Source: Minisyncoccota bacterium | Lineage (GTDB): Bacteria; Patescibacteriota; Minisyncoccia; UBA6257; JAGOQP01 | Direction: 5' to 3' | Assembly: GCA_017991375.1 (NCBI GenBank) | Contig: JAGOQP010000002.1 | Coordinates: forward strand, 2,259 to 66,258 | DNA: 64,000 nucleotides | Shown here: piece by piece, positions 1 to 64,000 of the stretch | Layout of the letters: each line of letters begins with the position of its first letter | Numbering within the stretch: the first letter of the stretch is position 1 | Notes under the pieces: generated by a model | Told to the model about the DNA's origin: nothing | Database searches by the model: none | The model's input: only the letters and a program-made list of their open reading frames with translations | Translations under genes and position numbers: made by a program

Positions 1-210
1 TCAAATCTTATCGCGGTCTCCGAAAAATCGGGACATATTGAAAATATTATGCAAACGCTTGCCGATTTTTATAAATCAGAAATAGAATCATCGGTCAAAT
101 CCCTTGTGTCATTTATAGAACCTGTCCTCCTTCTTTTTATCGGTATTATTGTGGGAACAATTGCGTTGGCGATCATTATTCCCGTATACCAACTCACGAG
201 TACGTTTTAG
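1..210 (+). CDS. pilC: GspF/PilC-type pilus platform protein, C-terminal fragment (5' end outside window)
   Basis: Frame-1 translation ...FIEPVLLLFIGIIVGTIALAIIIPVYQLTSTF* matches the conserved C-terminal TM segment of GspF/PilC; stop TAG 208-210. Confidence 0.7.
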   Translation, partial: SNLIAVSEKSGHIENIMQTLADFYKSEIESSVKSLVSFIEPVLLLFIGIIVGTIALAIIIPVYQLTSTF

Positions 211-245
211 ACAAACTAACCAGAGACAACTAACAACTAACAGCA

Positions 246-1346
246 ATGAAAAATTTCTTTTCACTTTCAATGTTTCACATTCGTCGTCACGGTTTCACTC
301 TCGTTGAGTTGCTCGTGGTTATTGGCATCATCGCGATTATTGCTGGGTTTTCATATATGAGCTTAAGTGGATTTAAAAACAGAAGAAGTTTTGACCTTGA
401 CGCGGAAAAAATCGTAGAGGGGATACGCAATGCTCAAAATAGCTCCATTGTACAAGAACAAGGCGCCGCGTGGCAGATTGTGTTTGCCAACACGATAACC
501 ACCAATGTTTCATTTGAAATTAGAAAAGCGACCGCTACAAGCTCAATCACCGGGAAAACAACGCTTTCAAGTGGTTCGTTTTCAAATCTATCATCGGGAG
601 CGACCACATCTATCGTTTTCGAGGCACGTACCGGAAAACCTTCTGATGGAGTAGCGCATACACTTGTGTTTAAAAGAAAAAACGCAACCGATACATATAT
701 TATCACGGTAAGTGTTCAAGGGGTTATCACGAGGCGTTTTGAAACGGGGCTTGCAATGGGATTACTCTTTGATGAGGCGACAAGCACGCTCTCATATGAT
801 ATTTCTGGCACGGGAAATAACGCAACGCTATATAATACTACGTGGTCCACGACAGGATGTCGTAGTGGATCGTGTTTATATTTTAACGGAAACCCGTCAG
901 CGTATGCGTCTTTTGGGACCACCCAATTCGGTTCAACGCAAGGGACTATATCATTATGGGTAAAAGCAACGGGCGTTTCCACCGATTCTTTCTTGTTTTA
1001 TCACCAAAACGCAGGGGAAAATCTAAATATCAGACCAAACAATCCTTCGCGTTTTATTGTGGATATTGATGACGGATCTTATTATGCGTATGCGGCTCCG
1101 TATGAGGGGGAGTGGGTTCATTATGTTTTAACTTACGATAATCAAGCTGGCATCTCTTTCTTTTACAGAAATGGAGCGGCGGTTTCCTCGAGTACGTATG
1201 CGACCAACGGGACTCTATTATTTGGTTCCACAGCGCGTATCGGTTATAGCACGGGATCGGGTTTTTATGGATTGATTGATGACGTGCGCGTGTACGACCA
1301 CGCGCTCACCCAGCAAGAAGTTCAATCGCTCTACGCTAGTTATTAA
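246..1346 (+). CDS. prepilin-type pseudopilin with C-terminal LamG/concanavalin-like domain
   Basis: N-terminus MKNFFSLSMFHIRRHG|FTLVELLVVIGIIAI (G/FTLVE prepilin cleavage-methylation motif, E at +5); C-terminus ...LIDDVRVYDHALTQQEVQSLY is typical of LamG domains. Confidence 0.8.
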   Translation: MKNFFSLSMFHIRRHGFTLVELLVVIGIIAIIAGFSYMSLSGFKNRRSFDLDAEKIVEGIRNAQNSSIVQEQGAAWQIVFANTITTNVSFEIRKATATSSITGKTTLSSGSFSNLSSGATTSIVFEARTGKPSDGVAHTLVFKRKNATDTYIITVSVQGVITRRFETGLAMGLLFDEATSTLSYDISGTGNNATLYNTTWSTTGCRSGSCLYFNGNPSAYASFGTTQFGSTQGTISLWVKATGVSTDSFLFYHQNAGENLNIRPNNPSRFIVDIDDGSYYAYAAPYEGEWVHYVLTYDNQAGISFFYRNGAAVSSSTYATNGTLLFGSTARIGYSTGSGFYGLIDDVRVYDHALTQQEVQSLYASY

Positions 1347-1351
1347 TACAT

Positions 1352-3091
1352 ATGCTCTTTATATCAAACTTAGTACAGCTCATGCGTTCATACGCTACAC
1401 GCATGCCATTTCATAACTTATCACAGGCAAAAAACGAAGAGCCATATACCATATACCATAAGCTATACGCTATTTCTACTGCCCGTTCGGGGCAACTCCT
1501 TGCCGAGGTGCTGATTGCGATTGCGGTAGGGAGCATTCTTATTATTGGGTCAACGATCGCGATGGTGTCTGTCGTAAGAACGAATAATCAAAATAGACAA
1601 AATCAAGCAGGTAGTGCGATGGCACACGATATGTTAGAGAGAATCCGGGCGCTGAGTGTCCGTGACTGGAACACGCTTAGCTCGCTTTCGCGTGGATCAA
1701 ACAATGCATACGCCGTGGCGCCAGGAACGTCAACCGCTTCTATTTTTTTGGGTAAGGAGGGTGTCTTGCTTAACGATATAACGGCGGGACTGGTGGGGCA
1801 TTGGAAATTTGACGAGCTTTCCGGAACAACTGTGTATGATTTCTCGGGGAATCAAAATAATGGAGTTTTGGGAACTACGACGCGCGTATCTGCCACGTCA
1901 AGTTGTCCTGTTAGTTTTTGCGCGAGTTTTAATGGAACGAGTAGCTCTCTCACCGTTCCGGATAATACCACCTTGGATATTTCAGGACAGTTTACGCTTG
2001 CCGCTTGGGTACGGTGGGATCAGTTTAAAAATCATGGCATTATTGCTCAAAAAGGAACGGGTGCCGACGCGAATGTTATGAATTATGGAATTGTTTCGTC
2101 TGTAGGAAATCAAATAACCGGAAGTATTAGCACCGCGACTACCAGCAATTCAGTTTCGTATACATCAGCAAGCATTCTTTCAACAAACACATGGCACCAC
2201 ATCGCCTTCGTTGCCGATGGATCAACGCTTACGTTATACGTTAATGGTGTTTCTCGGGCAACTCAGCAACAACTTATCCAACCACGGGCGAATGCTAATC
2301 CATTTCTCATATCGTCTCCATATTCATCGTACTCTTTTGATGGCGCCATCGACGACGTTCGTTTATATAATAGAGCGCTGAACACGAATGAAATTAACGC
2401 TCTTGCAAAAAATCTCGTGCTTATGAGAATGTTTTTTGTGGATTCAGTAGCGCGAGATCAATGCGGAAGTGGGAATGTTACTACAACGGCGACAACTACA
2501 TGCGTAACATGGAACGGCATTGCGTCTGATCCGTCAACGCTCAATATAACAACCCAAGTTCTATCAAATAGCAGCACGTTTTCAATTGTAGTTCCCACAT
2601 TAATAACAAGAACGCAAAACAATTCGGCGATTCAAAAAGGATGGTTGGAAGAATCAATTATTGGGCCTGTTTCCGATTTTGAGCTTGGTTTTGCAAGTTC
2701 GTCAAATATTGCGCTGGTGGGGCAGTCAATTCGTCCCCTGACATCTTCAACAACAGGGATCGTGTACTCAAGCATATTAGACACGCGGGGTACGTTAGGA
2801 GTGAATTTTAATACGTTGTGGTGGCACGGAACCTTACCTACTAATGCTCATGTTCGTTTCCAAATCGCATCATCAAATTCATCAAGCACATCAGGGTGGA
2901 ATTTCATTGGTCCTGGAGGAACATCTTTGATAACTGATTATTATGAACCATCCGATTCGGGAAAGCCGACTAAAATAAATATTCAATACCACAATAACCA
3001 TCGCTTTTTTAGATACAAACTTTTCTTAGTTCCTGATTCCGCTGGGCTAGGGCCGATTGTTAACGACGCGGTTATTAATTGGAGTTTCTAA
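1352..3091 (+). CDS. large pseudopilin-like protein with LamG domain (start codon uncertain)
   Basis: ...ARSG|QLLAEVLIAIAVGSILIIG (E at +5) TM helix; internal LamG-like block LVGHWKFDELSGTTVYDFSGNQNNG...DDVRLYNRALNTNEINAL; leader is unusually long, so the start may be internal (M at 1403). Confidence 0.7.
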   Translation: MLFISNLVQLMRSYATRMPFHNLSQAKNEEPYTIYHKLYAISTARSGQLLAEVLIAIAVGSILIIGSTIAMVSVVRTNNQNRQNQAGSAMAHDMLERIRALSVRDWNTLSSLSRGSNNAYAVAPGTSTASIFLGKEGVLLNDITAGLVGHWKFDELSGTTVYDFSGNQNNGVLGTTTRVSATSSCPVSFCASFNGTSSSLTVPDNTTLDISGQFTLAAWVRWDQFKNHGIIAQKGTGADANVMNYGIVSSVGNQITGSISTATTSNSVSYTSASILSTNTWHHIAFVADGSTLTLYVNGVSRATQQQLIQPRANANPFLISSPYSSYSFDGAIDDVRLYNRALNTNEINALAKNLVLMRMFFVDSVARDQCGSGNVTTTATTTCVTWNGIASDPSTLNITTQVLSNSSTFSIVVPTLITRTQNNSAIQKGWLEESIIGPVSDFELGFASSSNIALVGQSIRPLTSSTTGIVYSSILDTRGTLGVNFNTLWWHGTLPTNAHVRFQIASSNSSSTSGWNFIGPGGTSLITDYYEPSDSGKPTKINIQYHNNHRFFRYKLFLVPDSAGLGPIVNDAVINWSF

Positions 3092-3095
3092 TGAT

Positions 3096-3665
3096 ATGAC
3101 GATTAGACGAGGGCTATATATTGGCATAGTCGGCCTTTGCGCGTTGTGTGCCTTAGGGCTCTTTTTTCATTATCGTGAACATGCTTTGAATACAACACAA
3201 AACGTCGGCAATATAACATGTGTTACACGAGAGTATGAAGCGTTGGTGCAGGGCGTGTCGCTTGAAGAGATTGTGAAACCGGGATCGTTAGTGCGTGTTC
3301 AAGAGGGGTTTTATAACTGTAACCCAGTAAGACGAGGGGACGTGGTCGCGTATCATTACGCGGGAAACGCCGCGCCGGTTATTAAGATAGTATATGGTAT
3401 TCCCGGGGATGCGTGGCGCGTTTCTATGTCCGCAAGCGGAACTACAATCATTCTTAATGAACAAAACGTGACTACCCCTGCGGGTAAGACGTTCTTGATG
3501 ACATCAAAGCGGGCACAGATGCTTTCGATGTATGCGCGGGATTATCCAATTATTCCCGCCGACACCTATTTGCTTCTTGGTACCGATCCATGGGGGACGC
3601 TTGATAGCTCTCGCTTTGGACTGGTCCATAAAAATGATCTTATTGGGCGTGCGCGCGCGCAGTAG
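3096..3665 (+). CDS. S26 signal peptidase I-like protein
   Basis: N-terminal TM helix; RGDVVAYHY...VIKIVYGIPGD and LLLGTDPWGTLDSSRFGLVHKNDLIGRA resemble SPase I boxes D and E; start placed at M14 of the printed ORF to avoid overlap with the upstream gene. Confidence 0.5.
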   Translation: MTIRRGLYIGIVGLCALCALGLFFHYREHALNTTQNVGNITCVTREYEALVQGVSLEEIVKPGSLVRVQEGFYNCNPVRRGDVVAYHYAGNAAPVIKIVYGIPGDAWRVSMSASGTTIILNEQNVTTPAGKTFLMTSKRAQMLSMYARDYPIIPADTYLLLGTDPWGTLDSSRFGLVHKNDLIGRARAQ

Positions 3666-3720
3666 TGTTGTTGGGCGCCCATTAAAAAGGTATACTCAGT
3701 ACAAAGGGAAATAAAAACAT

Positions 3721-4164
3721 ATGACACAGACACGTGGTGGCGCTATTGCTCTTTCAGTCATTCTTATCGTTGGTGTTATCGTTGTGGAAATAGCGGCCGC
3801 GAGTATGCTTATTTCTTATTTCGCGAATCAAGAAGGATTCGGGACGCGTCTAGCAATAATAGCGGCAACATCTGCTCGAGTAGGAGTAGATGAAGCATTG
3901 CGGCGGATCGTGCGAGGTGATTATGCGTCAGCAGGAGGATCTTTCTCGGTATCTTTGGCAGGAAATGCATCCGCTGGCGTTACTGTCTGTAAGGACTTAA
4001 AAACAGTAACATCAGCGTGTGATACGGCTAACGGGGGCTTGTACGAGATTACTTCTATTGGATCAGCGGTGACTAAAAAAAGCAAATTACGAGCGTATGT
4101 TGTGGTTGATACCTTAACAGGACGAATGACTATTGAGTCAAGTCAATATAGCGCGGTAGAATAG
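3721..4164 (+). CDS. small membrane-anchored protein (possible minor pilin/pilus accessory)
   Basis: 147-aa ORF with a single N-terminal TM helix (AIALSVILIVGVIVVEIAAASMLI) inside the pilus gene cluster; no recognised motif. Confidence 0.45.
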   Translation: MTQTRGGAIALSVILIVGVIVVEIAAASMLISYFANQEGFGTRLAIIAATSARVGVDEALRRIVRGDYASAGGSFSVSLAGNASAGVTVCKDLKTVTSACDTANGGLYEITSIGSAVTKKSKLRAYVVVDTLTGRMTIESSQYSAVE

Positions 4165-4189
4165 AAAAAGAGGTGAAAATTTTTTAGCG

Positions 4190-5731
4190 TTGTGTATGAA
4201 AAAAATAATCAATGTCGCACGTACTATTATTTTGCGCGCCGCGCGCGTTATTAAACCCGAGCTAGAAATTGGCGGGCTTGATATAAGCGATAGTAGAATT
4301 TCGTTTATTTCTATCAACCCAGAAACCGACGCCGTAACGCAAGCATCGTGCAAATTACCCACAGGCGCGGTGCAAGATGGTGTTATCAAAGACAGTGGCG
4401 CGTTTCAGAAAGCTCTTAAAGAGCTTCACGCGCGTATTACTTATTCAGAGAATAAGAAAATACCCGTTATTGTTTCCATATCTGATACGAATGTATTCAC
4501 GCAAGCATTTACCCTTCCTCAGTTTCAAGGATCGGCGCTAAAAGATGCGGTGGAACTTAATATGCGTGCCGCGTCTCCCATTGAGTATGAGCATACGTAT
4601 CATGATTGGGAGCAAATACAAAAAAGAAACGATCAAGATAGCACAGGCGAAACTGAATTACTCTCATCGTTCATCAAAAAGGATATTATTGATGTATTAT
4701 GCCAAAATCTTAAAAACACCTCATTTATACCAGTGGCCATTGAGCAACGGGCCGTATCTTTCGCTCGTTGTATTAACGAGTTAGTGGACGATGTCACGTT
4801 TGATATTCCCTACTGTATATTGCATATAGGGGGCGACGGGGCGAGTTTCGCTATTATCAAATGGGGGAGGGTATATTTTGCAAATAACGTATCATGGGAC
4901 GCGGTAGTCCATACCGCGCATGCTCGTGAAATCTCTTTTGCTGAATTCACTTCATCAATTGTTCAAGGGGTGCAACGCATTGTAAATTACTACACGAGTC
5001 GCTTCCCCGATGATCTATCGGCGCTCTTTTTTGTCGCGCCAGGCCTTGAGCAAAACATTATTCCCATCTTAAGCAGCCATATTCATCTTCCTATCAAACC
5101 AGTGGCGCTTAAAAAATATATTGTTGAGGGGGATTCTATTATTGCCTTAGGTGGAGCGTTGCGCGGTCTTGTTTCAAGATCAAAAGATGCTCAGATCAGT
5201 TTAACACCAGAGGGAACCGAGGCAGAATTCTTTCATTCTCAGGTAACAACTTTTATTACTATGTGGCGCGCTATTGCGGTGGTGGTGTGTGGAGTTATTC
5301 TTGTGGCGGCATTTAGTTCGTTCTTGTTCCTTCGGACGGTCGTTTATAAAAACGCTCAAGGTCTTTCTGTTCTCTCGGTTGGACATACGGCGCAAGAGCT
5401 TGGGGCAAAAAAACGGGAAGCAGAAGTTTTTAACGCGCACATTGATCGCGCGCTTAGGGCAAAAGCACAACAAACAAGGTGGGCAGAAGTCGTTGATGCG
5501 TTATATAAAAAAGCGGGGACAGAAATTGTTATTGAACGCTTATATGCGCAATCGCCTGGTCTCCCGGTACTCGTTAATGCGCGTGCTATCAATGAGCAAG
5601 CAATGATAACGTTTAAAAACGAACTTTCACAGATTGCGCGGCTTAAAAATATAGATTTACCGGTAACAAGCGTCATTAGAGCGGATAACGGAGAAATGAC
5701 ATTCCGTCTATCGTTTACTTTGGATAAATAA
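4190..5731 (+). CDS. PilM-like (actin-fold) + PilN-like fusion protein
   Basis: N-terminal ~350 aa pilM-like (GLDISDSRISFISINPETDAVTQASCKLPTGAVQDGVIKD); a TM helix (ITMWRAIAVVVCGVILVAAFSSFLFL) follows, then a ~150-aa PilN-like periplasmic tail. Confidence 0.65.
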   Translation: MCMKKIINVARTIILRAARVIKPELEIGGLDISDSRISFISINPETDAVTQASCKLPTGAVQDGVIKDSGAFQKALKELHARITYSENKKIPVIVSISDTNVFTQAFTLPQFQGSALKDAVELNMRAASPIEYEHTYHDWEQIQKRNDQDSTGETELLSSFIKKDIIDVLCQNLKNTSFIPVAIEQRAVSFARCINELVDDVTFDIPYCILHIGGDGASFAIIKWGRVYFANNVSWDAVVHTAHAREISFAEFTSSIVQGVQRIVNYYTSRFPDDLSALFFVAPGLEQNIIPILSSHIHLPIKPVALKKYIVEGDSIIALGGALRGLVSRSKDAQISLTPEGTEAEFFHSQVTTFITMWRAIAVVVCGVILVAAFSSFLFLRTVVYKNAQGLSVLSVGHTAQELGAKKREAEVFNAHIDRALRAKAQQTRWAEVVDALYKKAGTEIVIERLYAQSPGLPVLVNARAINEQAMITFKNELSQIARLKNIDLPVTSVIRADNGEMTFRLSFTLDK

Positions 5732-5746
5732 CTACGAAATACGAAT
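5732..5746. repeat. left inverted repeat flanking GxxExxY gene (CTACGAAATACGAAT)
   Basis: Perfect 15-bp inverse complement of 6298-6312; flanking TACGAATATACGAA blocks extend the imperfect IR to ~45 bp. Confidence 0.8.
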
Positions 5747-5819
5747 GGTGCAATACGAATATACGAACTGTATTATAGCGAATTTTTCACAGCAGGCTAG
5801 TATACAAAGTTAAACTTAA

Positions 5820-6224
5820 ATGATGTTAAAAACTCCCATTCGAGACGATTTACTCTACCCAAATGAAACGTATCGGATAATGGGCGTGCTATTTGATGTA
5901 TGGAACCAAATAGGGTGGGGACATAGAGAACGAGTCTATCAGAACGCTTGCGCGGTGGCTTTTAAGAAGGCATTGATTCCATTCAAGAAAGAAGTGCATA
6001 TCCCTGTATTTTATAGAGGAGAAAAAATCTCTCATTCATTGAGCGATTTTCTTTTGTTTGATTGTATTATATTGGAGATAAAGGTTAGATCATTTTTTAG
6101 ATTGGGGGATATAAGACAGTGTTATAGGTACTTAAAGGAAAGTAATATGAAACTTGCAATTATCGCGCATTTTACAAAAGATGGCGTAAAATTTAAGCGA
6201 ATTGTAAATATTCCTAATAACTAG
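5820..6224 (+). CDS. GxxExxY family protein (PD-(D/E)xK-like)
   Basis: Signature WGHRERVYQNA (G-x-x-E-x-x-Y) near the N-terminus; 134 aa; flanked by inverted repeats. Confidence 0.8.
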   Translation: MMLKTPIRDDLLYPNETYRIMGVLFDVWNQIGWGHRERVYQNACAVAFKKALIPFKKEVHIPVFYRGEKISHSLSDFLLFDCIILEIKVRSFFRLGDIRQCYRYLKESNMKLAIIAHFTKDGVKFKRIVNIPNN

Positions 6225-6297
6225 TACAATTTTCTTGTTCGTCTGTTTGTTCATTAATAGTTCATATTGTCTAGGATTCGTATATTCGTACTATCCA

Positions 6298-6312
6298 ATT
6301 CGTATTTCGTAG
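6298..6312. repeat. right inverted repeat flanking GxxExxY gene (ATTCGTATTTCGTAG)
   Basis: Reverse complement of 5732-5746. Confidence 0.8.
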
Positions 6313-6321
6313 TATTGTTCT

Positions 6322-9024
6322 ATGTATAACCACAAAAAAATAGAAAAAAAATGGAGCACGCGGTGGAAAAAAGAGCGGTTATTTGAGTTGCCCGATAAAT
6401 ACATTCCCACCAAAAGAAGTAAGGCAATGTATATTTTAGATATGTTTCCTTATCCATCGGGCGCGGGGCTTCATGTGGGGCATCCTATGGGGTATATCGC
6501 TTCAGATGTGCTCTCTCGTTACTATCGTGCCCAGGGCAAAACCGTGCTTCACCCTATGGGATGGGACGCGTTTGGGTTGCCGGCGGAAAATTATGCAATC
6601 AAAAATAAGATTCATCCCAAGGTAGTGGTAAAGCAAAACGTTGCTCGATTTAAAAAACAAATTGATCGCATCGGATTTTCATACGATTGGTCGCGCGAAA
6701 TAAACACCACCGACCCCCAGTACTACAAATGGACGCAATGGATTTTTCTTAAATTATTTGAACATGGACTAGCGTATAAAAAAGAGACGCCAGTTAACTG
6801 GTGCCCATCATGCAAGACGGTATTGGCGGACGAGGAGGTTGAAAATGGGGCCTGCGAAAGATGCCATAGTGCTGTTGAAAGAAAAAATATAGAACAGTGG
6901 ATGCTTAAAATTACTCGATATGCTGATCGTTTGTTAAATGATCTAGACACTATAGAATGGCCAGAAAAAGTAAAAACCATGCAACGTAACTGGATTGGGA
7001 AATCCACCGGCGCGTTAATCGATTTCGGATTTCGGATTTCGGATTTTGGAGGTCAAGGATCAAAGATTAAAGATCACCGATTTAATATCCCTATTTTCAC
7101 CACCCGTCCCGATACGCTCTTTGGCGCGACACATCTTGTTATTGCTCCCGAACATCAACTTATCAAAGAGCTTGGCGATACTATCAAAAACAATAAAGAG
7201 GTTGCCGCGTATGTGCGTGCGGCGGTCAACAAATCAGATCAAGAACGTATTACTGAAGGAAAAAATAAGACGGGGGTGCGTTTGGAAGGAATAACGGCAA
7301 TCAATCCAGCGAACAAAAAGGAGATTCCAATCTTTGTTGCTGATTATGTGTTGCCACATTATGGTACCGGAGCGATTATGGCGGTGCCTGCCCACGATAG
7401 TCGCGATTTTGATTTTGCTAAAAAATATAATCTTCCTATTGTGCCAGTTGTTTGTGATTATTATGAATATAGAAGTAAGAACGCAAACAATCAACTTCAA
7501 ATAAACAGAATATCTGTAAACGTAGTAGGAAGCTCTCCTAAAATAACCAATTTATCTGAAATTGCAAAGTTTAGAGAACAGGCATATAAAAATCTAAAAA
7601 AAGAGAATATCTGTTTTCGTGAGGGTATACTTTTTGATTCTGGAAAATATTCAGGATATCACTCAACTCTAGCGGCAAAGGAGATAGTAAAGAAAGTAAA
7701 AGGAACTTTTAAAACAACATACCGCCTGCGTGATTGGATATTCTCTCGCCAGCGATATTGGGGGGAACCATTCCCAGTCGTGTTTTGCCAACACTGCAAA
7801 AAAGAAATAGAGTCCTTCCTCGCTAAACATCATCTCTCTCCCGACGCTTTTATTTCTTCCACTTCTCACTTACCACTTACCACTACCCGCTATTCTCTCG
7901 GCGAACTCCTCAACCCCGGTTGGGTTCCACTTAAAGAAAAAGATCTTCCACTTACATTGCCAAAAGTAAAAAAATATGAACCCACAGGCACACTCAATTC
8001 CCCGCTGGCCGCAATATCTTCATGGGTAAACACCACATGTCCCCGGTGTGGCGGTAAGGCACAGCGCGAAACAAACACTATGCCGCAATGGGCTGGTTCG
8101 TGCTGGTATTATTTGCGTTATATAGATCCGCGTAATAAAAAAGAATTAGTCAACACGAAAAAAGCAAAATCATTTTTGCCTGTTGATATATACATCGGAG
8201 GTGTTGAGCACGCTGTCCTCCATTTGCTCTATGCTCGTTTTTGGCATAAGTTTCTTTACGATATTAAGGCAGTGCCAACCGCCGAACCATTTTATCAACT
8301 CAAAAACCAAGGTCTTATTCTCGGTCCCGATGGAGAGAAGATGTCAAAGTCAAGAGGAAATGTTATCAATCCCGATGATATTATTGATCGTTACGGCGCC
8401 GACGCGCTTCGCTTGTATGAAATGTTTATGGGGCCATTTGAGGATGCAAAACCATGGAGCACAGATGGTATTGTGGGACTTGCGCGATTTTTGGAACGCG
8501 TATGGAATATATACAAGAAAAAACCAAAAAAGAACGCGTCCACTGTTCGCAATAAAAAATTGGAACGCGTTATGCACTACACGATAAAAAAGGTGGGGGA
8601 GGATATAAAGAATTTACACTTTAATACAGCGGTGAGCGCGCTCATGATCGCGAGTAAGGAAATTGATGCTACGCACGACGTTCCCCAGTGGGTATATGAT
8701 TCGTTTATTGTGTTGTGTGCTCCTTTTGCTCCGTTTATCGCCGAAGAAATCTGGCGTGTTATGCTTGGGCATAAGCACTCGATTACCAAAGAAAAATGGC
8801 CAACATTTAATGCCCGCATGCTTGTTCGCGATGAAGTGGTAATCGCGGTACAGATTAATGGCAAGACAAAAGGAACGGTTACTGTTGATCAGGGATCAGA
8901 AAAAGAAACAGTTATTGGTGTTCTTAAGAAAGATAAAAAACTGACGACCCATATTGAAAATAAAATCATACTCAAAACGATATTTGTTCCTGATAGAGTT
9001 ATTAATCTTGTTATAAAACAATGA
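6322..9024 (+). CDS. leuS: leucyl-tRNA synthetase
   Basis: HIGH motif (PYPSGAGLHVGHPMGY), KMSKS motif (KMSKSRGN), 900 aa. Confidence 0.95.
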   Translation: MYNHKKIEKKWSTRWKKERLFELPDKYIPTKRSKAMYILDMFPYPSGAGLHVGHPMGYIASDVLSRYYRAQGKTVLHPMGWDAFGLPAENYAIKNKIHPKVVVKQNVARFKKQIDRIGFSYDWSREINTTDPQYYKWTQWIFLKLFEHGLAYKKETPVNWCPSCKTVLADEEVENGACERCHSAVERKNIEQWMLKITRYADRLLNDLDTIEWPEKVKTMQRNWIGKSTGALIDFGFRISDFGGQGSKIKDHRFNIPIFTTRPDTLFGATHLVIAPEHQLIKELGDTIKNNKEVAAYVRAAVNKSDQERITEGKNKTGVRLEGITAINPANKKEIPIFVADYVLPHYGTGAIMAVPAHDSRDFDFAKKYNLPIVPVVCDYYEYRSKNANNQLQINRISVNVVGSSPKITNLSEIAKFREQAYKNLKKENICFREGILFDSGKYSGYHSTLAAKEIVKKVKGTFKTTYRLRDWIFSRQRYWGEPFPVVFCQHCKKEIESFLAKHHLSPDAFISSTSHLPLTTTRYSLGELLNPGWVPLKEKDLPLTLPKVKKYEPTGTLNSPLAAISSWVNTTCPRCGGKAQRETNTMPQWAGSCWYYLRYIDPRNKKELVNTKKAKSFLPVDIYIGGVEHAVLHLLYARFWHKFLYDIKAVPTAEPFYQLKNQGLILGPDGEKMSKSRGNVINPDDIIDRYGADALRLYEMFMGPFEDAKPWSTDGIVGLARFLERVWNIYKKKPKKNASTVRNKKLERVMHYTIKKVGEDIKNLHFNTAVSALMIASKEIDATHDVPQWVYDSFIVLCAPFAPFIAEEIWRVMLGHKHSITKEKWPTFNARMLVRDEVVIAVQINGKTKGTVTVDQGSEKETVIGVLKKDKKLTTHIENKIILKTIFVPDRVINLVIKQ
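7021..7048 (+). repeat. in-frame heptanucleotide microsatellite (GATTTCG)x3 plus one imperfect unit inside leuS
   Basis: gatttcg gatttcg gatttcg gattttg encodes DFGFRISDFG in a variable loop just upstream of the TTRPDTLFGAT editing-domain motif. Confidence 0.85.
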
Positions 9025-9179
9025 GTAAAGAAACGGTAAAGAAAATCGCGATTGTGCTCGCGCTGTTTTTCTTCGTATTTTATATCGCTCGCGCAATTGT
9101 CGCGAAAACAACCTCTATTGAGTGGTTTCGCGGCCCCAGCGAACGTCAAGCTCCCTACGCGGGTTATTTTGGAAAGTGA
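9021..9179 (+). CDS. small membrane protein (52 aa), start overlaps the leuS stop (ATGA)
   Basis: MSKETVKKIAIVLALFFFVFYIARAIVAK... single TM helix; short ORF, so weak support. Confidence 0.3.
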   Translation: MSKETVKKIAIVLALFFFVFYIARAIVAKTTSIEWFRGPSERQAPYAGYFGK

Positions 9180-9281
9180 GCACGGGGTGGCCGATGATAA
9201 GTGGATAGTGGGTAGCGATTGGTGATTAGTGAATAAAAATAGAAGACGAACAATTGTCCCTTCTCCACTTACCACTATTCT

Positions 9282-10352
9282 CTATCTCTCCTCCTTCATC
9301 GTCGCCTTCAGATCAATGATTTTTCCTTTCCTGATGATAGTGAGCGTCACCACACTTCCCACGCGAACATCTTCTAGCGCGTCTTGCAATGTGTGTTGAT
9401 TTGCGAGCAATTTTTTGTTCACGCGGATGATAATGTCTTTCTCTTTTAGTCCTGCTATGTCAGCGGAGCTTTTTGGGATAACCGCTTGTTGCCCGGGAGT
9501 TGGGCTCATAACAAGCGCGCCGTTACATACTGGTGTTTTAAATGTATGCTGCGTATCCCGATCTAAAATAATATAACGAACACCTAAAAATGGCCGACGA
9601 ATCACCCCTTCTTTTTTAAGCCGCGCGAGATCTTTTCGAATAACATTAATCGGAAGAGCAAACCCGATATTTTCTGCCTTAGTAACGCTTGCTGAATTAA
9701 TGCCGATGACGCGTCCTCGAAGATCAATAAGCGGCCCGCCGCTGTTTCCTGGGTTGATCGCGGCGTCTGTCTGAATAAGTCCGTGGAGATTTTCGGTAAT
9801 AGTGTCATTTTCTGCTTCGATGGAGCGAAAAAGCCCCGATACTATTCCGGCAGACACGGTGTTTCTAAAAAACCCTAGCACGTTTCCGATCGCTAGTACG
9901 GTTTGCCCCAAGACCACTAATGATGAATCTCCAACTGGAAGCGCTCGGAATTTTTTCTTTGGCGTTGTTTGTATTTTCAAAAATGCAACATCGTTTACGT
10001 AATCAGTTCCAACGAGCGTGGCTGAATAGGGAACTCCGTCGTGGGTAATAACCTGCCAATCAAGCTTACGATCGGCGATCACATGAATATTGGTCACCAC
10101 AATGCCGCTTGGGTCAATAATAAACCCCGATCCGCCACTCACATGCACTGACTCTCCCTCGATAGCGGTCGCCAGTTTTTTTGCTCGTTTTTTATCTCTA
10201 TCAAATACGGGAAACAATTCCGGGGACGATGAGCGAGAAAGTGTGTTGATATCTTTTGACGCGGATATGGAAACAACGGCTGGCAATGCTTTTTTAATAA
10301 CGCGCATTACTCTTCGTTCGACCGAAAAGAGAGATAAAAATGTGCTCAACAT
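9282..10352 (-). CDS. HtrA/DegP-family serine protease with PDZ domain
   Basis: Trypsin-like catalytic motif GNSGGPLIDLRGRVIGINSA; C-terminal PDZ-like region; true start may be the internal M (MRVIKKALPAVV). Confidence 0.9.
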   Translation of the reverse strand: MLSTFLSLFSVERRVMRVIKKALPAVVSISASKDINTLSRSSSPELFPVFDRDKKRAKKLATAIEGESVHVSGGSGFIIDPSGIVVTNIHVIADRKLDWQVITHDGVPYSATLVGTDYVNDVAFLKIQTTPKKKFRALPVGDSSLVVLGQTVLAIGNVLGFFRNTVSAGIVSGLFRSIEAENDTITENLHGLIQTDAAINPGNSGGPLIDLRGRVIGINSASVTKAENIGFALPINVIRKDLARLKKEGVIRRPFLGVRYIILDRDTQHTFKTPVCNGALVMSPTPGQQAVIPKSSADIAGLKEKDIIIRVNKKLLANQHTLQDALEDVRVGSVVTLTIIRKGKIIDLKATMKEER

Positions 10353-10452
10353 ATATGGTTAGTATACGCTACTCGTATAAAAAAATGAACCATAGCGGTA
10401 TTGTCGGGCATTAGAGTTTGTAAAAGCGTTTTATTAATTTTTCGTTAAAGCG

Positions 10453-10539
10453 CGGAGGGTACAGGATTTGAACCTGTGAGGGGATTTCTCCCCAACCGCA
10501 TTTCGAGTGCGGCGCGTTAGACCACTCTGCCAACCCTCC
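10453..10539 (-). tRNA. tRNA-Ser (anticodon CGA)
   Basis: Reverse-complement folds: acceptor GGAGGGT/ACCCTCC, anticodon stem CCGCA/TGCGG with loop CTCGAAA, long variable arm, T-arm ACAGG-TTCAAAT-CCTGT; 87 nt; no encoded CCA. Confidence 0.8.
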
Positions 10540-10567
10540 AGAATTAACCTACAACATACTTACTCGG

Positions 10568-10618
10568 TTAACGATTAAAGATGAAAGATAGATGGGTTAC
10601 ATGTAGAACGATAAACGT
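10568..10618. repeat. AT-rich direct repeat TTAACGATTAAAGATGAAAG..., copy 1
   Basis: About 80% identical to 11015-11068; the two copies bracket ORF 10697-11002. Confidence 0.6.
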
Positions 10619-10696
10619 GAAACGAGTCATAGATCAATACCATACCGTTAAGGATTAACGATCAATTTATCTGTTCCTCTTCTAACTTCCTTCTGT

Positions 10697-11002
10697 CTAT
10701 TCGTCTTCTTCTAAAATCTTTAGTATCATATCTTCCACGCTGATTTTTCCCATAGGTCGTTTACCATCGGATGATGTATCCAGTTCTTCCCATCGGGGTA
10801 TATAGCTCATTACTCCATTTTTTTTCGGGATGATAAAATGTTCATCGCTGAGCGTTATCTCAACATGAGGAAATTTTTCTCGCATTTTTCTTATGAGTTT
10901 TTGCGCGCGATCTGTTTCAATCCAATTTGAGTGGCCTCTGTTTCCATGGGAATCTTTTGTTTGTTCAATTTGTCGTGCCCAGTCGTTTTTTATGTGTTCC
11001 AT
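10697..11002 (-). CDS. hypothetical protein (101 aa)
   Basis: Intact ORF between direct repeats; no recognisable motif. Confidence 0.45.
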   Translation of the reverse strand: MEHIKNDWARQIEQTKDSHGNRGHSNWIETDRAQKLIRKMREKFPHVEITLSDEHFIIPKKNGVMSYIPRWEELDTSSDGKRPMGKISVEDMILKILEEDE

Positions 11003-11014
11003 AAATTTCTTTTG

Positions 11015-11068
11015 CTAACGATTAAAGATAAAAGGTAGATGAGTTAAATGTATAATGGTAAACGTTGT
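11015..11068. repeat. AT-rich direct repeat copy 2 (CTAACGATTAAAGATAAAAGGTAGATGAG...)
   Basis: See 10568-10618. Confidence 0.6.
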
Positions 11069-11129
11069 GCGATTATCAATTAACGATGAAAAGTAAAAGA
11101 TGAATGATCGTCCGCTCCTTCCTTCTTCA

Positions 11130-11298
11130 TTCAACGTTCAACTTTCCACACCCCGTCCACTCTTCGGCTTGCCCTGTTCTCACTCGTTTAACTTTCCACT
11201 TTCCACTCGTTCGTACCCCCGAGAGGAATATCCTTCGCCTCTCGTTTCGCCTTGCTTTCGTTCGTTTAACTTTCCACTTTTCACTTTCCACTCGTTCG
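11130..11298 (-). repeat. tRNA-Arg(CCU) 3'-flank element: GGAAAGTTAAACGA-type repeats plus a duplicated tRNA 3' end
   Basis: Bottom strand reads tRNA - CGAACGAGTGGAAAGTGAAAAGTGGAAAGTTAAACGAA - CGAAACGAGAGGCGAAGGA - TATTCCTCTCGGGGGTA (copy of the tRNA 3' 17 nt, top-strand 11215-11231) - further GGAAAGTTAAACGA repeats; same architecture as at 26205-26436. Confidence 0.7.
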
Positions 11299-11371
11299 TA
11301 CCCCCGAGAGGAATCGAACCTCTATCTATCCCTTAGGACGGGACTGTTCTAATCCGTTGAACTACGAGGGT
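11299..11371 (-). tRNA. tRNA-Arg (anticodon CCU)
   Basis: Reverse-complement: acceptor ACCCTCG/CGGGGGT, D-arm GTTC-AACGGATTA-GAAC, anticodon stem GTCCC/GGGAT with loop GTCCTAA, T-arm AGAGG-TTCGATT-CCTCT; 73 nt. Confidence 0.75.
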
Positions 11372-13013
11372 TTATAAGCAAAAAACACGTTGAAAACAGC
11401 CCTTGGGTATTGTATGCTAAGTGCGCATAAAAATTCAAATACCATGGGCCTATGGTATACCGGTAGAACGCCTCCATGGCATGGAGGAGAACGGGGTTCA
11501 ATTCCCCGTAGGTCCACCAAAGTTGATTAGTCGCCTCGCTCGGCGCTTCGCGCCTCGCTTCGGCAGGCATTTCCGCAAGGAAATGCCAAGGGTTTTTGAA
11601 ATCAATCGTCAATTTTCCCGCCGCAAGGCGGCGGTTCGAGCCGATGGTTTTGAGAAAATTTTTCATTTCCGAAAAATTTTCAGACAAAATGAGATTTTTG
11701 GCTTGGTTGGCCTCTAAAATCCAATTTCGGGTGAGTTCGAGCCAATGATTTCCTTTTCGCTCAAAATCCGATAATTTTTCCTCAATATCTTTCTTTTCCG
11801 CCATTAGTTTGTTTTTCTTTTCCTGAAATTCCGCCAGTTCAAAACTGCCTTCAAGATAGCCGTCCATTAAGCGGTCTATTTTTGTTTTTATGGCGGAAAG
11901 TTCGGTTTTAAGATTTTGAGCGAAAAGGTCTGATGTTTGGCGGTTTTCGCTTTCCCATTCTTTCACTTTGCAAAGATATTTTTCCCGCCAAACATCGGGC
12001 AAAGAAACTTTTTGACAAATCTCTTTTACTTGCTCGGTCAAAACTTCTTCCCGCAAAAAGCGAGCTTGAGAACAATTTTGCGTTTTGCTTTTGTGGGTGC
12101 AACGATAATAAACAAATTTTAGTCCGCTTTTCTTGATGTGCCGTTCGGCTGTTATGGCATATCCGCACTCGCCACAAACCGCAAAATTGAGAAATTGAAA
12201 GTTTTTCGGTCCTCGCTTTTTGCGGGGCTTGCCGTTTGTGATTAACGCTTCTTGTATTTGGTCAAAAAGTTTCTTTGAAATCATTGGCTTATGCGATCCT
12301 TGATGAATTTCGCCACGATAGCGAAAATGTCCGTAATAGAATGGATTAGTCAAAATTTTCTGAATGGTGGAAAGATGAGGCAGTTTCCCGTCTTTGCCAA
12401 CCAAGCCAAGAGAAAACATTTTGCCTTGAATAGCGGTAAGCGTGTAATTGCCAGTGGCAAAAGCCCGCAAAACTTCTTTCACTTTGTTAAAAGTTTTTCT
12501 ATCGGGTTCTATAGTTCGCAGACGAGGTTCGTTGAAATATCCGAGCGGGGCTTTTGCCGATAGCTCACCGCGTCTTATTTTCTGCCTGATTCCGCGCAAA
12601 ATGTTTTCTCTTAAATTGTCGGTGTAATACTTTGCTTGTCCGAAGGCGACAGACAACATAAATTTTCCCTGCGGTGTCGCTTCAAACCAAAATGTGGGGA
12701 ATTTTAGCGATTCAATCTTTTTTGTGTCCACAAGGTAAATTACTTTTCCGCCGTCTATTGAATTTCTAGCCAATCTATCGGGATTCCACGCTAAAATTCC
12801 CGAAGCGTTGCCTTTTTCAATTTCCGAAAGCATAAAATTAAAAACTTCTCGGCCCGGCTCTTTGGCTGTTTTGCTTTCGTAAAATTCTTTGACGACAAAA
12901 AGATTGTTTTGTTTGGCAAACTCGCGAAGTTCCGTGAGCTGGGCCTCAATAGACAAAACTTGTCTTTCCTCGTCCTCGCTTGATTTGCGACAATAGATAA
13001 AGTATTTTATCAT
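11349..13013 (-). CDS. large serine recombinase (resolvase/invertase N-terminal domain + recombinase domain + zinc ribbon + coiled coil)
   Basis: N-terminus MIKYFIYCRKSSEDEERQVLSIEAQ...AWNPDRLARN (serine-recombinase catalytic domain); CGECGYAITAERH...YYRCTHK zinc ribbon. The ORF has no stop until 11349, so it reads through IR-A, antisense tRNA-Ala and into tRNA-Arg; the true C-terminus is probably upstream (~455 aa to the IR boundary). Confidence 0.85.
   Translation of the reverse strand: MIKYFIYCRKSSEDEERQVLSIEAQLTELREFAKQNNLFVVKEFYESKTAKEPGREVFNFMLSEIEKGNASGILAWNPDRLARNSIDGGKVIYLVDTKKIESLKFPTFWFEATPQGKFMLSVAFGQAKYYTDNLRENILRGIRQKIRRGELSAKAPLGYFNEPRLRTIEPDRKTFNKVKEVLRAFATGNYTLTAIQGKMFSLGLVGKDGKLPHLSTIQKILTNPFYYGHFRYRGEIHQGSHKPMISKKLFDQIQEALITNGKPRKKRGPKNFQFLNFAVCGECGYAITAERHIKKSGLKFVYYRCTHKSKTQNCSQARFLREEVLTEQVKEICQKVSLPDVWREKYLCKVKEWESENRQTSDLFAQNLKTELSAIKTKIDRLMDGYLEGSFELAEFQEKKNKLMAEKKDIEEKLSDFERKGNHWLELTRNWILEANQAKNLILSENFSEMKNFLKTIGSNRRLAAGKLTIDFKNPWHFLAEMPAEARREAPSEATNQLWWTYGELNPVLLHAMEAFYRYTIGPWYLNFYAHLAYNTQGLFSTCFLLINPRSSTD
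11446..11519 (+). tRNA. tRNA-Ala (anticodon GGC), CCA encoded
   Basis: Acceptor GGGCCTA/TAGGTCC with the G3:U70 Ala identity pair; anticodon stem CCTCC/GGAGG with loop ATGGCAT; T-arm CGGGG-TTCAATT-CCCCG; ends ACCA. Confidence 0.8.
11514..11637. repeat. IR-A left copy (124 bp)
   Basis: Reverse complement of 13156-13279 with 2-3 mismatches; contains hairpins GGCATTTCC-gcaa-GGAAATGCC and CCGCCGC-aa-GGCGGCGG; outer end overlaps the tRNA-Ala CCACCA. Confidence 0.9.
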
Positions 13014-13155
13014 AATTTTTAGAAGTTTTTAATTTTATAAAAAGGCAACGCTTTACACCGACAATTTATTAAAATCTCATTTTGTATTCCGCTGAAGGCG
13101 GAAGAAAACCATCGGCTCATTGCGGCTTTGGCGCAATACAAATTCTTAAATTTGT

Positions 13156-13279
13156 GAACCGCCGCCTTGCAGCGGGAAAATTGGCGATTGATTTCAAAAA
13201 CCCTTGGCATTTCCTTGCGGAAATGCCTGCCGAAGCGAGGCGCGAAGCGCCGAGCGAGGCGACTAATCAACTTTGGTGG
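13156..13279. repeat. IR-A right copy (124 bp)
   Basis: See 11514-11637. Confidence 0.9.
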
Positions 13280-13561
13280 TGTTTGTTGGAAAAAGTCAGA
13301 ACTCATTTTGAACAAAATCCCGACTAATTCGCTCCGCCCCGCCGCCGCTCGCTTCGCTCGCTGTTCCGCAAAAAAAGTTTTCTTCGCATTTTTTGATTTG
13401 GCGCGCGATTTCTTTTTCTTCTAAAAGGAAAACAAAACTTTTTTGCGAGACCCTGCTCTGAACGAGCAGGGCGGCGGGGCTTCGCTTCGGCTCGGGCGAG
13501 GCGGAATTCCCCCCACACCCCCCTTCCGCCTCGCCCTCGCTTTGGACGCCGACGGAATTTG
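13278..13561. repeat. IR-B left copy (284 bp, GC-rich)
   Basis: Near-perfect reverse complement of 16141-16424; GC about 60% versus about 35% for the enclosed cargo; contains hairpins GAGGCGGAA-N17-TTCCGCCTC and GCCCTGCTC-gttca-GAGCAGGGtC; abuts IR-A. Confidence 0.9.
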
Positions 13562-13746
13562 TATTTTGCTTTGCAAAATGCACCGCAGAAAAAAGAGGTG
13601 TTGCCCTTGCCCCAACCCACCCGTGCGCGGGCAACGATAAGGAACTCCCTAATTTCGTTTGACTAAATGATAAAAATTTCATATACTAACTATTGATGAT
13701 AAAGGTTTTATATCCTCACTAACTATCATAGTAAAACTATACGAAT

Positions 13747-13956
13747 ATGTCAAACGAAAAATCCACAATCGGCGAGAATATAAAAAAATACCGAAACAAG
13801 CTCGGTATTTCACAGGATCAGCTTTCAAAGAAAGCGGATTTGGCTTTTCATACTATCGCCAAAATTGAAGCAGGCGCAACGCCCAATCCCACCATTGATA
13901 CTGTTAAAAAAATAGCGAGCGCATTGGGCGTTTCGCTTGATGTATTAATGAAATAA
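13747..13956 (+). CDS. XRE-family helix-turn-helix transcriptional regulator
   Basis: 69 aa; IKKYRNKLGISQDQLSKKADLAFHTIAKIE is a canonical Cro/C1 HTH. Confidence 0.8.
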   Translation: MSNEKSTIGENIKKYRNKLGISQDQLSKKADLAFHTIAKIEAGATPNPTIDTVKKIASALGVSLDVLMK

Positions 13957-14070
13957 AAACAACATCGGGGTGTTTAAAAGTTGCCTTTTTAGCCTAATTT
14001 GATATAATAAGTTTAATATGTTTCTACATAATATATACAAAAATACCACACTTTCTTTTCCTACCGTCAC

Positions 14071-14113
14071 TTAACCGGTTGTTTTAGTGCATGAGCAAAA
14101 AACAACCGGTTAA
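14071..14113. terminator. inverted repeat TTAACCGGTTGTTTT-N11-AAAACAACCGGTTAA followed by T-rich tract (terminator and/or operator)
   Basis: 15-bp perfect arms, downstream ttgttttttaaatttt; lies between the xre gene and the rnk-like gene. Confidence 0.4.
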
Positions 14114-14140
14114 AACGGTTGTTTTTTAAATTTTAAACCT

Positions 14141-14536
14141 ATGACCAACATATATATTACAAAAAATGATCACAAAAAATTGATCAAGTTGATAAATGAA
14201 AAATTGCCGGATAACGACAGTACTCGTTCTTTGCTTTCTGAACTTAAAAGAGCGGAAATTGTTGAACCGGAAAAGATCCCGGCCAATATCATCACCATGA
14301 ATTCCTTGGTGAATTTTACAGATGTAGATTCGGGGACGGAACTTGAGTATCGGTTGGTTTTCCCCGAGGATGCCGACATTGCTCAACGCAAGATATCGGT
14401 GATTTCTCCGGTGGGGTGTGCTTTATTGGGGTATCGCGTTGGTGATATCATTAATCTTAAAACACCGAGCGGAGAGAAAAAAATCAAAGTCGAAAAAATA
14501 TTGCACCAACCCGAAGCCGAAGGCAATTATGAATAA
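14141..14536 (+). CDS. Rnk-like regulator (GreA/GreB C-terminal FKBP-like domain)
   Basis: C-terminus ISVISPVGCALLGYRVGDIINLKTPSGEKKIKVEKI matches the GreA/GreB C-terminal domain consensus; 131 aa, as for Rnk. Confidence 0.65.
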   Translation: MTNIYITKNDHKKLIKLINEKLPDNDSTRSLLSELKRAEIVEPEKIPANIITMNSLVNFTDVDSGTELEYRLVFPEDADIAQRKISVISPVGCALLGYRVGDIINLKTPSGEKKIKVEKILHQPEAEGNYE

Positions 14537-15185
14537 TATGATAAACAAGAATAAAATAAGCACAACAATCCGCTTTTTGATATTGTCTGACTTTTTTCTT
14601 TTTTTTGCTGTCGGTTTATTGGCCCCAATATTCGCCGTCTTTGTCCTTGAAAATATAGAAAATAAAATAGAAGTTATCGGTTTTGCCATGTCTTGCTACT
14701 GGTTGACCAGAGTGATTATGGTTGTTCCACTTAGTCGGCTGATGGATAAAATCAGAGGTGAAATTGACGAATGTTCGTTCATGATTATTGGCACCTTTTT
14801 AATATCAATCATTCCTTTGTTTTACATCATGTCATCTGCCCCTTGGCATATTTATGTATTGCAGATAGTGAACGGAATTGCTAACTCTATGGCGGTTCCG
14901 GCTTGGCGTATTCTCTTTACCAATCACATAGATAAAAAAATTGTTGGTCTTGAATGGTCGTTAGAAGATGTCGGGGTTGGCATCGCTACGGCCTCCAGCG
15001 CCACTATCGGCGCTTTTATTGCCAGCAAACTGGGTTTTAACGTTTTGTTTGGAATGATTTCGTTTTTTGGTTTATTAGCGACAATAATTCTTATTGTTTT
15101 GAGCAAGAAAAAAGGAATGATTTTAAGTAAATTTATCATCAATAAAGCGGAAAAAGCACCGCTCAAGTTGGATACTTTTAAATAA
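14526..15185 (+). CDS. six-TM half-size MFS-like membrane transporter
   Basis: Six predicted TM helices; start taken at ATG 14526, overlapping the upstream gene end. Confidence 0.45.
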   Translation: MMNNMINKNKISTTIRFLILSDFFLFFAVGLLAPIFAVFVLENIENKIEVIGFAMSCYWLTRVIMVVPLSRLMDKIRGEIDECSFMIIGTFLISIIPLFYIMSSAPWHIYVLQIVNGIANSMAVPAWRILFTNHIDKKIVGLEWSLEDVGVGIATASSATIGAFIASKLGFNVLFGMISFFGLLATIILIVLSKKKGMILSKFIINKAEKAPLKLDTFK

Positions 15186-15189
15186 ATTT

Positions 15190-16122
15190 ATGGCAATCAA
15201 TTTATTAATTTTTATTATCTCGCTTTACGCCATTGCCAAAGGAGCGACAATGGCCACAAAATATTCCGTCAAACTGGCAGAAAATTTTAGAATCTCAAAA
15301 TTTCTGGTCGGTTTCATGATCGTGGCAATAATTTCAATCCTCCCCGAAACATTTGTTGCCATTAATGCTTCATTGGAAAATATTCCCTCATTCGGACTTG
15401 GTACTCTGTTCGGATCAAATGTCGCTGACTTGACTTTAGTTTTTGCGGTAGTTGTGTTTCTCACCGGCAAAAAGTTAAAAGTTGAAGGGAAAATTTTAAA
15501 GAATAACATTGTGTATCCATTTATACTTTTATTGCCATTAATATTGGGTTTAAATGGACACTATTCGAGACTTGAGGGTCTGACTCTGATTGTTGCGGGA
15601 GGAATATTTTATTATCTTGCTCTGAGAAACGGAACTAACCATTCTGCCGTGGTACACAATGGGCATAACGGGAAAAGCAAAAACTTTCTACTTCTATTAT
15701 TTAGCATGGCAATCTTATTGGTAGGATCACATTTTACCGTTACTTCTGCTGTAGGAATCGCCAATTATTTTAATATAAACCCTGTTCTTATTGGAATGCT
15801 TGTCGTAGGACTTGGTACAACCATTCCAGAATTACTTTTCTCACTAAAATCTGTCAAAAAACACGATGATTCGTTAGCTGTCGGAGATATTCTCGGTACA
15901 GTGCTTGCTGATGCTACTATCGTAGTGGGGATACTCGCCTTGATCAATCCATTTTCATTTCCACAAAAAATCATTTATATAACTGGCATGTTTATGGTCG
16001 GCGCTTCGTTTATGTTGTTTAAATTTTTGAAAACTGGCCGTACTCTTTCAAAAAAAGAAGCTTGTTTGTTGATTATTTACTGGTTGCTTTTTGTAGTTGT
16101 GGAATTTACGGTAAACAGGTAA
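15190..16122 (+). CDS. CaCA-family cation/Ca2+ antiporter (YrbG-like)
   Basis: Two alpha-repeat motifs: ISILPETFVAI and GLGTTIPELLFSL; about 10 TM helices. Confidence 0.7.
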   Translation: MAINLLIFIISLYAIAKGATMATKYSVKLAENFRISKFLVGFMIVAIISILPETFVAINASLENIPSFGLGTLFGSNVADLTLVFAVVVFLTGKKLKVEGKILKNNIVYPFILLLPLILGLNGHYSRLEGLTLIVAGGIFYYLALRNGTNHSAVVHNGHNGKSKNFLLLLFSMAILLVGSHFTVTSAVGIANYFNINPVLIGMLVVGLGTTIPELLFSLKSVKKHDDSLAVGDILGTVLADATIVVGILALINPFSFPQKIIYITGMFMVGASFMLFKFLKTGRTLSKKEACLLIIYWLLFVVVEFTVNR

Positions 16123-16140
16123 AATAAGTGTACAAAGCCT

Positions 16141-16424
16141 CAAATTCCGTCGGCGTCCAAAGCGAGGGCGAGGCGGAAGGGGGGTGTGGGGGGAATTCCG
16201 CCTCGCCCGAGCCGAAGCGAAGCCCCGCCGCCCTGCTCGTTCAGAGCAGGGTCTCGCAAAAAAGTTTTGTTTTCCTTTTAGAAGAAAAAGAAATCGCGCG
16301 CCAAATCAAAAAATGCGAAGAAAACTTTTTTTGCGGAACAGCGAGCGAAGCGAGCGGTGGCGGGGCGGAGCGAATTAGTCGGGATTTTGTTCAAAATGAG
16401 TTCTGACTTTTTCCAACAAACACC
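16141..16424. repeat. IR-B right copy (284 bp)
   Basis: See 13278-13561. Confidence 0.9.
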
Positions 16425-16480
16425 ACTGCTACTCCGCCGCAACGAGATCAGTAAACCCAGGAAAACTATTCATGTTTTTT

Positions 16481-16522
16481 CTCTACCACAAATCTCCACG
16501 ATCGTGGAGATTTGTGGTAGAG
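16481..16522. repeat. 42-bp perfect palindrome CTCTACCACAAATCTCCACGATCGTGGAGATTTGTGGTAGAG
   Basis: Self-complementary; second copy (36 bp) at 32075-32110; both followed by AAGTGTTA. Confidence 0.95.
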
Positions 16523-16543
16523 AAGTGTTAGGTAGTTCACGTG

Positions 16544-16579
16544 CCCTTCCGTAGTCCGCCCTTGGTGGATGTAGGAGGG
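16544..16579 (+). repeat. REP-like hairpin element, copy 1 (CCCTTCCGTAGTCCGCC...TGGATGTAGGAGGG)
   Basis: Family consensus CCCTTCCGTAGTCC-loop-GGAC-N-AGGAGGG; other copies at 25427, 26664 (-) and 41435 (-). Confidence 0.75.
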
Positions 16580-16667
16580 CTAATCACTCCAGTTATAGAT
16601 TAGTCCTTCTCTGGCTGATGGTAATTATCCGTTTCACTTTCTACGTTTAACATTCCACTCTTCTTTG

Positions 16668-16738
16668 TCGGGCTGCTGGGAATTGAACCCAGGCCGTATG
16701 CTCCCAAAGCATATATACTACCGTTATACTACAGCCCG
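16668..16738 (-). tRNA. tRNA-Pro (anticodon UGG)
   Basis: Reverse-complement: acceptor CGGGCTG/CAGCCCG, anticodon stem TATGC/GCATA with loop TTTGGGA (G37), T-arm CTGGG-TTCAATT-CCCAG; 71 nt. Confidence 0.75.
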
Positions 16739-17009
16739 CTAGACAACACACATACTATATCAGATGTATGTTTTGGTCAATTTTTACTAAGGATTGGTGA
16801 TCGCTTCTTTCTCCATCATTGATTATTCGCCGTCGTTGGTTGTGGGTCGTTGGTCGTTTGTTGGTCCATACTTCTAGTAAAGGATTAATGATCAACGGCC
16901 AATAATCGCGCCTTGCCATACGCTATTCATTGCCCGTTCCACGTTTATCGTTACGCGTTTCGCCCATCTTCCCATTTATCCACTATTTCCCTAGCCCCTG
17001 CTTCTTTTT

Positions 17010-20000
17010 GTGTGGTATACTTATAGTGTGATAGTGAACGATGTAAATAACGCACATAAGGTTAAGCGGAGTGCTGTTCGTATCCTTGCGTCACTAGGCA
17101 TAGGCATGGTGATTTTTGGTGCGCTTGGTGGAGCGGCATATGTGTTTGCTATTCCTCCGCTCTCGCCATACGATCCCAATGAAACACTGGATCCAACTTG
17201 TGCCCCCGGTGATATTAATTGTACCGTTGTAACACCAGTTGCTGGGACAGGAGCTCTTGGGCAAATCGGATTTTTTAGCGGGACATCAACGATTGCAAGT
17301 GATTCAAAATTTACCTTTAGTTCGTCAACGGGTGATTTGGGGCTTGTGTCGGATTCGGCCCAGTTTAAACTAGGGGCGCTCTCTGATGTGGGGATCACGC
17401 GTAGTGTAGCGGGAACGTTAAAAATCACCGATGGATCAACTGGTCTTGGATCAATACACATTGGAGGGATGACCTTTGGCACTGCGAGCGGATTACTCAA
17501 AGCAACTGCAGGTGTAGTGAGCACCGCGACATCAAGCGATGCTGATCTAATTCTTCCTACGCAAACAGGAAATAGCGGAAAATATCTTACCACCAACGGA
17601 GCAACGTCTTCGTGGGCGACAGTCCCCAGTTCACAATGGACTACATCGGGGAGTGGTATTTATTACGACAGTGGAAACGTAGGAATTGGAACGGTTAGTC
17701 CGTTGTCAAAACTGCACGTGTCTGGTGGAGCGCGTGTTGATGGAGATACTGGCAACGCGACGTTAGCTGGGTATCTCTCAAGCTCGACCCTCAATGTTTA
17801 CAACGGAAATACAACAGATAATAATTACGCGTCGATCGGATTTTCTTCGTATTTTGAACGAACGGGATTAATTAATATAAATGGAGCTCCAGCGGCTGGG
17901 ATGGGGGCACAATTCTTAAGTCACGTGTCGGCAAGTAGTTTTAACTTTCCAACAGATCTTTATTTTTGGACAGGATATAGCGCTATCGGAGAAGGACTTG
18001 GAATTCCAGCGAGTGAGAAAATGAGAATCACTGCCGCGGGTAATGTCGGTATTGGTACATCAACCCCCCGGGGTCTTTTGGAGGTAGCAAGTAGCACTTC
18101 AAAAACAACTTTGTTTACCGTGTTACCGAATGGATATGTAGGAATAGGGACGGCAACTCCAAGTTATGGATTACAAGTTACTGGGTCATCTTATCTTGCA
18201 GGGAACGCTTTTACGGCAAATGGTGGGTATTTTGGTTTTGGTGGAAGCAATTCTTCTATTTATGGATCATCAGCCGTTGGAAGTAACTACATGGCATTCT
18301 ACACATCAAGTACGGAAAGAATGAGGATTAATCATACAGGCAATGTCCTTATCGGCACCTCAACCGCATCGGGCGTGTTTGTCGTAGCAACAAGCACCGC
18401 AACAAGTCCATTGCTTAGTGTTCTTAATAACGGGAGTGTTTATATGGGCGTTTCTACGCAGGGTTTTGGATTGTTGAATATGAATTCTGATGGAACAGTA
18501 ACGTTAAGAAACACTGCTGGTGCCAATGGTATAACATTTACTGGTGGCACTGCGTCAAGTATTGTGTTTAATTCCGACTCAACCGTGAACGCACAAGTCA
18601 TAAAAACAAGTTCAGCTAACTCATTAACCTTTGGGACAAATAACACCGAACGAATGAGGATTGATAGCACCGGCAACGTCCTTATTGCCACCACCACAAC
18701 ATCGACAGCGCTTCTTACTCTTGGTGCCGCAACAACCACAACAATAACCGATCTTCTTATCAATCCAGCGGCAAAAAACGCGGGGAATTTAATTGACGCC
18801 CAAGTAGGAGGGGTGAGTAAGTTTAGTGTAAGTAATACGGGGAGCGTTATTGCTTCGGGTGCGCTTACGGTTGGTAGTTTTTCAATCAATGCCAGAAAAT
18901 GGTATTCAGATGGCGTATATTTTGCGGCTGGTTCTGCAAATCAATTAATGTGGTCATCCACTATTGATGCTATAGGCACTAAAGACCTTGGTCTTGCTCG
19001 TTCCTCAGCTGGGACATTAAAAATTACTGATGGTTCAACAGGATTTGGAGATTTGTTGGCTGGGAAAGTATCTTTAACGGCAACTGATTCTTCTGCGGCA
19101 ACTGATTTGCTTGTTAACCCAACGACAAAGACAAGTGGAAATTTGATTGACGCCCAGGTAGGAGGGGTGAGTAAGTTTAGTGTAACGAACTTAGGAGCAT
19201 TAACTACGGGAAGTAGTATTACTTCAAGTGGAAATATAACAGCCAAATCTTCAATGAGAACTACTGGTGATTACCTACAACCATCAGGAGCTTTTATTGC
19301 TTGGTCTAGTACAGCTAGTACATTTGCGACTCCAGATATCGGCCTCTCTCGCTACAACGCAGGAGTGCTGGCGGTAGGCAATGGAACTGCGAGTGATTAC
19401 TCAGGAAGTATGCTCGTGGGTCGTATTGGCATAGCTACGACCACTACGTCAACAGCTATTCTCACTGTCGGTGCCGCTACAACCACAACCATAACTGACT
19501 TACTCATCAATCCATCAGCAAAGGATGGGGGGAAATTAATTGACGCCCAGGTAGGAGGAGTGAGTAAGTTTAGTGTAAGTAATAGAGGTTTACTGACAAC
19601 GGCGAGCGCAATAGTATCTGGAACTCTCTATAACTACAACATTGGGGGTGGTGGTAACACAACGCTTAATTTACAAAATGGGAGCATGGTTGCTAGTAGT
19701 ACCACTGCCGTAAGTGCAGCGGGCGGAACGTTCAGTCAGACATCTGGTTCTAATGTGGCATTTAGAATTAATCCTACCTACAACCAATCTTCAGGCACAG
19801 CCGCTAACACCGACCTGCTTATCAACCGCACCGAAACAGCAGTAGGGAGTGGGACGCAAAGATTAATTGACGCCCAGGTAGGAGGAGTGAGTAAGTTTAA
19901 CGTTACCAATCTCGGTCGAGGATATTTTGCTGACGGGATTAGTATTGCTACATCGTCGACTTCATATGGATTAATTGTTGGTGACGGGTCAACACAAAAG

Positions 20001-20960
20001 GATGTATATATTCCCAAAGGGGGACTTTGTGTGGATGATGATAACGCTGGGTGTGCGTCAACACCAACAGCAGGAACGATTTATGCCAAAGCAACGGCAA
20101 TTACCGGCATAGACGTTGCTGAACATTATCCGACTAACGATATATCACTCGAATCAGGCGATGTGGTTTCGTTCAGCACACAAAATTCAACATTTATAGA
20201 AAAATCAACGGCCTCATCAACTCAATATCTTGCGGGAGTCATTTCAACAGAGCCGGGCGTGCTTCTTGGAAAAAATATAGAAAACGCGCGACCGGTCGCT
20301 CTTAACGGGCGCGTGCCGGTAAAAGTATCAACTGAAAACGGAGCGATTAATATTGGTGATTATCTTACCGTATCATCACAACCGGGCGTTGCGGCAAAAG
20401 CGACGAGTCCAGGTATGACTATTGGTATGGCGCTTGAGACATACAATCAGTCGGGTGTTGGAAAAATTACCGTGTTTGTGCGCACCGGGTTTGCGCTGGG
20501 GTCAAGCGAAGCCGCTTCTGGTGGTGAAGGTGGTCTTATCACGCTTCTCACGCGAACATTCGCGTCAATTGGTATTACTATAGAAAACGGAATTACATCA
20601 ATTAAACAACTCATTGTTGATAAAATTACTACCAAAGAATTGTGCGTGGAAGATCTTTGTTTAAATAAAGAACAACTCAAGTTTATCTTGGATAGAAATG
20701 GTATTACTATTGGATCGCCTATCCCTCCACAAGAATCATTGCCACCTGCTCCAACACCTCCCGTAACAGCATCGTCAACAGAGGAGGCCACTCCTACTGA
20801 AACTCCAGCTGAAACTCCAATAGAAACCCCCGTTCCCACTCAAGCGCCTCCGGAACCAACCGCTTCGGAAACTCCACCATCTCCAGAGCCGTCGGCATCT
20901 CCCAGTGAGCAAACACAATCGCCAACAGAAACAGTAACACCAGAAACACCAAGTCAGTAA
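17010..20960 (+). CDS. giant repeat-rich cell-surface protein (about 1300 aa) with a Pro/Thr/Glu/Ser-rich C-terminal tail
   Basis: Signal-peptide-like N-terminus (KVKRSAVRILASLGIGMVIFGALGGAAYVFAI); four copies of LI(N/D)...GNLIDAQVGGVSKF(S/N)V(S/T)N; Gly/Thr/Ser-rich beta-repeat character; tail ETPAETPIETPVPTQAPPEPTASETPPSPEPS. Start codon uncertain: GTG at 17010, first ATG at 17106. Confidence 0.8.
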   Translation: MWYTYSVIVNDVNNAHKVKRSAVRILASLGIGMVIFGALGGAAYVFAIPPLSPYDPNETLDPTCAPGDINCTVVTPVAGTGALGQIGFFSGTSTIASDSKFTFSSSTGDLGLVSDSAQFKLGALSDVGITRSVAGTLKITDGSTGLGSIHIGGMTFGTASGLLKATAGVVSTATSSDADLILPTQTGNSGKYLTTNGATSSWATVPSSQWTTSGSGIYYDSGNVGIGTVSPLSKLHVSGGARVDGDTGNATLAGYLSSSTLNVYNGNTTDNNYASIGFSSYFERTGLININGAPAAGMGAQFLSHVSASSFNFPTDLYFWTGYSAIGEGLGIPASEKMRITAAGNVGIGTSTPRGLLEVASSTSKTTLFTVLPNGYVGIGTATPSYGLQVTGSSYLAGNAFTANGGYFGFGGSNSSIYGSSAVGSNYMAFYTSSTERMRINHTGNVLIGTSTASGVFVVATSTATSPLLSVLNNGSVYMGVSTQGFGLLNMNSDGTVTLRNTAGANGITFTGGTASSIVFNSDSTVNAQVIKTSSANSLTFGTNNTERMRIDSTGNVLIATTTTSTALLTLGAATTTTITDLLINPAAKNAGNLIDAQVGGVSKFSVSNTGSVIASGALTVGSFSINARKWYSDGVYFAAGSANQLMWSSTIDAIGTKDLGLARSSAGTLKITDGSTGFGDLLAGKVSLTATDSSAATDLLVNPTTKTSGNLIDAQVGGVSKFSVTNLGALTTGSSITSSGNITAKSSMRTTGDYLQPSGAFIAWSSTASTFATPDIGLSRYNAGVLAVGNGTASDYSGSMLVGRIGIATTTTSTAILTVGAATTTTITDLLINPSAKDGGKLIDAQVGGVSKFSVSNRGLLTTASAIVSGTLYNYNIGGGGNTTLNLQNGSMVASSTTAVSAAGGTFSQTSGSNVAFRINPTYNQSSGTAANTDLLINRTETAVGSGTQRLIDAQVGGVSKFNVTNLGRGYFADGISIATSSTSYGLIVGDGSTQKDVYIPKGGLCVDDDNAGCASTPTAGTIYAKATAITGIDVAEHYPTNDISLESGDVVSFSTQNSTFIEKSTASSTQYLAGVISTEPGVLLGKNIENARPVALNGRVPVKVSTENGAINIGDYLTVSSQPGVAAKATSPGMTIGMALETYNQSGVGKITVFVRTGFALGSSEAASGGEGGLITLLTRTFASIGITIENGITSIKQLIVDKITTKELCVEDLCLNKEQLKFILDRNGITIGSPIPPQESLPPAPTPPVTASSTEEATPTETPAETPIETPVPTQAPPEPTASETPPSPEPSASPSEQTQSPTETVTPETPSQ

Positions 20961-20972
20961 CACTAAAAAAGT

Positions 20973-22352
20973 ATGAATAAAATCCTAAAACTACGTGTTC
21001 AGTCGGAAGAACACACGAATTACTACACATCGGTGTCAGAGGAGGCGATGGTAGTCAGTGAGCGTATTGAAAGTGAGAGTAAGCAGGTAGAACAAAAACA
21101 ACAAAGTATTTTTACTCGCACTGCTCGGTGGTGCGTGTATGTGCTGGTTGGTTTACTCCCTCTGTTTTTTTTGCCATTTACAAACGCTCACCTGGTTATC
21201 AATAAAACACTCCTAGCGGTTGTTTTAATGGGGATTGGTTTGATCGCGTATGGCGCGGAGAGCATCAGAACACGAACAATCGTATACCCAAAGACGCTGT
21301 TAAGTAGCGCTATTGGGGTATTTTTACTCACTTATATTATAAGCACCGTTTTGTCGCGTGCTCCATGGATCAGTGGATGGGGGATGCTTGGTGCCTCGGA
21401 CTCACTTCTTTCCTTATGCGTAGGATGCGCGGCGTTTTGGTTAGCATCTGTATTTTTTGGCGAAGAAGATAAAATACATCTTGCTCGAGCGTTTTTTATA
21501 GGATGGGGTGTCGCGCTTGTTGAGGGGTGCGTCGTTCTTGTTAACATTCCGCTGATATCGCCATTTCTTACGCGTATAATCGGATATAACACTATCGGAT
21601 CAATTCTTGATTGGGGTGTGTTTGTGTCTTTGGGCCTTGTGGTAGCATCGGCAATATATGTGGTGTTTGACATAAAGAAAAAATGGCGCTACGCGCTTAT
21701 CATCGGAATGGTGCTTGGTGTTCTAGCGCTTACCGCTGTCAATTATTGGTGGTTGTGGGTGCTTCTGGCTATTGCAGGAATTATTACCGGGCTTCGAGAG
21801 CTTAAAAATAGTAGCGTGAAGGCACGAGTGAGTATTCCATTGGTACTTGCGGTGATCGCTATTTTCTTCTTAGCGGTGGGTAATCGTATCCCATCCATCG
21901 CGCGATTCCCAACCGAAGTCCGTCCCAATGTCAGCTCAACTATTGGTGCCGCGCGGGATGTGATAACTAGTATGCGCGCTCCTATTGGAGTAGGGCCAGC
22001 ACTTTTTGGAGACGAATATGCGAAAAACAGATCGGTAACTCTCAATAATACTCAATTGTGGCAACTGCGATTTGATCAAGGGTTTAGCTTCTGGCTGACG
22101 CTTTTAGTTACTACTGGCGTGCTGGGTGTTCTATTTTTTGGAGTAATAGTATATTCGCTTGTTCGATTGATACGCACAGAACACATAGACCAACAAAAAA
22201 GCATTGTTGCTGACGCGGCGCTTTTTATAGCGGCAGCGCTCATTCTATACCCAGCGTCGTTTATAGGAATAGTGTTCTTTTTTGTGAGTATGGGTTTTGT
22301 GGTAGGTATGACACAGAATACAAAAATAATATTATTACACGCCAATGATTAA
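20973..22352 (+). CDS. polytopic membrane protein, possibly O-antigen ligase/Wzy_C-like
   Basis: About 12 TM helices with a large loop; the functional call is by architecture only. Confidence 0.4.
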   Translation: MNKILKLRVQSEEHTNYYTSVSEEAMVVSERIESESKQVEQKQQSIFTRTARWCVYVLVGLLPLFFLPFTNAHLVINKTLLAVVLMGIGLIAYGAESIRTRTIVYPKTLLSSAIGVFLLTYIISTVLSRAPWISGWGMLGASDSLLSLCVGCAAFWLASVFFGEEDKIHLARAFFIGWGVALVEGCVVLVNIPLISPFLTRIIGYNTIGSILDWGVFVSLGLVVASAIYVVFDIKKKWRYALIIGMVLGVLALTAVNYWWLWVLLAIAGIITGLRELKNSSVKARVSIPLVLAVIAIFFLAVGNRIPSIARFPTEVRPNVSSTIGAARDVITSMRAPIGVGPALFGDEYAKNRSVTLNNTQLWQLRFDQGFSFWLTLLVTTGVLGVLFFGVIVYSLVRLIRTEHIDQQKSIVADAALFIAAALILYPASFIGIVFFFVSMGFVVGMTQNTKIILLHAND

Positions 22353-23403
22353 AACACTCTTTACGCGTCTCGTGGATGCGATAAAAAAAATAAAGAACAA
22401 AGGTTTTATTGTAGGGGTTATTGTCGGTATGAGTGTGATACTGGTGGCGTTGTTTATGATAGGAGTACAGTACAGTGCCGCGCTCTACTACCATACCTGG
22501 ACACGTGTTGGATCGTTTAACGCGTTACAAAATGCGGTGCGCCTCGACCCAAAAAGCGATCTATATCAGCGTGATATGAGTCAGGCAATTATTGCTGTCG
22601 CTGATCAAGTACTTGCGGGGGCGCAAACGCAACAAGAATTTAATACTCAACTGCAAGTTGCCGCGTCGGCGGCTATAGACGCGGCTATGCGTGCTACGCA
22701 AAACAATAGTAGTGATGCGCGCAATTGGGCAAATCGGGGGAGTGTGTATTCATTCTTTATTTCGTTAGTGGGTGGAGCTGATACTGCCGCGCAAGACAGC
22801 TATGAAAAAGCTATTTCACGCGATCCTCAAAATCCACAATACTATCTTGATCGCGCAAATACCTTTATTCGTTCTGCTGATTTAAATGCGGCACAAGAGC
22901 GCGTATCGGCACAGAAGGAAAATCTAGATCAAGCTCAAAAAGATATTGAAAAAGCAATCGCGCTCAAACCGGATTATCAGCCAGCGTTACTCGGGCGTAT
23001 GCGTTTAGCGCTCAAAAACAAAGACACCGATCTTGCTGAAAATACAGCTCGATCGATTATGTCATATTATCCGCAAGATATGCAGGCCGCGATTAACATT
23101 GCTCTCGTGTATGCAAAAGTCGGTTATAGCGAGAGGGCACTTGCTCTCGCTCAAGACATTGTGCGTATTGCTCCCTCATATGTTGACGGGCGGTATGTCT
23201 TGGGACTTTTATATAACGCGCGCGGAGATCGCACACGCGCCCTTTCGCAGTTTGAGGAGCTTGAAAAAATGGATTTGAAAAACGCGCACATCATTCTTAT
23301 CACAGAAAATCTTCGCGCGGGTAAGGACGCTCTTGATGGGGGGATTGTTTCGGTATTCGGAGATATTCCAAGATTAGAGCCGATCGTTGAAAAGAAAAAA
23401 TAG
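22345..23403 (+). CDS. TPR-repeat protein with N-terminal TM anchor
   Basis: Repeated 34-aa A/L/Y-rich modules (e.g. AINIALVYAKVGYSERALALAQDIVRIAPSY). Confidence 0.65.
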   Translation: MIKTLFTRLVDAIKKIKNKGFIVGVIVGMSVILVALFMIGVQYSAALYYHTWTRVGSFNALQNAVRLDPKSDLYQRDMSQAIIAVADQVLAGAQTQQEFNTQLQVAASAAIDAAMRATQNNSSDARNWANRGSVYSFFISLVGGADTAAQDSYEKAISRDPQNPQYYLDRANTFIRSADLNAAQERVSAQKENLDQAQKDIEKAIALKPDYQPALLGRMRLALKNKDTDLAENTARSIMSYYPQDMQAAINIALVYAKVGYSERALALAQDIVRIAPSYVDGRYVLGLLYNARGDRTRALSQFEELEKMDLKNAHIILITENLRAGKDALDGGIVSVFGDIPRLEPIVEKKK

Positions 23404-23412
23404 CCAATCATA

Positions 23413-25410
23413 ATGTCGTGGTACGCATATCAGCACAAAAAAGTGGTTATGACCGTGTGCACGGTGTTTTTGTGTTGTGTATGTATGTTGTGGCATAGTG
23501 TTTTGCCCGTGTACGCGTCAGTGGTTGATGGAACCATAGACCCAAGCGCGAAATATGCCTGGGGAGATGTAATGGGGTGGATCAATTTTGGCGCAACACA
23601 TGGAAACGTTCATATTACTGATACGCAACTGACTGGATACATATGGAGCCCTGTGTATGGGTGGATTAACCTTAATCCGACTACTAGCGGCGTGAAAAAT
23701 GATAGCGAAGGACATCTTTCGGGATACGCGTGGTCCGCCCAGCGCGGGTGGATTAATTTTTCCGGCGTCTCTATTTCTACGCAGGGAGTTTTTGGTGGTA
23801 CCGCGACAAGTGATACCGCGGGGACTATTACGTTTAACTGCGCGCAATGTTTAGTGAAAACAGATTGGCGACCCGCGAGTACGCGCACATCACCAACCCC
23901 AACCTCAGTTCCTTATCCTGGGGGAGCGGCGCTTCCGTGGGGTCAAGCAACAACAACGCGCTCAACATCAACATTGGCTTCAACGACGATGTCTATAGTG
24001 ACGGAAAATGAGAACGAGCTATCACTCTTTGAAAAAATAAGCAGAGTACCTTTAGCGCTGTTGCGTAAGATTTTGGGAAAGAAAACGCCGCCAGCTGCTG
24101 AAATTCCGCTTGAACAACAACTACCCAAAGAAGCGCCGCTCGCATTTAAGGGTGCGTGGGGTCTGTTGCCGCAAAAACCAATTAACGCGTTTGTTCTCGC
24201 GCCACTTCCAAACGAACTCAATCGTCTTGCACAAAAAGTTCCGGGACTTGGAAAACTTTTTGGCGAGGTGGGTGTAAACAAAGTAACTGACGTAAGAAAA
24301 CTTGAACTGGCAAAGTTTATCTTGCCGAACTTGAGTCAAACAACAGCGCTTCCTAAAGGAGTTATCGCAAAAGGAGATCTACGTATACCGACAAATATTC
24401 CCATTGGCGAAGTACCTTCCCACATAAAAGAAAAAATTCCAACAGAGGTTCTTTTTGCGCGATCATTTGGTGAAAAGATAGATCTCAATGTAGCGCTTAC
24501 TGTTGATGATCGTGGAAAGCCACAACAGAAAATCGCAACCATTACTGGGAAACCTATTACACTCATTGTTCGCGTAGATCAACCGGCGCGAAGTGTGAAA
24601 GGGTATCTAGTGTTTAAATCAAAGGGCAAGAGTGTTTCGGTAGAAACTGGTCCAGTGATCGCGGGAGAAAATGCTTCCCCTATTAGCGCCAAAGATCTTA
24701 TGGCATCAGCGCTCTTTTCTGTCCCATCGTTTGGAGAAAAGGCCCAAAATGCCACCATCGTTCCAGTTGAAGGCGGTGAAGTAAACACTCAAGCGAAAAA
24801 TAAGAAAAAATCAATTGCACAAGAGACGCGATTGGTTCTAAGTGAGTTTGACTATGAGGGACCCGATGAGCAAGGCATCTATACCGCTCATTTGTATGCG
24901 CCCGTGGTGAGTGGGGAGTACGAAGTTATCACCGCGATTGATTATATAAGTCCGACACTTGCTCAAGAAGAGATTCGTCTGGTTACCGTTGTTGATCCTG
25001 AGGGGTATATCTATGAATCAGATGATGGAAAGGAGGCGCGCATCCCTGGCGCCATTGCGTCACTCTACTGGCTTAATCAGGAAACAAAAGAGTATGAACT
25101 ATGGCCAGGAGAAGAATTTCAACAAGAAAATCCACAAGTAACCGATGTGCGAGGAACATATTCGTTCTTGGTTCCCGAGGGCACGTACTATCTCAAAGTC
25201 CAAGCCCCAGGGTATCAAGAATACATAGGCAAGCCGTTTCAAGTTAAAGAGGGGAGTGGTGTGCATACCAACATAGAAATGCGTAGCACTTATTGGTGGC
25301 TCAATATTGTTGATTGGAAAACTATTTTGTTAGCGCTCGTAACAGTGCTTCTGCTCTATAACTTTTATAAAGACGCGCGACGAAATAGGGAGAAGGCAGG
25401 AAGCACGTAG
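23413..25410 (+). CDS. secreted/surface protein with GWINF repeats, Thr-rich linker and C-terminal CarboxypepD_reg-like domain + TM anchor
   Basis: N-terminal TM; three G(Y/W)...GWIN(F/L) repeats; linker TSPTPTSVPYPGG...TTTRSTSTLASTT; C-terminus EGTYYLKVQAPGYQEYIGKPFQVKEG followed by a TM helix. Confidence 0.6.
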   Translation: MSWYAYQHKKVVMTVCTVFLCCVCMLWHSVLPVYASVVDGTIDPSAKYAWGDVMGWINFGATHGNVHITDTQLTGYIWSPVYGWINLNPTTSGVKNDSEGHLSGYAWSAQRGWINFSGVSISTQGVFGGTATSDTAGTITFNCAQCLVKTDWRPASTRTSPTPTSVPYPGGAALPWGQATTTRSTSTLASTTMSIVTENENELSLFEKISRVPLALLRKILGKKTPPAAEIPLEQQLPKEAPLAFKGAWGLLPQKPINAFVLAPLPNELNRLAQKVPGLGKLFGEVGVNKVTDVRKLELAKFILPNLSQTTALPKGVIAKGDLRIPTNIPIGEVPSHIKEKIPTEVLFARSFGEKIDLNVALTVDDRGKPQQKIATITGKPITLIVRVDQPARSVKGYLVFKSKGKSVSVETGPVIAGENASPISAKDLMASALFSVPSFGEKAQNATIVPVEGGEVNTQAKNKKKSIAQETRLVLSEFDYEGPDEQGIYTAHLYAPVVSGEYEVITAIDYISPTLAQEEIRLVTVVDPEGYIYESDDGKEARIPGAIASLYWLNQETKEYELWPGEEFQQENPQVTDVRGTYSFLVPEGTYYLKVQAPGYQEYIGKPFQVKEGSGVHTNIEMRSTYWWLNIVDWKTILLALVTVLLLYNFYKDARRNREKAGST

Positions 25411-25426
25411 TGTAGGGTGTACTGCG

Positions 25427-25462
25427 CCCGTCCGTAGTCCACCACAAGTGGACGAAGGAGGG
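25427..25462 (+). repeat. REP-like hairpin element, copy 2
   Basis: CCCGTCCGTAGTCCACCACAAGTGGACGAAGGAGGG, 17 bp after the stop of the upstream gene. Confidence 0.75.
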
Positions 25463-25579
25463 TTTCGTAGTCGCGAATAACCATTAATCATTCATCTTTA
25501 ATCATTAACCGAGAGTAACATGTATCGCATTTCGTAGTTTATTAAAAATATAATATAAAATAAAAAGTAATAAAAACGT

Positions 25580-25942
25580 ATGAGCAGCAATCAAAGATCA
25601 ACATTAATAGCAATTATCCTATTACTTCTTGCGGGGAATATCTTTTTCTCGTATCAGTATGTAGCACTCAAACGTGCCAATGACCAGGGACGTGTTGCTA
25701 TTGATCTACTTAACAGTCGTAGTAAAACGCTTGAGTTTACAAAATTATTCATCCAGAAGGTGATTAACGCAACTGGAGAAATAAGTTTTGATACGCGTCT
25801 TGAGTTGGAAAACGCCGTACGCGCGTTGAATGACAAAGAAATTCTTAATCAATGGAACGCGTTTGTAGCGAGTAAAACAGAAGAAGAAGCTCAGGAGAAT
25901 ACAAAGTTACTTCTTAATGTACTTATTAAGAAATGTCAGTAA
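25580..25942 (+). CDS. small membrane-anchored hypothetical protein
   Basis: 120-aa ORF with one N-terminal TM helix. Confidence 0.4.
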   Translation: MSSNQRSTLIAIILLLLAGNIFFSYQYVALKRANDQGRVAIDLLNSRSKTLEFTKLFIQKVINATGEISFDTRLELENAVRALNDKEILNQWNAFVASKTEEEAQENTKLLLNVLIKKCQ

Positions 25943-26132
25943 TGCTTTTTGGATGTTGATTAATTGCTCATACGTCCCCGCCCTTTTGATTTCATAAAAA
26001 GGGCGGGGTTTGATTTTAGGAGCGCATTATCGGTACACTTATTAAGTAGATGAACATCCTTACGCTTTGAGTTTCTTATTCTGTTTTAATCTGCGTTGTT
26101 AGTGGTCAGTGGTAGGTTGTTAGTTACTATTT

Positions 26133-26204
26133 GCCCCCATAGTTCAATGGATAGAACGACTCCCTTCTAAGGAGTAAATCTAGGTTCGATTCCTAGCGGG
26201 GGTA
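26133..26204 (+). tRNA. tRNA-Arg (anticodon UCU)
   Basis: Acceptor GCCCCCA/CGGGGGT, D-arm GTTC-AATGGATA-GAAC, anticodon stem ACTCC/GGAGT with loop CTTCTAA, T-arm CTAGG-TTCGATT-CCTAG. Confidence 0.8.
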
Positions 26205-26356
26205 CGGAGTATCCACGAGCAAGCAAATAATTTTGCTTGCGTCAGGAATCGAACGCCGGAGCTTGTGCGAGTGAGCACACGAGCACGCGAGGCGGTGCCT
26301 AGCCCGAGTTGAGCGACGGCGAAACGAGAGGCGAAGGAGATTTCCTAGCGGGGGTA
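26205..26356 (+). repeat. tRNA 3'-associated conserved structured element ending in a duplicated tRNA-Arg 3' end
   Basis: Hairpin GCAAGCAAATAATTTTGCTTGC; core GAATCGAACGCCGGAGCTTGTGCGAGTGAGCACACGAGCACGCGAGGCGGTGCCTAGCCCGAGTTGAGCGACGGCGAAACGAGAGGCGAAGG; then TTTCCTAGCGGGGGTA, which equals the last 16 nt of the tRNA. The same core lies after tRNA-Tyr (51172-51373); a covarying version lies after tRNA-His (27152-27310). Confidence 0.8.
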
Positions 26357-26436
26357 CGAACGAGTGGAAAGTGAAAAGTGGAAAGTTAAACGAATAAAAG
26401 CAAAGCAAATTGAAGGATGGAAAGTTAAACGATTGG
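26357..26436 (+). repeat. GGAAAGTTAAACGA-type short direct repeats
   Basis: CGAACGAGTGGAAAGTGAAAAGTGGAAAGTTAAACGAA...GGATGGAAAGTTAAACGA; the same block occurs (reverse strand) beside tRNA-Arg(CCU) at 11130-11298. Confidence 0.8.
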
Positions 26437-26663
26437 TCGTTGGTCATTGATTCTTAACCGCAAGACACTCATCTTTAATCGAGAGAGATGGTAGTTAGTT
26501 TTAAGATCAATCCTTGCGTAAGCACTGTTTTCGTATTAGAATACGTTTTGCGTATTTTTATTAATCCCAGTCACTGGTTGTCTGTTGTTAGTCGTTTGTT
26601 GTCTGCCTACGGCAGATCCTGAGCGTAAGTCGAAGGGTAAGTTACTCATATGCCGCGGTAGCT

Positions 26664-26699
26664 CCCTCCGTCGTCCATTTGTGATGGACTATGGAAGGG
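26664..26699 (-). repeat. REP-like hairpin element, copy 3
   Basis: Reverse complement CCCTTCCATAGTCCATCACAAATGGACGACGGAGGG; immediately preceded by a 13-nt tRNA-Phe 5' fragment (GCCGCGGTAGCTC). Confidence 0.7.
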
Positions 26700-26765
26700 C
26701 ACGCAGTGTGCTCCTAGTGTTTGTGCCGTTGTCTGTTGTTAGTCGTTTGTTGTTTGTTGCTATAT

Positions 26766-26872
26766 GCCGCGGTAGCTCAGTGGGTTTAAAGCAAACGATT
26801 TTGCTTTAAACGGGAAATCCAAAAGATATATTGGATTTTCCCTGGAAGAACAGAAAACCGAAGGTCTGCGAT
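26766..26872 (+). repeat. tRNA 5'-associated element: duplicated tRNA-Phe 5' end (18 nt) plus conserved two-hairpin module
   Basis: GCCGCGGTAGCTCAGTGG, then GTTTAAAGCAAACGATTTTGCTTTAAAC (hairpin), GGGAAATCCAAAAGATATATTGGATTTTCCC (hairpin), TGGAAGAACAGAAAACCGAAGGTCTGCGAT; about 90% identical module at 51838-51948 led by the tRNA-Thr 5' end. Confidence 0.8.
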
Positions 26873-26923
26873 ACGAAAGCACAAGACAATAAAGATATAT
26901 AAAAGCAACAATAGAAATAATAT

Positions 26924-26995
26924 GCCGCGGTAGCTCAGTGGTAGAGCAGACGCCTGAAGAGCGTCGTGTCGGGGGTCCGATTCCCTCTCGCGGCA
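26924..26995 (+). tRNA. tRNA-Phe (anticodon GAA)
   Basis: Acceptor GCCGCGG/TCGCGGC, D-arm GCTC-AGTGGTA-GAGC, anticodon stem GACGC/GCGTC with loop CTGAAGA, T-arm GGGGG-TCCGATT-CCCTC. Confidence 0.8.
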
Positions 26996-27077
26996 CTGGA
27001 TTGACACACGACTCGCAATTGATTCTAAAAAATAGTTCTTTTGTGGGTTGTCCGTTGTCGGTCGTTAGCAAGTATAT

Positions 27078-27151
27078 GGTGGCTATAGTTTAACGGTAAA
27101 ACTTCGGTTTGTGGAACCGATGTCAAGGGTTCAACTCCCTTTAGCCACCCA
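27078..27151 (+). tRNA. tRNA-His (anticodon GUG) with G-1
   Basis: Extra 5' G; acceptor GTGGCTA/TAGCCAC; anticodon stem TCGGT/ACCGA with loop TTGTGGA; T-arm AAGGG-TTCAACT-CCCTT; discriminator C. Confidence 0.75.
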
Positions 27152-27310
27152 GAATAGATTTACGTCTATTTTTGTGGCTAAGCGAGCAAACTGCTTTGCT
27201 CGCGTAAGAAGTTGAACGCCGGAATATGTGCAATTATAAATTGCACAATGAGGCGGCGACTAGACTGTGCTATTTAGCACAAGTCGGAGTCAACTCCCTT
27301 TAGCCACCCA
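27152..27310 (+). repeat. tRNA 3'-associated structured element ending in a duplicated tRNA-His 3' end
   Basis: Hairpin GCGAGCAAACTGCTTTGCTCGC; core GAAGTTGAACGCCGGAATATGTGCAATTATAAATTGCACAATGAGGCGGCGACTAGACTGTGC... with compensatory change in the GTGC...GCAC hairpin relative to the Arg/Tyr copies; then TCAACTCCCTTTAGCCACCCA, equal to the tRNA-His 3' 21 nt. Confidence 0.75.
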
Positions 27311-27315
27311 AAATT

Positions 27316-27861
27316 ATGCAAAAAGAAATTGAAGTCAAAATACAGGTCTCCGATTTAAAGCCCATACAAGAAAAATTGGAAAGTTTAGGATGTGTGATTT
27401 CTAACCCAATAGCGCAACACGACACCATTTTTAATCTTAATGGAATTACTATCAATGATCATAAAACTCCGGTATTGCGTATAAGAGAGCAAAATGGAAA
27501 GTATATTTTTACTTTTAAACAAGACGTAACCAATGAGCTTGACTGTATTGAGCATGAGACAGAGATAACAAACAAAGACGAACTCGTTAAGATTATTGAG
27601 CGACTTAATTTTGTAAAAACGGTTGAGGTTAGAAAAACGCGTCGTAAGACACAATATGGGGAGTACGAAATCTGTTTGGACGACGTTGATAATCTCGGGT
27701 TATTTGTAGAGGCCCAGAAGATGTCAGAACAAGACGGAAAAATAGTACAGGATGAGCTAATAGATTTTTTGGTTGAGCTCGGAGTCCCACGAGAAGGGGT
27801 TGTGTCCAGAGGATACGATACGCTTGTGTTTGAGAAGTTGCACCAAAAAGAGAGCTTATAA
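27316..27861 (+). CDS. CYTH-domain protein (class IV adenylyl cyclase/triphosphate tunnel metalloenzyme family)
   Basis: N-terminal EIEVKIQV (ExExK motif); 181 aa. Confidence 0.7.
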   Translation: MQKEIEVKIQVSDLKPIQEKLESLGCVISNPIAQHDTIFNLNGITINDHKTPVLRIREQNGKYIFTFKQDVTNELDCIEHETEITNKDELVKIIERLNFVKTVEVRKTRRKTQYGEYEICLDDVDNLGLFVEAQKMSEQDGKIVQDELIDFLVELGVPREGVVSRGYDTLVFEKLHQKESL

Positions 27862-27974
27862 ACGGTCATTTTTGGCGTTGTTTTTTGGGCGGTAGTATGA
27901 TATACTTACTGTGTCGCTAAGGGCGCTTGAAGGCCCATTTTTAGTGGCAAAATGACTATATTTGAAAAAGCGGT

Positions 27975-29999
27975 ATGGCTTCAAAAGAGGATAAAAAGCA
28001 AGAAAAGGTGTCATCATACAGTGCCAAGGATATATACGTTTTAGAGGGCCTGGAACCAGTGCGAAAGCGCCCAGGTATGTACATCGGATCAACCGGTCCC
28101 GATGGATTACACCACCTTATTTGGGAAATTGTGGACAACTCAATTGATGAAGCAATGGGTGGTTTTGCGCACACTATTCGCATTGAATTGCTTAAGGACA
28201 ACATGGTAGCAGTAACCGACGACGGTCGTGGTATTCCGGTTGACATTCATCCACAAACAAAGAAATCAGCATTAGAAACGGCGCTTTGTACTCTTCACGC
28301 GGGAGGAAAATTTGGAGGTGACTCCTACAAAGTATCGGGAGGACTTCACGGCGTGGGCGTTTCGGTAGTAAACGCGCTCTCTACGTGGATGAAAGCGGAA
28401 GTTCAAAAAGACGGCGGAATATGGGTTCAGGAATATAAACGTGGAGTGCCACAATATAATGTAAAAAAAATAGGAAAGACCGACAGCACCGGAACAAAAA
28501 TCATATTTCAGCCCGATCCTGAGATTTTTAATAAGATAGAATTTGATTGGAAAAAAATAATAGAACATCTTCGTCAGCAAGCGTTTTTGGTAAAAGGTGT
28601 GTCTATTGAAGTAATAGACGCCCGCGAGGACGTTCCCAACTACTACGCTTTTAAATTTGAGGGCGGACTTCTCTCCTTTTTGGCGTATCTGAATGAATTT
28701 GAGGACTCGGTTCAGGTAACGCCATTTTATGTAAACAAAGAAATGGACGGCATTCAAGTAGAAGCTGCGTTTACGTACAACAACGATGCTGATATGCAAG
28801 AGTTGAGCTTTGCGAATAATATCTACACACCAGAAGGCGGTATGCATCTTACTGGATTTCGTACGGCGCTCACGCGGGTACTTAATGATTACGCGCGCGA
28901 GAACAACTACATCAAAGACAAAGAAGAAAATCTTACCGGAGACGACGTGCGTGAAGGAATTGTGGCAATTGTGTCGGTAAAAATTACCGAACCGCAATTT
29001 GAAGGACAGACAAAAGCAAAACTCGGAAACCCGCCGGCACGTACCGCGGTAGATGCCGTTGTGTCGGAGGCGCTTAAAGAGTTTTTACAAAAATATTCAG
29101 GTGATGCGCGTGCGGTTATTGGAAAATGTTTACTCGCGGCCAAAGCGCGTCGTGCCGCGCGGGCGGCCAAAGAAACCGTTTTGAGAAAGGGCCCACTTGA
29201 AGGGCTTGCGCTCCCTGGAAAACTTGCTGATTGCACCTCAAAAGATGCCTCTATCTCTGAGCTTTTTATCGTTGAGGGAGATAGCGCCGGCGGTTCGGGA
29301 AAGCAAGGGCGTGATCGTCGTACGCAGGCGATATTACCGCTACGCGGAAAGATACTAAACGTAGAAAAAGCGCGATTAGACAAAATGCTCGCCAATAACG
29401 AAATTAGGTCGTTGGTAATCGCTTTGGGAACGGCTATTGGAAATGATTTCACGCTTGAGAAGCTTCGGTATCACAAAATTATCATTATGACCGATGCTGA
29501 TATCGATGGCGCCCATATTCGCACGTTGCTTTTGACGCTCTTTTATAAATACTTTAAAGATGTGGTAGAGCAGGGATTTTTGTATGCCGCGCAACCGCCG
29601 CTCTTTAGAGTGCAATACGCCAAAGAGGTGCGTTACGCGTACGATGAAGCAGAAAAAGATCGTATAGTGGAAGAGATACAAAAAATTCGCTCCGCGAAGA
29701 AAAAAACAAAGGGTGAAGAAAAAAATTCAGAGATGGAGATTGTTGAGTCCGATGAAACAACGCCGGAGACAAACGAAAAAGGCATTTTGATTCAGCGATA
29801 TAAAGGTCTGGGAGAAATGAACCCGGATCAACTATGGGAAACCACTATGGATCCCGAACGTCGAGTGCTCAAGCAAATTACAATCAGGGACGCGCAGGAA
29901 GCCGAGCGTATGTTTGATGTTTTAATGGGTCAGAAAGTCGAACCAAGAAAACATTTTATTCAAAGTCGCGCGTCAACGGTGCAAAATCTTGACATCTAG
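27975..29999 (+). CDS. gyrB: DNA gyrase subunit B
   Basis: GLEPVRKRPGMYIGSTGPDGLHHLIWEIVDNSIDEAMGG; TOPRIM and C-terminal domains; 674 aa. Confidence 0.95.
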   Translation: MASKEDKKQEKVSSYSAKDIYVLEGLEPVRKRPGMYIGSTGPDGLHHLIWEIVDNSIDEAMGGFAHTIRIELLKDNMVAVTDDGRGIPVDIHPQTKKSALETALCTLHAGGKFGGDSYKVSGGLHGVGVSVVNALSTWMKAEVQKDGGIWVQEYKRGVPQYNVKKIGKTDSTGTKIIFQPDPEIFNKIEFDWKKIIEHLRQQAFLVKGVSIEVIDAREDVPNYYAFKFEGGLLSFLAYLNEFEDSVQVTPFYVNKEMDGIQVEAAFTYNNDADMQELSFANNIYTPEGGMHLTGFRTALTRVLNDYARENNYIKDKEENLTGDDVREGIVAIVSVKITEPQFEGQTKAKLGNPPARTAVDAVVSEALKEFLQKYSGDARAVIGKCLLAAKARRAARAAKETVLRKGPLEGLALPGKLADCTSKDASISELFIVEGDSAGGSGKQGRDRRTQAILPLRGKILNVEKARLDKMLANNEIRSLVIALGTAIGNDFTLEKLRYHKIIIMTDADIDGAHIRTLLLTLFYKYFKDVVEQGFLYAAQPPLFRVQYAKEVRYAYDEAEKDRIVEEIQKIRSAKKKTKGEEKNSEMEIVESDETTPETNEKGILIQRYKGLGEMNPDQLWETTMDPERRVLKQITIRDAQEAERMFDVLMGQKVEPRKHFIQSRASTVQNLDI

Positions 30000-30055
30000 G
30001 ACTCTGCCTGATACTATAAGGCACACAGCGAACATCCACAGGGTAGCACAAAGAT

Positions 30056-30241
30056 ATGCTTACGAAGATAAAAAGTTATTTTGTTGAATCGTTTTACGAA
30101 CTTAAGCAGGTAAATTGGCCGACCAAAAATGAAACGGTTCGTTTGACGTTGGTGGTTATCGGATTATCGCTCGGGGTCGCGTTATTCTTGGGAATTTTAG
30201 ATATTTTATTCTCGTACGGGCTTCAGTCGATCATTCTCTAA
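30056..30241 (+). CDS. secE: preprotein translocase subunit SecE (61 aa, single TM)
   Basis: WPTKNETVRLTLVVIGLSLGVALFLGILD; directly upstream of nusG. Confidence 0.8.
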   Translation: MLTKIKSYFVESFYELKQVNWPTKNETVRLTLVVIGLSLGVALFLGILDILFSYGLQSIIL

Positions 30242-30246
30242 ACAGT

Positions 30247-30822
30247 ATGGCAGAGGACGTAAAAAAAGGAGCATTAGACACCCCAGAGCGTGGGCAACGC
30301 GCTTGGTTTGCGGTGCATACGTATTCGGGATACGAAGATGCTGTTGAGCGGTATCTTAAGCAACGCGTTGAATCGCTTTCAATGGGAGATAAAATTTTTA
30401 ATGTTATTGTTCCCAAAGAAAAGAAAATTAAGATCAAAAATGGAAAGCGCAAGACCATTGAAGAAAAAATTTATCCCGGATATGTGCTTGTTGATATGGT
30501 TCTCACTGAAGATTCCTGGTATGTGGTCAGAAACACGCCACGGGTTATGGGATTTGTTGGTCCGGACTCAACAAAACCAACACCGCTTTCTAAGGACGAA
30601 ATAGAAAATCTGATGAGTAGAATGGGAGAAGGCAAAGACGCGCGCTTTACGGTTGACTACGCGATAGGGGATTTGATAAAAGTAGTGGATGGCCCGTTTA
30701 AGGATTACGAAGGAACGATTACTGAAATAGATGAAGAGCACGGGCGCGTAAAGGCAACGGTTCCGGTCTTTGGTCGCGATACAGTCGTGGAGATTGACTC
30801 TCTGCAAATTCAAAAAATTTAG
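30247..30822 (+). CDS. nusG: transcription termination/antitermination factor NusG
   Basis: NGN domain ([18 protein letters not shown]) and KOW domain ([18 protein letters not shown]). Confidence 0.9.
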
Positions 30823-30841
30823 ATTATTATTTATAGCATTT

Positions 30842-31267
30842 ATGGCAAAAGCAGTAAAAACAACATTAAAGATACAACTTCCCGCAGGAGCGGCAACGCC
30901 AGCTCCTCCAGTGGGAACGGCACTCGGTCCGCATGGTATTAACCTGGCGCAATTTTGTCAGCAGTTTAATGACGCGACTAAAGAAATGACTGGTAGCGTT
31001 ATCCCGGCGGTGATTACGATCTACGAAGACCGAACATTTGAATTTAAGCTCAAAACACCCCCAGTTTCTGATTTGCTCAAAAAAGCAGCTGGTGTACAGA
31101 AGGGGAGTGGTAATCCGCTTAAAGATAAAGTAGGCACCGTTACGCGCGCACAAGTCAAAGAGATTGCGGAAAAAAAGATGGCAGACCTCAATACAACAAA
31201 GATTGAATCGGCTCAAAAGATTGTAGAGGGGGCGGCTCGCTCAATGGGAATTACTATTGCTGAATAG
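30842..31267 (+). CDS. rplK: 50S ribosomal protein L11
   Basis: [34 protein letters not shown]...; start at the internal ATG of the printed ORF. Confidence 0.9.
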
Positions 31268-31348
31268 ACAAAAATAGGATGTATTTTTATAAACACCCTC
31301 GGTATATGCCGAGGATGTTTTGGTATGTGATGTATCGCCCGAAAGCAC

Positions 31349-31378
31349 TTGACAAAATAGCATAAAATGTGCTATAAT
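31349..31378 (+). promoter_or_regulatory. consensus sigma70-type promoter TTGACA-N18-TATAAT
   Basis: ttgacaaaatagcataaaatgtgctataat; upstream of the GC-rich ORF at 31523. Confidence 0.6.
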
Positions 31379-31522
31379 CTGTTTGTTACAAGCACGCTAA
31401 CATATTACTTGCAGATAACAGCTCACAAAAACTGTACATGGGAATTGACCCAAAAACAGTGGTGAGCTCTTACACAGCATGGAGCCCGACTAGGAATCGG
31501 GTAAGATGCCAAGGAGGATACC

Positions 31523-31939
31523 ATGGCAAAAAGTGTTCAGTTTGTTCTCCCCTCCGCTCTCACTCTGCCCTTTTGGGCAAGGGGGGTGGCGGAAAACCAC
31601 GAAGAACCCTTTGTCGGCAAGAACGTGGAGCTCGAGTTGGTTGAGTTCTGCTCTGCCGGCGAGCCATACACCAGTGGCGAGGAGATGCTCAGGCGCTCTC
31701 TCGCCAAGACCATGCCCACGGGCAACCGGACATTCGAGCACTTGGCCGCCCATCAGGAGATCATTCCGGAGGAGTGGCGGGAGTTTGTGCTCGTTTTCCC
31801 CGGTACGGTTCTGCTCGACGAGCGCGGCCTTCGCTGCGTTCAGTGCCTGGCCGTCCGCAATGGCCGGTGGGGTCGGTACGACTATTGGCTCAGTCGCAAC
31901 CTCCGCTCCTGCTGCCGCGTCGTCGGATTCTGCAAGTAG
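31523..31939 (+). CDS. GC-rich (about 60%) hypothetical Cys-containing protein (138 aa), probably horizontally acquired
   Basis: AAGGAGG 5 nt upstream of the ATG; compositionally distinct from flanks; C-terminus RCVQCLAVRNGRWGRYDYWLSRNLRSCCRVVGFCK. Lies where rplA is expected downstream of rplK. Confidence 0.55.
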   Translation: MAKSVQFVLPSALTLPFWARGVAENHEEPFVGKNVELELVEFCSAGEPYTSGEEMLRRSLAKTMPTGNRTFEHLAAHQEIIPEEWREFVLVFPGTVLLDERGLRCVQCLAVRNGRWGRYDYWLSRNLRSCCRVVGFCK

Positions 31940-32074
31940 TTTTCCCTGGGGATCTTGGAGTTCTTGCGCTCTGCCGCGCTTGGCTCCTTGGTCCCTTTTA
32001 ATTTTTCAACAAAACTGATATGGTGGAAACGGATATTAGGTTCGTATGCGTACGGTCAAGAATTTTGCGTCTTG

Positions 32075-32110
32075 TACCACAAATCTCCACGATCGTGGAG
32101 ATTTGTGGTA
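32075..32110. repeat. 36-bp palindrome TACCACAAATCTCCACGATCGTGGAGATTTGTGGTA (copy 2)
   Basis: Same element as 16481-16522; located at the distal end of the GC-rich insert. Confidence 0.95.
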
Positions 32111-32278
32111 AAAAGTGTTAAACACTCCGTGTTTTAAGATATGAGCTCTAAACTTGTCTAAAGAGTGCTTAATGTTTCTCACCTGACTTGTTTTTTCTCA
32201 CTATTTATTATCCACTAATTGCTTTACCTATTTTCTCGTTTGCCTTCTTTGTTGTAACTAAGGTACTATAAGAGAGAT

Positions 32279-33727
32279 ATGGAAACGCGTTATCAACCAA
32301 CAATCGGGCTTGAAATACACGCAGAATTGGCGACCAAAACGAAAATGTTTTGTTCGTGCGCGAACGACGAAACGCAACTAACGCCAAACACAAATGTATG
32401 CCCCGTTTGTCTTGGGCATCCGGGGACATTACCGGTTCCCAATCAAACAGCGATTGATATGGTGGTAAAAACAGGGCTTGCGTTACAGTGTGCCATAAGT
32501 CGCGCGTCAAAATTTGATCGAAAAAATTACTTTTACCCGGATCTCCCAAAGGCATATCAAATAAGTCAGTATGATCAACCATTGTGCGAACACGGATCAT
32601 TTACGCTTCCCACTGGTAGTGTTATTCGCATTAAAAGAATTCATTTAGAAGAAGATGCCGCTGGGCTCTCTCACTCGGCCGATAATAAACACAGCTTGGT
32701 TGATTTTAACCGAGCCGGCGTGCCGCTTATGGAGTTGGTTACCGAACCAGATTTTCACACTGCCGATGACGCGGTTTTATTCGCGCAAGAATTACAGCTA
32801 CTCTTGCGCTATCTTGAGGTTTCTGATGGTGATATGGAAAAAGGACATATGCGCATAGAGGCAAATATCTCAATTGCTCCCCAGGGATCAGACAAGTTGG
32901 GAACTAAAGTTGAGGTAAAAAATCTAAATTCGTTTCGTGCGGTAAAGCGCGCGATCACGTATGAAATACATCGGCACGAAAAGATGCTATTGGAAGATCG
33001 TCACATAGACCAAGAAACGCGTGGGTGGAACGACGAAAAACAAGAAACATTTTCCCAACGATCAAAAGAAGAAGCACACGATTATCGTTACTTTCCCGAA
33101 CCGGACATCCCGCCACTAGTACTTGCCGATGAATACATTGAGCGTATTCGCGCGTCTGTGGGAGAGTTGCCGTGGGAGAAACGTAAACGGTTTTCCCATG
33201 AATACAATCTTTCAGATACACAGAGCGAATTTTTAGTTCAAGATGAAAAACTCTCAGCGTTTTTTGAACACGCTGTTTCGGAGCTCAATACCTATACTCA
33301 CAAAATAGATATTCAACTTTTATTTAACTATCTAGCGTCTGATGCGCAGGGTCTGGCGACAGATAGGGGAATGCCTATATATGTATCACGACTAACACCC
33401 GCGCATCTTGCGCAATTGGTCGCGTACGTCTCGGAAGAAAAAATATCGAGCCGTGTGGCAAAAGATGTGCTTGCGCGTGTTTTTGATGATGGCCAAAGTC
33501 CACAGGACATCATTATGGCCGAAAATCTTTTTCAGGTATCGGATGTAAGCGCTCTTGAAAGCATGGTGCGTCTGGTAATTGATCAAAACGACAAAGCTGT
33601 TTTAGAATATAAACAGGGAAAGCTTAACGCGCTCCAGTTCCTTATGGGGAAAGTAATGGCGCAGAGCAAAGGAGCGGCTAATCCCGATGTGGTCAAAACA
33701 ATACTTGCAAAATTATTAAATATGTAG
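32279..33727 (+). CDS. gatB: Asp-tRNA(Asn)/Glu-tRNA(Gln) amidotransferase subunit B
   Basis: YQPTIGLEIHAELATKTKMFCSC...VCPVCLGHPGTLPV; 482 aa. Confidence 0.9.
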   Translation: METRYQPTIGLEIHAELATKTKMFCSCANDETQLTPNTNVCPVCLGHPGTLPVPNQTAIDMVVKTGLALQCAISRASKFDRKNYFYPDLPKAYQISQYDQPLCEHGSFTLPTGSVIRIKRIHLEEDAAGLSHSADNKHSLVDFNRAGVPLMELVTEPDFHTADDAVLFAQELQLLLRYLEVSDGDMEKGHMRIEANISIAPQGSDKLGTKVEVKNLNSFRAVKRAITYEIHRHEKMLLEDRHIDQETRGWNDEKQETFSQRSKEEAHDYRYFPEPDIPPLVLADEYIERIRASVGELPWEKRKRFSHEYNLSDTQSEFLVQDEKLSAFFEHAVSELNTYTHKIDIQLLFNYLASDAQGLATDRGMPIYVSRLTPAHLAQLVAYVSEEKISSRVAKDVLARVFDDGQSPQDIIMAENLFQVSDVSALESMVRLVIDQNDKAVLEYKQGKLNALQFLMGKVMAQSKGAANPDVVKTILAKLLNM

Positions 33728-33742
33728 TATAATATAAGCACT

Positions 33743-34144
33743 ATGAAAAAAGAATTTCCAATATCAGAAAAAAATAATTGGTCGTCGGAACAAGAAGAGA
33801 TAAAGCAAAAAGCCGAGCGGGCAAAAAAAGTTCTTATAACAGGTCTTGTTGATGCAACTGTACGCGCGCTCAACGACGACGCCGATCTCTCTAATCCGTT
33901 GCGTGTCAAAGGGTTGATTGCAGAGTTACGGCCCGTTATTGAGCAAATAAAAGGACACGGTTCAGATTGGGCAACTGTTCGCCATGAGATTCAAGAAAAA
34001 GCATACAGAGAGGTAGAGACACGATGCCAGAGCGCGAGCCAATACGAAAAAGCTCACCGCATATACGAATCATTGGCAGATGAACTCTTTGGTAAAGTAG
34101 CGCGTATTTCTGAGGAGGATGGAGGTCAAGAACGAATGGAATAA
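33743..34144 (+). CDS. hypothetical protein (133 aa)
   Basis: Intact ORF; no motif recognised. Confidence 0.4.
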   Translation: MKKEFPISEKNNWSSEQEEIKQKAERAKKVLITGLVDATVRALNDDADLSNPLRVKGLIAELRPVIEQIKGHGSDWATVRHEIQEKAYREVETRCQSASQYEKAHRIYESLADELFGKVARISEEDGGQERME

Positions 34145-34145
34145 A

Positions 34146-35084
34146 CTAATATTTCAAAAAAGCATTCACTAACGTGAGTGCTTTTTTTGTTTCTCCAATT
34201 TCAATCCAGTTGATGGTGTTGTTTCGTGAAAACCACGTCATTTGGCGTTTGGTGTATTGTTCTATATCTTTGGATAGTCCGTTGATATATTCTTCCTTTG
34301 TTATATCTTTCTTAAGTAATCGAGCTGTCCATTTATACTCAAGTCCAAACTGCTCAAGTCGTTTCCACGAAACGCCATCGCGATGTATTTTACTAACCTC
34401 GTTAATCATGCCGGCTTTAATGCGACGTTCAAGTCGCTTGTGTATTCGCTCTGACAAGATTTGTTTTGGTGCGTGTATGCCAATAAAAAGAGTGTGGTAG
34501 GGGGATGTGGCGTGCAACTGAGGAACTGGTTTTTTTGTTGTTATAACAATTTCAAGGGCTCGGATAAGGCGTCTTCGATTGTGGAAATCTATAGTGCTCG
34601 CGCGGCGTGGGTCTTTTTTTAAGAGAAGATCAAAAAGATCGCCTGTTGATTTTTTTTCAAGTTTTTTTCTCAAGACAGTGTCTGCTTTCACATTAGGGAT
34701 GTCCACGCCATTAACGAGCGTGTCTATGTAAAGCCCTGTGCCGCCGCACACAATAGGTATTATATGTTTCTGGTGTAGTCGCTGTACTATATTTTGTGCT
34801 CGTTTTTGAAACTGGGCAACGGAAAACGTTCTAGTAGGGGAGGCAACATCAAGAAGATGGTGGGGAATTCCTCGCGCCTCTTTTTTGGTTATTTTTCCCG
34901 CGGTGAGATTAAACCCTTTGTATACCTGTCTGGAGTCCGCAGAAATAATCTCTGCTCCGGCAATGCTAAATTGTTTTTTGTGGCGAATTAAAAAACGCGC
35001 GAGTAAAACAGCTAAATCTGATTTTCCAGTCGCTGTTGGTCCGCACACAACAATAATAGGGGGTTTTTGTTGAAATATTGACAT
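34146..35084 (-). CDS. miaA: tRNA dimethylallyltransferase
   Basis: P-loop IIVVCGPTATGKSDLAV; 312 aa. Confidence 0.9.
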   Translation of the reverse strand: MSIFQQKPPIIVVCGPTATGKSDLAVLLARFLIRHKKQFSIAGAEIISADSRQVYKGFNLTAGKITKKEARGIPHHLLDVASPTRTFSVAQFQKRAQNIVQRLHQKHIIPIVCGGTGLYIDTLVNGVDIPNVKADTVLRKKLEKKSTGDLFDLLLKKDPRRASTIDFHNRRRLIRALEIVITTKKPVPQLHATSPYHTLFIGIHAPKQILSERIHKRLERRIKAGMINEVSKIHRDGVSWKRLEQFGLEYKWTARLLKKDITKEEYINGLSKDIEQYTKRQMTWFSRNNTINWIEIGETKKALTLVNAFLKY

Positions 35085-35169
35085 TATATTAAAAATATGC
35101 TAGCATATAATCACGAAAAGTTCAAGAACGTACACAAAAACAGGGCAAAAAAACGCAAGGAGGAAAATC

Positions 35170-35331
35170 ATGTTGGAAGTACTTTTGCTGTCGCTCCCGA
35201 TCACAGCTCCTCTCCTTATCGGTGGGGGGCTGGTCGTCCTCTTCGTCAGAAAGAGGGCGATCACCACGCTGCGCCGGAGGAAGAACAGCCGGCACAGCAA
35301 GAGGCCCCACCAGAAGAAGCTCGTGATCTAG
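35170..35331 (+). CDS. 53-aa GC-rich small membrane peptide with polybasic tail (type I toxin-like)
   Basis: MLEVLLLSLPITAPLLIGGGLVVLFVRKRAITTLRRRKNSRHSKRPHQKKLVI; AAGGAGG 6 nt upstream; rho-independent terminator downstream; not on the >=60-aa ORF track. Confidence 0.55.
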   Translation: MLEVLLLSLPITAPLLIGGGLVVLFVRKRAITTLRRRKNSRHSKRPHQKKLVI

Positions 35332-35351
35332 ATTCACGGGCACAGAACACA

Positions 35352-35383
35352 AGAGCCGCGGCGCACGCCACGGCTCTTTTTGT
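35352..35383 (+). terminator. rho-independent terminator
   Basis: AGAGCCG-loop-CGGCTCT followed by TTTTTGTT. Confidence 0.6.
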
Positions 35384-35440
35384 TGCCGAGCTTATTTGTA
35401 GTGGTATACCATCAAAATTTTCTATATTTCTATATCTACG

Positions 35441-35480
35441 TATGTTACAAAAATTAGCGATCGCTAATTTTTGTAACATA
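35441..35480. repeat. 40-bp perfect palindrome TATGTTACAAAAATTAGCGATCGCTAATTTTTGTAACATA (copy 1)
   Basis: Self-complementary; copies also at 36189-36224 and 55707-55740. Confidence 0.95.
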
Positions 35481-35585
35481 TAAGCGCATAGGAAAAAGAA
35501 TATAAAAGATGGATAAAAATATACACAGTGGTATGATATAAATAGAAGGATAATACAAGAGACAAAAAATCGTCTTAATGATATT

Positions 35586-36155
35586 ATGAGACGCGTCTCG
35601 CGAATCGAGTTTTTGAAAAATGTGCATAGTGGTAATTTTTCAAATGCATTTACGGCATTCCTGTTTTCGTTTGGGTCGGTCGATATTCTACGAAAAAATT
35701 TGAGATCTATTGGAAATAATAGTTCGATAGATTGTCATGATGATGAGAGAAGAAAACTGAAAAGAAGATTTGATGTGGTTATGTGCCGTCTTAAAAAAGA
35801 TGGGATGATAAAAGAAGATGGGCATATAACAAAGAGGGGAATTATTTTTTTATCAAGTATTATTGGTCGTGAAAGTAAATATTTACCGACGCGATCATAT
35901 CAACATGGCAAAAGTGACACAATAACATTAGTCACATTTGATATCCCAGAAAAATATAAGAGATATCGCGAATGGTTACGGTTTGTTTTGCGAGATATGG
36001 GATTTTCGATGCTTCAGCGTAGTGTGTGGATAGGTAAAGTAAAAATTCCAAAGGAATTTTTGACGGATCTAAAAAACACTAAAATGATTCCATTCGTAGA
36101 AATAGTTGAAATCTCAAAACTCGGCTCTGTAGAAAGAATTTCCAATGCGGGATAA
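35586..36155 (+). CDS. winged-helix-like N-terminal domain fused to a Cas2-like C-terminal domain (orphan; PaaX-like architecture)
   Basis: C-terminus ITLVTFDIPEKYKRYREWLRFVLRDMGFSMLQRSVWIG aligns with Cas2 N-terminal beta-alpha-beta core (compare [38 protein letters not shown]); N-terminal ...RKLKRRFDVVMCRLKKDGMIKEDGHITKRG looks like a wHTH; no cas1/cas9 or CRISPR array in the window. Confidence 0.6.
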   Translation: MRRVSRIEFLKNVHSGNFSNAFTAFLFSFGSVDILRKNLRSIGNNSSIDCHDDERRKLKRRFDVVMCRLKKDGMIKEDGHITKRGIIFLSSIIGRESKYLPTRSYQHGKSDTITLVTFDIPEKYKRYREWLRFVLRDMGFSMLQRSVWIGKVKIPKEFLTDLKNTKMIPFVEIVEISKLGSVERISNAG

Positions 36156-36188
36156 TTTAAAAAAGTGATAAAAAAAGAAAACAAAGAG

Positions 36189-36224
36189 TGTTACAAAAAT
36201 TAGCGATCGCTAATTTTTGTAACA
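36189..36224. repeat. 36-bp perfect palindrome (copy 2 of GTTACAAAAATTAGCGATCGCTAATTTTTGTAAC)
   Basis: 34 bp downstream of the Cas2-like gene stop. Confidence 0.95.
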
Positions 36225-36356
36225 TGTGTAAAATTTGCCCTGCCATCAATTATGATAAGCTACAATAAATAATAGAAGACCATAGTAAACCATAAAAATA
36301 GAGCTTGATCGATACAAGCTCTATTTTTATAAGTGTTTTGGTGTTTCCGTACTGTT

Positions 36357-38216
36357 TTACAAATGTTTTTTGATCTCGTTCATAATATGATCACGCGTTG
36401 CGTCAATACTCATTTGTCCCAGTTGTCCTTTATGGTAACTGCGCACACTCACTGTATTTGTTTCTTTTTCTTTATCTCCCACTACCAGAATATAGGGCGC
36501 CTTGCTTAATTCTGCTTCACGAATGCGTTTTCCAAGCGTTTCATTCGCCTCGCTTATGGTGACGCGAATATCGTCTTCGCGTAATGCGCGCGCAACCGTA
36601 TCGGCATATGACGCGTGTTTCTCCGATATGGGGAGTATGGTTGCTTGAACGGGAGACAGCCATACGGGGAACGCGCCCGCGTAATGTTCAATAAGAAGGC
36701 CGATGAATCGTTCATATGATCCAAAAAGCGCGCGGTGCAACATGTACGGCTGTTCCGTTTTCCCCTCGTTGTTTATGAAATTCATTGCGAAACGAGAAGG
36801 AAGGTTAAAATCAAACTGTAGCGTGGAGCATTGCCATTGACGTCCGAGCGCGTCTTTTATTTTAAAATCCAGCTTAGGACCATAAAACGCTGCTTCGCCA
36901 ATTTCTTCGGTGAAATGCAATCTTTTTTCTTGTGCCACGGATCGTAATACGCTTTCTGCGAACCTCCATCCACTATCGTTGCCAACATACTTGGTTTTAT
37001 TCTTTGGATCGCGGAGCGAGAGATAAACCTGCACATCGTCGATAGAAAATCCAAAAGACGTATAGATGAACAAAATAAAATCAATTACGCGCTTGAGTTC
37101 GTCTTCGACTTGATCTTTGCGGCATATAATATGCGCGTCATCTTGGGTAAATCCTCGCACTCGTGTAAGCCCAGAAAGCTCTCCTTTCTTTTCAAATCGG
37201 TATACCGTGCCACACTCAGCCCAGCGGAAGGGGAATTCACGATACGAGCGCAGTTGGCCTTTATAGATTTGCACATGGAATGGACAGTTCATCGGCTTGA
37301 GTAGATATTCTTCGGACGCGGCAATTTTCTTTTTTTGTTGTCGCTCTTCAAGCGTTTGTCCCACTTCGAGCGGGGGATACATGGATTTATTGTAAAATCC
37401 CCAGTGTCCTGATGTTTCCCACAATGTTCTGCTACCAATGTGTGGCGTACGCACTAAATCATACCCTCCCTTTAGATGTTCCTTGTACCAAAACTCTTCA
37501 ATAACGCGCCACAATAGCGCTCCTTTTGGATGCCAGAGGGGGAGCCCTAGCCCCACCGCATCATCAAGATGAAACAGATCCAACTCTTTTCCTAGTTTTC
37601 GATGGTCTCGTTTTTCGGCTTCAGCAATACGTTCCAAGTACACATTGAGCTCTTTTTGGTTTACAAAAGCCACTCCATAAATACGAGCGAGCATCGCGTT
37701 CTTTTCATCTCCTCTCCAATATGCTCCCGCAATAGAACGAAGTTTAAATGCGAGCGGATCAATTTCGCTCGTGTGGGTTACGTGAGGACCAGAGCATAGA
37801 TCAACAAATATCTCCTGAGCATGCTTTCCCGTTCCACGTATGGTGCTGTATATTGAAATACTCTTTTTTGCTTTTTTTAGCTCGCTGATTAATTCCTTTT
37901 TATACGGAGCATTTTTAAACAACGTCGTTGCGCGCGCGGGAGTGATAATCTTTTTGGAAAACGTTACATTTTGTTGAATAAGTTCGCGCATTTTGTTTTC
38001 AATCCATTCCAAATCGGTATCGGAGATTGATGAGCCCTTGGTCTTAGCATACGCCGCAAAATCAAAATCATAATAAAACCCATTATCAATTACTGGCCCG
38101 ATAGCGAGTTTGACTTTCGGCCATCGCTCAAGCACAGCTGTCGCCATAAGATGCGAGAGAGAATGCCTTATTTTTTCAATTTGTTTTTCGCCGTTTGTAG
38201 ATATTTTTTTATTCAT
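36357..38216 (-). CDS. thrS: threonyl-tRNA synthetase
   Basis: Class II aaRS core and C-terminal anticodon-binding region ...HRALFGSYERFIGLLIEHYAGAFPVWLSPVQ; 619 aa. Confidence 0.9.
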   Translation of the reverse strand: MNKKISTNGEKQIEKIRHSLSHLMATAVLERWPKVKLAIGPVIDNGFYYDFDFAAYAKTKGSSISDTDLEWIENKMRELIQQNVTFSKKIITPARATTLFKNAPYKKELISELKKAKKSISIYSTIRGTGKHAQEIFVDLCSGPHVTHTSEIDPLAFKLRSIAGAYWRGDEKNAMLARIYGVAFVNQKELNVYLERIAEAEKRDHRKLGKELDLFHLDDAVGLGLPLWHPKGALLWRVIEEFWYKEHLKGGYDLVRTPHIGSRTLWETSGHWGFYNKSMYPPLEVGQTLEERQQKKKIAASEEYLLKPMNCPFHVQIYKGQLRSYREFPFRWAECGTVYRFEKKGELSGLTRVRGFTQDDAHIICRKDQVEDELKRVIDFILFIYTSFGFSIDDVQVYLSLRDPKNKTKYVGNDSGWRFAESVLRSVAQEKRLHFTEEIGEAAFYGPKLDFKIKDALGRQWQCSTLQFDFNLPSRFAMNFINNEGKTEQPYMLHRALFGSYERFIGLLIEHYAGAFPVWLSPVQATILPISEKHASYADTVARALREDDIRVTISEANETLGKRIREAELSKAPYILVVGDKEKETNTVSVRSYHKGQLGQMSIDATRDHIMNEIKKHL

Positions 38217-38251
38217 AGTGAATAAGAAAAGCGATATTGTGTATAGTATCT

Positions 38252-41200
38252 CTAGTTCAATTTTACTACTTGATCAACAATAATTTTTTGTTCTCCATCG
38301 CGAGGCGATGTCTTTCCTTGAATAATAACAATTGATCCTTCAGTCCACACGTCAGGTTTTCGTTCAAGTGTTTCTGAAAATACCACCACCTCTACAGTAT
38401 CGGTCATGTCTTCTATTTTTGCAAACAGCACGGGTTTATTGTTTTTACTGACTATTTTCTTAATTGTTGTTACTACTCCACCAATGCGAACCGATTTTCC
38501 TGATATGGGTGTTGGTGTGGCGACTAAATCGTGAATAGGTGTCGCTTTCTTTTGGGTAAAGAGATGGGCGTAGTGGTGAGCAGGATGTCCTGATATATAG
38601 AATCCCAATAGCTCACGTTCCCACAATAATCGCTGATCAGCCGTTGCTGGTTGTGTAGGGGCTAGAGAAAGTTGCATCCCATTAGTAATTGCCCCAAATA
38701 AATTGTGCTGTGATGCTTGCATGTGTTTTTTTAATTGTTGTGAACAGGCGAGTACGGTGTCCATATTATTCAAAATCGCGTTACGCTCTATGTTCAAAGA
38801 ATCGAATGCTCCTGATTTTGCTAAACTCTCGAGCGATTTTCTGTTGAGGTCCTTGTGTGTAATACGCGCAAGAACATCTTGAAAATTTAAAAACGGACCG
38901 CGGCGCTGGCGCTCTTGGATGATAGCGTCAACAATTCCCTCTCCTACATTTTTAATGGCGCCGAGTCCAAAACGAATAGATCCATTATCCGCGGTAAAGC
39001 GCGCGTAGCTTTGATTAATGTCGGGCGGAAGTACCGCGATTCCCATTTTTTTCGCCTCATCAACCAAAAAAGCGATGCGATCAATATCACCAGAGTCCGC
39101 GTTAAAAAGACTTACACCGAATTCAATAGGGTAATGCGTCTTAAGGTATGCGGTGCGATATGCGATGAACGCATAACATACAGCGTGGCTACGATTGAAT
39201 CCATATCGCGCAAAAGGAGGAAATAGCTCCCATATTGCTTTTGCTATTTTTACATCAAGCCCGTTGGCGGTCATACCGCTAATGAGTTTTTCTTTCTGTT
39301 CGTCAAGAAGCTCTTTTATTTTTTTTCCAATAGCTTTGCGCAGAGTGTCTGTTTGTGCCAATGTAAACCCCGCAACGTCGCGAGCGATCTGCATCATTTG
39401 TTCCTGATACACTCCAATGCCATATGTTTTTTTAAGAATGGGCTCCAGGAGCGGGTGAAGGTACGTCACTTCTTCTTTGCCATGCTTGCGAGCAATGTAT
39501 TGGGGTATAAGTTCAAGCGGCCCTGGGCGGTAGAGCGCAACCATAGCAATGATATCTTCCAATTCGGTCGGTTTTAACTCTTTTAGATACCGGCGCATGC
39601 CCGATGATTCCAATTGAAATACTCCAGTGGTATTCCCTGCCTGAAGGAGCGCGAATACACCCTGATCGTCTAATGGGATAGAAGAAATATCTATATCAAT
39701 TCCATAGGTGTCTCGTACTAAACGTAGAGTGTCTTCGATAATAGTAAGGTTTTTGAGTCCCAGTAAATCCATTTTGAGAATGCCAACCGCTTCAACGGAA
39801 TTACCCTCAAATTGGGTGATAATGGTGTTGGTATCTTGTGGAGCGTACTGTAGTGGCATGTACTGAGTCAGAGATCCTTTTGCGATCACGGTGCCACAAG
39901 CGTGTACCGATGCGTGACGCACCACGCCTTCAAGATGTTGAGCTGAATCAATTAATTTTTGCGCGTCAGGATTTGAATCATGTAATTTTTTAAGCTCCTC
40001 AACATTTTCAAGCGCCTCCTGAAGGGAATTGTTAAAAGGAATTAACTTGGCAATTTGATCGCAAAATCCATATGAAAATCCCAACGCTCGTCCGGTATCG
40101 CGGATTGCCGCGCGCGATGCCATTGTTCCGAAAGTAATAATCTGCGCGACGCTTTCTTTGCCGTACGTATCTTGCAAATAGCCAATTACTTCGTCTCGGC
40201 GTACGTCAGTAAAATCGATATCAATATCGGGCATCTGAATACGGTCGGGGTTTAAAAAACGTTCAAAAAGAAGGTTGTATTGTATGGGGTCGACGTCGGT
40301 AATCTTGAGGATGTAGGACACAATACTTCCCGCGGCGCTCCCACGTCCTGGGCCAACCGCAATTTTTCGTTCTTTTGCCCAGTTCACAAAATCTTGAACG
40401 ATCAGGAAGTAATCAATAAATCCCGTTTTTTCAATAACCGATAGTTCATAATTCAATCGATCCTGCACTTCTTGGGTGATAACGGGGTATCGTTGGTTGA
40501 TGCGTTCATTAATGAGGCGTTTTAAATATGAGGTATTGGTTTCTCCTGTGGGAATGGTAAATTCGGGCAAGATTGTTTTTCCTAACGCTATGTCAACAGA
40601 ACACAAATCGGCAATTTTTTGTGTATTTGAAATTGCTTCCGGCGTGGCTTTAAAAAGTTCCGTCATTTCTTCTGGGGAGCGCATAGAAAAATCTCCCGCA
40701 CGCAGAGTGAGTCGATCATCATCGGTGATTTTGTTTCCTGTCTGTACCGCAAGCAACACGTCATGATAAAACGAGTCCTCTTTCTTGATGTAGTGCATGT
40801 CCTGAGTAGCAACAAGAGGTAGACGGTACTCTTTGGCGAGTGCGACTAATTTGGGAATTGCCGCCATGACTTCGGGTATTTTTTCCTGATGCCAAATCTC
40901 AATGTAAAAGCGTTCATTGAAAATATGAAGATACTGTTCCAGCGCCGCGCGTGCCTGTTCGTCTTGGCCGCGTAGAAGCAGTCGGGCGATTTCTCCACTG
41001 GGACACCCCGAGAGCGCGATAATGCCCTCGCCGAGCTCTTTGAGTAATTCTTTGTCGGCGCGTGGTTTGTAATAAAATCCTTCAAAGTGAGAACGCGTAA
41101 TGAGTTGTAACAAATTGAGCCATCCCTGATTATTTTGTGCTAGCAGAGTGATATGGAAGTACTTATCATCTAGTCCGTTCTTATCAAACCGACTTTTGGG

Positions 41201-41410
41201 AGCGAGGTATGCCTCAACACCCATAATGGGCTTAACCCCCTCCTTGAGTGCCGCTTTGTAAAATTCTATGGCGCCGTATAAATTTCCATGATCGGTTAAA
41301 GCAAGTGCCTTCATCCCTAGACTCTTGGCTCGTTTGATCATATCTTCTGGCTTGGCGAGTCCGTCGAGCATTGAGTAGTAGCTATGGTTATGAAGATGGA
41401 CAAATGACAT
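38252..41410 (-). CDS. dnaE: DNA polymerase III alpha subunit
   Basis: PHP domain MSFVHLHNHSYYSMLDG at the N-terminus (start taken at this ATG, not the upstream ATG of the printed ORF); about 1050 aa. Confidence 0.9.
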   Translation of the reverse strand: MSFVHLHNHSYYSMLDGLAKPEDMIKRAKSLGMKALALTDHGNLYGAIEFYKAALKEGVKPIMGVEAYLAPKSRFDKNGLDDKYFHITLLAQNNQGWLNLLQLITRSHFEGFYYKPRADKELLKELGEGIIALSGCPSGEIARLLLRGQDEQARAALEQYLHIFNERFYIEIWHQEKIPEVMAAIPKLVALAKEYRLPLVATQDMHYIKKEDSFYHDVLLAVQTGNKITDDDRLTLRAGDFSMRSPEEMTELFKATPEAISNTQKIADLCSVDIALGKTILPEFTIPTGETNTSYLKRLINERINQRYPVITQEVQDRLNYELSVIEKTGFIDYFLIVQDFVNWAKERKIAVGPGRGSAAGSIVSYILKITDVDPIQYNLLFERFLNPDRIQMPDIDIDFTDVRRDEVIGYLQDTYGKESVAQIITFGTMASRAAIRDTGRALGFSYGFCDQIAKLIPFNNSLQEALENVEELKKLHDSNPDAQKLIDSAQHLEGVVRHASVHACGTVIAKGSLTQYMPLQYAPQDTNTIITQFEGNSVEAVGILKMDLLGLKNLTIIEDTLRLVRDTYGIDIDISSIPLDDQGVFALLQAGNTTGVFQLESSGMRRYLKELKPTELEDIIAMVALYRPGPLELIPQYIARKHGKEEVTYLHPLLEPILKKTYGIGVYQEQMMQIARDVAGFTLAQTDTLRKAIGKKIKELLDEQKEKLISGMTANGLDVKIAKAIWELFPPFARYGFNRSHAVCYAFIAYRTAYLKTHYPIEFGVSLFNADSGDIDRIAFLVDEAKKMGIAVLPPDINQSYARFTADNGSIRFGLGAIKNVGEGIVDAIIQERQRRGPFLNFQDVLARITHKDLNRKSLESLAKSGAFDSLNIERNAILNNMDTVLACSQQLKKHMQASQHNLFGAITNGMQLSLAPTQPATADQRLLWERELLGFYISGHPAHHYAHLFTQKKATPIHDLVATPTPISGKSVRIGGVVTTIKKIVSKNNKPVLFAKIEDMTDTVEVVVFSETLERKPDVWTEGSIVIIQGKTSPRDGEQKIIVDQVVKLN

Positions 41411-41434
41411 AGAGGTGAGATGAGAGTGATTAGG

Positions 41435-41470
41435 CCCTCCTGCGTCCACCTACGGCGGACTACGGAAGGG
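41435..41470 (-). repeat. REP-like hairpin element, copy 4
   Basis: Reverse complement CCCTTCCGTAGTCCGCCGTAGGTGGACGCAGGAGGG; just upstream of the dnaE start. Confidence 0.75.
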
Positions 41471-41717
41471 TGAATGAAAAGCGAGGAAATTGATTAGAAA
41501 AAGTATCTTCCAATGGGTATGTATTTAGTAGGTTTTGGAGAGATATATTGGATAAAGCATAGCCAGACAAAACACGGAATCTATAACAGGATAGGAACAT
41601 TATACGGTCATCGGGAATAATTCGCAAAAGAGGAATTGACGTATATTTTCTGATGTGATAAAACAATTTCTAGTTCTTTGGCGCGCTATCTCAAGCGATA
41701 GAAAGGAGTTTGCCACC

Positions 41718-42203
41718 ATGGGCAATAGGAATGGTAAAAGAGCTGGTCTGAAACGATACGCTCTCGGACTTATGCGCGACCTTCTCTTTCCTCAAGGAGT
41801 TGATTCAAGAAAAAGATTGGTGCAAAAACGCTTAGCGGAGATATTTGACGCATGTGATCTTTACGCTTGCGAACATAATATCGAATCTGGTGCCGCGACT
41901 CGCGTGGTGTTGCAGGTTATCATTCTTGAAATGGCGGCGGTATTATCCCTCGCTTTCAGTAAGTATATGCAAGATCAGCGTGAAAAGGGTATTAGAGGTC
42001 GCTTGTCAGAACGAGAGATGCTAGTGATCTTTGAGGAAATTCGTTCTCTTTTGGCGCGCAAAGCCGAAGACGATATGATTAAGGAGAATGAGAGATTGTT
42101 TAAACGCGGGGCGCGCGATCGCCGAAGCAATCTCCCCCCTCAAATATGGGGAGGAAGTTATGTGAAGGGATATTTTGACAGTACGATTGGGGAAGGCGAA
42201 TAA
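41718..42203 (+). CDS. hypothetical protein (161 aa)
   Basis: Start at MGNRNGK preceded by AAAGGAG; higher GC than neighbours. Confidence 0.45.
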   Translation: MGNRNGKRAGLKRYALGLMRDLLFPQGVDSRKRLVQKRLAEIFDACDLYACEHNIESGAATRVVLQVIILEMAAVLSLAFSKYMQDQREKGIRGRLSEREMLVIFEEIRSLLARKAEDDMIKENERLFKRGARDRRSNLPPQIWGGSYVKGYFDSTIGEGE

Positions 42204-42215
42204 GGGAGGTGATCT

Positions 42216-42521
42216 ATGGCACGACTGGATCGCGAAGACGAAGTTATCGTTGGTCGTATTGTTGAGGCCGTAGAAAGAATGTGCTCTCAGGTTGTTAAGA
42301 TTATGCACAAACCAGGCAAGAAAATCGCCGTCGTCATAGACACAAAAGAAGCAAATCGCCTTATCACTCTGTGTTCGGTGAATATCGCTGGAGCGACTCC
42401 CAGCGTATCACTCATTCAGATTGAGGACGCACTCAAAGAGGCACTCAAATCAGCAATGTGCAAAAAGGTTAGCTCGTGTCTTACTAAAGAGTTGGCTGAT
42501 AACCGATACAGACCTTTCTAG
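42216..42521 (+). CDS. hypothetical protein (101 aa)
   Basis: AAGGGAGG ribosome-binding site upstream; pairs with the preceding gene. Confidence 0.45.
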   Translation: MARLDREDEVIVGRIVEAVERMCSQVVKIMHKPGKKIAVVIDTKEANRLITLCSVNIAGATPSVSLIQIEDALKEALKSAMCKKVSSCLTKELADNRYRPF

Positions 42522-42590
42522 CACGCATAGCACATCACGCCCCCAATCGCGCATCGGGGGTTTTGTTTTATAGAGACAAAAAGGTACAAT

Positions 42591-43265
42591 GTGCTGGTGA
42601 AAAAAGAAAAGTACGATATGATTGTGGGGATTGATGAAGTTGGGCGAGGTCCACTTGCTGGTTCTGTGTGTGTTGGCGCGGTGGTGCTTACCAAAGAGCA
42701 ACACAAACGTCTTACTATTCATCAACGAAATAAAACGCGCCCCAATAAATTCTCTAAAAATTTTCCAGGAGTTTTGCGCGATTCAAAGAAACTCTCAGAA
42801 TCTCAGCGAAAAGAATGGGTGTTCTGGATAAGAAAAAACAAGATTACACACACAACAGCATCTGTTTCCCACGCGGTTATAGACGCTACCACTATCACGC
42901 GCGCATGCAATCGCGCGGCGCAAAAAGTATACGACACAGTAGCGCGAACAATAAAAAAAGGTGCGCGCGTGCTCGTCATTGCCGATGGATCACTCATGGT
43001 AAGAACCCACAACATCGCCACCATATTTAGACATTTCCCCAAGGCGGACGAAACGGTGTCGGCTGTTTCTCTTGCCTCCATTGTTGCTAAAGTATCACGA
43101 GATGCGGCAATGATACGTCTAGCAAAAAAATATCCCCAATATGGATTTGATGAGCACAAAGGATATGGCACGCAAAAACATATTCACGCGATAAAAAAAC
43201 ACGGACCCTCTCCGATTCACCGTGCAGGTTTTTTAAAAAATATCTGCACGAGACCGATTAAATAG
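42591..43265 (+). CDS. rnhB: ribonuclease HII
   Basis: IVGIDEVGRGPLAGSVCVGAVVL. Confidence 0.9.
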   Translation: MLVKKEKYDMIVGIDEVGRGPLAGSVCVGAVVLTKEQHKRLTIHQRNKTRPNKFSKNFPGVLRDSKKLSESQRKEWVFWIRKNKITHTTASVSHAVIDATTITRACNRAAQKVYDTVARTIKKGARVLVIADGSLMVRTHNIATIFRHFPKADETVSAVSLASIVAKVSRDAAMIRLAKKYPQYGFDEHKGYGTQKHIHAIKKHGPSPIHRAGFLKNICTRPIK

Positions 43266-43466
43266 ATAAAGGGTATTAGGCGCGGTTAAGTGGGTAGTGG
43301 TGTGCGCCATTCTACTCCACGCGTTACACTTTTGTCTTATTATCTGTTTGACTTTACTGTTTGTATCACGTACTATTAACCTTGCTTAGGGGCGAAAGTG
43401 CTTTTTAAGTAAGTTTTTAGAAGCTTTCTTGTTGATGAGCACTTCTTATCGCCCACGTCCACTATT

Positions 43467-43640
43467 ATGGGAGGAGTACCAACAAAACATCATACACGGT
43501 CTAAGACAGGCAATCGTCGGTCACACTTGGCTCTTAAACCAAGGACAGTTTTGGTATGCCCTGAATGCAAGCACCCGACCGCGCCGCATCGTGCCTGTTC
43601 AAATTGTGGTGTGTACAAAGGAAAGAAAATCGCCAAATAA
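43467..43640 (+). CDS. rpmF: 50S ribosomal protein L32
   Basis: MGGVPTKHHTRSKTGNRRSHLALKPRTVLVCPECKHPTAPHRACSNCGVYKGKKIAK (57 aa, Cys4 zinc ribbon); not on the ORF track (<60 aa). Confidence 0.8.
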   Translation: MGGVPTKHHTRSKTGNRRSHLALKPRTVLVCPECKHPTAPHRACSNCGVYKGKKIAK

Positions 43641-43679
43641 GACGCCGTTTCATCTCCGGCTGTTTTCACTTGTTATATT

Positions 43680-44150
43680 ATGGCTACTCGTCATTTAGCA
43701 CGTTCCATCGTTTTACAATCTCTGTATGAGTGGGACTTTTGTGACAAAAAGCCCGATCTAGTGGAGATTGTTGAACGTAACATGGAAGAATTCGGACCCG
43801 GCATCAACGAGCCCGAGTTTGTGTGGAAAATGGTTAGGGGCATTATAGAAAACATAGCGGCTATTGATGGGATTATTTCAAAATCCGCCGTAGAGTGGCC
43901 GTTTGATCAAATAACTATTATTGATCGTAATGTATTGCGTATCGGCGTGTACGAACTTTTGTACGCTGATCGCGCCGAGGTTCCGTACAAAGTAGCTATT
44001 AACGAAGCGATTGAATTGGCGAAGAATTATGGGGGTATTAATTCGGGTAAGTTTGTGAATGGCGTACTAGGTACGGTGTTTAAACAAATAGAAAGTGTAA
44101 CCGAACAAAAATCTCACCCTGCCGATACTCACGAACCAGAGAAAAAATAA
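43680..44150 (+). CDS. nusB: transcription antitermination factor NusB
   Basis: [18 protein letters not shown]... Confidence 0.85.
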
Positions 44151-44180
44151 TCGAGCAGATAGTAACCACACGTATTTTGT

Positions 44181-44882
44181 ATGGCGCACGATATTGATCA
44201 ACTGCAGAGTCGTATTGGAATTGTTTTCAAAAATAGCAGCATTCTCAAGGAGGCACTGACGCACCGTTCATACCTGAACGAGAATCCTTCGTGGGAACTT
44301 CCACATAATGAACGTCTTGAATTTCTTGGAGACGCGGTGTTGGAATTGGTTATTACTGAAAATCTTTTTCATGTCTATCCTCAGCATGACGAGGGACGTC
44401 TTACGAGTATTCGCGCGGCGTTGGTAAACTATATATCACTGGCACGCTGTGCGCGAGACATTGAATTAGAAAATTATTTACTTCTTTCGCGTGGGGAGGA
44501 AAAGGATACCGGAAAGGCGCGGGAGGTCATTTTGGCAAACGCATTTGAAGCGTTACTAGGAGCTCTCTATGTTGACCAGGGATATGAGCACACCGCGGAA
44601 TTCATCAAGCGTACAGTGTTTATTTACGCCGACGAGATTATAAAAAACGATCTCTATAAGGACGCAAAAAGCAATTTTCAAGAATTGGCTCAGGATAAAC
44701 AACGTATTACGCCGACCTATCAAGTCCTTGATGAGGTTGGTCCAGAGCATAAAAAAATATTTCGTGTTGGCGTGTTTTTGAAAGATAAAAAAATCGCCGA
44801 GGGAGAGGGGACTTCAAAACAAGAAGCCGAGATTGAAGCAGCAAGAAACGCTCTTTATGTTTTTAAAACGACTCGAGATTAA
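44181..44882 (+). CDS. rnc: ribonuclease III
   Basis: ERLEFLGDAVLELVITENLF signature; C-terminal dsRBD. Confidence 0.9.
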   Translation: MAHDIDQLQSRIGIVFKNSSILKEALTHRSYLNENPSWELPHNERLEFLGDAVLELVITENLFHVYPQHDEGRLTSIRAALVNYISLARCARDIELENYLLLSRGEEKDTGKAREVILANAFEALLGALYVDQGYEHTAEFIKRTVFIYADEIIKNDLYKDAKSNFQELAQDKQRITPTYQVLDEVGPEHKKIFRVGVFLKDKKIAEGEGTSKQEAEIEAARNALYVFKTTRD

Positions 44883-47058
44883 TGGATTTAAATCGTTTGC
44901 TCAAAAAACCGTTTTTGAATTTCCAACGGGAATTGTTGGTATTGTAGGGCCCAATGGATCGGGAAAATCAAATGTTATTGACGCGGTACGATGGCTTTTA
45001 GGAGAGCGAGAAGCAAAAAATCTTCGTGGGGGGAAAATAGAAGATCTTATCTTTGCGGGAACGCCAAAACGTGCCCGATCGGGCATGGCGCATGTAAGCT
45101 TGGTGTTTGATAATGTTGACGGGCGACTCCCCGTTGATTTCAAGGAAGTTGTTATATCGAGAAAGATAAATCGAAGCGGTGAATCTGACTACGCGATTAA
45201 TGACGCGGCGGTGCGTCTCAAAGATATCATCGAGTTTTTTACTAAAATCAAACTGGGGACAAAGGGGCTTACTATTATTGGGCAGGGATCGGCTGATATG
45301 TTTGTTAAAGCGTTGCCAGTGCAACGTATGATGATGGTGCAAGAAATTCTTGGGCTTCGAGAATATCAGGTAAAGAAAAACGAAGCACAGCGCAAACTCA
45401 AACATACCGCGACAAACATAGAAAAGGTAACCGCGATGATGCAAGAGGTCGCGCCTCGTTTGAGGATGTTAAAGCGCCAGACAGCAAAATGGGAAAAACG
45501 TTTTGATGTTGACAAAGAACTTAACGAACTTGAATACGATTATATCGCGTTTAAGATAAAAACACTTGAACAATCACGCGCGAGTGCTACTGAGCCATTA
45601 GCGCGTATCAAACACGAATACGAAAAAACACTCAAAGCGCTTAAGGAAGTTGAGGCACATCTGGAGGCGATTGAAAAACAATCGGTTTCAAGCGCTGCCA
45701 TTCAAAAAGTTCAAGAAGAAAAAAGAACGCTTTTTGCGCATCGAGCCGAGGTTGAACGAAGATTGTACAAAATAGAGGCGCTTATTGAGCGCCTGAGTGA
45801 AGAGACACCAAATGAGGCCACTCTTTCGATTACGCAAGCGCGTAGCGCGCTTTCTCACGCGCGTCAAAAAATGCAGGAAGCGGCGCGCCTTGATTCACTC
45901 AGTGAAATAAAAAAGATTATCAATGAGGTTGTGCTCGCGATTGATGGTCTTTTTGAAACAAAAAAGGAAACAACAGCGCATAAAGAGCACGAATCGTTAA
46001 AAAAAGAAAAGGACGAACTTGAAAAAGAAATTGTGCGCATGGAGGCGCGACTCACCGAACTAGAGGAGCAAGAAAAAACACTCTCAGCGGGCATAGATGA
46101 CTTTAGTAGAACTTTTAAAGAAACATTTGCCCAAGCTGAGGAGTTACGGCAAACTCTTTCGTCGCTTAATGAACAAAAGAGCAGAAGCGAGCTTGAGTGT
46201 GAAAAAATAGCATTTAAACTTGACGAGCTTAAACATCAGGTTGTGTCAGCGCAAAAAGAGTGGCGTTTATTTGAACAACGCGCAGCCGACCCCTCTTTTG
46301 TCAAAGCATTCACCGAAGATGAGTTACTTGAGAACGAACGACGTATTATGCGTTTGCGGGGCGAGTTAGCGAGTATTGGCGATATTGATGAGTCGCTGGT
46401 TAAGGAAACGCATGAGGTTGAGGCACATTACGAATTTCTTACGAAAGAATCAAAAGATCTTGAAGAAGCAACCGCGAACCTTAACGTGCTCATAACCAAC
46501 CTTAATGAAAAGATAGAGACGGAGTTTCGCGCGTCGTTTAAGAAAGTGAATGATGAATTCAATTCATTTTTCCGTCTTATGTTTGGCGGGGGGTCCGCTC
46601 ACATGAAAATTATAGAAAAAGAACGCGCGGCGTTAATGGAAGATAAAGCGGAAAAAGAAGGGCAAGAGGACCAAGAGCTTACTATCGCCGACGTGGGACC
46701 ATCTGATACCGATGATACGTTAAGTGGAATTGAGGTAACCGTATCAATTCCACAAAAGAAAATAACAAGCTTAGAAATGCTTTCGGGGGGAGAAAAGACG
46801 CTGGTGTCACTTGCCGTGCTTTTTGCGTTGATTGCGGTAAGTCCACCTCCCTTTCTTATCCTTGATGAAGCAGATAGCGCTCTTGATGAAAAAAACTCAA
46901 AGCGATTTGCGGATTTGGTCAAACAATTTGCCAAACACACACAGTTTTTAGTGGTGACGCATAATCGTGTTACAATGGAGGCGGCACAGGTGCTTTATGG
47001 GGTAACGATGGATGACACGGGTTCGTCTAAGGTGCTTTCTATGAAGTTGGGGGAGTAG
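44857..47058 (+). CDS. smc: SMC-like chromosome segregation ATPase (short form)
   Basis: Walker A GPNGSGKSNVIDAVRWLLGE, long coiled coil, C-terminal LSGGEKTLVSLAVLFAL...LDEADSALD; start set at the internal ATG to limit overlap with rnc. Confidence 0.8.
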   Translation: MFLKRLEINGFKSFAQKTVFEFPTGIVGIVGPNGSGKSNVIDAVRWLLGEREAKNLRGGKIEDLIFAGTPKRARSGMAHVSLVFDNVDGRLPVDFKEVVISRKINRSGESDYAINDAAVRLKDIIEFFTKIKLGTKGLTIIGQGSADMFVKALPVQRMMMVQEILGLREYQVKKNEAQRKLKHTATNIEKVTAMMQEVAPRLRMLKRQTAKWEKRFDVDKELNELEYDYIAFKIKTLEQSRASATEPLARIKHEYEKTLKALKEVEAHLEAIEKQSVSSAAIQKVQEEKRTLFAHRAEVERRLYKIEALIERLSEETPNEATLSITQARSALSHARQKMQEAARLDSLSEIKKIINEVVLAIDGLFETKKETTAHKEHESLKKEKDELEKEIVRMEARLTELEEQEKTLSAGIDDFSRTFKETFAQAEELRQTLSSLNEQKSRSELECEKIAFKLDELKHQVVSAQKEWRLFEQRAADPSFVKAFTEDELLENERRIMRLRGELASIGDIDESLVKETHEVEAHYEFLTKESKDLEEATANLNVLITNLNEKIETEFRASFKKVNDEFNSFFRLMFGGGSAHMKIIEKERAALMEDKAEKEGQEDQELTIADVGPSDTDDTLSGIEVTVSIPQKKITSLEMLSGGEKTLVSLAVLFALIAVSPPPFLILDEADSALDEKNSKRFADLVKQFAKHTQFLVVTHNRVTMEAAQVLYGVTMDDTGSSKVLSMKLGE

Positions 47059-47195
47059 GGAAAGCTAACAACTTACGACCAACAACGTACAACACACGAC
47101 AGAAAAAGATTATTGATTGCCTAAGGAACGCATAGTTGACTTATTTCTCTTTTTTATTTACACTACATCGACACAAACAGTAATGAAACGAATAC

Positions 47196-47621
47196 ATGTT
47201 AGCAATTAAATTGCGCCCAGTGGGCAAGAAAAAACAGATTTCATACCGCATCGCGGTCATGGAAAAGAAGTCAAAACTCAAAGGTAAATTCTTGGAGGAT
47301 TTAGGTTGGTATAATGCGCACACAGACAAGTTTCAACTCAAAGCAGAACGGGCAAAGCACTGGATAGCAGTAGGGGCGCAACCAACCGACTCAATTCACA
47401 ACTTGTTGGTTACCGCGAAAGTTATCGACAGTCCCAAGATCCCGCTCCATAAAAAATCAAAACAACCACCGCAAGAGGTAAAACAAGAAGTGCTAGAGAA
47501 AAAGTCAGAAACAATACCAGAGACGACACCCGAGATAGCCGAACCTGTGCCATCTGAAGTAGCTCCTAAAGAGCCAATAACAGAAGAAGCACAAGAAACA
47601 CAACAAACAGAGACTGTTTAA
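47196..47621 (+). CDS. rpsP: 30S ribosomal protein S16 with C-terminal extension
   Basis: MLAIKLRPVGKKKQISYRIAV. Confidence 0.9.
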   Translation: MLAIKLRPVGKKKQISYRIAVMEKKSKLKGKFLEDLGWYNAHTDKFQLKAERAKHWIAVGAQPTDSIHNLLVTAKVIDSPKIPLHKKSKQPPQEVKQEVLEKKSETIPETTPEIAEPVPSEVAPKEPITEEAQETQQTETV

Positions 47622-47661
47622 AAAAGGTCGAAAGGAACTAACCGAACAATCTGTACGATCT

Positions 47662-47988
47662 ATGGAAAAAGATCAGGCATTCCTGGAATTCCTCGTAAAA
47701 TCACTCGTTGATAAGCCCGAGGATGTGATAGTAGAGCGCAAGATTGATGAAATGGGGGTGTTGCTCACGCTCAAAGTCAATCGAGGCGATATGGGACAGA
47801 TCGTGGGACGTCAGGGTTCAACCGCAAAGGCGATTCGTTCACTTCTGCGCATCGTTGGTATGAAAAACAACGCACGCGTAAACCTCAAGATTCTTGAACC
47901 AGAAGGAGGAACAGGAGGAAATCGTCCGTCAGGAGAAACCCCAACCTCATCACTTGATCAAGCGATGGAAGATCTCAAGAATCTCTAA
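47662..47988 (+). CDS. KH-domain RNA-binding protein (UPF0109/YlqC-like)
   Basis: GQIVGRQGSTAKAIRSLLRIVG. Confidence 0.8.
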   Translation: MEKDQAFLEFLVKSLVDKPEDVIVERKIDEMGVLLTLKVNRGDMGQIVGRQGSTAKAIRSLLRIVGMKNNARVNLKILEPEGGTGGNRPSGETPTSSLDQAMEDLKNL

Positions 47989-48177
47989 AAATGAATAAAA
48001 ACGCTCCCGATGTTATATCGGGAGCGTTTTTTGAGGGCAAAATAAATTATAAAACATAGCGCATAATCTTACTCTTACATTCTCTATTTAACGTTCCACA
48101 TTCAATCCTGTGTTGGTTGCCTTTCTGTTTTTTACAGTATACGCTATACAGTGTGTAGTGTGTGCTATACCTTTCTT

Positions 48178-48840
48178 ATGATTTTTCATATTCTCTCAGT
48201 CATTCCTCATGTATTGGATGCGTATGTTAATGAATCCATCGTGGGGCGTGCTCAAAAGAAAAAACTACTATCGGTTAAAACGTACAATATCCGTACGTGG
48301 GCGACTGACAAGCATAAAAAAGTTGACGATCGTCCATTTGGTGGGGGAGCAGGAATGGTTTTGAAGGTTGAGCCTATCTATAGAGCAGTTGCATCAATTC
48401 GTGCCGCGATAGCAAGAGGAAGAAAAAAAACAAAAACACGAGTGATTCTCTTTAGTACGCGTGGGACACTCTTTACCCAAGAGAAGGCAACGCAACTTTC
48501 TAAATACAATCATATTATTCTCATCTGTGGACGCTATGAAGGAGTTGATGAGCGTGTCGCTCGCTATATTGCCGACGAAGAAATTTCTTTAGGCGATGTG
48601 GTATATTCAGGGGGGGAAATTCCCGCGCTCGCTGTGGTGGACGCAGTTGCGCGAAAAATACCAGGGGTATTGGGGAAGTATGAATCGTTGGAAGAGATTC
48701 AGGGAAGCTATCCAACATATACTCGTCCGGAAATATTTATTCCTGATTCAAAGAACAAAAAGAAAAAGTGGATAGCGCCCGCGGTACTAAGATCTGGTGA
48801 TCACAAAAAAATAGAAAACTGGCGGGCAATTGACAAATAA
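48178..48840 (+). CDS. trmD: tRNA (guanine37-N1)-methyltransferase
   Basis: [20 protein letters not shown]...; start at the internal ATG. Confidence 0.9.
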
Positions 48841-48911
48841 TAATTTGTATGCTATAATAGCGCACAGGACACTAAAAAATCACACACTCACGCTGCGAAA
48901 AGGAGATTCAC

Positions 48912-49121
48912 ATGCGTGGAATCGGTTTCATTTGGTTGGTTAACACCTTCGGCCTCTTTTGGTCGGGGGTAATACTTCTCACAGTCGCCACTTTCCTCGC
49001 CGTCTGCGCGGCAAGGAAATACGCTCAGAGAAAGGGGATGTTCTGGCACGCCGTTGGCGTCGTATCAATTGGTATCGGCGTTAACGGGATCAGGTATCTC
49101 TTGTTGTGGTTAAACAACTAG
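48912..49121 (+). CDS. small two-TM membrane protein (69 aa)
   Basis: AAAAGGAG ribosome-binding site; TATAAT at 48852. Confidence 0.45.
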   Translation: MRGIGFIWLVNTFGLFWSGVILLTVATFLAVCAARKYAQRKGMFWHAVGVVSIGIGVNGIRYLLLWLNN

Positions 49122-49380
49122 TTGGGTGTAGTGTGGTGCCCTCTCTTCCCCAGAGTCGCTAGATTCTGGGGGTCGCCAGTGCGCATAACACACGTTGTTT
49201 GCAGTGGCGATCCATTCTCTTGATTTTTGAATTTATATTTTGTTATAGTGTAAACGGCGTTATGGAGCCGTTTTATTGTGCTCACAAATGACGCCTTATT
49301 ACAAAGTAAGAATAATTCAACTCTGTCGTTATTGCTACGCGATAAAGTGAAACGGAGTTAGCCGTAAAACGGCACATACT

Positions 49381-50139
49381 ATGAGTGATCAAAAAAACGA
49401 TCAGAAACAGTCAGCGGGGAGTTTGTTTATTGACGCAAGCGCTCTGTTTGGGGGTTCGGAGGTGGATGATGCCACGCTACTTGAAATGGCACAGGCGGGA
49501 GTTTTATATGGACATAAGAAATCACGCCGCAACCCACGTTTTGGTGAGTATATCTTTACCACACGAAACGGCGTTGAGGTGCTCGATTTGGTAAAAACAG
49601 CAAAAGCGATTGATTTTGTGGCAGGTCTTATTAAGAAAGGAAAAGAAGACAAAAAGAATTTTATTATTGTCGGTACGCAGCCGGCGGCACATGATTCGAT
49701 AAAAGCGCTCTCGCAGGCATTAGGCGACTGTCCGTTTGTTATTAACAAATGGATTGGAGGTCTTATTACTAATTTTAGCGTGCTTTCAAAGCGTATCACG
49801 TACTACAAACAGCAAAAGCAGGGATTGGAAGAAAAGAAATTCGAAGGATACACCAAAAAAGAACGCTTAATGATCGCGCGCGAGGTTGAAAAAATGCAGG
49901 GACGATTTTCTGGATTTGAAAATATTGAGGGCATTCCCGACATTATGATAGTGATCGATGGAAGCATTAAAGGACACGCGACTGCTATTCACGAGGCGCG
50001 TCTCAAGAAAGTGAAAGTGTTTGGTATTATTGACAGCGATGACAACCCGGGTGACTTTGATTACTTCATCCCAGCAAATGATCATGCTCGATCGTCGATC
50101 TCATGGGTGATAAATCGGATCATCCAAAAGATTGCTTAG
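49381..50139 (+). CDS. rpsB: 30S ribosomal protein S2
   Basis: GVLYGHKKSRRNPRFGEYIFTTRNGVEVLDL. Confidence 0.9.
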   Translation: MSDQKNDQKQSAGSLFIDASALFGGSEVDDATLLEMAQAGVLYGHKKSRRNPRFGEYIFTTRNGVEVLDLVKTAKAIDFVAGLIKKGKEDKKNFIIVGTQPAAHDSIKALSQALGDCPFVINKWIGGLITNFSVLSKRITYYKQQKQGLEEKKFEGYTKKERLMIAREVEKMQGRFSGFENIEGIPDIMIVIDGSIKGHATAIHEARLKKVKVFGIIDSDDNPGDFDYFIPANDHARSSISWVINRIIQKIA

Positions 50140-50171
50140 TAAATACATTTAATCAAACAGCACACAGTACT

Positions 50172-50612
50172 ATGAACGATGCTATTGTTCGTTTGCGCGA
50201 AGAGACGGGCGCGGGGGTTATGGATTGTAAACGCGCGCTTGATGACGCGCAGGGGGATTTGGATAAGGCGCGGACGCTTATTTTTGAGCGCGGTGCCGCC
50301 AAAGCGGAGAAAAAAGCAGAGCGTAAAACAGGTTCGGGGCTTTTGGAAACATATGTCCACAACAACCGCGTGGGGGTATTACTAGAATTGCGCTGTGAAA
50401 CTGATTTTGTGGCGCGTACTGACGCGTTTAAAACACTCGCTCACGATATCGTGATGCAAATTGCTTCTATGAATCCACAAAGCGTTGATGAATTGCTGAC
50501 ACAAGAATTTATCAAAGACAGCGCGATTACTATCAATGAATTAGTAACACGGGCAATCGCGTCAATTGGAGAAAATATCAAAATTGAGCGATTCTGCCGG
50601 TACGAGTTATAG
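50172..50612 (+). CDS. tsf: elongation factor Ts (short form)
   Basis: MNDAIVRLREETGAGVMDCKRALDDAQGDLDKARTLI; start at the internal ATG. Confidence 0.85.
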   Translation: MNDAIVRLREETGAGVMDCKRALDDAQGDLDKARTLIFERGAAKAEKKAERKTGSGLLETYVHNNRVGVLLELRCETDFVARTDAFKTLAHDIVMQIASMNPQSVDELLTQEFIKDSAITINELVTRAIASIGENIKIERFCRYEL

Positions 50613-50664
50613 AAATAAAAAAGCGTTGCGTTTAGGGCGGTCTCTGTGATACACTGCCTAAGGC

Positions 50665-51069
50665 GTGACGCTTTTGGCGTCATTATACGTATCATATATG
50701 GTGTATACCATCTTGCAGTTAGTGTTTATGGCGAGTGTAAGCGTGATAATCATAATGATTATTCGCAAGCTACCGCTTATTGACGGATTTGAGTTTTCCG
50801 AATCAACTCAAACGCGTAAAAACGGCCATCGGATTATACGATCCGAAGTTGTTGACGCGATTGATCAACGTCTTGCCGCCATACTTGCTAAAATTCTCAG
50901 GCGGTCAAAATTAATTTTGATGCGCTTGGATAATTTTGTGGCAAAACACCTGGAAGCAGTTAAACAGCGATCGGGGTCTCATAACAAAAATGGTGTGAAC
51001 GTTATAGAGGCGGTTCATGAACAACGCGAAGAAAAAAATGATACGGAAGAAACCAGTAGCCAGGAATGA
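50665..51069 (+). CDS. hypothetical membrane protein (134 aa)
   Basis: N-terminal TM helix. Confidence 0.4.
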   Translation: MTLLASLYVSYMVYTILQLVFMASVSVIIIMIIRKLPLIDGFEFSESTQTRKNGHRIIRSEVVDAIDQRLAAILAKILRRSKLILMRLDNFVAKHLEAVKQRSGSHNKNGVNVIEAVHEQREEKNDTEETSSQE

Positions 51070-51086
51070 GTGCACGTTTACATATT

Positions 51087-51171
51087 GGGTAGGTAGTCTC
51101 GTAGGGGCCGAGGGCGGTCTGTAAAACCGTTGGCCAATGTGCTCGCGTGAGTTCGACTCTCACCCTACCCA
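51087..51171 (+). tRNA. tRNA-Tyr (anticodon GUA), long variable arm
   Basis: Acceptor GGGTAGG/CCTACCC, anticodon stem GCGGT/ACCGT with loop CTGTAAA, T-arm GTGAG-TTCGACT-CTCAC. Confidence 0.75.
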
Positions 51172-51373
51172 CATAATAAAATTATTTTCCTTCACGCAGT
51201 GAGCGTGAGGGAGTAATTTTATTAAGTTGGTCAAGAAAAAACCAACTGCTTGGTTTTTGAGTGAGAGTCGAACGCCGGAGCTTGTGCGAGTGACCACACG
51301 AGCACGCGAGGCGGTGGCTAGTCTGAGTCGAGTGACGACGAGACAAGAGGCGAGGCCGACTCTCACCCTACCC
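51172..51373 (+). repeat. tRNA 3'-associated conserved element ending in a duplicated tRNA-Tyr 3' end
   Basis: Hairpin CCAAGAAAAAACCAA-ctgc-TTGGTTTTTG; core GAGTCGAACGCCGGAGCTTGTGCGAGTGACCACACGAGCACGCGAGGCGGTGGCTAGTCTGAGTCGAGTGACGACGAGACAAGAGGCGAGGCC; then GACTCTCACCCTACCCA, equal to the last 17 nt of the tRNA. Confidence 0.8.
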
Positions 51374-51521
51374 ACTCGACGCGCCCTGAGTAAAATCGAA
51401 GGGCTTGCTCGTGGCAAGCCACATTCTATGAGTGAATTTCAAACACGCACGATAATCAGTTGTTATGAATTTTGTTGGTTCCTTGTTGTTAGTCGTGGGT
51501 GGTTAGTCGTTAGTTATATAT

Positions 51522-51545
51522 GCCATAGCTCAGCTGGGTTTATGG
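51522..51545 (+). repeat. truncated tRNA 5'-fragment + GTTTA module
   Basis: GCCATAGCTCAGCTGG-GTTTATGG; a decayed copy of the 5'-associated element upstream of tRNA-Thr(UGU). Confidence 0.5.
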
Positions 51546-51588
51546 ATTTTATTGTTAGTTGTAAGTAGTTAGTTGTTAGTCAATGCAT

Positions 51589-51660
51589 GCCACCTTAGCT
51601 CAGCGGTAGAGCAACTGTTTTGTAAACAGTAGGTCCCCGGTCCGAATCCGGGAGGTGGCT
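51589..51660 (+). tRNA. tRNA-Thr (anticodon UGU)
   Basis: Acceptor GCCACCT/AGGTGGC, anticodon stem ACTGT/ACAGT with loop TTTGTAA, T-arm CCCGG-TCCGAAT-CCGGG. Confidence 0.8.
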
Positions 51661-51837
51661 CAACTATCTGGACTTTTTTTATAATTTGAATACAATTATA
51701 ACGTGGTTCCAGATGCTTTATCGCTTGCTGTCTGTCTACGGCAGGTTCTGACTGGTGGTGAGTATAATCGAACCAGTAAGTGAAACGCATTGAAGGGTAG
51801 GTGATCGGTAGTTAGTTGTAAGTTGTTAGTTACATAT

Positions 51838-51948
51838 GCCAATGTAGCTCAGCTGGGTTTAAAGCAAACAATTTTGCTTTAAACGGGAAATCCAAAAAGA
51901 TATATTGGACTTTCCCCGGAAGAGCAAGCAACCGAAGGTATTGCGATG
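51838..51948 (+). repeat. tRNA 5'-associated element: duplicated tRNA-Thr(GGU) 5' end (19 nt) plus conserved two-hairpin module
   Basis: GCCAATGTAGCTCAGCTGG, then GTTTAAAGCAAACAATTTTGCTTTAAACGGGAAATCCAAAAAGATATATTGGACTTTCCCCGGAAGAGCAAGCAACCGAAGGTATTGCGATG; the intact tRNA begins 47 nt later. Confidence 0.8.
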
Positions 51949-51995
51949 TCATGCACATTTATATACAGTACAATCAAGTCTGGAAATAAGCACTT

Positions 51996-52262
51996 GCCAA
52001 TGTAGCTCAGCTGGTAGAGCAACTCCATGGTAGAATAAACACTGCCCACTGTCTGAGAAATTAAACAGTGAATCCCGAATGACGGTCAAAAGCCTGTGCA
52101 GGCCAAGACCGTTCCGCTCAAAGCGGACGAACGACTGACAAGGGTGACTAAATTCACTTTTGGTGAACAAGTCAAAGATACAGTCTAATCCTCAAATAAG
52201 CATTGTATAAATTGGGGTAGAAATGAAGGAGTAGGTCGCCGGTTCAATTCCGGCCATTGGCT
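51996..52262 (+). tRNA. tRNA-Thr (anticodon GGU) interrupted by a ~194-nt group I-like intron in the anticodon loop
   Basis: 5' exon GCCAATG-TA-GCTC-AGCTGGTA-GAGC-A-ACTCC-ATGGT (ends at 52031, U36); 3' exon AA-GGAGT-AGGTC-GCCGG-TTCAATT-CCGGC-CATTGGC-T (from 52226); the exons splice to a 73-nt tRNA. Confidence 0.6.
52032..52225 (+). ncRNA. group I-like intron in tRNA-Thr(GGU)
   Basis: Preceded by U and ends in G (omega-G); contains GGGTGACTAAAT (R-like, GACTA) and CAAAGATACAGTCTAATCC (S-like, compare AAGATATAGTCC), the P7-forming elements of group I introns. Splice junctions inferred, not computed. Confidence 0.5.
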
Positions 52263-52275
52263 CTCTGTAGATTTT

Positions 52276-54870
52276 ATGTGCAAAAAACATATGGTTAATA
52301 AAAACACTTCGCTCATATTTTTCTTTTGCCTATTTATTTTTTTTATATACGTAGAACACGTTCATGGAGCAGTTACGCTGGATTCTGTTAATGGTATATA
52401 TACAAATGATTTTAATACTAATACTGGCTTATACCAAACAAACAAAGCCAAAATCGACGTGAGCGATGGGAAACTTAAATTAACCAATGCAACTAATACA
52501 TCTATTTTTACCGCTCCGTTCGCGACCTCTGGTTACGCGATTCTTTCAGCTATCACTCCCTCAAGTACAGCCGCATGGGGGACGCTTTCTTTAAATTTTC
52601 AAAAACCAACAAGCACGCAGATTTTATTTCAAGTACTTGATGGTGGGTACTATGCTTATGACGATACATTAGTAGCGGGCAATTCGACTGGTTTTTCAAG
52701 CTCATCAACTAACTTTTCGACACTGTCGATAACTCAAACGGGAAATAGTAGCGGAAGCGCAAAATATGGCAAAATCTCCTTCAAATTATTATTATCTACC
52801 TCTGACGCCAGTACTACGCCATCAATTGATGACTTATCTTTTTCATGGGCAGTAAATCAAGGAGACCTAAGCACGTCAACGCCAAAAGAGAGTATATGGT
52901 ACAACCAACAGGGAGACAACCAAGGGACTCAACGCGCTCGAGTCGATTATGGTATTTTATACCCCTCTATACGATGGGTAAAAACCTCGATGCCTGGTGA
53001 TGGATATGGACATTTTTTAAGAGGGTCGGGGGATACCATATACCATAAGTCAGTAGGCGGGCTTGTTTCGTGGCCCTGGATGACTGATGGGGTGCTTAGA
53101 AAATTAAACAGACACACTGGGGAGATAGTTTGGGAAAAAAAGTTTTCTGGCTATTCGTACTCTAATACTGATATGGCCTTATCTCAAAATGATACTATTT
53201 ATAATTCGGATATCTATTCAGATATCATGGTAGCGCTTGATGGTTCTGATGGGAGTGTAAAGTGGACATATCAGTTTAGCGGCGGGCATGGCAATCAGGA
53301 TGTGGTCATTGGTCCGGATGGGTCTATCTATACCATGCGATATGATAACACCACTTATTTAACCGTATATGCTTTTAACGCGAACGGTACGGTGAGATGG
53401 ACTAAAACTATCGTTCCCCCTGGCTCAACTTTTGGCGGATCGCCTATCTCTTTGGCGTCTGATGGAAGTACTCTCTATTTTGGGACGTACTCAAAAAGTG
53501 GAGCAAATTTTACCAATAATGGATTGTTGTATGCTCTAAATACATCAGATGGCTCCATAAAATGGACATATCCAAGTGGTGATTTTGGCTCTACTATATT
53601 TACATCGCCCATTGTGGACGTTGATGGGTCTATTTATATTACAAACTCTGTTCCAACTGAATACAGAAAAAGGATAACCGCGGTTACCTCTGACGGCTCA
53701 CTTAAATGGGAATATTCAATTGGTACTACTACTGATTTTTGGAGAGGCATGGCTCTAAGAGAAGATGGTGTGTTACTCGTGGAACGTTTTCCATCACTCT
53801 TTTACTTGCCCTTTTCAACGGGCTTAATAGAGGCCATTAATATAAACGATGGATCACTTTTGTGGTCAAAAACAACAAGTGACCATGGAAATACTACAGG
53901 GGGCGACTCGTTTGTGACAAACAACGCTGAAGGATTATTCCGTGCCTATTCGGTTTCCGCGCCGTCTCCAACCAGCACCTTTTTTTCTTACTATGATGCA
54001 CAAGGGAATGAAAAGTGGTCTATTAACAAAATTGACAACTCCTTAACTGATTACATTAGATTTTACAGAAGTATGCAAGATGAAGATGGATGGGTGTACG
54101 TAGATGGATGGGGGTCATCTTCAAGCGTGCTTATGGGCATTGCTCCGTGGACATTGAATGCCTCATTAGACAGAACAGACGCGTATCAAACCGATACCAT
54201 TGTTATTACGGCGACGTCATCAATGCAACAAATAAGCCCGCTTACTAATCAAGTAAATAAAATTCAGATTGTTTTTGATAATGGAGCGACTATTCCACTT
54301 GTGTATAATTCAAGCGATGATTCGGGAAATAACATATGGAGGGGAACATATACCATTCCGACAACGTACGAAGCCGGTGTTCACCAGTATACCGTGGAGG
54401 CTGGCGCCGCTGAAATTAGAACAGATATAACGACTAGATTTAGTGAGCCGGCGAATAATTCTAATAATACTGGTATCACTTTAACGGGTTCATTTAATAT
54501 CAAAAGAGTTGGAGGCGCGCTTCCCTCATATAAAAATACAGCTCAATCAAGTGGCATAGCGTTAAAGCTCAACAACGCAGAACAACAAAAGGGAAACTTA
54601 TCTACGGGAACACAAATTAGTTTATCTATTACAAAAACATTGAGGTTTGGTATGATTGATCCTCAAGTAATAATTGCGCAGAAAATACTGCAAAAAGTTG
54701 GTACGCTATCAAAAGAAATTACACCAATAAATATCTTTGGCCCCAAGACGCTTAAGGCGGTAAAACAATTTCAGGTGCAAAAAAGAATCGCATTTTCTGG
54801 ATTAGCGGGGTATGGTCAAATTGGCCCCAAGACAAGAAAGGCACTGAACGAAATGAACATTCGAGATTAG
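52276..54870 (+). CDS. secreted beta-propeller (PQQ/BamB-like repeats) protein with C-terminal peptidoglycan-binding domain
   Basis: Signal peptide; repeated DGS(I/V)KWTY / GEIVWEKKF motifs; C-terminus ...AQKILQKVGTLSKEITPINIFGPKTLKAVKQFQVQKRIAFSGLAGYGQIGPKTRKAL (PG_binding_1-like). Confidence 0.65.
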   Translation: MCKKHMVNKNTSLIFFFCLFIFFIYVEHVHGAVTLDSVNGIYTNDFNTNTGLYQTNKAKIDVSDGKLKLTNATNTSIFTAPFATSGYAILSAITPSSTAAWGTLSLNFQKPTSTQILFQVLDGGYYAYDDTLVAGNSTGFSSSSTNFSTLSITQTGNSSGSAKYGKISFKLLLSTSDASTTPSIDDLSFSWAVNQGDLSTSTPKESIWYNQQGDNQGTQRARVDYGILYPSIRWVKTSMPGDGYGHFLRGSGDTIYHKSVGGLVSWPWMTDGVLRKLNRHTGEIVWEKKFSGYSYSNTDMALSQNDTIYNSDIYSDIMVALDGSDGSVKWTYQFSGGHGNQDVVIGPDGSIYTMRYDNTTYLTVYAFNANGTVRWTKTIVPPGSTFGGSPISLASDGSTLYFGTYSKSGANFTNNGLLYALNTSDGSIKWTYPSGDFGSTIFTSPIVDVDGSIYITNSVPTEYRKRITAVTSDGSLKWEYSIGTTTDFWRGMALREDGVLLVERFPSLFYLPFSTGLIEAININDGSLLWSKTTSDHGNTTGGDSFVTNNAEGLFRAYSVSAPSPTSTFFSYYDAQGNEKWSINKIDNSLTDYIRFYRSMQDEDGWVYVDGWGSSSSVLMGIAPWTLNASLDRTDAYQTDTIVITATSSMQQISPLTNQVNKIQIVFDNGATIPLVYNSSDDSGNNIWRGTYTIPTTYEAGVHQYTVEAGAAEIRTDITTRFSEPANNSNNTGITLTGSFNIKRVGGALPSYKNTAQSSGIALKLNNAEQQKGNLSTGTQISLSITKTLRFGMIDPQVIIAQKILQKVGTLSKEITPINIFGPKTLKAVKQFQVQKRIAFSGLAGYGQIGPKTRKALNEMNIRD

Positions 54871-55203
54871 AGGTGAGTTTAACGTATAAATGGCCGCACA
54901 GAAAGCAAAAAAAGCGGCGAGAGAAAAGAATGTTTGAGCGTAAAGGCATGTGCCGTTCGTTGAGCTCGCTTGAGCGAGTAACGAACGTGTTACCTTAGAG
55001 CTGATGGCCCGGTCGACTCGCATGCGTTCGACCCATGGTTTTATTCGCTCTGCGCACCCCTATCTCTCGCCAGTGATCGTATAATTACATAAATAAGCAT
55101 ATTTGTCAATAATAAAAACTATACCCAAAAACTTGATTTTTTCTCTTTGGTGGTGTATCCTTCCACCACTAGACGCTAATCGCTATTCACTTATCACTAT
55201 TTC

Positions 55204-55374
55204 ATGGCAAAATCAAAATTCAGCGAAAATCTTATAAAGCTCCGATGTGCCGAATGCAAACGGACGAATTACTACACACGCAAAAATAAAAAGACCAACC
55301 AGGAAAAACTTGAGGTAAAAAAATATTGCCCGTGGTGCCGGGAACACGCCAAACATACCGAAACGAAAAAATAA
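55204..55374 (+). CDS. rpmG: 50S ribosomal protein L33
   Basis: [56 protein letters not shown] (56 aa, Cys4); not on the ORF track. Confidence 0.8.
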
Positions 55375-55377
55375 ACT

Positions 55378-55416
55378 AAACCCCCTTTGTAGAACATTTT
55401 CACGAGGGGGTTTTGT
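55378..55416 (+). terminator. rho-independent terminator after rpmG
   Basis: AAACCCCCT-loop-AGGGGGTTT followed by TGTAT. Confidence 0.6.
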
Positions 55417-55481
55417 ATAGGAGTTAAGTTTTAACAATAAGCGCGCCTTCGCGCTCGATGGTGCTTTTGGCGAACTGGAGG

Positions 55482-55553
55482 CGGGAGCTGAGGGAATCGA
55501 ACCCCCGACCGCGGTTTTGGAGACCGCCGGTATACCACTTACCTAAGCTCCCT
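55482..55553 (-). tRNA. tRNA-Trp (anticodon CCA)
   Basis: Reverse-complement: acceptor GGGAGCT/AGCTCCC, D-arm GGTA-AGTGGTA-TACC, anticodon stem GCGGT/ACCGC with loop CTCCAAA, T-arm GGGGG-TTCGATT-CCCTC. Confidence 0.8.
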
Positions 55554-55706
55554 TGTTTTTTACCAACCACCAACCACTAACAACTAATCACTATTCTTAT
55601 TGTAGCAGAAAAACCATACCATTTGTCAAAATGAGTAAAATCAAACAATAAATGCACAATGACACACAGACACGGGAGAATCGCAAAGAGAGCATGAAAA
55701 TTAAAC

Positions 55707-55740
55707 GTTACAAAAATTAGCGATCGCTAATTTTTGTAAC
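55707..55740. repeat. 34-bp perfect palindrome GTTACAAAAATTAGCGATCGCTAATTTTTGTAAC (copy 3)
   Basis: Identical core to the palindromes flanking the Cas2-like gene. Confidence 0.95.
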
Positions 55741-56045
55741 ATAGATAAAACATAGCAAGAGCAAGAAAGCAAAAGTTGTTTTTCCGTCTACGTTTCCGTA
55801 TTATGTACTAAGGAAGATTTAAAATAGATGAGTAAAATGTGGAATGAATGACAGAGTGAAACGAATGAGATGTGGTTAACAGTCAAAGATAAAAGATGAA
55901 TGATTACCCACATTTTCTGTATTCGACTCTGAGGGATGAACCCTCAGGTTCAGGCCCAAATGAGGGCGATTTATGGTGAGCTCGTCGAACCAGTGAAGTG
56001 AATAGAAAAATCCGTCGTTAGTTGTTTGTCGTTAGTTACTGTACT

Positions 56046-56702
56046 ATGCATACGTATGACGATTTAATACATGAACTCATCCGATTGGGATATCTCAAGA
56101 CGGATCGAGTTATAGAAGCGTTCAAAACGGTTGATCGCGCGCTTTTTATTCCCGAAGAAAAAAAAGAATACGCTTATAAAAACGTTCCCATTCAAATCGC
56201 GCAGAATGGATTTATTGTTCAGCCGCTCATCGCGGCGTTTGTTATAGAGTTACTTGATCTACGCCCAGGAAACGCCGTGCTTGAAATTGGAACAGCAACA
56301 GGGTGGCAAACGGCAATCATGGCACGACTTGTCGAGTATATCGGTGGCATTACCGAAGATGAAGACGGAAGATATGGTATTACCTCATGCGAACCAAATG
56401 AGGAAATAAAAAATCACGCGTATACGATATTGGATTCTTTTGGGTATGTGGAAAAAGGAGTGGTGCGCGTAATAGGCGACACTGGTCAGAAAGGGGATAT
56501 TGATCACGCGCCGTTTGATAAAATTGTGTGCTGGTACGGAACGTTAATCGCGCCAGGTGCGTGGCATGAGCAGTTACGCATTGGTGGGCAGATGATCGTT
56601 CCCACCTATTCTGGAATTGCGCTGTACGAAAAAACGGACAAGAATACATTTACTCACAAAGAATATTTTGGATATACAACTCCTCATTGGCATCCGGAGT
56701 AA
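56046..56702 (+). CDS. pcm: protein-L-isoaspartate O-methyltransferase
   Basis: ...TVDRALFIPEEKKEYAYKNVPIQIAQNGFIVQPLIAAFVIELLDLRPGNAVLEIGTATGWQTAIMARLV (SAM-binding motif I); contains an internal insertion. Confidence 0.75.
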   Translation: MHTYDDLIHELIRLGYLKTDRVIEAFKTVDRALFIPEEKKEYAYKNVPIQIAQNGFIVQPLIAAFVIELLDLRPGNAVLEIGTATGWQTAIMARLVEYIGGITEDEDGRYGITSCEPNEEIKNHAYTILDSFGYVEKGVVRVIGDTGQKGDIDHAPFDKIVCWYGTLIAPGAWHEQLRIGGQMIVPTYSGIALYEKTDKNTFTHKEYFGYTTPHWHPE

Positions 56703-57003
56703 CAAATAATAGTAAATAGTGGAAAGAGGAAAGTGATTAATGGTTAGTCCTCCTACCCCGCCGCGGAGGGTACGAAAAAATAGGCTACGTAGTGGAGTGT
56801 TTAAAGTAGAACGTGAAACGTTGAACGAAGAAAAGAGGAATAAATAATCGTTGATCTTTAATCTTTAATCCTTAACTGGGAGCGGGGAGAGAATCATTAA
56901 TCTTTCATCGTTGATTATTAACCGCATGCCATTCATCTCTAATCGTTATTCGTAATCCATTACCCGTTCCACGTTCATCGTTCCGCGTGTAACTTGTTTA
57001 GTG

Positions 57004-57032
57004 TTGACATTTGCTATCTTTTATGGTAACAT
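57004..57032 (+). promoter_or_regulatory. sigma70-type promoter TTGACA-N17-TAACAT
   Basis: ttgacatttgctatcttttatggtaacat; followed by a ~110-nt leader with alternative hairpins (GAACGCT...AGCGTTC and CGCTGGGAAA...TTTTCCAGCG). Confidence 0.5.
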
Positions 57033-57163
57033 CCGTCAGTTAATACAGCACTCTGGGAACGCTAAAAAAATCGCTGGGAAACTTACTTTTCCAGCGTTCA
57101 GGAAGTTTTGTTAGAAACCAAGAACGAAAACCCCAGACAACTTAGACCCAAAGGAGGTCTGCT

Positions 57164-58054
57164 ATGTCGAAGAAGCTCGTCGGCCTGTTTGTGGCGATTT
57201 TCATCGCCATCTTCGTCAACGTTTTCTGCGCGAACATCGCGTTCGCGCAGATGCCCGTGGGAACTGCGCCCGACATCCTCGCTCAGTGGGAAGAGGTCGA
57301 GTGCCCCAACGGGTACTACGACATCGGACGCGCTGCCGTCAACCGGAATCGGATTCTGGAAGACGGGGAGTGCTACGTGGAATTCGCGTTCGGGATCCCG
57401 GGGAAGATGGGATACCGGCGCGGGTTTGGGGGGAACCAGTGTCTCCCCAAGCGTGAGATGTTCATCATCGACAGGGCCTCCGTCAGTGAGACGGGGGTGA
57501 TCAACAAGGGTACGCGGGTCGACATCCGTCGATGCGGGAACGGTTTCGAGTTGGGGATCGTTCTCAACATCCTCAACGCGGAGCGCGTCGAAGGGGAGGG
57601 GTGCGAGATGGGCTTCTGGGAAAAGAAGCCGGACCCGCCGAAAGCTGAGGCGGCGCCGACTTCACCTCCAGCTCCACCAGCTCCACCAGCGCAGGAGACA
57701 CCAAAGGTGGATGCACCTCCGATCCCCTCAAGAACGACTGTCGTCAACAACTACCCCCCCGCCTTCTCCGACGAACAGGTCGCGGAGATGCTCAAGAAGG
57801 CGGTTCAACCTCCAAAGAAGGAGAGGGGTTGGTGGAATCGCAACTGGGGATGGGTCGCTGGTGGAGTCGTTGTCGCCGGCGCGGTCATCGCGCTTGGTGA
57901 CAAGAAGGACAAGAACGACAACGGCAACAAGCCGACCATCTCGGGGATCAAGGGGGTGGTGGCAGGAGGACGGAATTCGCCGCCACGATTTGCTGGTGGC
58001 GGGGGAGGGTTTGGTGGTGCTGGCATGACCGCCGGCATCCGTGTCCGCTTCTAG
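57164..58054 (+). CDS. GC-rich (about 62%) secreted Cys-containing, Pro-rich protein with C-terminal TM and Gly-rich tail (296 aa)
   Basis: AAGGAGG 6 nt upstream; signal peptide MSKKLVGLFVAIFIAIFVNVFCANIAFA; PAPPAPPAQETPKVDAPPIPS linker; TM WVAGGVVVAGAVIAL; composition unlike the host. Confidence 0.6.
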   Translation: MSKKLVGLFVAIFIAIFVNVFCANIAFAQMPVGTAPDILAQWEEVECPNGYYDIGRAAVNRNRILEDGECYVEFAFGIPGKMGYRRGFGGNQCLPKREMFIIDRASVSETGVINKGTRVDIRRCGNGFELGIVLNILNAERVEGEGCEMGFWEKKPDPPKAEAAPTSPPAPPAPPAQETPKVDAPPIPSRTTVVNNYPPAFSDEQVAEMLKKAVQPPKKERGWWNRNWGWVAGGVVVAGAVIALGDKKDKNDNGNKPTISGIKGVVAGGRNSPPRFAGGGGGFGGAGMTAGIRVRF

Positions 58055-58071
58055 CAACAACTTCCTGGTGT

Positions 58072-58110
58072 GGGTCGCGCGTCAAAGGACACGCGCGACC
58101 CCACTGTTTT
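58072..58110 (+). terminator. rho-independent terminator
   Basis: GGGTCGCGCG-loop-CGCGCGACCC followed by CACTGTTTT. Confidence 0.65.
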
Positions 58111-58239
58111 AAAGCACTCAACTACAATATATTTGAGTATTTCAAAACGGTGCATATATGTACCGTGTACGTTACAATCATGTGTATTTTGAATGGCATA
58201 TTATCTCGTGGACACGTTAGGCAGTTTTACGGGATAGTG

Positions 58240-58268
58240 TTGACTTCCATCTATTTTTATGCTAGAAT
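58240..58268 (+). promoter_or_regulatory. sigma70-type promoter TTGACT-N17-TAGAAT
   Basis: ttgacttccatctatttttatgctagaat, 16 nt upstream of ATG 58285. Confidence 0.5.
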
Positions 58269-58284
58269 ATACACACGGTTTGTT

Positions 58285-61200
58285 ATGCGTAAAAAGCGCA
58301 TAAAATCTATGAAAAACATTATTATCAAAGCATCAATTGCGGTAGCGCTCGTTGTAGCGCTCGGTTTTGTGTTTGCGGGCGTTACTCACGCTCAAACACA
58401 GGCGCAATTTGATTCAAACTTTTTTGAGGTCGGAGATCACAAAGACACGGGGACGATAAATTGGCAAAAGGCCCTTTATAACATCAAACCAGGCGATCAG
58501 GTGCAATTTCTTTTCTCTCTGCATAACATCTCAAATGTAAAAGCACTGGATGCGCGCACCACATTGTCTGTTCAAAATTCGGGAAACGTTATTTCAATTA
58601 CGGGGCGTATTTGGGCTCAAAACGCTCCCGCAATTACCGAAACAGTAACTATTCACGCCGCTCCTGGGTATACCATTCGTCTTGATATTCAAAACGGTGA
58701 TTACGGTGGTGTGGGGGATGTAAATCCGGGACAAATCAAATACCACACAACTAATTTGCTCCCGATCACCGGAGGGCCTGTTACTCCTACGCTTACATGT
58801 ACAGCAAATGCAAGCCCTTCATCGGGGAATAGTCCGCTTTTAACCGTGCTTTCGGTTAATGCTCAAGGTGGAAGCGGGGGATACATGTATAAGTATGCAT
58901 ATGGCGATGGCGGATACACTGATTTTATTTCCAACGCATCGATTCCCTACACGTATGCTTCTAACGTATCAAAAACGTTTACAGCAACTATCACGGTAAA
59001 AGACAGTCAAAACAATCAAACATCATGTACCACACAGGTAGCGGTAACTGTAACACAAACAGGTGGCGCTCCCATTGTTCAAACAAACGCGGCAACTATT
59101 GTCGCGCAAGTAAGCGCCGTTCTTAACGGATCAGTCAATCCTAATGGCGCTAATACGATGTATTGGTTTGAGTACGGCACATCAAATAATCTTGGAAATA
59201 ACACGCCTTCGCAAAACATCGGATCGGGAACATCGGCACAATCGGTCTCTGCTCAACTAACAGGACTTTCGGGGAATACTACTTATTACTTTCGTGTTAC
59301 GGCGCAAAATACATACGGCGTATCACGTGGCCAGATTCTTACCTTCACGACAACCGGCGATGGTGGGTTAGTAAACTCATCACTTTCGTTGCAAGCATTA
59401 GAGCGTACCAATTGTAACGCGTCGGGCGGCACTCCTATCTCGGGTGTGCGTATGCCAATTCGCAATCCACGTAATTTACTAGTGTATAGTGGAAACACCA
59501 ACTCAGGTACGTCATTTCCAGTAACGGTTGCGGGAAATTATACTGCCGAAACTCCATCGGGATATGGCAATCGCCAATTCTGTCGCTTTGAAGGATCCCC
59601 AGCATATTTTGATCAAAACAATCAGACAAAAACCATTACAGCCATCTTTGCGGTTCAACAGAGCGGAGGGGCCCCCATCGTTCAAACCAATAGCGCGACT
59701 AACATCTCGCAAACGGGTGCAACGCTCAATGGTTCAGTCAATCCTAACGGCGCCAACACCAACTACTGGTTTGAGTACGGCACCTCAATGTCATTGGGGA
59801 ATAACACTCCGATGCAAAGCGCTGGATCAGGAACATCAGCACAATCAGTATTTGCTTCGCTGACCGGACTTTCTGCTAACACCACATATTACTTCCGTAC
59901 CGTTGCGCAAAACCAATATGGTACTACTCAGGGTTCTATCTTGAGTTTTACCACGGGGACAAATACTCAGTGCCAAATCCCATTCGCGTCAACCGCGGCG
60001 GCAACTAATATTAGTGCGTCTTTGGCAACGCTTAATGGAACAATTAATGGAAATGGATGCCAAACAACCTACTGGTTTGAGTACGGCACCTCAATGTCAT
60101 TGGGGAATAACACTCCAACACAGAATGGTGGAACTGGAAGCGCGCAAGCATACGCATCTGTGTCAAACCTTGCGGCCAATACCACATACTATTTTCGTGT
60201 GATGGCGCAAAATCAACAGGGATCAGCGCAAGGATCAATTTTGAGTTTTACGACGGGGAATGGAGGTGGTGGATCTGCCCCCATCGTTCAAACCAATAGC
60301 GCGACTAACATCTCGCAAACGGGTGCAACGCTCAATGGTTCAGTCAATCCTAACGGCGCCAACACCAACTACTGGTTTGAGTACGGCGCCTCAATGTCAT
60401 TGGGGAATAACACTCCGATGCAAAGCGCTGGATCAGGAACATCAGCACAATCAGTATTTGCTTCGCTGACCGGACTTTCTGCTAACACCACATATTACTT
60501 CCGTACCGTTGCGCAAAACCAATATGGTACTACTCAGGGTTCTATCTTGAGTTTTACCACGGGGACAAATTCAGGAAGTTCTCCGTATGTCCAAACCAAT
60601 AGCGCGACCAACATTTCGCAAACAAGCGCAACGCTCAATGGGCAGGTTAATCCAAACAATTCAAACACAACGTACTGGTTTGAATATGGAACGACCAGTG
60701 GTCTTGGAAATACCACTCAAACACAAAGCGCCGGATCGGGAAACAACACTACTAATATCTCGCAATACGTTTCTGGGCTTACGAGCAACACCACGTATTA
60801 CTTCCGCGCGGTTGCGCAAAATCAGTATGGTACTTCATACGGACAAATTCTTACGTTTACCACCAATACGGGTGGGGGAGGATCTGCTCCGATAGTGCAA
60901 ACCAACAGCGCGACCAACATCTCGCAATCATACGCGACTCTAAACGGATCGGTGAATCCAAACAATGCCAACACCAACTACTGGTTTGAGTACGGCACTA
61001 ACGGAAACTTGGGGAACTCAACAGTGATGCAAAATGCCGGATCGGGAAATTACAGCATGAACATCTCCCAGTATCTTTCGGGGCTAATGTCTAACACGAC
61101 CTACTACTTCCGCGCGGTGGCGCAAAATCAATACGGTACTTCGTATGGACAAATTCTCACGTTTGTAACAAACACAGGAGGTGGAAGCTGTACCATTTCC

Positions 61201-62406
61201 CCGAATGTATGGACTAATAGCGCAAACAGCATTTCTTCAAATGGGCTTACTTTCAATGGCCAAGTAACAGCCAATGGAGACAACGCGTATGCGTGGTTTG
61301 AGTATGGAACAGGAAGTGGCTATTTGAGCTACACCACCAACTCAACCAACGTAAGCAACTGGAGTGGTTCTCAGAACGTTTCACAGTCGGTGTACAATCT
61401 CTCATCGGGAGCAACGTACTATTATCGTATGGTAGCGCGCAATAACTGTGGAACGTCATATGGGCAAACATTATCAGCAACAACGGGAGGATATTACTAC
61501 GATGGGCAAGCGCCTTATGTCGTAACACTTCCGGCTACGTACGTGTATCGCAATTCAGCGCTTCTTAACGGTCAAATCAATCCCAATGGCAGTATGACTA
61601 CAGGATGGTTTGAGTATGGAACAACTATGAACTTGGGATCACGAACGCCGACGCAAGCAATGGGATCAGGATCATACCTTTCAAACATTGCGGCGGCACT
61701 TTCTGGGTTAGTACCAAACACAACCTACTACTTCCGCGCGGCGGCGCAGAACACGTATGGGACAGCATACGGCCAAGTATTAAGCTTCACCACACAAGGA
61801 CAACAGATTATTGTTACTCCTCCAAGCGAGCCAACGATTGTTATTCAACGATCGGGCGTGGTTACTACCGGATCGGGAACGTCGTGTGTGATCTTGGTAC
61901 CGGCATTGGATGTGTCTGAATTACTCCCAGGTCAAACCTTTACGTATACCATTACGTATCGCAATGGATGTGCCTATAATTTGGGGAACGCGTTCTTGAA
62001 AGTTATCTTGCCGACTGAAACGGACTTTGTCTCTACTAACTATCCATTCTTCAATCGCGACGCGAACGGAATTTCATACAACCTTGGCGTTATCTCACAG
62101 AATTTCCAATCGGCGATTAGTATTAAGGGTATAGTGAAAGAAACGGTAAAACGGGGAGATACGTTAATCTTTAGCGCGGTGCTCAACTTTAACGACGCGC
62201 AGGGACGCTTTCAGTCAATTAGCGCCTATCTAACTGCGGTAGTTGGAGGAGCGCAAGTGCTTGGAGCTTCAATCTTTGGCGCATTCGCGGGACTCTTTAG
62301 TAACTGGCTCTTTGATCTGTTCTTAGTACTTCTTATCATCTTTGCTATTTGGTGGATCTTCTTTAGGAATAAAGAGTCATCGGTAAAAGTTGACGTGTTA
62401 AAATAA
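58285..62406 (+). CDS. giant cell-surface protein with about nine ~101-aa FN3/Ig-like repeats, N-terminal signal anchor and C-terminal TM anchor
   Basis: Repeats APIVQTNSATNISQTGATLNGSVNPNGANTNYWFEYGTSMSLGNNTPMQSAGSGTSAQSVFASLTGLSANTTYYFRTVAQNQYGTTQGSILSFTT; many N-x-S/T sequons; two repeat units (59671-59972 and 60277-60578) are about 99.7% identical at DNA level; start set at MRKKRIKS. Confidence 0.8.
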   Translation: MRKKRIKSMKNIIIKASIAVALVVALGFVFAGVTHAQTQAQFDSNFFEVGDHKDTGTINWQKALYNIKPGDQVQFLFSLHNISNVKALDARTTLSVQNSGNVISITGRIWAQNAPAITETVTIHAAPGYTIRLDIQNGDYGGVGDVNPGQIKYHTTNLLPITGGPVTPTLTCTANASPSSGNSPLLTVLSVNAQGGSGGYMYKYAYGDGGYTDFISNASIPYTYASNVSKTFTATITVKDSQNNQTSCTTQVAVTVTQTGGAPIVQTNAATIVAQVSAVLNGSVNPNGANTMYWFEYGTSNNLGNNTPSQNIGSGTSAQSVSAQLTGLSGNTTYYFRVTAQNTYGVSRGQILTFTTTGDGGLVNSSLSLQALERTNCNASGGTPISGVRMPIRNPRNLLVYSGNTNSGTSFPVTVAGNYTAETPSGYGNRQFCRFEGSPAYFDQNNQTKTITAIFAVQQSGGAPIVQTNSATNISQTGATLNGSVNPNGANTNYWFEYGTSMSLGNNTPMQSAGSGTSAQSVFASLTGLSANTTYYFRTVAQNQYGTTQGSILSFTTGTNTQCQIPFASTAAATNISASLATLNGTINGNGCQTTYWFEYGTSMSLGNNTPTQNGGTGSAQAYASVSNLAANTTYYFRVMAQNQQGSAQGSILSFTTGNGGGGSAPIVQTNSATNISQTGATLNGSVNPNGANTNYWFEYGASMSLGNNTPMQSAGSGTSAQSVFASLTGLSANTTYYFRTVAQNQYGTTQGSILSFTTGTNSGSSPYVQTNSATNISQTSATLNGQVNPNNSNTTYWFEYGTTSGLGNTTQTQSAGSGNNTTNISQYVSGLTSNTTYYFRAVAQNQYGTSYGQILTFTTNTGGGGSAPIVQTNSATNISQSYATLNGSVNPNNANTNYWFEYGTNGNLGNSTVMQNAGSGNYSMNISQYLSGLMSNTTYYFRAVAQNQYGTSYGQILTFVTNTGGGSCTISPNVWTNSANSISSNGLTFNGQVTANGDNAYAWFEYGTGSGYLSYTTNSTNVSNWSGSQNVSQSVYNLSSGATYYYRMVARNNCGTSYGQTLSATTGGYYYDGQAPYVVTLPATYVYRNSALLNGQINPNGSMTTGWFEYGTTMNLGSRTPTQAMGSGSYLSNIAAALSGLVPNTTYYFRAAAQNTYGTAYGQVLSFTTQGQQIIVTPPSEPTIVIQRSGVVTTGSGTSCVILVPALDVSELLPGQTFTYTITYRNGCAYNLGNAFLKVILPTETDFVSTNYPFFNRDANGISYNLGVISQNFQSAISIKGIVKETVKRGDTLIFSAVLNFNDAQGRFQSISAYLTAVVGGAQVLGASIFGAFAGLFSNWLFDLFLVLLIIFAIWWIFFRNKESSVKVDVLK

Positions 62407-62469
62407 ACGACTTACCACTTACGACTGACGACAGGCAACGATTCAGTCAGAAAAATTTGTAATCGGGAA

Positions 62470-62510
62470 AACAACGCCCTTTCTGTTAAAACAGAAAGGG
62501 CGTTGTTGTT
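62470..62510 (+). terminator. rho-independent terminator after the giant gene
   Basis: AACAACGCCCTTTCTGTT-aaaa-CAGAAAGGGCGTTGTTGTT. Confidence 0.7.
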
Positions 62511-62633
62511 GACAAGAGCTCTTAAAAATGATAGCGTAACATTATTCCCCATAAAGACGAAGATCGTCTTTCTACACAGAAGAGCTGTGTTAGGCGCAAC
62601 GCGGGGGAATGTACGCCTCATAAGGAGGGGTGT

Positions 62634-63050
62634 ATGACAGGGTTAGAAATTTTCTTGTTGGTTTTTTTGTGTGGTGCCTTGGTTTGCGTCATCAATCTCG
62701 CTCGAGAGGTCAGAGATCGTTCGTGGTTCATTCGAGTTATGTGTACTCGAGAGATGATGATTCATATACGTCTCTCACAAGCAGCGAGAGGGTTGGAGGA
62801 GTATTTTCAGAAAGAAATCGCACGTCAACAAGAGTGTGTTAAGCAGGGGATTGATCCATCGCAAGACGCAGACCTATGTCGAATGAAAAAACAAAGCACT
62901 TTGTTCAAAAAGCGTTTCTGGAAACTAGTCCGTCTAGCGAAGGAATACGGTCTTATCTATGAATCTTGGGCTTCTGCGAAAGAAAAGAGCAAGAGATATA
63001 GTGACTTCATTGATCCAGAAGATACAAGCTATCGACTTTATCTAGGTTGA
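62634..63050 (+). CDS. hypothetical protein with N-terminal TM helix (138 aa)
   Basis: AAGGAGGGG 5 nt upstream; terminator downstream. Confidence 0.5.
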   Translation: MTGLEIFLLVFLCGALVCVINLAREVRDRSWFIRVMCTREMMIHIRLSQAARGLEEYFQKEIARQQECVKQGIDPSQDADLCRMKKQSTLFKKRFWKLVRLAKEYGLIYESWASAKEKSKRYSDFIDPEDTSYRLYLG

Positions 63051-63068
63051 CAACCTCAGCTCTTTCCT

Positions 63069-63098
63069 GCCCCGACCTTGTGTTGGGGCTTTTTTGTT
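63069..63098 (+). terminator. rho-independent terminator
   Basis: GCCCCGAC-loop-GGGGC followed by TTTTTTGTT. Confidence 0.65.
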
Positions 63099-63347
63099 GG
63101 CTTATTATCCTCTTGATTTTTAGACAATGATATGATACGCTTCCTCCAAGATCCACAGACCGTATGCAATCCGCCGTAGGTGGATATAAGTCATACCGAG
63201 GATAATCGCTTTTTTTCAAAAAGCATCTGTCGCGATCTTATCAAAGGTCGTTTTATTTTATTGTTTTCTTGATATTCGTATCTATTAGTTCGCCGCGGCG
63301 AATTCGTGCGTATTAGTAGATTAGTATCATGAAAGCGTAAGCATTGT

Positions 63348-63851
63348 ATGAAGTCAAAACAGCAAAAGATCAAAGAAATAGAACAAGAAACAGCGCTTGT
63401 TGATAGTGCTCAGTCGCTTATCTTCGTTGATTTTGCAAAAACGCCAACAAAAGATATTGTCTCTCTCAAGCAGGCGTTGGAGCATATAGAGAGCGTATAT
63501 AAGGTGGTCAAAAAGCGCTTGCTCAAAATTGTTTTAGGAAAAAAGGAAATTCCTGTTGATCCAAAATCATTTTCGGCACAGTTAGCAACCGTGTTTTCTC
63601 CTAAGGATATTTCAGAATCTGCGGGGGTGGTATACCGATTTGCAAAAGAGAGAGAAAAAGACGGGGGAGCGTTTAAGGTACTGGGAGGATACGACGTGAT
63701 CGCGCGTACGTTCTTTGGTGAACAAGATATCAAACGCATTGGACAACTTCCTTCTCGCGAAGTGCTCTTGGCACAGCTGGTCGGTATGGTCCAGGCACCG
63801 TTGCGATCTCTGGCGTATGTGCTTGATCAAGTAGCAAAGAAGAACGCGTAA
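63348..63851 (+). CDS. rplJ: 50S ribosomal protein L10
   Basis: ...REVLLAQLVGMVQAPLRSLAYVLDQVA typical L10 C-terminal region; followed by rplL. Confidence 0.8.
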   Translation: MKSKQQKIKEIEQETALVDSAQSLIFVDFAKTPTKDIVSLKQALEHIESVYKVVKKRLLKIVLGKKEIPVDPKSFSAQLATVFSPKDISESAGVVYRFAKEREKDGGAFKVLGGYDVIARTFFGEQDIKRIGQLPSREVLLAQLVGMVQAPLRSLAYVLDQVAKKNA

Positions 63852-63879
63852 CACATTACTAGTAATTAACACGTGATAT

Positions 63880-64000
63880 GAACGAAAAGTTTAATGACAT
63901 TTTGTCAAAAATTGAATCAATGACCGCGCTTGAAATTTCAGAGCTGGTCAAAGCGTTAGAAGAAAAGTTTGGTGTTTCTGCCGCGATGCCGGTTATGGCA
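63880..64000 (+). CDS. rplL: 50S ribosomal protein L7/L12, N-terminal fragment (3' end outside window)
   Basis: [41 protein letters not shown]. Confidence 0.8.

Follow-up and report, generated by a model that had tools for sequence, protein, structure and literature searches.

The region between thrS and miaA of a Minisyncoccota bacterium carries a short GC-rich stretch, and the question raised by this locus is whether the stretch encodes a protein and, if so, what kind of protein it is. The window analysed here is the whole stretch of 64,000 nt from assembly GCA_017991375.1 (contig JAGOQP010000002.1), and all positions given below are counted from its start. The first-pass annotation of this DNA proposed a gene for a 53-residue peptide of the type I toxin kind, while GenBank lists, in an overlapping frame, a hypothetical protein of 128 residues, KBC26_00900. 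We conclude, with a probability of roughly 0.55, that the locus carries a genuine gene, single-copy and inherited vertically, whose product is a small bitopic membrane protein.

Organization of the locus

The 53-codon open reading frame (ORF) is located at 35170..35331 on the plus strand, and its exact translation is MLEVLLLSLPITAPLLIGGGLVVLFVRKRAITTLRRRKNSRHSKRPHQKKLVI. The Shine-Dalgarno (SD) sequence AAGGAGG (35157-35163, +) is followed by a 6-nt spacer, aaaatc, and then by the ATG at 35170, exactly as had been described in the first-pass annotation. The GC content is 0.577 for the segment 35157-35383 and 0.586 for the ORF, as against 0.436 for the window, and only 1.9% of 227-nt windows reach the level of this segment; the early impression of a GC-rich gene in a less GC-rich genome is thus borne out (58% against 43.6%).

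Upstream from the ORF, the consensus scan predicted a promoter at 35078..35106 (+) with a score of 10 out of 12, consisting of −35 TTGACA (35078-35083), a 17-nt spacer and −10 TAGCAT (35101-35106), with TG before the −10 element. If active, this promoter would direct transcription from about 35113, and its −35 element overlaps codons 1-2 of miaA. The equivalent promoters of the related loci L013 and L017 scored 11 out of 12, also with TG. Back to back with this sense promoter, a probable miaA promoter can be read from the sequence on the minus strand (35097..35125), with −35 TTGAAC (35125->35120), a 17-nt spacer and TG-extended −10 TAGCAT (35102->35097), leaving a predicted miaA leader of about 6 nt. 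Its score, 8 out of 12, is under the scanner threshold, and its elements, GTTCAA and the TAGCAT complement, are retained in the related loci L007 and L009. An inverted repeat (35078-35104/35099-35125) underlies the two promoters, and their −10 boxes overlap within the palindrome ATATGCTAGCATAT. Because transcripts from back-to-back promoters diverge, and because miaA apparently has its own promoter directly upstream, miaA mRNA was rejected as a natural antisense RNA of the small gene.

Downstream from the ORF, a predicted intrinsic terminator is located at 35351..35383 (+), composed of a GC-rich stem (35351-35362/35367-35378) of 11 pairs and one C.A mismatch, then TTTTTGTTG; the U-run 3' of the stem 35351-35378 reads UUUUUGUUG. 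The intrinsic terminator that the first-pass annotation had reported is present in the sequence. The consensus scanner lists the stem on the minus strand only, because the mismatch is G.T there. The terminator is retained in L007, and its equivalents in L012, L013 and L017 are common to the convergent thrS. A leader peptide or attenuator was rejected, since no gene exists between the ORF and the terminator.

Identification of the coding frame

Comparison of the window with L007 gave 9 synonymous and 7 non-synonymous codon changes in the 53-codon frame, while the other five frames gave 1-3 synonymous and 10-13 non-synonymous changes, all of these counts being based on only 17 substitutions. For the 53-codon frame, dN/dS is 0.33 with a dS of 0.25, compared with a dS of 0.26 for miaA. 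In L001, all 3 extra changes are synonymous in the 53-codon frame, and the combined binomial P is 0.003. L007 carries in addition a 3-nt deletion, in frame, and the codon-position composition of the ORF (GC1/GC2/GC3) is 0.54/0.39/0.83. With purifying selection specific to one frame, an indel that is a multiple of three and the presence of homologues, the 53-codon frame is shown to be coding. It is more than a chance ORF, because the excess of synonymous changes is found in one frame only and because homologues lie at the same position elsewhere.

The changes are distributed differently along the frame. Codons 1-27, which specify the helix, carry 8 synonymous changes in L007 and 3 in L001 as against 2 non-synonymous changes, while codons 28-53, which specify the tail, carry 1 synonymous and 7 non-synonymous changes plus the one-codon deletion, and yet the net charge of the tail stays at +11 to +12. 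This pattern shows strong purifying selection on the helix, and a tail that conserves its charge alone. A run of six G (35224..35229, +) lies within the codons for Gly18-20, and G7 at this run in the Logan contig L002 shifts the frame, which may be a genuine variant or a fault of the assembly; a real frameshift would mean that the gene is dispensable. A phase-variable G tract was rejected as an explanation, since L001 interrupts the run by synonymous changes (GGC GGA GGG).

The behavior of the 128-residue ORF annotated in GenBank (35097..35483, +) is the opposite. Its GC3 is 0.37 with a GC1 of 0.60, its codon changes are 3 synonymous and 12 non-synonymous, and its start in L007 reads ATG CTA ACA TAA, with a stop at codon 4. 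No homologue was found for this ORF other than itself. On the basis of the stop, the codon-position composition and the mostly non-synonymous changes, we rejected it as a real gene, and judge that KBC26_00900 was called in the wrong frame across the GC-rich DNA. The related assemblies repeat the error, with calls on the wrong strand or frame or with no call. The small gene had been described as easily missed; the region was already annotated, under the overlapping 128-residue ORF, in what we conclude is the wrong frame. For the annotation, the consequence is that the hypothetical protein of 128 residues should be replaced by a membrane protein of 53 residues. Antisense ORFs of 66 and 76 residues were also rejected as genes; the three L001 changes are synonymous in the 66-residue frame as well, but this frame is rejected by the L007 comparison (3 synonymous versus 10-13 non-synonymous changes).

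Conservation and inheritance of the gene

Close relatives of the locus were drawn from Logan, NCBI and JGI contigs via MiaA homologues, while a scan of the GTDB genomes with MiaA gave relatives at 35% identity only. The small gene is flanked by thrS, in convergent orientation, and by miaA, in divergent orientation, and is present as one copy per stretch examined in Pacebacteria lineages with MiaA identities from 100% to 55%. The homologue consists of 52 residues in L007 and L008 (MiaA 91% identical), 122 residues in L009-L011 (73%), 87 residues in L013 and 84 residues in L017 (both about 55%). Alignment of the window peptide with the L013/L017 profile by hhalign gave 96.4% with an E of 1.2e-9, and protein homology is thus seen where DNA alignment fails. 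L012 and L020 carry positional analogues only, preceded by the same SD sequence. The C-terminal regions differ between lineages, being basic in the 53-residue form, Arg-rich in the 122-residue form, extended by an extra domain in the forms of 84-87 residues, and acidic in the 47-residue product of L020. Given this divergence, the function may differ across lineages.

The distribution of the family outside these loci was examined by a number of searches. Paralogues, for which the first-pass annotation had suggested a search, were found neither in the window nor in the related loci, and relatives were obtained neither by a scan of viral contigs nor by tblastn against plasmids. Two metagenome scans with the family patterns gave no match in the first case and only L017 itself in the second. 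The peptide gave 0 matches in a word-index search of 5.8 billion proteins and 0 matches in a phmmer search of 1.84 billion representatives, and exact-sequence look-ups of both the 53-residue peptide and the neighbouring 189-residue protein gave no match. No family of Pfam, NCBIfam or PADLOC was assigned at cut-off to the products of the window, L007, L009, L012, L013 and L017. Models of curated small-membrane-protein families (TatA/E, AcrZ, holins and defence-system components) likewise gave no match at cut-off, and identity with TatA or AcrZ was rejected on this ground. Searches of PDB sequences found nothing, tblastn of two other GC-rich genes against phages gave no match, and no membrane-protein gene was linked to the small gene in any lineage. 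As far as seen, the family is restricted to one clade of Pacebacteria (Parcubacteria, CPR).

A stretch of 58% GC in a window of 43.6% GC might also be foreign or decaying DNA, for instance a fragment acquired recently from a high-GC donor, such as the C-terminal sorting signal of a surface protein; alternatively, the 128-residue ORF, annotated after all in GenBank, might be the real gene. The peptide contains LPITA, a hydrophobic stretch and RKR, resembling a sortase signal, and gives weak sub-threshold matches to LPXTG, LAETG and PEP-CTERM models (E of 0.26-8); moreover, an insertion in the window, a PaaX/Cas2-like gene between palindromes, adjoins the small gene. The gene, however, keeps its position in lineages whose MiaA identity is as low as 55%, it has the same dS as miaA, and a GC3 of about 0.85 is maintained in the orthologues with no decay, all of which speak against a recent high-GC transfer. 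The insertion lies 3' of the terminator and is missing from relatives in which the small gene persists. As to a sorting signal, the models stay far below cut-off and the LPxT[GA] motif is not conserved, LPITA being found only in the window and L007, with VPIAV in L013 and FPFLL in L017; the product is devoid of signal peptide and passenger domain, and its conserved Met1 stands behind the SD sequence. The sortase signal was rejected for these reasons, and the 128-residue frame fails as described above, with its stop at codon 4 in L007, its wrong codon-position composition and its mostly non-synonymous changes. Foreign or decaying DNA is already largely refuted by the synteny, and we regard it as very improbable.

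Predicted membrane protein

The most hydrophobic 19-residue stretch of the protein is residues 4-22 (mean Kyte-Doolittle value 2.1), within a predicted transmembrane helix of about residues 4-26, and is followed by a predicted cytosolic polybasic tail (residues 27-53) with 12 K+R and no D/E. The initial description, one transmembrane helix plus a polybasic tail, agrees with this analysis. AlphaFold2 without alignment gave a helix of residues 2-42, with block-mean pLDDT of 77-85 for residues 1-30. S8, P14, I17, G18 and G20 are invariant in five homologues, in which the net charge is −1 on the N-terminal side of the helix and +11 to +19 on the C-terminal side. The conserved core is composed of the N-terminal transmembrane helix, which includes P14-x3-G18 and is under strong constraint, and a basic linker, while the C-terminal tails vary; the helix motif reads APLLIG in the window and L007, APIAIG in L009, VPFVIG in L013 and LPILIG in L017. 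In the predicted topology, the first 3 residues would be outside, residues 4-26 or so in the membrane, and the cationic tail at the cytoplasmic face.

Structure of the mRNA

Folding gave a z of −5.2 against dinucleotide shuffles. For the coding sequence against permutations of synonymous codons, z was −3.4 for the window, −3.0 for L007, −3.7 for L013 and −5.5 for L017, while segments of ordinary genes gave −2.45 to +2.1 in the same test. The strongest internal hairpin (35228..35265, +; 16 pairs, about −23 kcal/mol) pairs the helix-end codons GUC GUC CUC UUC with the linker codons AGA AAG AGG GCG AUC; between the window and L007, 4 of the 4 changed pairs still pair, and two further changes inside the span of the hairpin are at unpaired positions. 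The stems of a second internal hairpin, GCUG.CGCCGG...CCGGC.CAGC (35268..35298, +), contain no L007 substitution. Another hairpin, GCUCGUGA-UCUAGAU-UCACGGGC (35319..35341, +), is predicted to fold across the stop codon, and the segment 35315-35349 is identical in L007. The hairpins tile the coding sequence in all orthologues at codons that are not strictly equal, and conservation of one particular hairpin by position was rejected.

In AT-rich genomes, a GC-rich island typically specifies a structured RNA, and the functional product of this island might likewise be an RNA. The transcript of 270 nt would then be a small RNA of the regulatory or structural kind, or one with two functions, and the ORF would play an incidental or secondary part. 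The fold, which exceeds both kinds of control, is in line with such an RNA, as are the location of substitutions (17 of 28 at unpaired positions), the pairing kept by the main hairpin, and the conservation of the 3' half of the ORF at its synonymous sites (0 changes at 13 sites, as against 9 at 28 in the 5' part). Against it stand the three-base periodicity (GC3 of 0.83-0.86), the synonymous excess confined to one frame, the in-frame deletion in L007, the protein-level homology beyond the range of DNA alignment, and the start codon and SD sequence conserved in every lineage. In addition, no Rfam family matched within the ORF, either at the gathering threshold or at E<=10, and the only Rfam matches, over the terminator and the downstream palindrome, were far below the gathering scores. 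An RNA as the functional product is improbable, although the transcript may have a dual function.

A rare Shine-Dalgarno sequence

An SD-like motif precedes only 3 of the 36 ORFs in the window (35170-35331, 31523-31939 and 57164-58054), and none of the remaining 33. The AGGAGG core of the small gene is retained in L007, L009, L012, L013, L017 and L020, while none of the 22 other genes called in L012, L013, L017 and L020 carries an SD sequence; the small gene is the sole SD-led gene at its locus in four relatives. GC3 of the orthologues is about 0.85 (0.83-0.86), compared with about 0.4 in the neighbouring genes. The SD sequence, the high GC3 and the excess of mRNA structure are thus shown to be conserved together in the orthologues, and the surrounding genes are without them. 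A search of the window found no rRNA genes. The contrast within one genome, between ordinary genes with no SD and GC3 of about 0.4 and a small gene with a perfect SD and GC3 of about 0.85, bears on how Parcubacteria, about half of which have lost the anti-SD motif (PMC9297842), initiate translation.

We put forward, tentatively, that the small gene is the conserved flagship of a small class of SD-led, GC3-rich and hyper-structured mRNAs in a Parcubacteria lineage that otherwise initiates translation without SD, and of which some members may lack the anti-SD. The three SD-led ORFs would be the members of this class in the window. Selection would then keep the SD sequence, the tiled hairpins and a GC3 near 0.85 together, as a separate expression regime. 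In one version the initiation would be SD-dependent or conditional; in the other, elongation would be slowed and would lead to co-translational membrane insertion of the 53-residue protein. In a variant, the small gene itself would make up the first type I module with a membrane toxin in CPR.

Test of the toxin model

[quoted passage not shown] The 53 residues, the one helix (4-26) and the cationic C-terminus of the small protein fit these features, and [A/V/L]-P14-x3-G18, invariant in five homologues, resembles APXXXG. The gene could then encode an Fst/Ldr-type membrane toxin on a stable structured mRNA that is silenced by an RNA antitoxin. Size, single helix, cationic C-terminus, P-x3-G and structured mRNA go equally well with a harmless small protein and with a membrane type I toxin. 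The mRNA is structured far beyond synonymous permutations; GGAGG in the window pairs with an internal CUCCUC (probability of being unpaired, 0.03); the terminator stem scores as terminator-like also on the minus strand; and an overlapping antisense partner could explain why the 3' half of the ORF is so conserved at synonymous positions.

The antisense RNA antitoxin that the first-pass annotation had imagined opposite the gene could not be located, however, and no antisense sigma-70-like promoter was detected in the window, L013 or L017, in which the sense promoter is the sole sigma-70-like promoter within about 250 nt. Conservation is lowest in the segment 35386-35440 (74.5% identity to L007), the expected site of a convergent promoter, and in L013 and L017 the gene has a 5' UTR of about 24 nt on one side and the thrS terminator on the other, leaving no room for an antitoxin gene. 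A substitution in L007 disrupts the SD/anti-SD helix of the window. The GGAGG of L007, L013 and L017 is accessible (probability of being unpaired, 0.55, 0.48 and 0.41, respectively), at or above the level of synonymous-permutation controls, so that the ribosome-binding site is not consistently sequestered.

The gene is single-copy and vertically inherited at a core syntenic position, without paralogues and without plasmid or phage copies, and its homologues of 84-122 residues are longer than the membrane type I toxins. The family profile aligned with Fst by hhalign at a probability of 6.4%, and 2KV5 was absent from the matches at E<=10 in a profile search of PDB sequences. Of the type I toxin models in Pfam, NCBIfam and PADLOC, none matched; the Pfam Fst_toxin model, which the peptide does not match, is insensitive, giving Fst itself 22.8 bits against a cut-off of 36. 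The P-x3-G motif is short, with a rough chance estimate of about 5% per helix, and a full-text literature search gave no paper naming type I toxin-antitoxin systems and Patescibacteria together. The toxin-like description thus stands as to size, helix and polybasic tail, but an antisense promoter, consistent sequestration of the ribosome-binding site and significant similarity to toxin families were not found. We do not think that the locus is a toxin-antitoxin module. A membrane toxin is unlikely; its antitoxin could be trans-encoded, transcribed from a non-consensus promoter, or supplied by read-through from the convergent thrS. Should the peptide prove toxic, the membrane type I toxins would extend beyond Proteobacteria and Firmicutes.

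Possible role of the protein

For the bitopic small membrane protein, which we prefer, the near-consensus promoter, the canonical SD, the hairpin-packed coding region and the intrinsic terminator would together direct constitutive and probably abundant synthesis. The GC-rich structured mRNA may stabilise the message, slow elongation or do both, and with slower elongation the helix of such a short protein would have time to arrive at the membrane machinery while translation is still under way. Retention at the anionic inner leaflet would be the part of the basic tail, and the helix would act by sequence-specific helix-helix contacts in the membrane. By analogy with characterised bacterial small membrane proteins, we infer that it serves a membrane complex as a small subunit, accessory or regulatory, or possibly that it forms a homo-oligomer. 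The gene defines a lineage-specific family of small membrane proteins in CPR, in which small proteins are, to our knowledge, essentially unstudied.

Comparison with known systems

The order of elements in the small protein, LPITA, a hydrophobic stretch and a basic cluster, is that of the LPXTG, LAETG and PEP-CTERM sorting signals, but here it makes up a whole protein, which starts 8 residues before the motif with Met1 behind an SD sequence. With respect to translation, a known parallel is rpsU in Flavobacteriia, an SD-led gene in a lineage otherwise without Shine-Dalgarno pairing. In both cases one gene keeps a perfect SD across lineages on a background without SD, although the product here is a membrane peptide and not a ribosomal protein.

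The small protein shares with Fst (pAD1 par, PDB 2KV5), Lpt and SprA1 the small size, the single helix starting from about residue 4, the acidic or charged residue 3, the A-P-x3-G kink motif, the charged cytosolic C-terminal tail and the structured mRNA ending in a GC-rich terminator. RNA I and RNA II of the par locus are arranged convergently, and the scoring of the terminator stem on both strands is reminiscent of this arrangement. The small protein differs from these toxins in that an antisense or convergent RNA gene was not detected at the locus, the ribosome-binding site is not reliably sequestered, the sequence similarity is non-significant, its gene is a single chromosomal copy with conserved synteny and vertical inheritance, and the homologues reach 122 residues. 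The tail is also far longer than that of Fst and basic (+12), in contrast to the acidic tail of Fst.

Among the characterised bacterial proteins that cross the membrane once, AcrZ, MgrB, KdpF and CydX are small examples, each of which modulates a larger complex in the membrane. The present protein is separated from them by the absence of a detected sequence relationship in Pfam and NCBIfam and of a linked gene for a partner complex, and we know of no GC3-locked, hyper-structured mRNA for any of the four. It resembles them, on the other hand, in its size range (about 30-60 residues), its one helix, the strongest constraint being on this helix, and its having escaped correct annotation, as such proteins often do; even its N-terminus, MLEVLLLSL, recalls the MLELLKSL of AcrZ.

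Identification of the coding frame between thrS and miaA

The ORF at 35170..35331 on the plus strand translates into exactly the 53-aa peptide quoted in the first-pass annotation, and AAGGAGG (35157-35163) lies six bases 5' of its ATG, as claimed there. The claimed transmembrane helix and polybasic tail were also found: residues 4-22(26) are hydrophobic, the tail contains 12 K+R and no acidic residue, and AlphaFold2 without alignment predicted a single helix over residues 2-42. The GC content is as high as had been noted, 0.577 for 35157-35383 and 0.586 within the ORF itself versus 0.436 for the window, and only 1.9% of 227-nt windows are as GC-rich as 35157-35383. The intrinsic terminator was located as a GC-rich stem (35351-35362/35367-35378) followed by TTTTTGTTG; the consensus scanner listed this stem on the minus strand only, since its one mismatch, C.A when read on the plus strand, becomes G.T there.

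In GenBank, where the source MAG is labelled Candidatus Pacebacteria, the overlapping 128-aa ORF at 35097..35483 (KBC26_00900) is called and not the 53-aa ORF; in related Logan contigs, gene callers picked the 128-aa frame, the wrong strand, or nothing. The region is present in four contigs with identical MiaA (L001-L004) and in two with 91% identical MiaA and a 52-aa ORF (L007, L008). All three substitutions between L001 and the window within the 53-aa ORF are at third positions and synonymous. Between L007 and the window there are 17 substitutions plus an in-frame 3-nt deletion, and the changed codons of L007 are 9 synonymous and 7 non-synonymous in the 53-aa frame versus 1-3 synonymous and 10-13 non-synonymous in the other five frames. 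With the L007 and L001 changes pooled, 12 of 21 were synonymous against 27% expected (P = 0.003). The dS of the small gene (0.25) is the same as that of miaA (0.26), with dN/dS of 0.33, and GC at the three codon positions is 0.54, 0.39 and 0.83. From these sequence comparisons we conclude that the real gene is the 53-aa ORF. The 128-aa frame, with GC3 of 0.37, mostly non-synonymous changes between the window and L007, and TAA as its fourth codon in L007, was rejected as an artefact of a GC-rich, stop-poor stretch.

At the equivalent of window 35224-35229, L002 (Logan ERR3438382) has G7 in place of G6 in the Gly codons, so that the small ORF, after its start, runs on in the 128-aa frame; either an error of assembly or a frameshift variant occurring in nature may account for this. 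In L001 the G run is broken by synonymous changes.

Distribution and conservation of the family

The gene order dnaE-thrS ... miaA ... gatB is kept in every related contig, and the small ORF sits between thrS and miaA, divergent to miaA and convergent to thrS. Its length is 122 aa in L009-L011 (MiaA identity 73%), and 87 aa in L013 and 84 aa in L017 (MiaA identity about 55% in both). Positional analogues are present in L012 (53 aa; MiaA identity 58%) and L020/L021 (47 aa; 57%), while L014, L016 and L018 have no small ORF at this position. The window peptide aligned by hhalign with the L013/L017 pair over residues 1-42 (96.4% probability, E 1.2e-9), and for L009 the alignment was restricted to the helix (49%). 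The L012 and L020 ORFs were undetected by the family profile; they have VAPV and the same SD context in common, and the L020 tail is acidic. Residues M1, S8, P14, I17, G18 and G20 are common to five homologues, and the C-terminal parts are lineage-specific. In the long forms of L013 (3699-3962, minus strand) and L017 (2209-2463, minus strand), about 45 aa towards the C-terminus are conserved (VVEY.T..G..AKG...NGAGV..L....RVA), and for this part Pfam, NCBIfam and PDB sequences gave no match.

Paralogues, for which a search had been proposed, were absent from the 64-kb window and the fetched loci. No relatives turned up among 5.8 billion clustered proteins or among 1.84 billion representatives, nor in JGI metagenomes, viral contigs or plasmids. 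The family is lineage-restricted and new, mis-annotated in public records, and of a kind already known, the bacterial small membrane proteins.

Selection on the helix and the tail

Within helix codons 1-27, 8 synonymous changes in L007 and 3 in L001 were counted versus 2 non-synonymous, while tail codons 28-53 showed 1 synonymous versus 7 non-synonymous changes and the codon deletion, with the tail net charge held at +11 to +12 all the same. The sequence of the helix therefore matters, and the tail mainly through its charge. The net charge in five homologues is -1 before the helix and +11 to +19 after it, a distribution that predicts an N-out, C-in topology. The product had been read as type I-toxin-like, and membrane type I toxins are indeed small peptides with one helix and cationic residues near the C-terminus (PMC8309996); the low synonymous divergence of the 3' half of the ORF speaks for the same reading. 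On the other side, the gene is single-copy, syntenic and vertically inherited, and homologues run to 84-122 aa.

Promoters, SD sequence and genomic background

The sense promoter, close upstream of the small gene, consists of TTGACA, a 17-nt spacer and TG-extended TAGCAT, matching 10 of 12 consensus positions in the window and, with the TG extension, 11 of 12 in L013 and L017. No other sigma-70-like site was seen over about 250 nt on either strand in these three loci. For the antisense antitoxin that had been suggested, no sigma-70-like promoter was therefore found over this distance, and L013 and L017 offer no space for one, which counts against a type I toxin system. On the opposite strand lies a putative miaA promoter (TTGAAC, 17-nt spacer, TAGCAT), the two together taking up 35078-35125; their TG-extended -10 boxes overlap in the palindrome ATATGCTAGCATAT, and the -35 of the small gene falls within the first miaA codons. 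From this arrangement we infer back-to-back transcription, in which case the miaA transcript would not be complementary to that of the small gene. RNA polymerase bound towards one gene might block binding towards the other.

An SD-like motif was detected for 3 of 36 window ORFs, 31523..31939, 35170..35331 and 57164..58054, which are exactly the three with GC3 of at least 0.75, and for none of the other 33. In L012, L013, L017 and L020, the small gene alone has an SD among 26 called genes (0/22 for the others). Several ordinary genes have a TANNNT box a few bases 5' of ATG, an indication of leaderless mRNAs or ones with short leaders. The anti-SD motif is reported to be absent from about half of Parcubacteria 16S rRNAs (PMC9297842), and the SD-less ordinary genes of the window and the four loci fit this loss; the 64-kb window contains no rRNA genes. 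The small gene has GC3 of 0.83-0.86 in the window, L007, L013 and L017 versus 0.36-0.46 for its neighbours. Given a dS equal to that of miaA and the conserved position, this high GC3 is maintained and is not the trace of a recent transfer.

The two other SD-bearing ORFs, both on the plus strand, have GC of 0.61, GC3 of 0.75-0.76 and perfect AAGGAGG-type SDs, with no Pfam family and no phage match. The 138-aa product of 31523-31939 is encoded between rplK and gatB, at the site of tmk in relatives, with a consensus promoter upstream near 31350-31380; the 296-aa product of 57164-58054 has a signal peptide and, towards its C-terminus, a hydrophobic segment.

Structure of the mRNA

The small-gene transcript folds much more stably than its dinucleotide shuffles (z = -5.2). 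Against permutations preserving protein and codon set, the CDS gave z = -3.4 in the window, -3.0 in L007, -3.7 in L013 and -5.5 in L017, versus -2.45 to +2.1 for segments of four ordinary genes, miaA and gatB among them. In all orthologues the CDS is tiled by stable hairpins that reach -18 to -27 kcal/mol in a span of 42 nt. In the main hairpin (window 35228-35244/35249-35265), codons of the helix end pair with those of the basic linker, and all four pairs altered in L007 still pair. Rfam gave no family over the 53-aa ORF, with sub-threshold matches (E<=10) over the terminator and downstream palindrome. What stands out is that SD, GC3 near 0.85 and excess mRNA structure are conserved together, the other genes of the clade having none of the three.

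A structured mRNA is also in keeping with a type I toxin; however, the RBS is unsequestered in most orthologues. The window's predicted SD/anti-SD helix (35159-35164/35208-35213) is disrupted in L007, and GGAGG is accessible in the predicted folding of L007, L013 and L017. An open RBS with a heavily structured body is better suited to a message that is stable and translated than to the locked mRNA of a toxin.

Insertion and palindromes near the small gene

In the window, the interval from the terminator of the small gene to thrS has gained a PaaX/Cas2-like gene with 34-36-nt palindromes at both sides. This 189-aa ORF (35586-36155, plus strand; GC3 only 0.29) matched the PaaX central Cas2-like domain (PF20803, E 4.7e-10) and also Cas2 models; gene and palindromes form an insertion relative to L012, L013 and L017. 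The perfect palindrome GTTACAAAAATTAGCGATCGCTAATTTTTGTAAC has three intergenic copies, 35443-35478 and 36189-36224, which flank the gene, and about 55706-55741. It is probably a multi-copy REP-like repeat, because the short-read contigs with miaA, including L007 and L009-L011, all end within its copy on the downstream side of the small gene. At the same place in the L009 lineage stands a different palindrome, likewise centred on CGATCG. A 16-bp AT-rich hairpin, ATAAAAATAGAGCTTGATCGATACAAGCTCTATTTTTAT (36292-36330), terminator-like on both strands and centred again on GATCGATC, is located immediately upstream of where thrS (36357-38216, minus strand) starts.

Elsewhere, the intergenic, GC-rich stretch 13200-13650 (GC up to 0.555) overlaps a sub-threshold Rfam RNase P match at 13097-13338 on the plus strand (RF00009, 18.4 bits versus gathering 28, E 0.0027), perhaps an RNase P RNA of a divergent, reduced CPR kind, or else a structured RNA of another type.

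Proposed role and relation to type I toxins

The favoured reading is a constitutively expressed, bitopic small membrane protein, whose constrained helix would make specific contacts within the membrane, with the cationic tail positioned at the inner leaflet. Its mRNA would be unusually stable or slowly translated. That the frame is coding, that it belongs to a family, how selection acts on it, its expression signals and its RNA structure all follow from the sequence results; abundance, binding of a partner and what the structure is for are inferred.

With a mostly open RBS, a single-copy vertical locus and no significant similarity to Fst, the membrane toxin of the pAD1 par locus, the label of type I toxin was not earned, and we consider this identity unlikely. 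The hhalign comparison with Fst, whose sequence was checked against PDB 2KV5, gave 6% probability, and toxin family models gave no match, although Pfam's model for Fst is a poor one, even when given Fst. In favour of the toxin reading, the small protein carries a P-x3-G motif resembling the APXXXG of Fst, Lpt and SprA1.

What the first reader, a model, noticed from the sequence alone, without database searches (positions are those of the whole stretch)
51996..52262. Group I-like intron splitting the anticodon loop of tRNA-Thr(GGU)
The 5' half of a tRNA (through ACTCC-ATGGU) and the 3' half (AA-GGAGT...CATTGGC) are separated by 194 nt. The insert follows a U, ends in G, and contains P7-type R/S-like elements (GACTA ... 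AAGATACAGTCT). Known tRNA group I introns are best described in tRNA-Leu(UAA), tRNA-fMet, tRNA-Arg and tRNA-Ile; a tRNA-Thr host would be unusual.
Basis: partly seen in the sequence, partly recalled or inferred. Interest (0 to 1): 0.6.

Follow-up and report, generated by a model that had tools for sequence, protein, structure and literature searches.

The report
Group I intron in tRNA-Thr gene
A threonine tRNA gene of an uncultured Paceibacteria (Patescibacteria/CPR) bacterium is split by a compact 194-base group I intron, which is real and well supported but belongs to an intron family already reported in this phylum, so it is an ordinary new member.

Summary
Window 51996-52262 is a tRNA-Thr(GGU) gene interrupted between nucleotides 36 and 37 by a 194-nt insert (52032-52225) that follows a U and ends in G.

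An intron-less gene at the same syntenic place in a related genome is 100% identical to the two joined halves.

The insert is a group I intron. One pattern scan found it in 115 species-representative genomes, nearly all labelled Patescibacteria, and wherever a tRNA could be called the host was tRNA-Thr(GGU) at the same site. Across 72 sequences the P1-P9 fold, including the P3/P7 pseudoknot, pairs in 93% of cells with abundant compensatory changes. A profile built without the window finds it at E=3e-43.

Rfam RF00028 scores only 15.5 bits. This is the behaviour already published for this "divergent" class (Nakagawa et al. 2026, three genomes). A tRNA-Thr host is therefore not unusual in this phylum.

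Self-splicing is inferred, not shown.

Side findings:
- In about 40% of related loci a LAGLIDADG-like gene sits directly upstream of the tRNA. The window has no copy.
- The window carries "ghost" copies of tRNA ends next to small repeated elements.

The parts
51996..52031 (+). 5' exon of tRNA-Thr(GGU): acceptor 5' strand, D arm, anticodon stem 5' strand, loop A-U and anticodon G-G-U. It ends at U36 (U52031), the U of the U.G wobble at the 5' splice site.
   Evidence: It is 100% identical to L009 6064-6100.
52032..52225 (+). Group I intron, 194 nt, with no ORF.
   Evidence: ARAGORN with introns allowed. Leave-one-out family HMM E=3.2e-43. Covariation analysis.
52226..52262 (+). 3' exon: A37, A38, anticodon stem 3' strand, variable loop, T arm, acceptor 3' strand and discriminator U. 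No CCA is encoded.
   Evidence: It is 100% identical to L009 6100-6136.
52029..52046 (+). P1: exon G-G-U plus intron A-G (52029-52033) paired with the internal guide C-U-G-C-C (52042-52046). U52031.G52044 is the splice-site wobble.
   Evidence: Exon GGU pairs with GCC in 71-72 of 72 sequences (helix 1). RNAalifold also predicts it. The distal P1 extension covaries by eye across homologs.
52047..52070 (+). P2 hairpin (52047-52056 with 52061-52070), capped by a GAAA tetraloop at 52057-52060.
   Evidence: 8 of 9 pairs have changes on both sides. The loop is GNRA in 68 of 72 sequences.
52074..52076 (+). P3 5' strand (CCC). It pairs with GGG at 52142-52144 and forms the pseudoknot with P7.
   Evidence: 98% of cells paired. 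C-G changes to U-A in 6 and 3 sequences at two of the three pairs (helix 3).
52082..52127 (+). P4 (52082-52087 with 52107-52112), P5 (52092-52095 with 52100-52103) and P6 (52113-52117 with 52123-52127). The conserved J4/5 adenines are at 52088-52089.
   Evidence: P4 is invariant. P5 and P6 each have 4 of 5 pairs with changes on both sides. RNAalifold predicts all three.
52131..52137 (+). P7 5' strand: A52131, bulged C52132, then GACUG at 52133-52137. This is the presumed guanosine-binding helix.
   Evidence: It pairs with 52181-52186. It is invariant in the set because the search pattern fixed it, so covariation says nothing here (helix 7). The A-bulge-GACU shape matches the classical group I 'R' element (own knowledge).
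52142..52144 (+). P3 3' strand (GGG).
   Evidence: helix 3.
52145..52174 (+). P8 hairpin: 52145-52149 with 52170-52174, and 52153-52157 with 52163-52167.
   Evidence: 9 of 10 pairs have changes on both sides (helices 8 and 9).
52175..52186 (+). J8/7 (AAGAUA) followed by the P7 3' strand CAGUCU (52181-52186). This is the 'S'-type element.
   Evidence: It is the only stretch that RF00028 aligns with high confidence. It is invariant in the family.
52190..52217 (+). P9 hairpin (CCUCAA at 52190-52195 with UUGGGG at 52212-52217).
   Evidence: 5 of 6 pairs have changes on both sides (helix 10).
52225..52225 (+). Omega-G, the last intron nucleotide. The preceding A-U is invariant.
   Evidence: G in 92 of 93 ARAGORN Thr(ggt) calls. 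A-U-G is invariant in A1.
51838..51995 (+). Not part of the intron. This is a 'ghost' copy of tRNA nucleotides 1-19/20 (51838-51857) followed by a 138-nt repeated element (51858-51995) that ends at the real tRNA.
   Evidence: Exact repeat. The first 90 nt of the element recur at 26785-26872, behind a ghost of tRNA-Phe. The element is conserved in L005 and L007 with one compensatory change in its first hairpin.

Best explanation
This is a functional tRNA-Thr(GGU) gene of a Paceibacteria (Patescibacteria/CPR) genome, interrupted between nucleotides 36 and 37 by a compact, ORF-less group I intron. The intron belongs to a family tied to this tRNA and this site across the phylum. The proposed mechanism follows. 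The precursor is transcribed and the intron folds into P1-P9 around the P3/P7 pseudoknot core. The internal guide 5'-CUGCC (52042-52046) pairs with exon G-G-U plus the first two intron bases, so that U52031.G52044 marks the 5' splice site. A free guanosine bound in P7 (the G52133-C52185 region with bulged C52132) attacks after U52031. Omega-G (G52225) then takes its place, and the freed 3'-OH of U36 attacks the 3' splice site. This joins GGU to AA and restores the anticodon loop A-U-G-G-U-A-A. End processing and CCA addition then give mature tRNA. Shown: the exon and intron boundaries, membership in the family, and the secondary structure. Inferred: catalysis and self-sufficiency of splicing.
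For: Boundaries:
- An intron-less allele with 100% identical exons sits at the same syntenic position (tsf, hypothetical gene, tRNA-Tyr, tRNA-Thr(UGU), tRNA-Thr(GGU)) in L009. L011 is also intron-less there.

Family:
- One pattern scan of species-representative genomes found 115 loci.
- 106 of these give an interrupted-tRNA call. 93 are called Thr(ggt); the other 13 show GG(T)|...G|AA... junctions of the same type (CCATGG, CATTGG or TCCATG stems) and were mis-called by a shifted boundary.
- A U precedes and a G ends the intron in 91 of 93. Intron length is 165-261 nt, median 197.
- A leave-one-out HMM hits the window once at E=3.2e-43.

Structure:
- With my P1-P9 model on 72 sequences, 93.3% of cells pair, against 29-46% when partners are slid.
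- 615 cells carry changes on both sides, against 166+/-16 in shuffles, and 0 of 500 shuffles reach the observed value for any measure.
- Covariation is seen in P2, P3, P5, P6, P8 and P9.
- RNAalifold independently predicts P1, P2, P4-P9 and the anticodon stem.
- L2 is GNRA in 68 of 72 sequences.

Group I hallmarks present: the U.G wobble, omega-G, the P3/P7 pseudoknot, a bulge-containing P7, A-rich J4/5 and J8/7, and an RF00028 alignment of AAGAUACAGUCUAAUC to the model's J8/7-P7.

Literature:
- tRNA-Thr(GGU) 36/37 group I introns are reported in three complete Patescibacteria genomes, at least two of them Paceibacteria. They are missed by RF00028, found by the tFind model, and group with IA-type Patescibacteria tRNA introns.
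Against: - RF00028 reaches only 15.5 bits (gathering score 50, E=0.24) and aligns most of the model wrongly. None of 17 relatives is hit at E<=1.
- No splicing experiment exists for the Thr class, and none for this locus. PMC13011429 tested only Asn and Asp introns.
- P7 and P4 never vary in my set. P7 was fixed by the search pattern, so the catalytic helix itself has no covariation support.
- P1 has only 3 base pairs with the exon. P10 is at most 1-2 bp.
- The window's P8 lacks the CUAAG...UAUG receptor-like motif seen in a strict-pattern minority of members (11 of 72).
- Only 64 kb of the genome is visible, so I cannot show that this is the only tRNA-Thr(GGU) gene.
Confidence: 0.92

Rival explanations
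1. The RNA has a group I fold but is not self-sufficient. It would need a protein cofactor or chaperone, or splice too poorly alone, so 'self-splicing' would be wrong even though 'group I intron' is right.
For: The intron is very compact (194 nt) with few peripheral elements. P1 with the exon is short. RF00028 scores low. The literature describes the class as highly divergent and did not test it. The window's P8 departs from the receptor-like motif seen in some relatives.
Against: All core helices and joining regions are conserved across at least 72 diverged sequences. A GNRA loop on P2 is kept in 68 of 72 sequences, which suggests RNA-RNA tertiary bracing. Similarly small tRNA introns such as Azoarcus (205 nt) self-splice (own knowledge). 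Related Patescibacteria tRNA introns self-splice in vitro (PMC13011429). No maturase-like gene lies in or beside the intron in the window.
Confidence: 0.1
2. The two halves are the remains of a tRNA gene destroyed by insertion of unrelated DNA. The locus would be a pseudogene.
For: The neighbourhood is full of partial tRNA copies. A 20-nt ghost of this tRNA's 5' end lies 158 nt upstream. Six of the window's eleven tRNA genes have ghost ends. Standard tRNA finders and Rfam do not call the gene.
Against: The exons are 100% identical to an intact gene in a relative. The insert sits at exactly the same position in more than 100 species, with U before it and G at its end. The insert evolves under base-pair constraint. 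The anticodon-stem pairs across the insert also covary (C-G to A-U in 6 sequences).
Confidence: 0.02
3. The insert is another kind of intervening sequence, such as a group II intron, an archaeal-type bulge-helix-bulge intron, or a small transposable element with a different removal route.
For: The weak RF00028 score. Small repeated elements do insert next to tRNA genes in this genome.
Against: 194 nt is far too short for a group II intron, and none were detected in the phylum (PMC13011429). The splice junctions do not form a bulge-helix-bulge, and the site is 36/37 with U and G ends. The intron has no other copy in the window. The conserved P3/P7 pseudoknot core with J8/7 AAGAUA is typical of group I.
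Confidence: 0.01

Closest known systems
Patescibacteria tRNA-Thr(GGU) 36/37 'divergent group I introns' (Nakagawa et al. 2026, mSystems, PMC13011429; term credited there to Castelle et al. 2018)
   Same: Same host tRNA, same anticodon, same insertion site (36/37) and same phylum; the two of the three reported genomes whose class I could read are Paceibacteria, like the window. Both are missed by RF00028 and by default tRNA finders, both lack an internal ORF, and the lengths are similar (their range starts at 184 nt).
   Different: The window is not one of the three complete genomes they list. Its source is a MAG contig of 108 kb. I could not align it to their three sequences because the stored copy of the supplementary workbook is truncated and holds no Thr(GGU) intron row, so identity with that class rests on the shared host, site, phylum and behaviour. 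The family is much larger than reported, with at least 115 species representatives.
[quoted passage not shown]
   Same: Same phylum, anticodon-loop location, small size, U before and G at the end. According to that paper the Thr introns branch with them in the IA tree.
   Different: Different host tRNAs and a site one nucleotide upstream. RF00028 detects them. Some carry an internal HNH endonuclease gene. They have been tested experimentally, whereas the Thr class has not.
Classical bacterial tRNA introns at 36/37: Azoarcus tRNA-Ile(CAU) and Agrobacterium tRNA-Arg(CCU), subgroup IC3 (Reinhold-Hurek and Shub 1992; own knowledge, and cited in PMC13011429)
   Same: The intron follows the third anticodon base, a U. 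P1 has 3 bp with the exon. The size is about 200 nt. A GNRA tetraloop caps P2. There is no ORF.
   Different: Different subgroup. The J8/7-P7 sequence here is AAGAUACAGUC (IA/IB-like 'S' element) rather than the IC3 type, and Nakagawa et al. found no IC introns in Patescibacteria tRNAs. The host tRNA and phylum also differ.
Intron plus free-standing homing endonuclease pairs ('collaborative' or trans homing), e.g. cyanophage S-PM2 psbA intron with F-CphI, and T4 mobE with I-TevIII (PMC6083498, PMC2790892; concept partly from own knowledge)
   Same: In about 40% of related loci an ORF with a LAGLIDADG-like fold lies directly beside the ORF-less intron-containing gene.
   Different: The window has no such ORF. 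Nuclease activity and target are untested. Here the host is a bacterial tRNA gene and the ORF overlaps the tRNA's 5' end.

Membership tests
Group I introns (as a class) | The 5' splice site follows a U that forms a U.G wobble in P1 with an internal guide sequence. | tested here: met
   U52031.G52044, with exon GG pairing to C52045-C52046. The U.G pair is present in 71 of 72 sequences and the two G-C pairs in 72 of 72. RNAalifold predicts it.
Group I introns (as a class) | The last intron nucleotide is G (omega-G). | tested here: met
   G52225. G ends 92 of 93 family calls. A-U-G is invariant in A1.
Group I introns (as a class) | A conserved core of P3-P8 and P4-P6 domains in the canonical order, with the P3/P7 pseudoknot. 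| tested here: met
   All helices are placed in canonical order. 93.3% of cells pair against 29-46% when slid. Changes on both sides occur in P2, P3, P5, P6, P8 and P9. P4 and P7 are invariant.
Group I introns (as a class) | A guanosine-binding pocket in P7 (a G-C pair next to a bulged nucleotide), with conserved J6/7 and J8/7. | tested here: inconclusive
   The sequence has the expected shape: A-c-GACUG with CAGUCU, J8/7 AAGAUA, J6/7 CGA. These positions never vary in my set, partly because the search pattern fixed them, so only resemblance is shown.
Group I introns (as a class) | Guanosine-dependent self-splicing by two transesterifications. | not testable with these tools
   This needs an in vitro splicing assay or RNA data. 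Related Asn and Asp introns were shown to splice (PMC13011429), but the Thr class was not.
Rfam RF00028 (Intron_gpI) | A covariance-model score at or above the gathering score (50 bits in this copy). | tested here: not met
   15.5 bits, E=0.24, and only the J8/7-P7-P9 end is aligned sensibly. There is no hit at E<=1 in 17 relatives. The paper reports the same failure for this class.
Patescibacteria tRNA-Thr(GGU) 36/37 intron family | The host is tRNA-Thr(GGU), with insertion between nucleotides 36 and 37. | tested here: met
   for the window. 93 of 106 calls are Thr(ggt), and the other 13 show the same type of junction mis-called by a shifted boundary.
Patescibacteria tRNA-Thr(GGU) 36/37 intron family | Sequence homology to other members over the full length. 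| tested here: met
   A leave-one-out profile HMM of 71 members covers model positions 1-203 on window 52025-52232, E=3.2e-43, with a single hit in 64 kb. The best pairwise identity is 78.6% (L043).
Patescibacteria tRNA-Thr(GGU) 36/37 intron family | The host organism is a member of Patescibacteria. | tested here: met
   The EF-Ts of the window is in the same 90%-identity cluster as MBP6855537.1, 'Candidatus Paceibacterota bacterium'. Gene content and synteny match Paceibacteria loci.
Mobile group I intron with internal homing endonuclease | An endonuclease ORF inside the intron. | tested here: not met
   The intron is 194 nt with no ORF. The longest family member is 261 nt.

The most novel reading that the evidence does not exclude
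The tRNA-Thr(GGU) intron may be the RNA half of a two-part mobile unit that the literature has missed because it looked for endonuclease genes only inside introns. About 44 of 106 related loci carry an uncharacterised ~195-aa protein immediately upstream on the same strand. So do 3 of 3 loci picked through the protein itself. The protein has an N-terminal helix-turn-helix and a C-terminal LAGLIDADG-like fold, and the family has at least 2,400 members, all annotated 'hypothetical'. In a large share of loci (about 15 of the ~44, plus all three picked through the protein) its stop codon appears to be the U8-A9-G10 of the tRNA, confirmed from gene calls in the three. If this protein cuts intron-less tRNA-Thr(GGU) genes, intron and endonuclease would spread together (collaborative homing). 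The window would then be a copy that has lost the endonuclease. Separately, family members as short as 175 nt would be among the smallest natural group I ribozymes if active.
Probability: 0.4. Interest if true: 0.55.

Novelty: new member of a known kind. Interest (0 to 1): 0.27.

Why it matters
For the window itself, little changes. The result rescues a tRNA-Thr(GGU) gene that standard annotation misses, which matters for tRNA inventories and completeness estimates of CPR genomes. It also adds one more example to a published intron class.

The comparative work adds more:
- The class is far more widespread than the three published cases, with at least 115 species representatives from a single strict pattern.
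- It now has a covariation-supported P1-P9 model that could seed a proper covariance model, since RF00028 is blind to it.
- It is very compact (175-200 nt), which may interest ribozyme structural biologists.
- It is frequently coupled to a free-standing LAGLIDADG-like gene. This bears on the published inference that HEG-less tRNA introns in this phylum have limited mobility.

Tried and rejected
- Rfam at gathering thresholds over the whole window found tRNAs only.
- Rfam at E<=10 on 51700-52400 gave RF00028 at 15.5 bits. Weak hits to DABA-DC-AT, Twister-P5 and others were taken as chance.
- An exact look-up of the 864-aa neighbour protein was not on record.
- blastn of the intron against 50,697 phage records in distant mode gave no match.
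- The ViennaRNA single-sequence fold found P2, P4-P6 and P8. It paired 52072-52078 with 52211-52217, so it formed neither P3 nor P9 as the comparative data define them.
- Scans of metagenome and viral contigs for the upstream repeated element gave 0 hits.
- tblastn of that ORF family against the window found no remnant.
An HMM leave-one-out test was used instead.

Full report
**What is at the coordinates**

Reading the sequence directly shows a canonical tRNA 5' half at 51996-52031. It runs acceptor GCCAATG, D arm GCTC/GAGC, anticodon stem ACTCC, then A-T-G-G-T. A matching 3' half sits at 52226-52262: A-A, GGAGT, variable loop AGGTC, T arm GCCGG-TTCAATT-CCGGC, acceptor CATTGGC and discriminator T. 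The two halves are separated by 194 nt.

ARAGORN in its default mode and Rfam at gathering thresholds do not report the gene. The insert begins after U52031 and ends with G52225.

**Where the window comes from**

The neighbours are core bacterial genes: rpsB, a short tsf, trmD, a short SMC, dnaE, thrS, leuS, gyrB and gatB. The EF-Ts clusters at 90% identity or more with MBP6855537.1 of a 'Candidatus Paceibacterota bacterium' MAG, whose longest contig is 108 kb. Its homologs are named Paceibacteria, Wolfebacteria or Harrisonbacteria. The host is therefore a Patescibacteria (CPR) bacterium.

**Empty-site allele**

Loci retrieved through EF-Ts homologs keep the gene order SMC, rpsP, KH, trmD, rpsB, tsf, hypothetical gene, then tRNAs. 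In L009 (GCA_027423255.1) and L011, an uninterrupted tRNA-Thr(GGU) follows tRNA-Tyr and tRNA-Thr(UGU). The L009 gene is 100% identical to the window's two halves joined together.

This fixes the boundaries up to a one-base ambiguity, because an A occurs on both sides. The group I rule of U before and G at the end resolves that ambiguity. The result also shows that the exons encode a normal tRNA. L013 (GCA_021812345.1) has the interrupted form with an insert about 75% identical.

**The family**

From the window/L013 comparison I took two conserved strings and scanned one genome per species with ACGACTGACAA-N(25-55)-ACAGTCTAAT. This gave 115 loci. Nearly all are MAGs labelled as Patescibacteria lineages. 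A few carry labels from binning projects such as Bdellovibrionales or Gammaproteobacteria.

- ARAGORN with introns allowed makes a call in 106 of the 115 loci.
- 93 of these are tRNA-Thr(ggt). The other 13 show GG(T)|...G|AA... junctions of the same type (CCATGG, CATTGG or TCCATG stems) with a mis-set boundary.
- A U precedes and a G ends the insert in 91 of 93.
- Lengths are 165-261 nt, median 197.
- Three more loci picked by a different route have variants my pattern could not match (ACAGTCTAGCC), so 115 is a lower bound.
- A profile HMM built from 71 members without the window finds the window once, end to end, at E=3.2e-43.
- The closest member is only 78.6% identical.

**Structure**

I derived a P1-P9 model by hand and projected it on a MAFFT alignment of 72 sequences (alignment A1).

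- 93.3% of cells form standard pairs, against 29-46% when the 3' partners are slid by 1-3 columns.
- 615 cells carry changes on both sides, against 166+/-16 in column shuffles.
- The covariation score is 0.41 against 0.15.
- None of 500 shuffles reaches the observed value for any measure.
- Pairs with changes on both sides: P2 (8 of 9), P3 (2 of 3), P5 (4 of 5), P6 (4 of 5), P8 (9 of 10) and P9 (5 of 6).
- P4 and P7 never vary. P7 was fixed by my pattern, so it is uninformative.

RNAalifold does not know my model and cannot draw pseudoknots. It independently returns P1, P2 and P4-P9, plus the two anticodon-stem pairs that close the whole intron, one of which shows C-G to A-U changes in 6 sequences.

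P3 (52074-52076 with 52142-52144) crosses P7 (52131/52133-52137 with 52181-52186). This is the group I pseudoknot. Other hallmarks:
- the U52031.G52044 wobble in P1;
- an internal guide UGCC(C) that is nearly invariant;
- conserved adenines in J4/5;
- J8/7 with the sequence AAGAUA;
- a bulged nucleotide in P7;
- omega-G preceded by an invariant A-U;
- a GNRA loop on P2 in 68 of 72 sequences.

**Rfam**

RF00028 gives 15.5 bits (gathering score 50, E=0.24). It aligns only AAGAUACAGUCUAAUC and the P9 region sensibly. It finds none of 17 relatives at E<=1. It is in fact a documented weakness of the model.

**Literature**

Nakagawa et al. 2026 (PMC13011429) list tRNA-Thr(GGU) with a group I intron at 36/37 in three complete Patescibacteria genomes; the two whose class I could read in their supplement are Paceibacteria.
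- RF00028 did not detect these introns. The tFind model gpI_bact_tRNA.cm of Williams 2020 did.
- They are called 'divergent group I introns', after Castelle et al. 2018.
- They group on a long branch with the IA-type Asn and Asp introns of the phylum, which the authors showed to self-splice in vitro.
- The Thr introns were not tested.
- The authors report tRNA-intron lengths of 184-894 nt. They argue that, because most lack internal endonuclease genes, horizontal transfer is limited.

The kind of element is therefore published. The window's genome is not among the three complete genomes, so this is a new member of a known kind. The statement that a tRNA-Thr host is unusual does not hold for this phylum.

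**Mechanism and confidence**

The most likely mechanism is standard group I splicing, as set out under the best explanation. The boundaries, family membership and fold are shown. Catalysis is inferred from the conserved architecture and from the activity of related introns.

The main rival that remains is that this very small, divergent ribozyme needs a helper protein. I give that about 0.1. A broken pseudogene or another intron type is excluded by the comparative data.

**Things found on the way**

(a) In about 44 of 106 family loci, an ORF of about 195 aa lies immediately upstream on the same strand.
- In about 15 of them the tblastn match to the ORF runs 2-4 nt into the tRNA, consistent with a stop at the TAG at tRNA positions 8-10.
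- Three loci picked through the protein alone all have exactly that arrangement with an intron-containing tRNA-Thr(GGU).
- The two intron-less loci lack the ORF.
- The family has at least 2,413 members, all annotated 'hypothetical' and without a Pfam domain.
- An AlphaFold model (pLDDT 89) has an N-terminal HTH domain and a C-terminal domain.
- Sequence methods and Foldseek were not significant, so the assignment is moderate.
- The window has no copy or remnant.

(b) The window has a 20-nt ghost of this tRNA's 5' end at 51838-51857, followed by a 138-nt element.
- The first 90 nt of that element recur at 26785-26872, behind an 18-nt ghost of tRNA-Phe.
- The element is conserved in a relative, with one compensatory change in its first hairpin.

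These include four in the window. By eye the inserts share a layout of hairpin, inverted copy of the tRNA's own T arm, structured core and ghost.

I take (b) and (c) for scars or miniature derivatives of tRNA-targeting mobile elements. I did not resolve them.

**Verdict**

The element is real and almost certainly functional, but its kind is already described. Interest for the finding as given is low to moderate. The endonuclease association and the compactness of the family are the parts worth a specialist's attention.

Noticed in passing
window 51838-51995 and window 26766-26876 (also 26651-26663): A 'ghost' copy of the first 18-20 nt of a tRNA, ending in the D loop at ...AGCTCAG(C/T)GG, is followed by a shared ~90-nt element and then ~50 AT-rich nt before the real tRNA. 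The element has a 12-bp hairpin (GTTTAAAGCAAA/TTTGCTTTAAAC), a second hairpin (GGGAAATCC...GGAyTTTCCC), and an arm with the conserved loop CCGAAGG. The layout occurs upstream of both tRNA-Thr(GGU) and tRNA-Phe, and each ghost matches its own downstream tRNA. The ghost keeps the usual tRNA upstream region. It looks like an insertion with an ~19-nt target duplication, or a structured leader. The origin is unresolved.
   Followed up: partly
By eye, most inserts consist of a terminator-like hairpin, an inverted copy of that tRNA's own T loop and stem, a structured core and the direct ghost. The core is shared between the Tyr and Arg(TCT) inserts in the window, with a looser version after His (GAACGCCGGAGCTTGTGCGAG...GAGGCGG). 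They are possibly attachment-site scars or miniature tRNA-targeting elements.
   Followed up: partly
[not shown]
   Followed up: partly
L075 3078-3242, L087 7511-7671, L110 4371-4526, L124 237-341: About 160 nt upstream of the real intron-containing tRNA-Thr(GGU) lies a pseudo-copy. In L075, L087 and L110 it holds the complete 5' exon (through ...GGT), then a ~100-nt insert that is not group I-like, then the start of the 3' exon (AGGTCGCCGGTTC). blastn shows the insert is conserved between L087, L124 and part of L075, which belong to distant lineages; L110's insert gave no match.
   Followed up: no
L013 5893-5965 (same as L123): A chimeric pseudo-tRNA, with the 5' part of tRNA-Thr(GGU) fused to a 3' part resembling tRNA-Thr(UGU), lies just upstream of the LAGLIDADG-like ORF. 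The neighbouring tRNA-Thr(UGU) and tRNA-Tyr genes are inverted relative to the window. This is a sign of rearrangement around the endonuclease gene.
   Followed up: no
window 11298-13013 (minus strand): A 554-aa large serine recombinase (Resolvase, Recombinase and Zn-ribbon domains) ends inside the 5' part of tRNA-Arg(CCT) (11298-11371). That tRNA also has a 3' ghost 70 nt downstream. It is probably an integrated element using this tRNA as its attachment site.
   Followed up: no
L016, L028, L093 (labelled Bdellovibrionales), L089 (labelled Gammaproteobacteria), and many loci labelled 'Saccharibacteria': Several MAGs carrying this Patescibacteria-type intron pattern bear taxon labels from co-assembly binning projects that look inconsistent with the rest of the set. 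This may be mis-binning or mis-labelling. Three of the four (L016, L028, L093) gave no tRNA call in my scan; L089 was called tRNA-Thr(ggt).
   Followed up: no
L001-L008 (Logan contigs of the window's species and its closest relative): Short-read contigs repeatedly end inside or just after the tRNA cluster. L005 and L007 end within the first hairpins of the ghost element. This is consistent with the repeats and palindromes there breaking assemblies.
   Followed up: no
window 50103-50612: The longest ORF for tsf is 169 aa and overlaps rpsB by 37 nt. Nearly all homologs are 146 aa, so the real start is probably the downstream ATG.
   Followed up: no

Follow-up and report, generated by a model that had tools for sequence, protein, structure and literature searches.

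We analysed a window of 64,000 nt from a tiny symbiotic bacterium of the CPR (Pacebacteria), in which a gene that we call X has L33, PCMT, a giant Fn3 surface protein and L10 as its neighbours. The features of the region are as follows.

57004 to 57032, plus strand: sigma-70-type promoter located by motif scan, with -35, -10 and TG kept in the related contigs L002, L005 and L007
57039 to 57163, plus strand: 5' untranslated leader of approximately 125 nt, 43% GC, from a predicted start site
57151 to 57157, plus strand: ribosome-binding site (SD) AAGGAGG, 6 nt upstream of the start codon ATG at 57164
57164 to 58054, plus strand: coding sequence (CDS) of protein X, 296 aa, taken from the open reading frame list and its translation
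58069 to 58110, plus strand: intrinsic terminator of 11 pairs, 9 of them G-C

The promoter consists of -35 TTGACA (57004-57009), a 17-nt spacer and -10 TAACAT (57027-57032). A first-pass annotation of this DNA had described both boxes as consensus; this holds for the -35, whereas just 4 of the 6 bases of the -10 agree with the consensus, though TG directly before it makes it an extended -10. The promoter, SD and terminator reported there are all present, and its figure of approximately 62% GC agrees with the 0.613 of the CDS. The structured leader is also present and carries a very stable hairpin, with a length here of approximately 125 nt in place of the 110 nt given earlier. The analysis supports X as an autonomous, compositionally deviant and apparently highly expressible unit. 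The region may well form a single autonomous transcription unit with a strong extended -10 promoter, a leader, a perfect SD, an ORF and a terminator; we judge this jointly with the overall explanation developed below, to which we assign an even chance.

Protein X can be divided into five parts, all encoded on the same strand.

57164 to 57250, plus strand: signal-peptide coding part, codons 1-29, from hydropathy
57251 to 57628, plus strand: ectodomain, residues 30-155, beta-rich, with invariant Cys70, Cys124 and Cys147 and the motif YY..G..P.R..GEC..G.MG..GF.GN.C..CGNGF
57629 to 57823, plus strand: Pro-rich, indel-rich variable linker or stalk, residues 156-220, dN/dS about 0.5
57845 to 57898, plus strand: probable transmembrane anchor WGWVAGGVVVAGAVIALG, residues 228-245, from hydropathy, followed by DKKDK
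57899 to 58051, plus strand: Gly-rich C-terminal tail ending in GIRVRF

Cys residues lie at positions 47, 70, 93, 124 and 147, PPAPPAPPA at 168-176, and GGGGGFGGAG in the tail. This confirms the signal peptide, Cys-containing part, Pro-rich linker and Gly-rich tail of the first-pass annotation. The second hydrophobic segment, rich in Gly and Ala, narrowly misses a strict Kyte-Doolittle cutoff, so that the transmembrane helix also claimed there is probable rather than certain; a hydrophobic segment is found at this position in all members of the X family. The C-terminal IR[VL]RF is common to X and the distant member P0013. The NCBI annotation of X begins at Met30 and therefore lacks the signal peptide. 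Across the CDS, dN/dS is 0.16-0.38, and changes fall mainly at third positions. Searches of Pfam, NCBIfam and PHROGs with X returned no family, and a profile search of the PDB gave nothing at E<=1 and no fold match. X does not have the layout of a sortase-anchored wall protein, given that it has no LPXTG motif and that 51 residues follow the hydrophobic segment. With the same even chance, again shared with the overall explanation, X would be anchored in the membrane as a type-I cell-surface protein, and its family has so far been found only in CPR-type genomic contexts. Its parts would be a cleavable signal peptide, a beta-rich Cys ectodomain of approximately 125 aa, a Pro-rich stalk, a transmembrane anchor and, on the cytoplasmic side, a short tail rich in Gly. 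The signal peptide, the Pro-rich stalk and the hydrophobic anchor followed by a positively charged segment predict that X is exposed at the surface; its abundance is likewise a prediction.

GC1, GC2 and GC3 of the X CDS are 0.61, 0.48 and 0.75. GC3 is 0.41 in PCMT and 0.445 in the Fn3 gene, and ORFs of at least 80 aa in the window cluster near 0.41. The limits of the enrichment are those of the CDS, with a GC content of 0.32-0.44 in the 150-nt flanks and a GC3 of 0.8-0.9 from codon 2 on; within the gene, GC3 falls to 0.35 in the PAPPAPP stretch. Codon preferences in X are inverted relative to the background, with 94% AAG (23% in the background), 91% GAC (30%) and 89% ATC (25%). The largest gain is in codons with two A/T starting bases (0.82 in X versus 0.31), and codons with two G/C starting bases stand at 0.60 versus 0.47. 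The deviation noted in the first-pass annotation is evident at the level of codon usage and, because it sits in GC3 (0.75 against approximately 0.41), is not explained by amino-acid composition. Ribosomal-protein and EF genes have no GC3 shift, which rules out ordinary translational selection as the cause. Overlapping or antisense coding as a source of constraint is also ruled out, given that synonymous sites in X evolve freely.

The excess recurs in 8 of 9 X orthologues, in which GC3 is 0.61-0.75 compared to 0.33-0.48 in the neighbouring genes. Individual values for X and its neighbours are 0.75 and 0.41-0.44 in the window, 0.72 and 0.38 in L002, 0.68 and 0.39-0.40 in L005, 0.70 and 0.33-0.37 in L007, 0.61 and 0.33 in L016, 0.64 and 0.37-0.48 in L019, 0.65 and 0.37-0.47 in L021, and 0.70 and 0.36-0.44 in L023. 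The exception is L017, in which X is weakly enriched (0.44 versus 0.36). Between L019 and L021, dS is at least 0.9-1.55 for every gene, X included, and GC3 of X is still 0.64-0.65. These comparisons indicate that the X orthologue group has persistently kept its GC-rich codon usage, within the limits of the CDS and through complete synonymous turnover. Because the deviation outlasts this turnover, some gene-specific force appears to maintain it. We found no direct precedent in the literature on CPR codon-usage outliers.

X lies in a conserved slot with the order PCMT, X, giant Fn3 protein, L10/L7-L12. The order PCMT-X-Fn3 is present in L001 to L011, L016, L019 to L021 and L023; downstream of it, L10 and L7/L12 follow in L019 and L10 follows in the window. 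Every related contig that we recovered has X in this slot, although PCMT identity between the two clades is only 42-45% and syntenic X orthologues go down to 30-38% identity. Among 1.84 billion representative proteins, no X homologue was found outside a small family of nine CPR-like contexts, and IMG/VR viral contigs contained no X relatives. No integrase or mobility gene lies near X, and its flanks contain neither direct repeats nor a recombinase. Given that orthologues occupy the slot in genomes whose PCMT proteins are only 42-45% identical, X is an old resident of a conserved chromosomal location and no recent import. The description "compositionally foreign" in the first-pass annotation is therefore contradicted by the conserved slot across deeply diverged CPR genomes, by the GC3-rich composition of eight of the nine orthologues and by the absence of a donor homologue.

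A recent horizontal acquisition of X from a GC-rich donor, with its composition now ameliorating, would account for the high GC3 and atypical codon usage, and the gene's own promoter and terminator resemble those of an inserted cassette. Recent third-position changes in X also fit this explanation, in that S>W changes outnumber W>S changes by 33 to 8 and our own arithmetic on rough per-site rates gives an equilibrium GC3 of approximately 0.39. The S>W excess is only modestly above the parsimony artefact (2-4% of simulations), and it could reflect slow decay instead of equilibrium. We nevertheless consider recent acquisition very improbable. X is present at the orthologous site in every related contig recovered, its divergent syntenic orthologues are mostly GC3-rich, and L019 and L021 have the same GC3 despite saturated synonymous sites; moreover, neither the protein representatives nor the viral contigs yielded an outside homologue, and mobility genes are missing nearby. 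X shares with horizontally acquired compositional islets a large GC and codon-usage deviation but, unlike them, is vertically inherited at a fixed locus, and its composition has stayed stable while synonymous sites became saturated. Unusual GC content and codon usage are commonly taken as evidence of transfer, although Koski, Morton and Golding reportedly found in 2001 that such composition indicates it poorly; X has one of the strongest such signals yet is demonstrably old and syntenic.

Divergence within X follows a different course from that of its flanks. Two stretches illustrate this.

57281 to 57840, plus strand: mosaic block between the window and L005, with 54-92% identity inside and 98-100% in both flanks
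57017 to 57118, plus strand: 102-nt run identical between the window and L007, spanning the -10, the start site and the first 80 nt or so of the leader

Between the window and L005, the flanks have dS of 0.024-0.028 and dN of 0.002, with flanking proteins identical at two-decimal precision, whereas X has dS of 0.29 and dN of 0.11, concentrated in 57281-57840. This internal block of approximately 560 bp has sharp edges and dS of 0.3-0.75. Ectodomain dS is 0.35-0.88 in every pair regardless of flank dS (0.025 to 2), and for the window and L002 the ectodomain values are dS 0.53 and dN 0.017. The history of the leader is likewise incongruent with the flanks: L007 is identical to the window over 102 nt, even though dS in the flanking genes is 1.3-2.1 and the sequence upstream of the -35 is unalignable, whereas the closer L002 (flank dS 0.17) differs from the window at five leader-hairpin positions. 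In addition, the 59-nt stretch 58060-58118, which includes the terminator, is the same in the window and L007 without a single difference. The alignments thus point to mosaic X alleles whose divergence is decoupled from the flanks, together with a promoter-proximal leader and a terminator that do not vary in the close clade. Because L005 and L002 are short metagenome contigs, the mosaic pattern may arise from strain-chimeric assembly. Variation in X comprises all substitution types, mostly at third positions, over approximately 560 bp with indels; this spectrum, without adenine-specific variation, rules out DGR-type hypermutation. Of the 45 direct-repeat families in the window, the 20 largest contain no X sequence.

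The Clostridioides difficile S-layer cassette is a hypervariable surface locus exchanged by homologous recombination. X resembles such loci in its predicted envelope or surface product, its mosaic alleles and its divergence decoupled from the flanks; unlike them, it is a small gene that stands alone, with neither a repeat array nor a DGR signature. To our knowledge, a persistent GC3 excess limited to the CDS, combined with an invariant leader and terminator, has not been reported for known hypervariable surface loci. A Wolbachia outer membrane protein is another example of a recombining hypervariable surface-protein locus (PMC2843615). A hypervariable extracellular protein of Gracilibacterium has a "nucleotide diversifying, protein stabilised" pattern (PMC6851277), and the X ectodomain is similar in the window and L002, with high synonymous divergence and a conserved protein. 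The X locus would define an uncharacterised, fast-diversifying surface-protein family adjoining the giant Fn3 protein. Host-attachment and phage-recognition molecules of episymbiotic CPR bacteria are largely uncharted, and X and the giant Fn3 protein are plausible candidates for such roles.

Folding of the leader gave four structural elements.

57052 to 57137, plus strand: possible long-range helix around hairpin B, UCUGGG (57052-57057) with CCCAGA (57132-57137), pair probabilities 0.5-0.8
57057 to 57099, plus strand: alternative hairpin A of the first-pass annotation, GAACGCT (57057-57063) with AGCGTTC (57093-57099)
57072 to 57096, plus strand: hairpin B, CGCUGGGAAA, CUUAC loop, UUUUCCAGCG, 10 bp, -13.1 kcal/mol, pair probabilities 0.96-1.0
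57144 to 57160, plus strand: SD-proximal 5-bp hairpin AGACC/GGUCU, which half-buries AAGGAGG, pair probability approximately 0.99

At the DNA level, the arms of hairpin B are CGCTGGGAAA (57072-57081) and TTTTCCAGCG (57087-57096). Hairpins A and B have AGCG in common and are therefore mutually exclusive, so that both of the competing arm pairs described earlier exist; however, the pairing probability of A is approximately 0.01, and its forced fold has -6.1 to -10.2 kcal/mol compared to -13.1 for B. Three of the five hairpin positions that differ in L002 lie in the stem (57078 G>A, 57092 C>U and 57093 A>G), all of them one-sided, pair-preserving and compatible with both alternative pairings, and the other two are in the loop. 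Covariation support for the leader, drawn from only four close sequences, is weak, and we estimate that three of three stem transitions would preserve pairing by chance about 1 time in 8. A helix between UCUGGG and CCCAGA that encloses hairpin B is possible, and the change A57135>G in L007 retains a U-G pair there amid diverged sequence. The SD-proximal hairpin, which forms independently of both A and B, has invariant stems in four close orthologues and a variable loop position, 57149.

The first-pass annotation had likened this leader to an attenuator or riboswitch-like switch. A switch acting in cis, be it a riboswitch, a thermosensor or an attenuator that depends on a protein or a tRNA, would alternate between A and B and thereby regulate X at the level of transcription or translation. 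The shared AGCG, the hairpin near the SD, the survival of both pairings in L002 and the 102-nt stretch that is invariant between lineages with saturated flanks all agree with such a switch, and so do the unrelated long leaders of L017 and L023, in which overlapping alternative hairpins can be recognised by eye, with a terminator-like stem and U-tract at the end of the L017 leader (also by eye). However, the whole window had no Rfam match at gathering thresholds, and at E<=10 the segment 56990-57200 had only two chance-level minus-strand matches, at 15 bits compared to gathering values of 49-77. Folding recovers a stable hairpin, the leader matches no Rfam family, and taken as a whole it reaches a folding z-score of only -1.56. 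Hairpin A is 3-7 kcal/mol worse than B, and neither is followed by a U-tract; the leader has no internal terminator. A leader-peptide attenuator is unsupported because no ATG-started ORF precedes the alternative hairpins; the leader contains no ATG, and its sole start is a TTG at 57108, which opens an out-of-frame ORF running into X, with indels just downstream of that ORF in L007.

The leader is extremely conserved in close homologues, though not in distant ones. Distant orthologues have unstructured leaders of 35-45 nt or unrelated long ones, and L019 and L021 lack the element. Searches for an exact 27-mer and an exact 23-mer of the leader in genome and JGI metagenome contig collections gave zero matches, and the window holds one copy even when 3 mismatches are allowed. 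With these exact k-mer negatives, the leader could not be placed in front of any other gene, nor did additional variants of it come to light. A riboswitch or attenuator reading of the leader is unsupported, given the lack of an Rfam family, a terminator or a leader peptide, the restriction of the leader to close relatives with its replacement in distant ones, and the pairing probability of hairpin A. The leader resembles attenuators and riboswitches in being long and conserved with overlapping alternative pairings; it differs from them in having no aptamer family, a non-competitive alternative fold and a distribution limited to the close clade. Overall, we regard a switch as distinctly improbable, and a stabilising 5' hairpin is the more likely role. 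Known 5'-UTR stabilisers of mRNAs for abundant envelope proteins include the leader of E. coli ompA and, in S-layer genes, leaders that are long and structured. X is comparable in its leader of approximately 125 nt, its very stable 5'-proximal hairpin, strong SD, predicted secreted product, monocistronic layout and strong terminator; unlike those leaders, to which it has no sequence or structure homology, it precedes a GC-enriched, over-structured coding body, and its stabiliser role is putative.

We compared the folding of 150-nt segments of coding RNA with that of synonymous shuffles and of exact dinucleotide-preserving shuffles. With synonymous shuffles, z was -1.9 to -6.1 in 8 of 8 GC3-rich orthologues, compared to a background mean of approximately -0.7 (Mann-Whitney p=1.7e-6). 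With dinucleotide-preserving shuffles, z for X was -1.8 to -4.4 and the background mean was -1.05 (p=9e-4; p=0.008 on four quasi-independent lineages), and the tail of the background overlaps this signal, with z of -4.5 for TrmD and -2.3 for PCMT. The X coding RNA is thus more stable than its own synonymous permutations in all eight GC3-rich orthologues. Local structure is found in the signal-peptide codons:

57191 to 57210 and 57225 to 57251, plus strand: two RNA hairpins with 98.7% of cells paired and 3 pairs changed on both sides

Equally good pairing of these hairpins arose in 10 of 500 shuffles. In the first 477 nt of the CDS, RNAalifold detected no net covariation (term +0.75), which leaves a conserved global RNA fold there unsupported.

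Our best explanation, for which we see an even chance, is that X is an old autonomous unit encoding a surface protein, with mosaic alleles, a stabilising leader and a GC excess kept by selection on the mRNA. We infer this selection from the restriction of the enrichment to the CDS, its strength in A/T-started codons and the stable folding of the coding RNA. The X mRNA would be heavily structured and nuclease-resistant or slowly translated, with a 5' hairpin cap and a strong 3' terminator, and the leader would serve as a 5' stabiliser and translation-initiation context without ligand sensing. Exposure of X to hosts or phages might lead to diversifying selection and to allele exchange by homologous recombination, for which the conserved leader and terminator would be available as crossover anchors.

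The main rival to mRNA selection is GC-biased gene conversion, in which X is a recombination hot spot where G/C-biased heteroduplex repair raised the GC content and holds it there, with no selection on the RNA. We consider this rather unlikely. Mosaicism and allele exchange at X are clear, GC1 and GC2 are raised along with GC3, and the S>W excess combined with a stable long-term GC3 is what AT-biased mutation opposed by a GC-favouring fixation bias would produce. Lassalle et al. are also said to have proposed, in 2015, a link between recombination and GC3 in bacteria. However, the enrichment coincides with the open reading frame to within a few nucleotides at either end, and GC3 is lowest (0.35) in the linker, although this is the most variable and indel-rich part of the recombining block. 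The dependence of the shift on codon context is opposite to that of the background, and a force acting only on composition is not expected to yield more structure than synonymous dinucleotide-preserving shuffles. In addition, gene 31523 of the window represents a second, unrelated GC-rich family with equal persistence and no evidence of recombination so far. If biased gene conversion is the force, X would be an unusually sharp bacterial case of it; if selection on mRNA structure or stability is the force, as we prefer, X would be a testable instance of gene-by-gene tuning of composition in tiny-genome bacteria with few regulators.

The first-pass annotation grouped X with genes 31523 and 35170 as a set of three GC-rich genes. 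The set exists but has at least four members, since a window-wide GC3 survey of ORFs added another:

48912 to 49121: fourth GC-rich cassette

At least four promoter-gene-terminator cassettes lie between housekeeping genes within 64 kb. Phage morons are promoter-gene-terminator units of deviant composition. X resembles them in being autonomous, in differing in composition from its neighbours and in lying between unrelated genes; unlike them, it is chromosomal and syntenic over deep divergence, with no phage context. That X is a moron-like cassette of phage or other mobile origin, hopping between genomes and sites, would be in keeping with this architecture, with the number of such cassettes in the window and with the cassette of gene 31523, which follows L11 in the window and EF-P in L012, the homology beginning approximately 10 nt upstream of the -35. 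Of the explanations considered here we regard this as the least probable, given that X is always at the same locus, has no PHROG match or IMG/VR relative, and is flanked by neither direct repeats nor a recombinase. Gene 31523 likewise has no relatives on IMG/VR contigs.

More tentatively, and with clearly less confidence than in the explanation for X itself, we suggest that in this CPR lineage a class of small genes, each monocistronic and encoding a surface or membrane protein, is kept strongly GC-rich, with GC3 0.25-0.35 above that of the genome, over order-level times by a gene-specific force on the coding RNA. X and the 31523 family would belong to this class, with 35170 and 48912 as possible further members. 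Selection might favour messages with dense structure, nuclease resistance or slow decoding, a compositional "armour" that would work jointly with the 5' hairpin leader and strong terminator. In that case, an unusual composition would be the mark of a strategy of expression instead of a foreign origin.

The stretch from 57004 to 58110, in a MAG annotated as 'Candidatus Pacebacteria bacterium', is a complete transcription unit from promoter through terminator. A first-pass annotation had described a promoter, leader, AAGGAGG, GC-rich open reading frame and terminator here, and all were confirmed in place. We call the gene X.

Features of X and its transcription unit
57004-57009, +, -35 element TTGACA, from a promoter scan
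57027-57032, +, -10 element TAACAT, TG-extended, 17-nt spacer after the -35
57039-57163, +, predicted leader, ~125 nt, 43% GC
57151-57157, +, Shine-Dalgarno AAGGAGG, 6 nt ahead of the ATG at 57164
57164-58054, +, open reading frame, 296 codons
57164-57250, residues 1-29, hydrophobic signal peptide ending AFA, followed by Q
Cys47/70/93/124/147, ectodomain of ~125 aa
PPAPPAPPA, Pro-rich and indel-rich linker
Residues 228-245, Gly/Ala-rich hydrophobic segment, then DKKDK
Gly-rich tail, ending GIRVRF
58069-58110, +, terminator: 11-bp hairpin with 9 GC pairs, then a U-tract

NCBI begins X at Met30 (267 aa). That start leaves out the signal peptide, even though AAGGAGG sits 6 nt ahead of the first ATG and orthologues conserve the N-terminal extension in frame. 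The coding sequence is 61.3% GC (GC1/2/3 0.61/0.48/0.75), whereas GC3 is 0.41 in the upstream neighbor PCMT and 0.445 in the downstream Fn3 gene and clusters near 0.41 in window ORFs of >=80 aa. Most of the deviation is thus synonymous, and amino-acid composition does not account for it.

The first-pass annotation took this composition as foreign, a reading that the history of the locus does not support. On every contig carrying a relative, PCMT lies directly 5' and a giant Fn3-repeat protein directly 3' of X, even where PCMT is only 42 to 45% and X only 33 to 38% identical to those of the window. Further out, L33 lies upstream in the close clade (the window, L002, L005 and L007), and L10 and L7/L12 lie downstream in the distant locus L019; the window's L10 is at 63348-63851. 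X is GC3-rich relative to its neighbors in eight of nine orthologues.

GC3 of X and of its neighbors at each locus
Window: X 0.75, neighbors 0.41-0.44
L002: X 0.72, neighbors 0.38
L005: X 0.68, neighbors 0.39-0.40
L007: X 0.70, neighbors 0.33-0.37
L016: X 0.61, neighbors 0.33
L019: X 0.64, neighbors 0.37-0.48
L021: X 0.65, neighbors 0.37-0.47
L023: X 0.70, neighbors 0.36-0.44
L017: X 0.44, neighbors 0.36 (the exception)

L019 and L021 show synonymous saturation in all genes including X (dS 0.9 to 1.55), yet the excess survives in both copies of X; one ancient transfer and subsequent neutral amelioration therefore cannot account for it. No homologue in a GC-rich lineage or on viral contigs was found in an HMM search of 1.84 billion representatives and a viral-contig scan. 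Of the polarized third-position changes within the close clade, 33 are S>W and 8 are W>S. In a stationarity simulation, parsimony alone gave ~2:1 and reached 4:1 in 2 to 4% of runs, so the excess is modest and could reflect either slow decay or AT-biased mutation working against a GC-favoring fixation bias.

X is also hypervariable. Between the window and L005, dS is 0.024 to 0.028 and dN 0.002 in PCMT and Fn3 on either side, whose proteins are identical at two-decimal precision; at X, dS is 0.29 and dN 0.11, and the differences are limited to 57281-57840 with sharp edges. The changes are mainly third-position and include every substitution type and some indels, which rejects mutagenesis by a DGR. 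Ectodomain dS is 0.35 to 0.88 in every pair, regardless of flank divergence (0.025 to about 2); dN/dS is 0.03 to 0.23 in the ectodomain, about 0.5 in the linker and about 1 in the signal peptide. Among these comparators, which are short metagenome contigs, the pattern is a signature of old alleles apparently shuffled between lineages via homologous recombination. A CPR precedent for such diversification is a Gracilibacterium surface protein whose nucleotides diversify while its amino-acid sequence is conserved (PMC6851277).

The compositional anomaly follows the reading frame. GC enrichment spans codon 2 to the stop, with GC3 of 0.8 to 0.9 over codons 1-160, and the 150-nt flanks are at 0.41 to 0.42 GC. 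Preferences at two-fold codons run opposite to those of the genome (AAG 94% versus 23%, GAC 91% versus 30%, ATC 89% versus 25%, TTC 73% versus 19%). In background genes, codons that start with two G/C bases have a higher GC3 (SS 0.47) than those that start with two A/T bases (WW 0.31), a trend that X reverses (WW 0.82, SS 0.60). Its lowest GC3, 0.35, is in the Pro-rich linker, also its most variable part. Ribosomal-protein and EF genes are GC3-normal.

The coding RNA is also unusually structured. In all eight GC3-rich orthologues the native sequence is more stably folded than its synonymous shuffles (z = -5.2, -3.0, -1.9, -4.2, -3.4, -3.2, -6.1, -4.8), against a background mean of ~-0.7 and minimum of -3.0 (n = 26 genes; p = 1.7e-6). 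Exact dinucleotide-preserving shuffles gave z of -4.1, -2.5, -1.8, -3.1, -2.2, -4.0, -4.4 and -3.3, against a background mean of -1.05 (n = 13 genes; p = 9e-4; p = 0.008 over four quasi-independent lineages). Folding energy per nucleotide is -0.39 kcal/mol in X and -0.15 to -0.28 in other genes. The strongest background excess belongs to TrmD (48151-48840), a GC-normal housekeeping gene (z = -3.0 and -4.5 by the two kinds of shuffle). The signal-peptide codons contain two local hairpins, at 57191-57210 and 57225-57251, with 98.7% of cells paired; the second forms an 11-bp GC-rich stem across the predicted signal-peptidase site. Three of their pairs show both-sided changes, with amino acids altered too. 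A global conserved fold of the coding RNA is unsupported (covariation term +0.75).

A pattern that is CDS-limited, dependent on codon context and structure-enriching favors selection on the mRNA over regional neutral bias as the source of the GC excess. The benefit could be resistance to AU-directed RNases or paced translation. The main rival is that GC-biased gene conversion drives the GC of X, and X clearly recombines. The description that fits X best is a predicted surface-protein gene, old, recombining and hypervariable, whose GC-rich, over-structured coding RNA is persistent and apparently actively maintained. Its protein family and hypervariable-locus behavior add new members to known kinds; what is unusual is how deeply a compositional anomaly limited to the CDS persists, with selection on the mRNA as the proposed cause.

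The leader has a history of its own. A 102-nt run (57017-57118) and a 59-nt run over the terminator region (58060-58118) are identical between the window and L007, whose flanks are saturated and whose sequence 5' of the -35 is unalignable. L002, a closer relative, differs at five leader positions, all within a stem-loop at 57072-57096 (hairpin B): three in the stem, all pair-preserving, and two in the loop. This incongruence with the flanks argues for constraint plus horizontal homogenization, as would fit a role for the leader and the terminator in anchoring crossovers. The first-pass annotation likened hairpin B and an overlapping hairpin A (57057-57099) to a riboswitch-like or attenuator switch. 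Hairpin B (10 bp, -13.1 kcal/mol) is dominant at P = 0.96 to 1.0; hairpin A is 3 to 7 kcal/mol worse, at P ~0.01. Also predicted are a 5-bp hairpin near the Shine-Dalgarno and a long-range helix that pairs 57052-57057 with 57132-57137. The leader contains no internal terminator or leader peptide, the Rfam search suggested in that annotation returned no family, and whole-leader folding z is only -1.56, which together argue against a switch. Distant leaders are short (35 to 45 nt in L019 and L021) or long, unrelated in sequence and likewise hairpin-bearing (L016, L017 and L023). From these observations we read the leader as a putative lineage-specific 5' stabilizer and initiation context; it possibly binds a regulator, and a riboswitch or attenuator has no support.

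No family or fold matched X in Pfam, NCBIfam, PHROGs or a PDB profile search. Among 5.8 billion proteins, a word-seeded search recovered only four close relatives; four distant ones came from the HMM search of 1.84 billion representatives, which was exhaustive, and one more from a profile search. All share the architecture of X and the motif YY..G..P.R..GEC..G.MG..GF.GN.C..CGNGF, with Cys70, Cys124 and Cys147 invariant. Judging from sequence, X represents a small uncharacterized family of probable type-I anchored surface proteins, known to date only from CPR-like genomic contexts. Alternating hydrophobics and a final Phe make the C-termini of X (58034-58051, ...AGIRVRF) and a distant member, P0013 (...LGIRLRF), look like an outer-membrane beta-signal. 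CPR bacteria are assumed to lack an outer membrane, and such an end is odd on a tail predicted to be cytoplasmic.

The Fn3-repeat protein (58285-62406), syntenic with X everywhere, may thus be its functional partner. It has a signal peptide, a C-terminal TM segment and its own promoter (TTGACT-17-TAGAAT at 58240); its gene carries ~300-nt internal repeats, of which 59671-59964 and 60277-60570 are 100% identical.

The window holds at least four GC-rich cassettes of like design (31523-31939, 35170-35331, 48912-49121 and X). The first-pass grouping of X with 31523 and 35170 stands, but X is not the third of three, 48912-49121 having been missed, and a foreign origin of X is not supported. Homologues of 31523 at 70% and 38% identity have GC3 of 0.73 and 0.71 in contexts of ~43% GC. 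Each homologue is preceded by a TTGACA/TATAAT promoter and a ~150-nt leader and followed by a terminator. Conservation across the family (window 31343-32035, L012 4820-5753, and L024) extends to the promoter, the terminator and the start of the leader, and folding z-scores are negative. In L012 the cassette follows EF-P, not L11 as in the window, and its protein has an extra N-terminal extension with a hydrophobic segment. Because this family repeats the pattern of X, persistent GC-rich coding is a class-level phenomenon in this lineage. The fourth cassette is absent at the TrmD-S2 junction in L019.

Fourth mini-cassette
48831-49190, TTGACA-17-TATAAT, leader ~55 nt, AAGGAG, GC-rich hairpins at the end
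48912-49121, ORF for a 69-aa two-TM protein, GC3 0.67

Intergenic sequence contains three copies of a perfect 38-nt palindrome (ATGTTACAAAAATTAGCGATCGCTAATTTTTGTAACAT), at 35442-35479, 36188-36225 and 55705-55742, with no copies expected by chance. Two copies flank an ORF with a Cas2-like/PaaX_M domain (35586-36155). The palindrome could act as a REP-like element, as a terminator working in both directions or as a binding site. Short, degenerate periodic motifs (TAATC/TTTAATC-like, GTTGTTAG-like and GATGAAAG-like) build intergenic regions, many adjoining tRNA genes and one just 5' of the X promoter (56845-56944, 25478-25503, 26455-26480, 10568-11108, 55805-55904, 26095-26756 and 51478-51829). 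Two tRNA-rich regions ~25 kb apart share non-tRNA segments that are 79 to 98% identical, including an 89-nt GC-rich stretch (26246-26334 versus 51265-51353; 26781-26865 versus 51854-51939), and these may stem from segmental duplication or represent a structured RNA missing from the annotation.
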